DNA of 32,000 nucleotides from Zygophlyctis sp. KS116 (taxonomy: Eukaryota; Fungi; Chytridiomycota). Under the pieces are notes generated by a model, which saw only the letters and a program-made list of their open reading frames with translations, searched no databases and was not told the origin of the DNA. Shown one piece after another: positions 1-32,000 of the stretch. Where the stretch lies: assembly GCA_054661495.1 (NCBI GenBank), contig BAAFSQ010000054.1, positions 18,221 through 50,220 of the forward strand. Reading direction: 5' to 3'. Every line of letters starts with the position of its first letter. The first letter of the stretch is position 1. Both the position numbers and the translations under genes were made by a program.

Positions 1-13
1 TCATAAATTTCCG

Positions 14-42
14 AATGACATCAATGACCTGTTGATGTCATT
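14..42. promoter_or_regulatory. Perfect 11-bp inverted repeat (AATGACATCAA-N7-TTGATGTCATT) containing AATGAC motifs, just upstream of EFHC1
   Basis: 14-24 is the exact reverse complement of 32-42 and ends 15 nt before the ATG at 58. A regulatory role is inferred. Confidence 0.45.
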
Positions 43-57
43 ACCCTTTCTAAAAAA

Positions 58-2063
58 ATGAATAAAGGTATTCCATTTCTTCCTGGAAACTCATTTCAAA
101 ATGTCAAGGTATTCTATGAATAATATTAAAAAGATTAGAAGCATGATTTTAGAAAGCCTCATTCGCTAGGATACAAAAATGGTTATCCGACTCAGATCAC
201 TCCAAAACTAGGGATCGGACTTGAGGAATTAAATATCGGCGGAACACCATCAATTGAAGAATTGGCAGAATCAGCAGTGTCTAATGCATCAATCACTTAT
301 GGAGATAAACAGTTTCACACTAGAACAAAGGCTCCTCGATTTGTTCCGTCCCATGTTGCCTTTGATAAAGTTGTACGAAATCAAAAGTATTAATGATCAT
401 AGGTCTTAAGATTTGATGCGTACTTTAAAGAAACAGTGCATGAATCTACAGAACAATTTCATCTTCGGAAAGTTTTAATTCATTATTTCTTAGAAGATGA
501 TTCAATTGCTGTTGTAGAACCACCAGTTGAAAATAGCGGAATACTGCAAGGAGTATTAATAAAACGTCAACGCCTTCCAAAAAATTCTACAGAATTTTAC
601 TGTATTAAAGATTTTAATTTGGGAATCAATATTACTTTTTATGGAAAAACTTTTAGAATAGTATCTTGTGATGAATTTACAGAGGTAAGAAGTAATGGTT
701 GAAAATTAGCATTACCTGATGGAAACTGAAGGAATTCAATTGAATCCTCCAGAAAAAATGCCAGTCGATAATTATATTTTGCAACGTGTTCGACCTGCAA
801 GAGTTCATAATGTGAAGGGAGAAAGAAACGATCATTTACGTCGCTTTTTGGAAAATGATCGTAAAGTTCTTCGATTTTTCTGTATCTGGGACGATCGTGA
901 CTCTATGTATGGAGAACTTCGTGAATTTGTAATTAGAGACATTCTTAATCTAGGTTATTCATTATTATTTAGTAGATGATAGTGTAGAAGTCCGTGAAGT
1001 TCAAAAACCAAACAACGGAAGAGATCCATTCCCCATACTTCTTAAACGAACTAAACTTACAAAATCCTTTTCGGGTGATAATCATGACACTGCAAAATAT
1101 GTTTGGAATGATTTTCAAATAGGAGCTGTGATTGATGTATTGGGCCGTAAATTTCTAATGTATTTTTAAAAGAGTCTTATCATAGTCGTGATTGTGATGA
1201 ATACACAAAGAAATTCTTTTCAGAACATACTGGTGTCTCTGTAGATGACATTAAAGCCATCCCATTAGAAAAAGATGAACCTGCTAAATTAGAACATGAA
1301 CTTCCACCATATAATGGATTCGGATCTGTTGAAGACTCTTTAGGCTCTTGCAAATACTTGGTTTTACAGCCTCCTAAAAAAGACTTTATAAAAATGCTTG
1401 AAAATGAGCATAAAGTCCTTCGATTTGTTGCTAGACTAGATTCTAAACATAAAGAAGACAGGGACAGAAGATTTGTTATTAGTTATAGATTAGCAGATGA
1501 TACAATGACTATTTATGAGCCTCCTCAAAGGTATTATCTTTACTCTAAATTATAGAAATACAGGAATTCTTGGTGGTAAATTTAATGAAAGAACTAGACA
1601 CTTAAAGCCTGGATCATCTCTTTTATCACCTTCTGGACCAGTATACTATTCAACCGAAGATCTTTACGTCGGAGGAGAAATCGAAGTCTGTTCTCATCAC
1701 TTTGTACTTTTAGATGCTGATGAATATGTATTCAATTATATGGAATCTGATCCAGTAAAATATAAACAGAGTAATAAGGCGGCTGTTTTTGATAAAATGG
1801 CTAGATTTATTATTTCTGAACCAGGACATGACTTGAAGAGGAGCTTGAAACAACTATTTAGTAAATTAGATCCATCTGGATCACATTTAATTGATCGTAT
1901 TAAAGCGATTGAAGCAGCCCGATCTCTCAAATTACCATTATCGGATCATGTAATAATACTATAATTTAATATTTAGGAATTGGTTACTCTTTTAAGAATT
2001 TTTGAAGATTCTCCACGCCGCCTAAATTACGTCAAATTGCTATCAGCCCTTGATGAATTCTAA
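58..2063 (+). CDS. EFHC1: EFHC1/Rib72 axonemal microtubule inner protein (3 DM10 domains + degenerate EF-hand), 605 aa, 8 exons
   Basis: Exons 58-108,139-372,403-684,710-928,954-1159,1186-1530,1556-1949,1977-2063 joined through GT-AG introns of 30,30,25,25,26,25,27 nt (1818 nt in total). N-terminal IPFLPGNSF; DM10 motifs [35 protein letters not shown]...[14 protein letters not shown]. Confidence 0.93.
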
Positions 2064-4372
2064 GAAATCCCCCCATGAAGCAAGTTTAGAAATTATTTCT
2101 CGCATTGAGTCTGACTCCTTTCCTGTATTTGACGATTTGTCCATTAGCCATCTATCCTATGTCGAGCGGTGTCTGGATCAAAAGATTCATGCATTGGCGA
2201 TCAGAGACGATTTAGTAAATGGGCAAGAGCTACGACGAGAGATTGATGATTTCAAGGACAATCAAAAGATTATAACAATGACGATTAAAGATTGTCAACT
2301 GCAGCAAGAGAAATTAAATGAATATCAGGAACAAATAAGCAGTGCGCAACAGAAACTCGCCAATCTAAAAACGCAAAGGAAGAAATTGGACATTTTAAGG
2401 AGTTTTAAGAAGGTATTATCAAAAATATTTAAGTTAGATTCAAGATGGTTTTGATCTGATTGATGAAAAGAGTGGGACAGGGGATTTATTAGGAGCTTCT
2501 CATGTTTTAAAGGATTTAGAACCACTCATTGAAAATATTAAGGATTCTAAATTAGAATCAGAGAATGATGTATTGGTAATTATTGTAATATTTTAAATTT
2601 TTTAGGATAGATATAATCATTTAAGAAGTGGGATAAAGTATTCTTTAGATTATATGCTGGAAGAAGCATTCAACTGTTCATTTACTCCTGCGCCAGTGGC
2701 AACTGCAAAGATTAGTATTAAAACTTCAATAGGTGTGATAAAAGAATTAATAGGATAGATTTTGGGCCAGGTATTCCTTCTTCGCAGACAGTTAAAGGGG
2801 CTTTAGATGCAATTCAGGCTGGTGATCAGTTGTTACGTCAAGTTTTTACTCCAATCTTGATGTGTAATAGTAATTGGGAGTTTGAAGAATCAAAAGAAAA
2901 TGGATCAGTGCTTTTAATAACCGCTGAAAATAATTCTGATATGGATATTATACAGATTTTGGATAGAATACTTACATTTTTATCTATAGTATTGAAAGAT
3001 TTCACTTCGTGTACAGATCCAAAAACTTCTTTTTTAACTCAGATTGGATCATACTCTTATGAAAAAATTGCATCTTTATTGATCAAGGAGTGGTTAATGC
3101 CACTCACTCCAAAAAACTACAAGGAATTGACTGATTACCCAGTTCAAATAGCAGAAAAATTTATGAATTTTGAAATCAAATGGTCGAAAGAGTCTATATT
3201 TATTCCATTGGATGGAAAGTATTTAACAGAATACTTCAAAGATATTGTGTCTATATCGCTTAAGCAATGGCGCTCAAATCTTTTAAAAGAGGCGAGGGAA
3301 ATTATTAATTCTAGTGATTATGAGTACGAAATTGTGTGCCCAAAAATGGTATCTGAAGCTTCATGTATTTTAATTCTTGTTTCTAAATTAAAAGCTGAAA
3401 AATATCCAGACTCAGAGTTTGATAATATACTGCAGTCCCCTAAATGTGCTATTAGTAAGCGTATAATTAGATTTGTTGATTTGATACGGAAAACTATTGT
3501 AAATGCTAATTCAATGGACAAGGTCTGGTATATTATATTTCATCTTATGTTAGCCAAAAACATGTCTTGATAAGCTGTACAAAAACATTTGTGCTGTACA
3601 GAGCTACAGTTCACAATCAGCGAACTGATATTCCTCTTTTGGCGCTGGTTTGTTTCAACGATTTAATGTATTTATCAAATGAATACATGCTTTGTATTTT
3701 CAATTTTCCGTTTTGGTCGCAAGACTATAGCTTCCTGGATCAATGCGGATTATTTAGAGAATGCGGGCGTGTAATCTTCAAAAATGTTTTGGTACGCATG
3801 ATATAATTTAAAATCTAGCACAAACAAAAATCAAATATCGATGAAATATTTTCTACAATAGTTGATTTTCAGGTGAGGAAGAAAAAACAGATCACTGGAT
3901 TACAGGCTTTAGTGGAACAGTTGATTCACCAAGTCAACTCCATAGCAGAAATATTCAAGGCATGATTATTTAGCTAATTATTTAGAAAGTTTTAAGTACT
4001 AGGATGTATTACAGGGCACTTGCAGATATATTAGACCATGTGTTTCAACGCTTTATCGATGGTATTTTAGATTTGCCAGATATCACCACCGAGGAATCAA
4101 ATCATTTACATTCAAACTTATCAATTTTTTTCCAATTTGATTCAAGATTTGACTCCCGCAAGGAAAGTATTCAACCATCTTTATTTACAAAATTTAAATT
4201 CATCGTAAATATTTTGGACATGAATATGGCAAATATCATGTTACATTTCGAAAGTGGTGAATTGAAAGAATTTTCTCTGTATGAACTAAAACACTTGATT
4301 TGCGCACTTTTTGCAGATACGCCTCTTAGAAAGAAGAATCTTGGCTTGATTGAATCTCAATTGAAAGAATGA
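2053..4372 (+). CDS. ZW10: ZW10/Dsl1-like kinetochore and ER-tether protein, about 710-720 aa
   Basis: Introns 2413-2437, 2576-2605 (alternative donor 2585), 2733-2758, 3528-3553, 3792-3818 and GC-AG 3960-3985; possible extra stopless intron 3365-3394. C-terminal motifs FNDLMYLS, DITTEESNHL and FSLYELKHLICALFADTPLRKKNL are ZW10-like. The ATG at 2053 overlaps the end of EFHC1, so the start is less certain. Confidence 0.82.
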
Positions 4373-5187
4373 ACTCTTTAGCAAGTTGATAAAACAATTC
4401 TTCCTTGAGTACACCATCATGCGATCCTTTAAGACTTTGAGTATCCAATTTAACATTTGTGATCCCTTCTAAATGCGTCTTGTAATCAGTTGTTTGTCCA
4501 ACATCAAGTAACTCATCATTACAGCTATGAAGCAAAAGATATTGTGGAATCTTTCCCTCTAAATTCGATTTCTTTGGATTATAAAATCGCGGCGATCCTT
4601 GGTTCCATACTGAAACATCTGCAGTGAATGCATCATTAACAAACCATTCGGCATAAGTTGGCCATGTATCACACATTAACTTAATATCATAGATCCCCTC
4701 TAGACCAATAACGCCATTGATTCTCTTGTAAGTATTTTGGTCAATACTGATTGCCTTGAGCGCAATCAATCCTGATATTTGCGCACCCGCAGAATGTCCA
4801 ATTATATAAAAATGCGGTTCAAACTTTAGAATTGATCTGATCTCTGGGGAATCTAAAAAACAAATTGCATCTGCAGCCTATAAATCGGTTAAAATCAATT
4901 GTCAAGGTACATCCAAAGCGGGTGCAGGATATTTAGCTACATTTGATAGTCTATAATTGATGATTGCTATTGCGAATCCCATCTCAGCAAATGATTTGCC
5001 CAAAAATGAGAAATCTGATTTATCTCCCATTCGCCATGCTCCTTTGATCAACTCGACAAAAGTTACCTCCATGTACATAAATTAGCAAAGGTCCGGACAA
5101 TACATTTTCTGGCAAGTAAATATCAAGTTTATTTTTAGCGTCGGATGGGTCATTAGACTGTTTAAAGACGAGATCATGATAAATCAT
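4326..5187 (-). CDS. Alpha/beta hydrolase, HSL/kynurenine formamidase-like family, 267 aa
   Basis: Exons 5187-5067, 5041-4911, 4877-4326 (introns 25 and 33 nt). LDIYLP..PLLIYVHGGAW oxyanion motif, INYRLS, nucleophile GHSAG, and D (NDELL) and H (GSHDG) triad candidates. Confidence 0.85.
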
Positions 5188-7410
5188 TGTTTTGTTTTCT
5201 TTTTTGGCAACAAACAAACCGTGATATGTTTATCAACATAAGTCCACGAATTCTCTGATTCAAAAATAAGAGGCCGTTTAATATCAGTGAAGTTTATACG
5301 GCGATTAGAATCAAACTGGGATAAAATCTTACTGCAATCCTTCGAAGTATGCTGATTATCAGACATAACACATTCCTTCTTCAAATCACAATGTTGATTT
5401 ACTCCGACATGATCAAAAGAATGATTAGCTAGCTCGTATAACCCATCATCTTGCTTTCGAGATGTTATCACAGGGGAAGATCTCATTTTCTTGATCCTTG
5501 AGGCCTTTGCGTTATGCATGTCACGGTTCATGTGGGTCATTTGAAGTAAAAGAGTATCTCTATCAGCTACCAACTCCAAAATAGATTTACGGTAATGTTC
5601 AATGACCTCTATATTTGCAGCTTCAGGAGCGAAAGTAGAGTTTTTAGAATTCTGATGAAGTAATTCCTCATTTAATTCATAAACTTGAAGGGATAAATCA
5701 GAATTGATTCTTTCTAATGCATCGATTCTGGCATCTAGGTTAGCATTGTCTTGTTCTATATATTTAAGAGATAGATACTCATTTTCCAAAAGTTCAGCTT
5801 CCATTTTTGCATCAAAACGTTGCGTTTGTGTATTTTCTGAAACAACTGTAGGATTTTCTAACAATTAGATAAAATGCATACCGAATAAATTGCTGTTTTC
5901 AAGAATTTGTAAAATTGATTCAGTCTCCAACTCTAAGGGAGATCGAGGTGACATACTGGTCTTAGTAGTTTTGAAACGGGATAGTTTGACAGACTTTTCA
6001 AATTTTTGAACACAAAGTAAATCACCATCTCCGTCTTTAAAAGATTCAACCTTTCCAAAAGTATCATTTTCTTCAACTGTGAAATTTTCATACTTTTCTG
6101 ATATGATCATATCTTCAGGTGATTGAAGGGGAGAAACATCATCTGCTTTCATTACATGCTCTTTCAAATCGGTAAAAGACGTTTGAGTAAGAAATTCGTG
6201 AGATGAAGGATATGCCTGAGTTGAACAACTTTTGGTATTTGCTGTATTGGACTGTGTAAAAACTGTTTTGTTGCTAATAGCTGTTTGTGTCTCCCCTGAG
6301 TGTGCTTCTACAGATTCAGTCTGCAAAGATACAGACTCCCCTGGCTTGATGTCCATATCATGATTTTGCTTATCTGTTTCTGTAAATGAGTCACTTGTTT
6401 CCAATGCTGAAAAGGCTAAAGCACGCGAAATAAGTAAATCGTCAGGATACGGACCATCAGTCTGCTGCAAAGTTTCATTTAATTCTTTGACAATCTCTAT
6501 ATTGGCCTGAACTGATATCTCTTCATACTCGGTTTCTGTGGTTTGAATCATATGCTCGTGAGTAGATGGATGTGCTTGTGAAGAGAAACTATTCTTTTCA
6601 ACTGGCAAAACTTGAGTAAAAGATTCCACAACAGCAGGCTTTTGTATTTCTTCTGTTTGTGTCTCCCCTGAGAGTGCTTCTACAGAGTCAGTCTGCAAAG
6701 ATACAGACTCCCCTGGTTTAATGTCCATATCATGATTTTGCTTATCTGTTTCTGTAAATGAGTCACTTGTTTCCAATGCTGAAAAGGCTAAAGCACGCGA
6801 AATAAGTAAATCGTCAGGATACGGACCATCAGTCTGCTGCAAAGTTTCATTTAATTCTTTGACAATCTCTATATTGGCCTGAACTGATATCTCTTCATAC
6901 TCGGTTTCTGTGGTTTGAATCATATGCTCGTGAGTAGATGGATGTGCTTGTGAAGAGAAACTATTCTTTTCAACTGGTAAAACTTGAGTGTATGATTCCT
7001 TGAAATTAAATTTTTCCGTTTGAGTTTCTAATCATTAAATTCCATTAGTATACCAATATTTGTCAGTTTATCATATGAAGCAGCCTCATTATTCTGAAAT
7101 TTAAATTCCCCTAATTGAGATAAATCAAAATCTATCAAATCTGTTTGTATTGAACCATCACAAGTATCAAATGCATCCATGTCTTCTACCGATAATTCAT
7201 TAATAGCTTTTATGAGATCCGAAACTTGTTCCAATGATATCCCGATTTCAATTTGCACCCTCTCTCTAATTTGCCTCTCTTCATTAAGAGCTTTTGTTAG
7301 ATTTTTGATCTGAAATTCAAGATCCTTTACATAAAGCCGCTCTATTTTTAAGTACTGTATAGATCACCTTGAGTCATAATAGTAAGATCAGTCTCACTCC
7401 AATAGTTCAT
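5184..7410 (-). CDS. Hypothetical 716-aa protein: N- and C-terminal coiled coils flanking a disordered acidic region rich in TQT/xQT motifs
   Basis: Exons 7410-7368, 7341-7054, 7027-5882, 5857-5184 (introns 26, 26, 24 nt) give 2151 nt in one frame and unite ORFs 7028..7258, 5865..6923 and 5184..5864. The start codon is inferred. Confidence 0.75.
6281..6999. repeat. Intragenic tandem duplication, period 372 nt (124 aa), two near-identical copies
   Basis: 6281-6627 aligns to 6653-6999 with about 8 mismatches by eye; the peptide MIQTTETEYEEISVQANIEIVKELNETLQQTDGPYPDD... occurs twice. Confidence 0.95.
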
Positions 7411-7729
7411 TTTGATCTGCACAAGAAAATTTGATCCTGAACTGTCTGTTTCATTGTAAAATATTCACCAGAAACATTCCATTATATCATTAAATTGAAT
7501 TAGCTTTAATGCATTGATGAGCCAACACATGCGGCTTATAGTACAAAGTAAATCGGACAATCATACTAAAACGCGATCATCTTTGTGCCTGAGTTGATTT
7601 GAAGAATAGATGCACTAGTTTTTATGGAATGTATGAAATGTATAATTGATATCTGAGATCCATCATACTCTATATTTACTGATTCAACTCGAGTCAGGAC
7701 TGAAACGTTTAGGCTGAGGCTGCAACAAA

Positions 7730-8905
7730 ATGCGAATGTTTCGACGATGGCAAAGTTCAACTGTTTTCAAATTGGCAGAAAATAGCTTCGACGTCCACAA
7801 ATGTGACATGCCGCCTCTAGAGACTACTCTAAGTAGAACCCAGGCGCTTGATCTATACAAGACAATGGTTAATATTCGTAGGATTGAAACGGCATCGGAT
7901 CAGGTAATTTATTTGACTCATCGATAGCTCTACAAAGCAAAGCTGATTCGAGGCTTTTGTCATTTATCAACCGGACAAGAAGCGGTGGCTGCAGGGATGG
8001 ATGCTGCAATTACAAAGGAAGATTCAATAATTACTGCTTATAGATGTCATGGATTTACTTATACAAGAGGGGTCTCTGCAAAGGCTATTATTGCGGAATT
8101 GATGGGAAGAGTTGATGGATGTTCCAAGGGAAAAGGGTAATTACAGGTTTCATTAGTTTATCTCGCCGTAAATTTACTTTTTAGAGGTTCGATGCATATG
8201 TTTGGAAAAGAATTTTATGGTGGAAATGGGATTGTTGGGGCACAGGTTCCTATTGGGGCGGGTATTGCATTTTCTCACAAGTATTTGGGAAAAAAGGCAA
8301 TGTGCTTTTCAATGTATGGTGATGGTGCGTCAAATCAAGGTCAGGTTTTTGAAGCTTTTAATATGGCAAAACTTTGGGATCTTCCAGTCGTTTTTGTTTG
8401 TGAAAATAATAAGTATGGAATGGGAACTTCTGATAAGCGTCATTCTGCATCTACAAATTACTATACTCGAGGAGATTTTCTTCCAGGAATAAGAGTTAAT
8501 GGAATGGATGTTCTTGCAGTTAAAGTTGGTTGTGAATTTGCAAGAGAATGGACACTTTCTGGAAAGGGGCCAATGGTCATGGAACTTGTGACGTATCGTT
8601 ATGGTGGTCATTCAATGTCTGATCCAGGAACTACTTATCGAACTAGGGAAGAAATTCAACATATGAGATCTACCCGTGATCCTATCACAGGATTTAAAGA
8701 AAAAATTATTGCTTCTGAACTTGTGACTGATGCTGAATTAAAGAAACTAGACAAGGATATTAAGGCAGAGATTGATCAAGCAGTGGAAGAGGCTACAGCA
8801 TCTCCAGAGCCAGGTTTAGATCAGCTATTTACTGATATCTATGTCAAGGGAACTGAGCCTCCATTTTTAAAGGGAGTAATGTCAGATGATATTCATACTT
8901 TTTAA
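7730..8905 (+). CDS. PDA1: Pyruvate dehydrogenase E1 alpha subunit, mitochondrial, 367 aa
   Basis: Exons 7730-7903, 7928-8136, 8185-8905 (introns 24 and 48 nt). Motifs [30 protein letters not shown], and phospho-loop [20 protein letters not shown]. Confidence 0.98.
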
Positions 8906-8932
8906 AAATAATTTTTTTTGATTACAGAAAAG

Positions 8933-11900
8933 TTAAGCAATTTCTTCATCGTCTTCCAGGGGGGTATAATTATTATTCCTATGTCTTGTTAAAACTTGTT
9001 TGATAGCATCCAAAGGAGAATCTGTGACAGGAGATTCGTTTGGACCAAGATATATAGTAGAATCTTTGGCTTTCAATGATGAGGGAAGATGCCGTGAGTC
9101 GTTAGAGTATTCTGGCTTCTTATATAATTTCAGCAAAAGTGATGATGTAACAACTGAAACAGAGCTCAAAGACATGGCGATTCCGCTCAACATAGGAGGA
9201 ACCTTTAATCCAAAAGGTACACCCACACCCATCGCCAGAGGTACCATTAAAGTATTACTATTCGTAAATGTAAACTGCTGCTTACTAAAATGTTGCAAAT
9301 GCAAAATTAAGCCAAATCCTTCTCATTATTGTTTTTGATAAATCTATTGCAGTCACAACATCCGTCAAATCAGGTCGCATCAAAACAATGTTCGCTGCAT
9401 CTATTGCAACATCTGTTCCACCAGCGACAGCAATTCCAATATCTGCTTGTGCTAAACTCGCAGAGTCATTTAGACCGTCACCAACCATAGCAACTATTCG
9501 ACCTTCAGACTGAAGCTTTTCAACTATTTGCTTTTTTCCGGCAGGAGTAACGCCAGCATAAATATCAACAATATGACATTCTCGACCAATCATCCGAGCT
9601 GTTGATTCTTGGTCTCCTGTCACCATCAATACCTTGATTCCCATTTTCTCCAAGGATGAAACGGCTGCAGAAGCTTCCAGCCGAAGTACATCACTAACTG
9701 CGATCATTCCAGCTATTTCACCATTAAACGCCGCAAATATGGATGTTTGTCCACGGCCTGCGTGTAAATGAAATTTGTCCATATGATCATCAGTAAGAAC
9801 GATTTTGTTATTTTCCATGACTTTAATGTTTCCAATTACAACCGATGTGGAAATACTATTGATGGAATTTTTAACTATACATTTGATTCCCAGAGCGGGA
9901 AGATCTTCAAAATTTTGAACTTCGTAATGATAATTATGTAAAGTAATTTTCTCTGCATATTCCACGATTGACTTTGCAATAGGATGCTTACTATTTTTTT
10001 CAGCAGTACCTACAATTGACAAGAGTTCTGTTTCAGAAAGAGTGCGAGATTTAAATAAAACATAAACAGCATCAATGCCCATTTTCCCTGTAGTCAAAGT
10101 ACCGGTTTTGTCAAAAATGATGGTATTTACTTTATGAGCTGTTTCCAGAGGTCTTCCACCTTTGATGACAATCCCCAAGCTAGCCCCAACTCCCGTACCG
10201 ACCATAACTGCGGTGGGAGTCGCCAGACCTATAATAAGTAAAAGAATTCTTACCTAATGCACATGGGCAAGCTACAACCACGACTGATATGGAGAAAATT
10301 AATGCATCGAAAAATGGAACGAAAAGAAGCCACACAGTGAATGTCAATATGGCCAAAACAATGATTGAAGGTACAAAATATCCAGATATCCAATCTGCTA
10401 AATCCTGAACAGGCGCTTTAGAAACCTGTGCATCTGTTACGAGTTTAATTATTTGTGAAAGAGTGGAGTCTTCACCGACTCTTTGAGCCTTAACATGAAG
10501 AACACCCTACAGTCAATTTTTAAACGATATACCGTTAAATTCAAAGTACCGCCTATCACAATTTCTTTCTCAGATTTTGTCACGGGGAATGGTTCCCCGG
10601 TGATTAAGGATTCGTCGACTGTGCTTTCACCATAAATCACACTCCCATCAGCCGGGATCTTTTCGCCCGGCCTGACCTTCAAAACATCATTTTCTTCGAT
10701 AAGATTTTGACCTATTTGTTTTTCTGTTTCTCTTCCTGATTCATCATATTCTATCAATGTTCCAAAAGCTGGAGCTAATGAAATAAGTTTTGATAGTGCT
10801 GAAGTGGTGTTACTTTTGGCAATATTTTCCAGATATCTTCCCAAGCTTACAAAACATATCAACATTGCACAAAGTTCAAAAAATACCGGAGTCGGGATTT
10901 TAGGCTTAAACACCACAGAATATATCATAGAAATCAGCGAAAAGGTAAAAGATAGTAACGTGCCCAGGGTAATCAATACATCCTTAAAATATTAGAAAAA
11001 TACTAAACTTACCATTGTATACACTCTATGCCGAACTGATTTGAAAGCAGCTTCGAAAAACACCCTACCAACCCCAAATTGAATCGGTAAAGTGAGTAGC
11101 ACCAAAATTACATCTGTTAGTCGTAGTCCTGAAATTAAAGTATAATTATAGCTATTCGCAGATATTAGCATCGGTAGAATCATTGTAATAAATGCAACTG
11201 GAATACCCCATACACAAGACATATAAAATGTATGCTTCCATTTCAAGATTTCTTTAGTCCTTTGTAGACTTTCTAGCTGAGCTGAAGGATCTGCATTATC
11301 TACAACCGCATCAAATCCTATATCTTCAATATGAGAAATTATTTTTCTAATTCCAAGTTTAGATTTATCGTACTCAAAAACTCCACTTTGTCCAAGAAGA
11401 TTCACAGAAACCTTTTTTATTCCTGGTACTTTTGATAATTCTCTTTCAATACTTGCTGAACAACTAGCACAAGTCATACCAAAAATTCTTAAGCAAACTG
11501 ATTTTTTGGAATCCTCCTTCATGACTTTTGCTTCAAATCCAATTTCTTCAATTTTATCTACAATTTGATCCGGACCTATTAATGATCCATTATATCGAAC
11601 TTCAGCACTTTGAGCTAAAAGAGAAACTGATACACCAAGAATACCATCTGTCTGCCTTAGACTGTTTTCAATTGAACTAACACATGACCCACAAAACATC
11701 CCATTTACATTGAATCTACATATCCTTGATTCTGCAGTAATCGCTGACCTTTTACTTCTTAAAGTTTTCATTTCAATATCTTGAGAATTTGAATGATCAA
11801 ACTCAAATCCAGGACTTTTTACCAATTTAGTACCTTGAATCGATGCATCAAATCCACAATCTTCAATTGTAGATATTAATAGAGCCTCTGAAACCTTTGA

Positions 11901-12476
11901 AGTATCAAACGTAAATGTCCCTGTATTACTTGACAACGATATATCCATATCAGATACATCCATAAACTCTTCAAGACTCTTTTGTATCGAATTTACACAA
12001 GACTGACAAACCATTCCATTTATATCAACACAAATCGTCTTTCTCTTTTTAATTGGCTTTAAAGGTGAAACCTCTGGCGTTGGCAAACCTGCCAAAGACT
12101 TTAATGAAACAGAATATCCAGCATTCCCAATCATTTTTATAATCTGTTGCAGATCAGTAACATCCACATCATAAACAACTTGAATAATGCAATTATCTAC
12201 TTGAGCTGATTGAATACCTGTAAAAGACCGAAGAGTTATCAAAGACGCAGAATCAATAATTCTATTTACATACAGTCGAACACTTTGAGGAGCTACTAAT
12301 AGTCCATAGCCGTGCAGTGCCTCTATAAGATCCCGATCATTAAGTATAGTATCATCATAACTTATAAACACATTATCAGCAACCATTTCTTTTGAGGAAA
12401 TTCCAGGAAGAAATTCCAGTGCCTGATCAGCTTCATCAGTGGAGTTTAGTAAGAATACTGTTTTGTGATCTCTCAT
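8933..12476 (-). CDS. CCC2: Cu(+)-transporting P1B-type ATPase (CCC2/ATP7-like), about 1144 aa
   Basis: Introns 11012-10983, 10532-10507, 10253-10229, 9285-9258 (30, 26, 25, 28 nt). Three GMxCxxC HMA motifs, TGEP, CPC in TM6, DKTGTLT, HP, GDGLND, YN and [12 protein letters not shown] 12476 is preferred (aaaATG context); 12503 is possible. Confidence 0.95.
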
Positions 12477-12564
12477 TTTACAATTTAGAGCACTATTTCT
12501 CATACAATGGAATTTTGAGTTGGAATGACGCAGGTTGTGTGGCGCTCTAGCCTTGATCAAATGA

Positions 12565-13063
12565 TTATATTGGCTTCATTAATTGTAAAAGTAATAAAAA
12601 CACAGCTGCATATAAAATAACTGTCCCTGATGCACTTACAATCAGCAGTATTTTAGCGGTTCTTTCATTAATACTTATAATCCGTACCTCGCATATCCTA
12701 TGGCCGCCCGTTGTTTACCTCTAATAATCAGCGCATCCACTTGTGCTGCATTGTATATTGCAAGTAAAGCTATCGGAAACGTAATCTAGTCTTAAAAACA
12801 ATAATTACAAGACAAAAAACACTTAGAAAGCTCACAATTATACTTTCTCCTAGATATGAATATATACTGTCAGAGTCAGTAGGAGATTCTGGTTCTGATG
12901 ATCTATTATTAGAAAATAGTTCAGTAATTTGTGTAGCTATACGGTGTACAGCTCCTCCGTTTGAGTGTCCGCCGATTGATGATGTACGGCGACGATATGA
13001 TACAGGAGAAGCTGATACATTCCCTTGAGTAGACTCATCATTTAATAGAGGGGTGGTCTCCAT
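12565..13063 (-). CDS. CD225/dispanin (IFITM/PRRT/TMEM233-like) membrane protein, 149 aa
   Basis: Exons 13063-12809, 12785-12688, 12661-12565 (introns 23 and 26 nt). The spliced C-terminal half SYLGESIIVSFLSVFCLITFPIALLAIYNAAQVDALIIRGKQRAAIGYARTAKILLIVSASGTVILYAAVFLLLLQLMKPI follows the CD225 pattern (YL..SI....FC..P+.++A+..S..V......G....A..YS..AK.L + TM). Recognised by eye; no HMM run. Confidence 0.75.
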
Positions 13064-13075
13064 GTAAATATGTAT

Positions 13076-13905
13076 TTAATTCAATTTAACTGCAAAAGGG
13101 TTCCGTGCCTTGTAATACTCTATTCGCTGATCAAGAAACATGTTTCCTTGGCGAATCAATTCAGCAACATCATCATTGTCCATCAATATAGAATCAGCCA
13201 TGCATTCCTTCAAAAATAAACGGTCGGGGTATAGTTCCTCTAGTAAATTCTTTTCAATGCTTTCTGGTGATAAAGAAGATGTAGATCCGTTTTTAGTTAG
13301 AATTCTTGATTCTGATTGATGATTTCTTTTAATGGGTAGTTTGTCTCCTTTCAAGATAGAAATATGCTCTTTGATCTTAAATAGATGATTATCATCTAAT
13401 TCATTCACAGCTGTTAAAATTGCTTCTTGGCATCGTCCAATACCTTCGATTAAAATTAATATTATTACCAAGTTTACAGTCGTTTGAGTCGGATTTCATA
13501 TTAAGACCTATAGATTATATTGTCTTTATTACCTCTAGAATACCATAGTAATGCAGACTCAAAATCTCCCATATTAAAATAGCAATCGGCTTTACAAAGT
13601 ATTGCTTTTAAGGACTGGGGACTGATGGCAAAAGCTGATTTTGCATCTTCCAAAGCAGAACTCATCTCACCTATAAATGCATAACATCGAGATCTTCGGA
13701 GATACAAGATCTCTGATTGTTTGATTGATATAGCTTGTGAATATAATGGTATGGCAGCTGCATAATCCCCTTGCCGAGATAACTGATCAGCTTCGGACAC
13801 TTTACTACCACGTTCAATCTCAATCTTGTCCATATGAATCCCTTCATTTTGGTCATTTCCTTCGTCACCTTCGCTTTTGTCATTGGAGTTCTTTTTAGGG
13901 ATCAT
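13076..13905 (-). CDS. TTC25/ODAD4-like TPR protein (N-terminal portion only), 259 aa
   Basis: Exons 13905-13533, 13507-13469, 13443-13076 (two 25-nt introns). TPRs with RSRCY...ALEDA...KADCYFNMGDFESALLWYSRG...GIGRCQEAI, then LLEELYPDRLFL...GNMFLDQRIEYYKARNP, resembling TTC25. Confidence 0.72.
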
Positions 13906-13987
13906 TTCAAACCAAAAAAACAATGAGATTGAATGACGTAATCTTTCTTGATAAAATTGTGCCTGCACACCTTGTCAACTCAACATT

Positions 13988-14959
13988 TTATGTCTGCTGG
14001 AAATATAATGATGGCTGAATAGGAAATTCTGCAATTTTATCTAAAACAGTTGCAATACGTAATCCAGACTATTCATGATTCAAACAAAATCATACCTGTG
14101 CCAACAATTTTTCCGCGATCCCGATACTGGAATTATAATATCCTTTAAATTAGAAAAAAATTCAAAACTCACCCATTCCCAATTCTCTTCTTCGCTTATA
14201 ACCAACCCAAACATAATCACAATTTACCTGATTACTTTGTACAATCCATTCTTGCGGACAACTCTGTACTTTATCTGGATCATTATCAAGTTTTTGACAA
14301 GTTTTCCATTTAACAGATTCATCTTTCCATTCATTCAAGAGTTTATCAACCAAGTACTTTGCATATTCTCTTAAATCGCCATGAAAATCATTCTTGATTC
14401 TTGTCGTAAAAAGAGCCCAATCCCAGACAGAATGCATATTAATATACTTACCCATATATTTTGCCATTGCTCTATTTCCCTATTTTGTTTTAAAAGATAA
14501 CTAGTACTCCTTTATCACGTCCACAAGCATGCAAAGGCTGATGAATATCACCAATAAAATGCACCAGAAACTTTAGAGACTCATCTCTAAAATTATTAGA
14601 GCGCAGTAATCTTGATGTATAATTCTGAATTGCACTCACAACACATCCATCTGTACAATCAGTAGAAACTTGTGCTAAACATCGCCGTGGAGGAGCATCA
14701 TGAGTATCCATGTAATGCAAAGATCTTGCCCAGTCGTAAGAATGATTCGACTTGATTTCATCACCCCTTATCAAAATTATAAAAAGTCAATTTACCATGT
14801 TGCAACTTTAGATAGATTTGCCGATACCAGTAAATTGACATATTTGGTAGTTTTAGTGCTTATAAGCATATCAGCGATTAAACCGCTCACTGTATGACCA
14901 AGACTTCCAAATGCGGTAACGATATCCAATGATAATATGACCAAAAGACCTGCCAACAT
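13988..14959 (-). CDS. Secreted S1/P1 nuclease, 285 aa
   Basis: Introns 14795-14767, 14507-14480, 14172-14143, 14095-14069 (29, 28, 30, 27 nt). Signal peptide MLAGLLVILSLDIVTA, then FGSLGH, ATWGDEIK, LHYMD, LKFLVHFIGDIHQPLH, DKGGN, MHSVWD, LLAQSGLRIA. Confidence 0.92.
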
Positions 14960-14980
14960 CAAAAGAAAATTGATTTATTA

Positions 14981-15603
14981 TTATTCAAATTCCGCACATT
15001 GATCAAATGTACTTTTATTCCATGGCGAAGAAGCAAATGCAATCAGTTCATGAATAAAATGTTGTGTTTTAGAACCAAGAAATGATTCTAGTGATTTAAT
15101 TGCTTCTTCCGATCTAATATCAATATTCATTAAAAGAGCTATAATGTAACTTGAGATCAACTCAACATTATCCTGTCCGATAAGTATTAATAGATCACGA
15201 TCTATCCATGGCTTTAGATATTGATCAACCTTTGCAATATTCCTTTTCATATAATCAGGACAAAGAGATCGAAACTTTCCAATGTTAGATTCACCGATTT
15301 TTGATCGTAATCCCAAGAAATATATTCTTCTTCTTTGTTGAATTCCATCATAGTCTCTTGGTACAGATCCAAATTCCCTGATAACTCCTCTTCTAAATAC
15401 AAACTATTCATTAAAAATTACAATATTACTTTTGAAAGGTAGTCATCAAGATCATGCAAAACAAACTCAAACTCCTGCTTGCACATTGGGCATAAATTAG
15501 ATTGATTTCTCCAAAAACAAATGCAGTCAAAGCAAAACTCATGATAGCATCCGCCTACCAGCGCCTTATCTTTAAAGTCTGAGAGACATATCGGACATTG
15601 CAT
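14981..15603 (-). CDS. Topors-like RING-finger E3 ligase, 198 aa
   Basis: Exons 15603-15430 and 15403-14981 (26-nt intron). C3HC4 RING CPIC...CYHEFCFDC...W....LCPMCK; RRRIY motif; C-terminal WIDRDL...FLGSKTQHFIHELIAFASSP helical domain. Confidence 0.85.
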
Positions 15604-15733
15604 ATATTAAAATTCAGGATATGCCGACTATTAACAATAGTTATTATGTAGCGTTTTCTGAGACGAGGGACTTATGAAACTTACGCCACCTTGCTCCCGA
15701 ATCAAACTTGAAACTCTTTGGACCGCTTTTTCA

Positions 15734-16692
15734 ATGAAATTAGTATTTTTGGCATTCATCGCATCTTCAAATGTTATGGCAACATTAATGGATGGAGCAT
15801 TGAAAATTGTTAAAGGGGCCAAACTGCGATCTACAACTCCAGAACCAGATATGGCTGCAGCAATGGACTCACTTGTGAGATATCCTTTTCATGGATCTCA
15901 TCATCTTGATCAAATGGATCAAGTATCCCATGACATTGATAATCCTTTGAATGATCCCTACTTTAACCTTGCTGATTCTAAAAACCTTGATAGTGAGCCC
16001 GGAATCTCTTTTTGGACACAATCTGACGCACTTGATAAGGCTTCTCAAAATCCTACTAATGAGTTTCAAGAGAGAACATTAGGAACAAATCCTGATTTGG
16101 AATATAATGATGGATTTGAACGTACAATCTTGGAAACTTGGGAGCAGAGCTCTAATGAAGTAGCAAATGGAGCAGATTAGGGCAATTATTGGGAAAATCT
16201 GAAGATTCTACACCTGTTCTTCCTCCATCTTCTAAAGGAGCTCAAAAACCCCTTTTGGAAAGTAAAAAAAATCAAAACCAAGGTACAATTCTAAAAAACT
16301 TTCAAGAAAGAATCTCACCTGAAATAGCCACAAGATATGCTTACTTGAAGAATCAGCCTCAGTTGAAAAAGATGGGAATTACTGAATTTATTGAAAGTAA
16401 TTCTTCGCCAGGATCTATAGTTTCTTATAGTGCATCAGAAAGGCAATTGCGAAGTGTGCTTTTACAAAACGACATGAAACATGTGCTGTTCAAGATATAT
16501 TCAGAAAATAATCCACATGATAGAGCCATTCTCTCAGCTATTCAAAAACTGTCAGCAGATCAAAAGGCATTAGTTTTGGCATTCGCAGCATCTCAAAAAA
16601 ATTGGATTCTTGCAAACATTATGATTTCTAAAGGTGTGGATCAATCGTACTTTATTATAACTATCAACCAGATGATTACACATCTTATCTAG
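15734..16692 (+). pseudogene. Secreted protein with a C-terminal helical repeat, split by an apparent 1-nt frameshift near 16176-16180 (pseudogene or sequencing error)
   Basis: ORF from ATG 15734 has a signal peptide (MKLVFLAFIASSNVMA) and stops at 16180; a second frame is open from 16159 to 16692. Adding one T (GATTA to GATTTA) fuses them. The C-terminus KLSADQKALVLAFAASQKNWILANIMISKGVD resembles the repeats of 17689-19380. Confidence 0.6.
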
Positions 16693-17024
16693 TTGGGTCA
16701 ATAGAAATACTATGGTGTTACATCAAAATATTTTCCTTATTTTTTCAATAAATGAATCAAGAAAATAAAAACATTTTTTCATTTTTTTAACTCGAAAAGA
16801 TGTCCGAAAAAGTGAATATGATTTGAGAAATTGTTGATCACTTTATCATATCATTAAGAAAATACTGTTTGATGAGAGCCCCAGACTGAAATCTAAAACT
16901 CATCTAGAATATGAAACTACATGTACCGCACTAACCGCAAGATCTTTCTTTAAAACAATCAGTTATTATGCTTCTTCTTCTTGCCGTTTGCTTCTCATAC
17001 ATTGGAGCTTCAGTCTCCAAGAAA

Positions 17025-17588
17025 ATGATATTGATGCATGCTCTGATTGCAATCATAATCACAAGTACTAGTACAACTTTAGCGTTTTCCGCCCCACAAA
17101 CATTTTCTAGAATTGGAACAGATATATTCAGTGGCATGCCAGCAACTAATAGAATAAATGTTAATTCTTTATCAGAATCACAGAAAAAAGTTTTGATTCA
17201 AAACAAAAGACTTCATAGGAAACTTCGAAAACACCGTAGACGGCATGGCAAAAGACATGACAAAAGACCTGGACATCCAATCAACAATTTCGATAAAGAT
17301 TCAGTGGTACCATCTCTTGAAAAGCAAGCTTCTCTAAAATGGAAAATTAAAACCAAAGCAGACAACCGTCCGGACAATACTTTTGCAGATAACCAAAAAT
17401 CAGTTGCACCAATAGATTCTTCGGGCAATAATAAGGTGGATCCAAAGTTTGTCAGGATAAACTATCCATCATTAGAAAATAATCGAGCATTTCAGCCTCA
17501 TAGCCAAGTATCAGCAGAACAAGGGACTCCAGCGTACGATTTCACTTCGGACTATTTGAAATTGTCTGAAAATGCATTAAACGCATAA
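17025..17588 (+). CDS. Intronless secreted hypothetical protein with a highly basic K/R/H patch, about 187 aa
   Basis: Signal-peptide-like MILMHALIAIIITSTSTTLA (upstream in-frame ATG 16968 also possible); KRLHRKLRKHRRRHGKRHDKRP; the remainder looks disordered. Confidence 0.7.
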   Translation: MILMHALIAIIITSTSTTLAFSAPQTFSRIGTDIFSGMPATNRINVNSLSESQKKVLIQNKRLHRKLRKHRRRHGKRHDKRPGHPINNFDKDSVVPSLEKQASLKWKIKTKADNRPDNTFADNQKSVAPIDSSGNNKVDPKFVRINYPSLENNRAFQPHSQVSAEQGTPAYDFTSDYLKLSENALNA

Positions 17589-17688
17589 TTTTTTATAATC
17601 ATGAATACATTAAATGATTTTTATTGACTAATGCTCATTTGGAAAATCTTCGAATTCCTGAAATTTTTAATTAGAATTTTCATACTTG

Positions 17689-19380
17689 ATGATCATTTTG
17701 ATTGCAATTTTCTACGGTTTAGTGCATTCGGCTCCTCCTAATAATGCAGCACTTTCTAAAAATGGAATTCATGTGAATCTGCACAAATCAGGCTCTAACT
17801 TAATTATTCCGGCAGCTTTAAGGATTCCACACAATTCGATAGCAGATTCATCAAATCAGCTATTAGCTCATAGAAATTATGCCTCTGATAGAAATATTCA
17901 AAGATCAAATGCTGATGCTCCTAGTAAAAAGGCCCCATCGCAAACTGATCAAGAGAAATCTCAACTTTCGTCGGTTAATCTCATATCTTCTGATGACTTA
18001 CTTAAGGGAATTGATACTGATTCTCTAGATCTAATGAATGCTTTACAGCAACAAGTTGGTACATTTTTTTCCTTGGTTTTGGAAAATACAATGGCATCTA
18101 GAGTTATGGCGTTAAGAATGGCAGATGATTTTGATGATGGTCAAAGGGCGACCATGTTTAGTTACTTGTTTAGTGTCGGTGAATGGTATTTGATTAAGAG
18201 AATGCTTCAAAAAGGTATGAATGTAACACCTTTGATAGCCATACTGAGAAGTCTGCCTCTTGATGAAGCGATTGAGAAGATGGATGCAATTGGTTTCAAA
18301 GGAATTTTCAAGTGGAGAACCAAAATTCATTATGTTCCTACAGGAGAATATTTTCATATATTATCTGAAATGAATTATGAAAAGTTTAGACTTTCTCGTA
18401 GTATTTCTTCTGATTTACAAAAGGCGGCAAAATCAATTCATCCTGCATTAAATTATCTTTACAAGGCGATTTCAACTGATGAAAATTTTTCTTTTAACTT
18501 GCAACTTCTTGAAAAACTGGATGACTATCAGAAATCTATTGCTCTTGCTATAATGGTCAATTTGAAACAATGGGATATTGCTAGACTTATGATATCAATG
18601 GGCTATGATCGTACAATAATGATAAGACTCTTGGATCAGTACTCTAATTTAGCAGGTATACAAGCTTATGAAATATTGGGTAATTCTGAGTTATATCAGC
18701 CTCAGTTACTTGAAAGATTTTATTATTTGCTTGATATGAATCAAATATTATTTTCTGGTGAGGCTGCATGTATGCTGATGAATATGTTGGATCATAACTC
18801 CAAGGAAATTGTTTTAAAAGACTTATTTCTTCTCAAAGAATGGTACATAATCAAAAGAATGTTGGAGAATGGTATGGATCCAACAAACTTGATTAAAAAT
18901 CTTAAAAGTCTACCTCGTAAAGAAGCCGTTGAAAAGATGGACGCCATTGGCTACTTTGGACTTTTCCAAGCATCAGATGGTGATATACATTACATAAAAC
19001 CTAAGAATCAGAACATTGAACTAAAAGATTTAAAACAAGACAATATTCTCTTCCTTCATAGTATTTCTTCAGATTTAGTAATGGCAGAAGTTATTTGGAA
19101 CAATTTTTTGAACTTGATTGGTGATGTTCATAGAGCTTCAAATGTCGATTTCTATACGCATTTTACCGACTATTATAAATCTATTGCTCTTGCCTATATG
19201 GCCTTTATTCAAAATTGGGAATCTGCCAGGAGTATGATATCAATGGGATTTGATAAAAAAATTCTGATCAGACTCTTGGATCAATATCCAGATGTAGCTG
19301 CAGTACAAGCATTTGAAGAATTAGGAGATTTCCAACCTTTTGAAAATACCGTGCTTGATCTTGATCTATTAGCAGATTAA
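17689..19380 (+). CDS. Intronless secreted protein with a duplicated (A-B)x2 helical repeat, 563 aa
   Basis: Signal peptide MIILIAIFYGLVHSA. Internal repeat of about 215-220 aa (EWYLIKRMLQKGM / EWYIIKRMLENGM; KSIALA..W..AR.MISMG.D...IRLLDQY twice), also visible in the DNA (GTATTTCTTC.GATTTA at 18401 and 19061). Confidence 0.88.
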   Translation: MIILIAIFYGLVHSAPPNNAALSKNGIHVNLHKSGSNLIIPAALRIPHNSIADSSNQLLAHRNYASDRNIQRSNADAPSKKAPSQTDQEKSQLSSVNLISSDDLLKGIDTDSLDLMNALQQQVGTFFSLVLENTMASRVMALRMADDFDDGQRATMFSYLFSVGEWYLIKRMLQKGMNVTPLIAILRSLPLDEAIEKMDAIGFKGIFKWRTKIHYVPTGEYFHILSEMNYEKFRLSRSISSDLQKAAKSIHPALNYLYKAISTDENFSFNLQLLEKLDDYQKSIALAIMVNLKQWDIARLMISMGYDRTIMIRLLDQYSNLAGIQAYEILGNSELYQPQLLERFYYLLDMNQILFSGEAACMLMNMLDHNSKEIVLKDLFLLKEWYIIKRMLENGMDPTNLIKNLKSLPRKEAVEKMDAIGYFGLFQASDGDIHYIKPKNQNIELKDLKQDNILFLHSISSDLVMAEVIWNNFLNLIGDVHRASNVDFYTHFTDYYKSIALAYMAFIQNWESARSMISMGFDKKILIRLLDQYPDVAAVQAFEELGDFQPFENTVLDLDLLAD

Positions 19381-19488
19381 ATGGTATGTTTTCTTGTAAA
19401 ATAATTAAAAGAAGCATTAACAGCAATTACTCAAATCTCAACATTATTTTAATTTTAGTAAAACTCTAGTGATTTTATGATCTTTTAG

Positions 19489-19734
19489 TTACTCTGATAG
19501 TAGATCAATCAATATTTTCCAATCCTTTGAAACCTGTAAATTACAATAGTCCTCTTCAGAGTATTCATCAATGGTAATTTCTAAATCGGTGCACCGCTTG
19601 ATCCAATGCAATTTTGGTTGATCAGTAACAGTTATAAGCCAGATCGATTCATGGTTATCAAAGATGCATTTCCCATTTAATCGTAATTTACTCTTGTGAT
19701 TAGTAAGATTAATGCAACAGTCTGTATAGTCCAT
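19489..19734 (-). CDS. Small hypothetical protein (81 aa; a possible 27-nt intron 19492-19466 would add VLLKLK)
   Basis: ATG-initiated ORF that fills the gap between two genes in a genome with almost no spare DNA; no recognisable motif. Confidence 0.5.
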   Translation of the reverse strand: MDYTDCCINLTNHKSKLRLNGKCIFDNHESIWLITVTDQPKLHWIKRCTDLEITIDEYSEEDYCNLQVSKDWKILIDLLSE

Positions 19735-19775
19735 GGAGAGACTATTGAGTATGTTTAGGAGGCCAACTTAAAAAA

Positions 19776-21889
19776 ATGAATGTAAAGGACAAAACTCCAG
19801 CTACAATCCAAATTACCGCTGAACAGATTCTTAGAGAAGCTAATGCCTCAAAGGCGGTTCTAAAGAAGAGGCCGGGACCCAAAATCGGCGATCGGGAAGA
19901 GTTGCTGGCCTTTCAGGGAGTCAAGAGACAAGGATTTGAAGAGTCTCTAAGAAAAGATCGGACAGCGATTGGAACTTGGATAAAATATGCTCATTGGGAA
20001 GAGTCACAAGGTGAAATGGAGAGAGCAAGATCAGTCTTTGAAAGAGCTTTAGATATTGATCATAGAAATCATACATTGTGGATTAAATATGCAGAAATGG
20101 AAATGAAGCATAAAAATGTCAATAGAGCAAGAAATATATTTGATAGAGCAGTCGCTATTTTACCTAGGGTTGATACGTTTTGGTACAAGTATGCTTATAT
20201 GGAAGAAGTCGTGGATAATGTACCAGGTGCTAGAAATGTTTTTGAGAGATGGATGGACTGGGATCCTGCGGAAGAAGGTTGGATGGCTTATATTAATTTG
20301 GAAAAAAGATATAAAGAGTATGAAAAAGTAAGGGAAATTTTTAAAAGATTTATTGGGTCTCATCCAGATACAAAGAATTGGTTAAAGTGGTGTAAATTTG
20401 AAGAAAGTATTGGAAGACAGGGTAATTTACTCTGAAAATAATAATTTTTAGATTTAGCAAGGCAGATTTATGAGGAATGTATAAATACTCTTGGAGATGA
20501 ATTCATTGATCAAAATTTTTATGTTTCTTTTGCAAAGTTTGAAACAAGGCTTAGAGAGTTAGATAGAGCTAGAGGTATATACAAATATGCACTGGAAAAA
20601 ATACCACCTGGACGGCAATCAAATTTATATAATGTTTATACTCAATTTGAAAAACAATTTGGTAATAAGGATGGGTTAGAAGATGTTGTTTTGACAAAGA
20701 GACGCAAGCATTATGAAGATGTAACAATTTTAGTAAAAAGTAATGACTAGGAACTGGCTGAAAATCCTTCAAATTATGATTTATGGTTTGATTATGCTCG
20801 ATTAGAAGAAGATAATGGAAATGAAGCCAAGATTCGTGATGTATACGAAAGGGCTATTTCTCAAGCTCCTCCTATTAATGAAAAGGTTTATTGGAGAAGA
20901 TACATTTATTTATGGATATTTTATGCAATTTGGGAGGAATCTTCTCAAAAGGTATTTTTGTTTTTTTAATATTTTAGGATATTGAACGTGCCAAACAAAT
21001 ATATACAAAATGTATTTCTATAATACCACATAAAAAATTTTCATTTGCCAAGGTTTGGCTCTTATATGCAAAGTTCTTGATTCGGCAATTAGATTTAACT
21101 GCCGCAAGAAAAATTCTGGGAACTTCTATTGGACTTGCTGGAAAAGAAAAATTATATAAAGGATATATTGAGTTGGAAATTCAATTGCGTGATTTTGATC
21201 GTGTTCGCACATTGTATGAAAAATTTCTTGAATGGGCTCCGAGCAGTTGCTACGCCTGGAATAAGTATGCAGAATTGGAGAAAATGCTCGGAGACTCTGA
21301 TCGAGCCCGTGGTATTTATGAAATTGCTATAAATCAGTCAGTTCTTGACATGCCAGAAGTTATTTGGAAATCATACATTGAATTTGAGGTCGAAGAAGAG
21401 GAATGGCAAAAAGTAAGAAATCTTTATGAAAAACTTTTGGAAAGGACTGAACATGTAAAGGTAAGAATTTATTAATTTATTTCAATCAAGGTCTGGATCA
21501 GTTTTGCAGAGTTTGAATTAAAAGCTCTTGATTCTCCCAAATTTGAAGACCGTGTAAAGAATGCAAGAAGTGTATTTTTAAAAGCCTATGATTCCCTAAA
21601 AGCCAATGGATTAAAGGAAGAAAGAGTTGTTTTATTGGATTCAATGGTCACATTTGAGGAGAATTATGGGAATGAAAGCCAAGTTGAAGATGTTAAAAAC
21701 CGTATGCCTAAATCTGTCAAAAAACGAAGGAGACTCATGGATGAATATGGAGAACCTAGTGGTTGGGAGGAATATTATGATTACATATTCCCAGATGACG
21801 AAGATGAAAAACCAAGTCTTAAGTTATTGGAAATGGCTCATCTTTGGAAGCAAAAAATGGCTGAAGCCTCAAAGAATTCAGGAAACTAA
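19776..21889 (+). CDS. CLF1: Crooked neck/CLF1/SYF3 HAT-repeat splicing factor, 665 aa
   Basis: Introns 20422-20451, 20721-20750, 20952-20977, 21461-21490 (30, 30, 26, 30 nt). [20 protein letters not shown], many HAT repeats ([18 protein letters not shown]), and C-terminal [14 protein letters not shown]...[10 protein letters not shown]. Confidence 0.96.
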
Positions 21890-21894
21890 TATTT

Positions 21895-22848
21895 TTAAGA
21901 TGCAATATTTGAATCCTCTTGTTTGAGAACTCGCGTCAGAATCCAATGTTCCAAAATGAGATTTCCGATCCCCAAATTCTTCAAATCTTTACAAGGCAAA
22001 CATGGAATTTTAAAATCCAATTTGGGCAAAACATTCTTCATTTCTTGATTTGACAATTCGTAATCATTTCGGACTTTTCCTTGACAACATTCAACCAGAG
22101 AAATCAAACTTTGCAATGCTGTCTGACCTTGTCCAGACAAAATAACACCAGACTCTACTGAAGAATGCGCAATACACAAAGAATAAATCTCTTCGAAACA
22201 ATCTTTAATGTGCATCGCATTTGGAATCACTGATATTTCATTCAGTTTTTGATGATGAAACAACATATCCGATTCCAATTTTTTAATAGATTGGATCATT
22301 TCATCCAAATGATTCTGTAAAAGCAACGACTTTGACGATACTTTTGATCTTAAATTCATCTTTTTCATCCAACGATCCACCAATGATACCAATGTCTTTC
22401 CAGAACTTAAATTCCTATAAACATAAATACAAAAGAAACCAGTCTTGATTAGCATTTCTATCATGACCAAACTTTCGGCTTCTCCTAGATCCAATAATTC
22501 ATTTTCAATAATAATCTTTAGATAATCCTGAAAATCCGTAAATTCCTTTAACCCGGTAAATGATTCTCTTGGGCACAACATCATGAAAAGGCGAACATCT
22601 AAACCTGTTAATACATAAGCCAGCTCCTCTGCACTCCAATCGATCAATGATTTTTTATAAGATTCATTAATGCTATCAGTTAACGCATCCACCTTTGCGT
22701 TTGCAATGTTCACATTCTCCATCAAATCTCTCAATATCTTTGTATTGATCTCTTTTGATCCCTGAGCTTCTAGCAATGATCGGTTCTTTTCGAGCAATTG
22801 GGAATGATGATGATAGTCTCTTAATAGTCTAGAAACAGGAATCTTCAT
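21895..22848 (-). CDS. Divergent RasGEF (CDC25)-domain-like protein, 317 aa
   Basis: LIDWSAEELAYVLTGLDVRLF..LCPRE, MIEMLIKTG..CIYVYRNLSS and VIPNA loosely follow the CDC25 GEF helices. The match is degenerate. Confidence 0.5.
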   Translation of the reverse strand: MKIPVSRLLRDYHHHSQLLEKNRSLLEAQGSKEINTKILRDLMENVNIANAKVDALTDSINESYKKSLIDWSAEELAYVLTGLDVRLFMMLCPRESFTGLKEFTDFQDYLKIIIENELLDLGEAESLVMIEMLIKTGFFCIYVYRNLSSGKTLVSLVDRWMKKMNLRSKVSSKSLLLQNHLDEMIQSIKKLESDMLFHHQKLNEISVIPNAMHIKDCFEEIYSLCIAHSSVESGVILSGQGQTALQSLISLVECCQGKVRNDYELSNQEMKNVLPKLDFKIPCLPCKDLKNLGIGNLILEHWILTRVLKQEDSNIAS

Positions 22849-22877
22849 ATTTATTATGAGCAATTAATCTCAAAATT

Positions 22878-23328
22878 CTATTTTTCCTTTGCCTTGAGTG
22901 CTGTCCCATACTTTTTTGTGATATCTGTAACTGTTTTTGGATGATAGAATCTAGGATCAGTTAATCGGACTAGAGGAGTTGTATCTTCCCCATAAACTTG
23001 GCCTTCAGTCTTCCAAATGTCCGTGCAGTTGCCTCCGTTCTTGGATTTAATTCTTGCTAATGATCAAATCAGTCATGTTTTACCAATCTCCTGAATATCC
23101 ACTCCATCCTTTATAAGCAAACTGGTCGGCTTATGTGTAACAACAAGATCTAAAATATTAATCCTTGAATTTACTCTTGATAACATTCGGACTTAACATG
23201 TAATTCTCAAAGAGAGTATGAAACCGGAGCTGTTTCTTGAGCGTTTCATTAAGAATAGCTGCAGATGTTGTAGACATTGGAGCTCTACCTAAAGTTTCGC
23301 CAGTGGACTTTGAGTCTTTGGGCGGCAT
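22878..23328 (-). CDS. FAM183A: FAM183/CFAP144 axonemal microtubule inner protein homolog, 132 aa (absent from ORF track)
   Basis: Exons 23328-23175, 23149-23084, 23056-22878 (introns 25 and 27 nt; 399 nt). AILNETLKKQLRFHTLFENYMLSP...VTHKPTS...KTEGQVYGEDTTPLV....RFYHPKTVTDITKKY matches the FAM183 pattern (IL.E...KE.R..KL...Y..NP; TE.Q.IGW...LV; H.+..SDIT.Y). Confidence 0.78.
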
Positions 23329-23380
23329 TCAATAATGTGATGATGCCGTCATTCGAGAGCATGTCATTCAATCAAACTAC

Positions 23381-24154
23381 TTAATAAATATCGGTTCTTT
23401 TCATAATTCTAACAAAATCCTGTTCTGAAATTTCACCATCGCCGTCTTTGTCCGCTTCAGCCAACATTTCCGATATTTCAAACTCTGATATTTTCTCATC
23501 TAATAGTTTTGCCATCTCACGAATGTGATCAATTGTTATTTTAGGGACAATTGGAGTGATCTTTGTGCCTCCTTTAACATTATTACTAAGTCCTCGGACT
23601 AATTTTGGTGCGGGTTTTTGAATTGGAGAAAGACATTGATAGAATGCAGTAAAGGCACGATTCATTTCATCTTTTGCATACTTTTCAGCCTGTGTGTAAA
23701 TTTGAATTTCTTACCAACTGATCTCTCATCAACTTTAGGTTAATAAAAATTCTTTAGCACCTTGATGTACTCGTCCAATTCGATTGTACCATTACCATCT
23801 GTATCTACTATTTTCATCATGGCTTTAACTTCAGTTTTGGAGATTTCAAATCCAAATGATCGCATTGCAATTCTCCATTCTTTTTCAGAAATTGATCCAG
23901 ATCCATCTTTAATTAATTTCAAGTATAAATGCCTTTATCAAACATTTGGAAACTTTGAATGCATTCCTTTAATTGAGATCTATTCATGAATATTAAGTGT
24001 ATACCGATTCATTTCAAAAGTTTTGGAATTTTTACGAGGACCTTTGGTTTTAATCTTAGATGCAATATTTTTCTTGACTTGATCTATAATTGATGTATCC
24101 TTTAAAATTTAAAAAGAATAAACTTACAAAATCTTGTTTTTCTGATGAAGACAT
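23381..24154 (-). CDS. Centrin-like EF-hand protein with an insertion replacing the EF-hand 3 loop, 213 aa
   Basis: Introns 24127-24100, 24004-23980, GC-AG 23932-23907, 23760-23733, 23714-23690, with an 18-nt micro-exon at 23732-23715. FDKDGSGSISEKEWRIAMRSFGFE, VDTDGNGTIELDEY, EADKDGDGEISEQDFVRIMKRTDIY (centrin-type C-terminus). Confidence 0.88.
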
Positions 24155-24337
24155 TAGATTCGGAAAATTTTAAAAGATGGATGATGATGATTACATGACC
24201 AAACAAGTCAAAAAGGCATCCCTGGCATCATTATACCTTTCCAATAGGAAATTGGCGCATTGCTGTTCTGCTTCCAATCCACAAGTACTTTTCAATTCTC
24301 TAAACATAGACTTTGACAGCCATCAATCTTAGAATTA

Positions 24338-25610
24338 CTAAGTTTTGGAATAAGAACTACTCTTCTTCCCAAACTTCCATTGAAAGTAATTACAACGATC
24401 CTCAGTGACATTGGTGGATTTGCTTAATGCAACTCCTCCACGAGCACAAGCATAAAAGATTCTAAGGTTTATCAGATCAATTTACCTTCCAGTATTTGGT
24501 CCCTTGACTTTTGTTGTAAATTCTTTACATGGTTCTTTATGATGGCAATTCGGTGGAGGTTTCGGAGTAAATAACTTATCCCATTGGTTTACATCAGTTT
24601 TTGTGTCTGTAGAGTGAGCCCATTCATCGATGGTGGCTTTTATCTTCTTGTTAAATTCAACTATTCGAGGTTCTGATTCTTTACCAGCTTCTGAAGATGA
24701 TCCATTTTGAAAGAAATCACTCAACTTTCTTTGTTTTTTAAGTCCTATAGTCTCTGTTGGCCTTGAAGCTTGATCATTCTCTTGTACTTTTTGAAAGAAT
24801 GATTTAATAGATGGCTGTAGACTTTTACTTTTAATTTGATCTTTATGAATGACTGGATCAATTTCAAGATCTGCAATAACTGGACAATGATCACTCCCTT
24901 CCACTTTAGACAAATGATCTGAAAACATTAAACAGCCAATTAGATTTGATGAAATTAATATATAATCTATCCTTGTCCCCTTATATTATCAAATGTTAAA
25001 ATACCTGATTCACAATTCGTGAATTTAATTTTGTATTCCAACAAGTGTATGCATTAACCGTATCAGGATTCATTTTACGATATGTATCCACTAAATTACA
25101 ATCCATCATTAAATTAAGAAACCAATTTCCCCAATGATTATCAATAATTCCGAATAACGACTCTGAATAAAATGAATCTTTAGAATCGTAGATGCAATTA
25201 AAATCGCCCAATAGTATAACAGATCTATTTTGATCTATTAATCCTTTAACAAGATCTGTAACCGCATAATGAAAACCAGACTTATATTCTAATTTTACAG
25301 AGTCTGCCTCTGAAGAATAAGGAAAATACACATTAATTAGCACAAACGATTTATGATCTGTTAATAGAAACCTCCCTTGATCATCTTTTTTACCATTTAC
25401 TATTAATGTATCAGACACTGCAAATGGAGCCCAATCTTTGACTGCTAATGTGGCAACTCCAGAATAACCTTTACTGGATGCCTTGCTTTGATAAACTGTA
25501 TACCCATCTACTTCTACATGACGTCCCTTGATTTCTTGCAGGCAGATCAAATCCCCTGATATATCAGATAATGTCTTGAATGCATTCACATTCCAGCTGA
25601 TTAGGCGCAT
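24338..25610 (-). CDS. APN2: AP endonuclease 2 (ExoIII family + PIP box + zf-GRF), 407 aa
   Basis: Introns 25004-24980 and 24485-24462. SWNVN, LQE, GYSGVA, NVYFP, GDFN, YTCW, GTRIDYIL, GSDHCPV; PIP-like QPSIKSFF and QRKLSDFF; CHHKEPC...GRIFYAC...C.YFQW. Confidence 0.93.
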
Positions 25611-25701
25611 ATTATATTTTAAAGGTCAAGTTTTGAATGATATCGAGTGTCTTGATGTTTCTAATGTTGAAGAAGTACTTTTGACGCAATTAATGCTTTC
25701 A

Positions 25702-25741
25702 ATGCACTTGATGCACTTGATGCTAATGCACTTATGCACTT
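25702..25741. repeat. Four ATGCACTT copies in the divergent APN2/CSTF1 intergenic region
   Basis: Copies start at 25702, 25711, 25726 and 25734. Confidence 0.8.
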
Positions 25742-25782
25742 ATGATGTACCCACCAACTGCAAAGGAGTAGGCTGGTCAATC

Positions 25783-27045
25783 ATGTCGAATGGAAAGTTA
25801 CTCTCACTGATTGCATCACAACTGGCTTATCTGAATTATGAATCAGTAGCACAGATGCTAGTAACTCTTGTTGGAGATAGAGGGATTGAGATCGCTTTAG
25901 AACCATCGTCAGAATTGGAGGAATTGGTTGAATTGGGGATCAAGACACAGCAATTGGGTAATTACTTTGGCCTTACAATCAGATTCATTTACTAATCAGG
26001 ATGAAGCAACAGAAGTCGTTGGGATGAACTGGGAAACTAAACAACCACCGCTTCCTCCACCACAGTACGAATCAAATTGGACTACAACTCATAAATCAGT
26101 CATAATGTCTGCTGCATTCTCTCCTGATGGATCTTTAATGGCTTCTGCTTCTCAAGATGCAAATGTCAAGATTTTTTCAGTTCCAAAAATGAGAGAAAGT
26201 GGAGGAACAGACAGAGGTCTACTCAAAACTCTTCATGATCATGCAGGTCCTATTAATGAAATTACGTTTCATCCAAATGGGCATGTTTTAGTATCAGGAT
26301 CAGATGATGGATCAGTAAAGTTTTATGATCTTTTAAAGACTTATGCTAAAAGGTCATTTAGATTTATCCAAGATGCTGCACCAGTAAACACATTATCTTT
26401 TCATCCATCAGGTATTATTATTAAGTTTATTATTTTTAGGTGACTTTTTACTAGTGGGAACTCAACATCCTACATATAGGCTATTTGATGTCCATACTCT
26501 TAAATGTTTTACTTCTGCTGATCCAGCTGATTTACATTCTGGTCCTTTAACTTGTGTTAGATATTCTCCTATTGGAAATATGTTTGCAACTTCAAGTACT
26601 GATGGAACGGTCAAAATATATGATACGCACAATGCCAAATTGGTTCGGTCTTTAACGATTTCTTCTCCCGTATATTCTGCTCATTTTTCTAAAAATGGAC
26701 GTTATTTACTCACAGGGTCAAAGGATTCTATTGGAAGACTCTGGGATGTTTCTTCTGGAAAAGTTTTAATGGAGTACTCTGGTGCATCTCAATCGGTACT
26801 TTTTTAGTATTATAATTTTCTAGACAGCCTCTGTAAACATGAATTTCACTTACAATGAGGATTTCGTGATTGGATCTGATGAGAATTCGTATGGAATCGT
26901 TTTGTGGGATGCTCGGAACGGAACGTTTTTGAAAAAGATTCTTGGTCATTCTGGTAGGATACGAAAATTTGCCTCTTCACCAGTAAATGATGGATTTGTG
27001 ACCTGCTCAGAAGACGCCAAAGCTAAATATTGGGATATATCATAA
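25783..27045 (+). CDS. CSTF1: Cleavage stimulation factor 50-kDa subunit (dimerisation domain + WD40), 393 aa
   Basis: Introns 25958-25982, 26412-26439, 26796-26823 (25, 28, 28 nt). LLSLIASQLAYLNYESVA...PSSELEELVELGI dimerisation motif; [28 protein letters not shown] and FSKNGRYLLTGSKDS match CstF-50. Confidence 0.9.
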
Positions 27046-27062
27046 AATTTTAAATGATCTGT

Positions 27063-30000
27063 TTAGGAAAATTGAGATAATTTGTGCTGGACGTTTTCAA
27101 TTTCTTTTTGAGCCAATGCAACTAGGTCCCTCATTTTTTTACGAGCATCGTCGGCCTTTGGCGAAGACTCTACAGATTTATGACGCTTCCTAGAGATAAA
27201 ATGTAAATATTGATTACCTATTCTTCCGAAACTCTGTTGTGTAGTGTAAGTTTTGAATATTTGATAATTTTTCTATAATTTCTTCCAGTAATAGGTACGT
27301 TTCTTTTTGTATAATATACATATGTCGGTGAATATGTTCTGAAAATGTTTTTGCAAAGAACGGAGGATGTGATTTATCAAATTCTGTAAACATTTTAGCC
27401 AGACGAATTTTGGTGTAAATAGTCACAAATTTTGACAACCATTCTGAAGATGAGTATATCTCTAATATTTTCTTAGTTTCGCTGCGTATAAAATCTTGAT
27501 CTTTAGATTCAAATTGAGTTATGTTTGCATACTGTGAGTAGAAAATTTCCAGATTTCCCAGCTGGATTTTTTCTGGCATTTTCAGTTGAAAAGTTTGAAA
27601 AGCCCGTCTTATTTCAGAAAACAAACTATCAGAATTCCAGTCAAGGTGGATTCCATAAGAAAGGTCCAGATCACAAAATTCTTTTGCAGGGTATGCAAGA
27701 CATTGAAGATCAAATTCAGTTACGATATGTTCTATTGAGTTAATCGTGGTATTGAATAATGAAATGAAATGCAAAAAAAGCCTAGATTGAGCATCCAAGA
27801 GAGCCATATTAAATTCGTTTTGTTCTTGATCTGCTGAATTATTTGAAAATGATTTGTGCCCAAGATGCATTTCGTAAATTTTTTCTTGTGATCTTATCAC
27901 AAGATCATCAAATAAATTGAATAATTTAGATTCCATTATGTCTTTTTGTATACCAAAATGAAGTTTTGCTTCTATATTGTCACATTTACGGATCAACTCG
28001 ACTAATTTATAGTTTAATTGAATCGACAAGGAATGTGAATCAAAAAATGCAGAATTTGCGACAAGACTAATGCATTGACAGCTAGATATTGGGCCATCCT
28101 TTAGAATAAATCCCAATCCCAATTGTGACATTATCTCTCCTTCAGAAATCTCTGGGTTTGAATGGCTGGACCAATAAACTAATAATAGGGGGACTTTGGC
28201 TTGAAGAGGAAGAGTGGATATAAATGCAAATAGCCTGTCTGATTGCGATTTCCAGTATAGTCTAAAAAATTATCTACTAAAACATACGAATTTGCGCTGT
28301 CTGTAATATATGGATCCAATGTAAAAATGGCCGAGCTGATTCCAGAACAAAGCGATAGATGATTAGGCTACCATCAGAAAAATTAAATGATTACCAGCAG
28401 TTGTTCTTTGATCTCCCTATCTTGGACGTTTTGAGTTACTACATGAAACACTTGACCATTTACTACACGTGTTAAATATCCAAATCCACAATCCAATTTT
28501 TTTGAAAGTTTTGATATCAGCCAAAAATTTAAAAACTGTTCAAAATTTTGGACTATTTGAGGAGTTGGAGGAACACAAACTGATAGTTTCAAAGTAGATA
28601 TCCCCGACTTAGAATTGACGAGAAGAGTGACTAAATCAAGGGGGTTGAATATTTGTTGATCAACATCTTCCTATTCGTTATTAAATATGGCTATTTACTT
28701 GAAAAATTAATTGGGTGGTTGCTGGAGTATTTTGATATAGCATCCGTTTACTCTTTTTTGGAGTAACTGCGCTAAATCCTTTCAAATTTAGAAGCAATTC
28801 CTCAGCATTTTTCTGCTTTAAAAATATCCTAAACTTGTTTCTTTTTAAACAATATCTCCATCTATGCCAGCCTAGCAACTGGTACATTTTTTCATGTTCA
28901 CGCAACGCATCAAAATGACTGATACAATCTGTTCCCATTATTAACAATTCCGACTTCACTACTTCGTTTATGACATCGACTGCTATACTTTCCAAAGTTT
29001 TTAAATAAAATGAAACCGTTTTAGTAATTCGAAGGCGTTCAGAGACAATCTCGTAGACTACTTGATCGGCTATAGAGTTAACCATCTCCCAACAAACAGA
29101 ATTGATTGCAACCAGCCTGTGCTGCAGCATATTATGAAAATATGGGTCTTGATAGAGAATTTCTTGAAGGTATTGGTTTAAAAATGCAATGGTGTAGTTA
29201 TTGATTTCCTCAGGGGGGATCTGTTTCTTCACATGTTCAAGAGGTTCAGAGGCGCGATACTGATTTGTAGTACTTTTCCTGTGAGGATTGAAAGTTGTAT
29301 TCGATTGAAATATGGATGGCGATTGTATATGCTTATTAAGCTGTTCATTCAACTGAACATGTGATGTTTTCATTCGGCCTTGAATAATATCTACATTCGA
29401 GACTCCATTTCTTTTGACCGAAACAATTCTAGCTGACCTACTTGGAGCTAAGCTTACTCTCTGACCTTCTATCTATTTTAGTGTGTAAATTTCATACCTT
29501 TAAAACTTCCTTTATTCAGTTTTTGTTCGGAGCTTCCATTTATTTGTTTTCCAATCAACGCAGCTCCATGCTGATAAGGAATATCATAATACTCCAAAGT
29601 TTCTAATACCTCATTTACAGAATCAAACCCCAAGAGAATCATCAACTCTTCCAAAGGCCACATAGAACTTGTATCATCTGCAAAACAATAAAAAGCCTTC
29701 TGCATAGCCTTTAAAGCACCTCGTCTTATATCTACAAAGCTTAAATGAATACAGCAGGCCATCAAATACGAAATAGAAGGTTTTTCCAACTCTCTGAAAA
29801 TTGCAGAAAACAGATTCAGAGACCCATTTTCAGACGCTCTGCCTTGAATATATTCCTCATTGGTACGTGCCATCATTGATTGTATTTCTAAAGCAAACTG
29901 AACTTGAGGATCATAGAATACTTTTTGAGATAAAGTTTCTGCCTTTGATGCAGTTTCATTTGAATATGCATGAGTTAGAATATAATATGCTTGAAATTCA

Positions 30001-30718
30001 GCCTCATTGGGCATTTGAATATTTTTTTCATTCATTTCTTTATAAAACTCCATTAAACTTTGAAGAGCTACCAATTATTCAAGATCATCCTTACTTTTCC
30101 TCATCTGTTCATGTTCTTGTTGCAAAGAAATACCTTCAGCATCGCATAATTCATGAGAAGTCAGAATATGATATCTGGCAATTTTTTCACATATATCCAC
30201 AGCTTCTTTCCCTCTATAATTTTGAAGCGTAAGATCATTTCGTATTGCTCTAGCTCGATCTCTAACAAATGAATATGAATCCAGTAAACCATTGTTAGCC
30301 AAAATATCTTCTAGCAGATAATCAAGAGTTTTCTAAAAAAGTGTGAAACTATGAATGATCGTACCATCAGCACATGTGGTGGACGCACATCACAAGGAAG
30401 CGGTGGTGGGTCACCAGCCGCCGACCTTCTATATCTCTTTACCGCCTTTTCATGATCAACATGCTCAGTTCCAGGAATCTTCTCAGACTTATCCAGGCCT
30501 CCAGTCTGAAATTCCCTCTCATGCCTTTCAAATAATGGGCACATATCTACACATTCACCAACTAATGCAGGAGCTGAGCCAAGCGAATACTTAAGTTCTG
30601 GATCTGCCATCTTTCCCTGTTTAATATAATATTCCGCCAGGTCCTGCCTCTTCTCCTTTAACTCCAGATATCTGTTCCCCTTAATGGAGGTAGAAAATTT
30701 CAAATTTCTTTCCTGCAT
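27063..30718 (-). CDS. SAC3: SAC3/GANP (TREX-2 scaffold) mRNA export factor, about 1152 aa
   Basis: Introns 30364-30333, 30094-30068, 29497-29469, 28698-28671, 28394-28368, 28287-28262, 27217-27190 (32, 27, 29, 28, 27, 26, 28 nt; 3459 nt CDS). GECVDMCPLFERHER, AVKRYRRSAAG...DVRPPHVL.KTLDYL, FVRDRARAIRNDLTLQ, NEAEFQAYYIL. Confidence 0.9.
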
Positions 30719-30774
30719 TTAGAGTTTCCAAGGTTGAAAAGACTGTGCCAATGACTAGGAGAATCCTTTCTCCT

Positions 30775-30789
30775 CGAAAAACGCGAAAA
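30775..30789 (+). promoter_or_regulatory. SCB/E2F-like cell-cycle box (ACGCGAAAA, preceded by CGAAAA) in the SAC3/cyclin divergent promoter
   Basis: CGCGAAA at 30782-30788 fits the SBF consensus CRCGAAA and lies about 45 nt upstream of the likely cyclin ATG. Function is inferred. Confidence 0.45.
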
Positions 30790-30831
30790 TTTTTTCTGGA
30801 AAAGAAATTTTTACTGATTCCAAAGAAATTT

Positions 30832-31897
30832 ATGTCAAAGAAACGCTCAGTTCTTGGAGTTTTAGAAAATCATCATGATAATCTTCCAAAAGTAAGAATA
30901 TTTAGATTAATTTCTATAGAATCCTATTGTTAAGCGTCAAAAGATTACAGTAAATGTCGCAGCGATTGCCGCCCAAGTAGTTAGAGAGCGTAGAAAAGGA
31001 AAGAAACTTAATGTTATTAAAAGAGATTCTGGGATTTCTATAGAGACTAAAAAGGACCTAGAGAAAGAAATCTACGCGCCAATTAAAATATTTAAGGAAT
31101 TACCACTTTTATTACAGATTAAAGATGATCCGTGTCTAGTCTCTGAATATTCTTCAGAAATTTTTGATGTGCTGATAGAAAAGGAATCATCAAGAATTAT
31201 TAATCCTGATTACATAAGTCAGCAATCAGAATTGTCATGGTCAATGCGATCTATTTTAGTTGATTGGATTACACAGGTTTCTTTTAAATTCAACTTACTT
31301 CCGGAAACGTTGTTTTTGTCTATAAATTATTTAGATACATTTCTATCATTAAAACCAATCTCAGTTCAAAAATTTCAATTGGTAGGAGTAACATGCTTGA
31401 TGGTTGCATCTAAATTTGAAGAAATTTATCCACCGAAAATGAAGGAATGGATTTATTCTTTAAACTCATCTTTTAAAAGTTCAGAATTGGCATTGGCGGA
31501 AAGGTATTTTCTTAAAATATTGAATTTCAATCTATGTCATTCGTACACCTTTCATTTTCTACGTAGAATTTCTTCAGCGGATGGATATTCAATTGCTCCT
31601 AGAACATTGACAAAGTATTTATTGGAATTATCTCTTTTAGATGAACGGTTTTTAAAGTATACATCTTCGCAAATTGTTGCCGGTTGTTTTGCACTCTCTT
31701 ACTCACTTTTAAAACTAGATTGGACATTTAAACAAGAGATTCACGCTGGGCACTCTTTTGATGAAGTTAAAGGAATCTCATATTTACTTTTAGATTTATT
31801 GAAAAGACCCGGGCTATCAGATTCTTTCATTGTTTATAAATACTCTTTGAATCAGTATGGAGGAGTCTCGAAATGGCTGAACAAGATTTTTTATTGA
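30832..31897 (+). CDS. B-type cyclin, about 345 aa
   Basis: Exons 30832-30891 and 30920-31897 (28-nt intron; upstream ATG 30751 also possible). D-box RSVLGVLEN, DDPCLVSEY, cyclin box MRSILVDW...ETLFLSINYLDTFLS...QLVGVTCLMVASKFEEIYPP, and fungal-type FLRRISSADGY..PRTLTKYLLEL. Confidence 0.93.
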
Positions 31898-32000
31898 TCT
31901 TACAAATAATAAATATCATAAACGTATTTCTAATTTCTAAATGTAGATATTTAATAGCATTTGGTGGAATATATAACTGAATCTGACTGAATCTGCTGAT

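Follow-up and report, generated by a model that had tools for sequence, protein, structure and literature searches.

A probable CD225/dispanin membrane protein encoded by a three-exon gene with tiny introns in a freshwater chytrid

Introduction

Does a zoosporic fungus encode a member of the CD225/dispanin family, a group of membrane proteins that includes the human antiviral IFITM proteins and whose eukaryotic representatives have been reported only in metazoa, the choanoflagellate Monosiga and the brown alga Ectocarpus (PMC3282796)? In the published model, the family came into eukaryotes by a bacterial transfer into the choanoflagellate-metazoan ancestor (PMC3282796; cited in 2024 by PMC11730294). 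The question is raised by a 32,000-nucleotide stretch of DNA (the window), whose initial annotation proposed that an uninformative open reading frame conceals a spliced, dispanin-like gene, and held that the family is not regarded as fungal. The latter view agrees with the published survey of dispanins (PMC3282796), and none of the papers covered by our literature search connects chytrids or any other early fungus with CD225, dispanin or IFITM. We suspect that InterPro lists some fungal CD225 members.

Results

The host is an uncultured freshwater chytrid

The genome that contains the window amounts to 12.7 Mb in 1,175 contigs, with ≈34% G+C, and is present in many freshwater metagenomes. We find that, for the exon of PDH E1-alpha at 8192-8902, the best matches that carry a name all come from Chytridiomycota, at 69-75% identity, with Thoreauomyces, Gaertneriomyces, Spizellomyces, Entophlyctis, Gorgonomyces and Kappamyces among them, and that the window sequence is nested within the chytrid clade of a PDH E1-alpha tree (FastTree), beside uncultured metagenome sequences. 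These matches and the tree bear out the proposed zoosporic fungal host, which is an uncultured freshwater chytrid (Chytridiomycota).

The gene is split by introns of 23 and 26 nt

The coordinates of the three-exon model proposed in the initial annotation are all correct. The gene lies on the minus strand, where exon 1 (13063-12809; 85 codons) begins with the ATG at 13063 and encodes a polar tail of ≈68 residues followed by the first half of hydrophobic segment 1. Intron 1 (12808-12786; 23 nt, GTAATT...CTAG) interrupts this segment, the second half of which, including its Pro, is encoded by exon 2 (12785-12688; 32 codons and 2 nt) together with a basic loop. Intron 2 (12687-12662; 26 nt, GTACGG...AAAG) is in phase 2 and splits the Arg codon of Y-A-R|T-A-K, such that exon 3 (12661-12565; 1 nt, 31 codons and TAA) supplies the loop end (T-A-K) and then the C-terminal transmembrane helix. 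Both introns are of the GT-AG type, and the spliced gene holds 85 + 32 + 1 + 31 = 149 codons. Read without splicing, the open reading frame at 12770-13063 runs into intron 1 and gives 97 residues. An alternative acceptor that would shorten intron 1 to 18 nt is rejected, as the reading then meets a stop. Searches of the genome with the exons, at exon-level sensitivity, find a single copy.

Comparison with three metagenome contigs that are ≈98% identical to the window at the nucleotide level (L001, L002 and L011) provides evidence for this splicing pattern. Relative to the window, the only gene-wide indels are a 1-nt insertion in intron 1 in L001 and L002 and a 1-nt deletion in intron 2 in all three contigs, with a further 2-nt deletion in the 3' spacer of L011. 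Intron 1 is thus 24 nt long in L001 and L002, where it also carries one substitution, and intron 2 is 25 nt long in all three; in coding sequence, insertions and deletions of this size would be frameshifts. Between exon 1 of the window and that of L001 there are five synonymous and three non-synonymous differences, which all lie inside the first 18 residues, and residues 19-149 show zero amino-acid change. Exons 2 and 3 are identical to the window in L001 and L002; relative to L011, exon 2 shows one synonymous change and one Ile-to-Val replacement, and exon 3 a single synonymous change in its last codon. Variation distributed in this way is typical of a spliced gene that evolves under purifying selection, and the splice model is more than a chance reading. 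Two metatranscriptome runs have words in common with the region; their reads touch the neighbouring Cu-ATPase gene only and no splice joints are seen.

That Cu-ATPase gene, which matches the Pfam families HMA, E1-E2_ATPase and Hydrolase, is itself interrupted by three GT-AG introns, of 30, 26 and 25 nt (11012-10983, 10532-10507 and 10253-10229, minus strand), and taking them out restores the canonical motifs T-M|D-V-L-I-T-L-G and C-P-C-A-L-G|L-A-T-P-T. Tiny introns are therefore normal in this chytrid genome. The genes in this run stand close together, with 12 nt between the TAA (13078-13076) of an upstream gene for a TPR protein and the ATG at 13063, in the same frame, and 61 nt (12504-12564) from the TAA of the CD225-like gene to the Cu-ATPase ATG at 12503. 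With such spacing, promoter and 3'-end signals must overlap the neighbouring genes, or transcripts must be shared. Among the relatives by PDH or Cu-ATPase that we checked for synteny, the only usable locus is L011, from a near-identical strain, as the more distant contigs stop short of the place where the gene would lie or have no DNA on record. One chytrid that is less closely related (PDH 73% identical; a 21,143-bp contig in ENA) has the TPR gene followed by a same-strand 105-residue open reading frame, which runs off the contig end at the spot expected for a CD225 orthologue.

The exons match consecutive parts of the CD225 profile

Exon 2 alone matches Pfam CD225 (PF04505) with an E-value of 0.021 and 15.4 bits over profile positions 18-46 of 68, and CD225 is the sole Pfam family reported for the exon peptides. 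The exons were scored singly, and the 15.4 bits of exon 2 lie below the PF04505 cut-off of 27.1 bits, as is to be expected of less than half a domain. Exons 1 and 3, again taken singly, fall below the HMMER filters for Pfam CD225. We also built an independent profile from nine Bacillota CD225 domains (loci L013-L021), which is a valid model of the family because it detects PRRT1 in PDB entry 9zks, at 9e-14. On this bacterial profile the end of exon 1 aligns with positions 3-19, exon 2 with 21-46 and exon 3 with 52-73, consecutively and in order, and hhalign places exon 2 on the bacterial alignment with an E-value of 0.0042. Five of the six columns that are invariant in bacteria are kept, without gaps.

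The scores of the single exons on the bacterial profile are low (3.6-6.9 bits), and shuffled peptides reach the observed score in 2 of 3000 trials for exon 1, 3 of 3000 for exon 2 and 170 of 3000 for exon 3. Scores of 7.0-9.5 bits are also reached on this profile by three non-coding frames in other parts of the window, so that single exon-sized matches of such strength are unreliable in the window. Two of these frames, at 14149-14497 on the plus strand, have the highest single-piece scores in the window for the N-terminal motif of the profile (9.5 and 7.3 bits); they are chance matches and lie antisense to an S1/P1-nuclease-like gene at ≈14165-14786 (minus strand). Because no single piece is exceptional, we chained all six-frame pieces against the bacterial profile in an unbiased way, with 40 Markov null windows as control. 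The three-exon model, with neither more nor fewer pieces, emerges as the top co-linear chain in the window and is alone exceptional, scoring 15.2 bits as compared with 10.9 bits for the best chain in the 40 null windows and 7.1 bits for the best null chain of at least three pieces. The CD225-like domain so defined spans all three exons (12595..12871, minus strand). The core sequence quoted in the initial annotation is read correctly from the window, and its CD225-like character is borne out by the exon 2 Pfam match, the co-linear chain and the invariant columns. The gene product is likely to be a member of the CD225/dispanin family.

Searches for other relatives return no homologue beyond those at ≈98% nucleotide identity, whether among proteins, representative sequences or metagenomes. 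The 97-residue open reading frame finds one 93%-identical fragment only among 5.8 billion proteins; exon 2 has no match among 1.84 billion representatives, nor in the PDB; a search of NCBIfam, metagenome scans with exon 1 and the exon 3 frame as queries and a protein atlas searched with single pieces likewise return no match. When the whole genome is searched in six frames, neither Pfam CD225 nor the bacterial alignment finds anything, although the gene is present, because the domain is split by tiny introns.

Protein anatomy and family hallmarks

The encoded protein has the dispanin layout, with a long N-terminus, two hydrophobic helices joined by a short Lys/Arg-rich loop, and a short C-terminus. 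The polar part, residues 1-68, has a mean hydropathy of -0.82 and contains clusters of Ser with basic and with acidic residues, and 48% of the exon 1 composition is S/T/P/G/N/Q. Hydrophobic segment 1 comprises ≈22 residues with a central Pro (hydropathy 1.7-2.2), the loop carries five Lys/Arg, and hydrophobic segment 2, encoded by exon 3, is a 24-residue helix with a mean hydropathy of 2.38, followed by a tail of 4-6 residues. Composition and hydropathy thus agree with the disordered N-terminus and the two hydrophobic segments, including a C-terminal transmembrane helix, that had been proposed.

The hallmarks of dispanins are an A-x(6)-A and a G-D motif in the loop, a Cys pair in helix 1, written C-C or C-F-C, and a Gly in helix 2 (PMC3282796). 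The first is present as A-I-G-Y-A-R-T-A and is complete only once intron 2 is removed, and the helix 2 Gly is found in exon 3 (S-A-S-G-T-V), its register off by one relative to PRRT1. In the G-D motif the Gly is kept and the Asp is replaced by Lys (R-G-K). The double Cys is absent, as exon 1 has only one Cys, towards its end (V-F-C-L), and Ala replaces the second Gly of GxxxG, both departures having been described accurately in the initial annotation. An R-SNARE-like subset of CD225 proteins carries a central Arg in its SNARE-like motif (IFITM3 R85, PRRT2 R295; PMC11730294), and at this position the chytrid protein has Asp (Q-V-D) where PRRT1 has Q-V-R.

The animal proteins PRRT1/SynDIG4, PRRT2 and TUSC5 share with the chytrid protein a polar N-tail, the Pro of segment 1, a basic loop that carries a conserved Gly and A-x6-A, and, at the C-terminus, a transmembrane helix with Gly. 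Exon 2 has 10 identities in 28 ungapped positions with a stretch of PRRT1 (A-I-x-x-A-x-Q-V, R-G, A, R-x-A). Relative to these three proteins, the chytrid protein differs in its one Cys in place of CC, a 2-3 residue insertion in helix 1, the replacement of G-D by G-K, and an Asp where PRRT2 has R295 and IFITM3 R85. PRRT1/SynDIG4 is contained as chain M in PDB entries 9zks, 9zkt and 9zku, an experimental template for CD225. A Y-A-x-T-A-K loop end is presumably common to the chytrid core and IFITM3; in comparison with IFITM1-3, the vertebrate DSPA group, the chytrid protein is without the YxxPhi endocytic motif and the palmitoylated CC, and has GxxxA instead of GxxxG.

The intron positions also set the gene apart from animal dispanins, as holozoan members share a splice site where the intracellular loop begins (PMC3282796); in PRRT2 this is c.879/880, and R295 follows two codons later (PMC11730294). 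When the sequences are aligned without gaps from the conserved Gly, this site falls inside chytrid exon 2 (A-A-Q|V-D). In the chytrid gene the introns are located in helix 1 and, at phase 2, 18 codons further on, positions not shared with Holozoa. Bacterial CD225 proteins (Bacillota L013-L021), a group to which the mycobacterial "IFITMs" also belong (PMC4488726), have in common with the chytrid protein the Y-L-x-E/x-S-I domain start and Q-V-D-x-L as well as the invariant columns described above. The chytrid gene differs from them in its two spliceosomal introns, its host-like base composition and its ≈68-residue, eukaryote-style, phospho-rich tail.

The N-terminal tail contains the sequence E2-T-T-P-L6-L7 (13043..13060, minus strand; codons 2-7), which does fit the [DE]xxxL[LI] sorting consensus, as claimed. 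This consensus occurs at a base rate of 0.00126 per residue in the long open reading frames of the window, corresponding to an ≈8% chance of a match in a 65-residue tail. E-T-T-P-L-L is kept in L001, L002 and L011, strains that are near-identical.

Discussion

These results lead us to conclude, with good confidence, that the locus is a genuine nuclear gene of a chytrid, with three exons and present in one copy, that its 149-residue product is a membrane protein of the CD225/dispanin family, and that this protein would, by analogy, act in trafficking or fusion. The gene very probably extends the family into early fungi, as judged from its sequence. A reading of the stretch as non-coding or as a decaying pseudogene, the splice model being an artefact of the choice of GT..AG pairs, might appeal to an AT-rich DNA that is rich in GT and AG and to the lack of reads on the gene in the two metatranscriptome runs; it is scarcely credible given that the indels fall in the predicted introns and not in the exons, that substitutions are biased to synonymous sites, and that residues 19-149 are fully conserved relative to L001 while introns and spacers vary. 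The closeness of the upstream stop and the ATG, 12 nt apart in one frame, might alternatively mean that the open reading frame provides extra exons of the TPR gene by way of a 33-nt in-frame intron (13090-13058), a GT..AG pair that does exist and would remove the TAA at 13078-13076. Its donor (GTTAAA) and acceptor (GGAG) are unlike those of the five verified or supported introns nearby, which start with GTA and end in (A/T/C)AG or GTAG; the stop codon and the ATG are kept in all relatives, and genes of this run commonly stand close together, as the 61 nt to the next gene show, all of which makes such a fusion highly improbable. A more serious alternative, which we nonetheless regard as improbable, is that the gene encodes a real, small hairpin membrane protein whose likeness to CD225 is due to chance or convergence. 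A basic loop between short hydrophobic helices is a common design, exon-level scores are weak and matched by non-coding frames (7-9.5 bits) or, in the case of exon 3, by 170 of 3000 shuffles, several CD225 hallmarks are absent, and single pieces go unmatched in the protein-atlas, representative-library and PDB searches. What speaks against such a resemblance is that the profile is covered almost from end to end, and in the right order, by three exons that lie next to each other, a result to which no null window comes close, that CD225 is the sole Pfam family reported, and that A-x6-A and all but one of the six invariant columns are retained in an ungapped match.

A further alternative accepts the family membership, which is itself likely, and goes on to make the protein an IFITM-like antiviral factor or an inhibitor of vacuolar fusion that is sorted to endolysosomes by ETTPLL. 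It can draw on the single [DE]xxxL[LI] match at residues 2-7, with its ≈8% probability of arising by chance, and on the fact that IFITM3 works from endosomes (PMC11730294). We consider it very unlikely, as the antiviral residues of IFITM3 (the palmitoylated Cys pair, F75/F78, R85 and G95) are mostly not conserved (PMC11730294, PMC3282796), the CC pair, the central Arg and the second Gly of GxxxG, which matter in IFITM3 and PRRT2, are absent, the IFITM subfamily is a vertebrate clade (PMC3282796), and the conservation of the motif is seen among near-identical strains only. An endolysosomal sorting signal, read from one short motif, is speculation, as is an antiviral or vacuolar fusion-regulator role. 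We know of no interferon system in fungi.

Returning to the reading that we prefer, a CD225/dispanin protein whose role is judged by analogy, the predicted chain would run from a polar, Ser/Thr-rich cytosolic N-terminal tail through a Pro-kinked hydrophobic segment and a basic loop with Gly and A-x6-A to a C-terminal transmembrane helix. By analogy with PRRT2, TUSC5, PRRT1 and IFITM3, the protein may be located in endomembranes or the plasma membrane, where it would modulate vesicle trafficking or membrane fusion. That it would do so as a SNARE mimic is doubtful because the central Arg is Asp.

The origin of the gene may lie either in vertical descent from the opisthokont ancestor or in a separate bacterial transfer. 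Vertical descent from a dispanin of the opisthokont ancestor, with a family that predates Holozoa, is a tentative possibility that we hold to be on the unlikely side; if true, the published transfer into the choanoflagellate-metazoan ancestor would be wrong, and zoosporic fungi would keep an animal-like regulator of fusion and trafficking that was lost in Dikarya. An intron-bearing, constrained chytrid member would make the family older (opisthokont) or acquired more than twice. The locus also serves as a warning that annotation based on ORFs or on six-frame HMM searches misses genes interrupted by introns of 23-26 nt. Chytrids are now transformable, and an orthologue in a cultured chytrid could offer a simple unicellular system for the bare CD225 domain.
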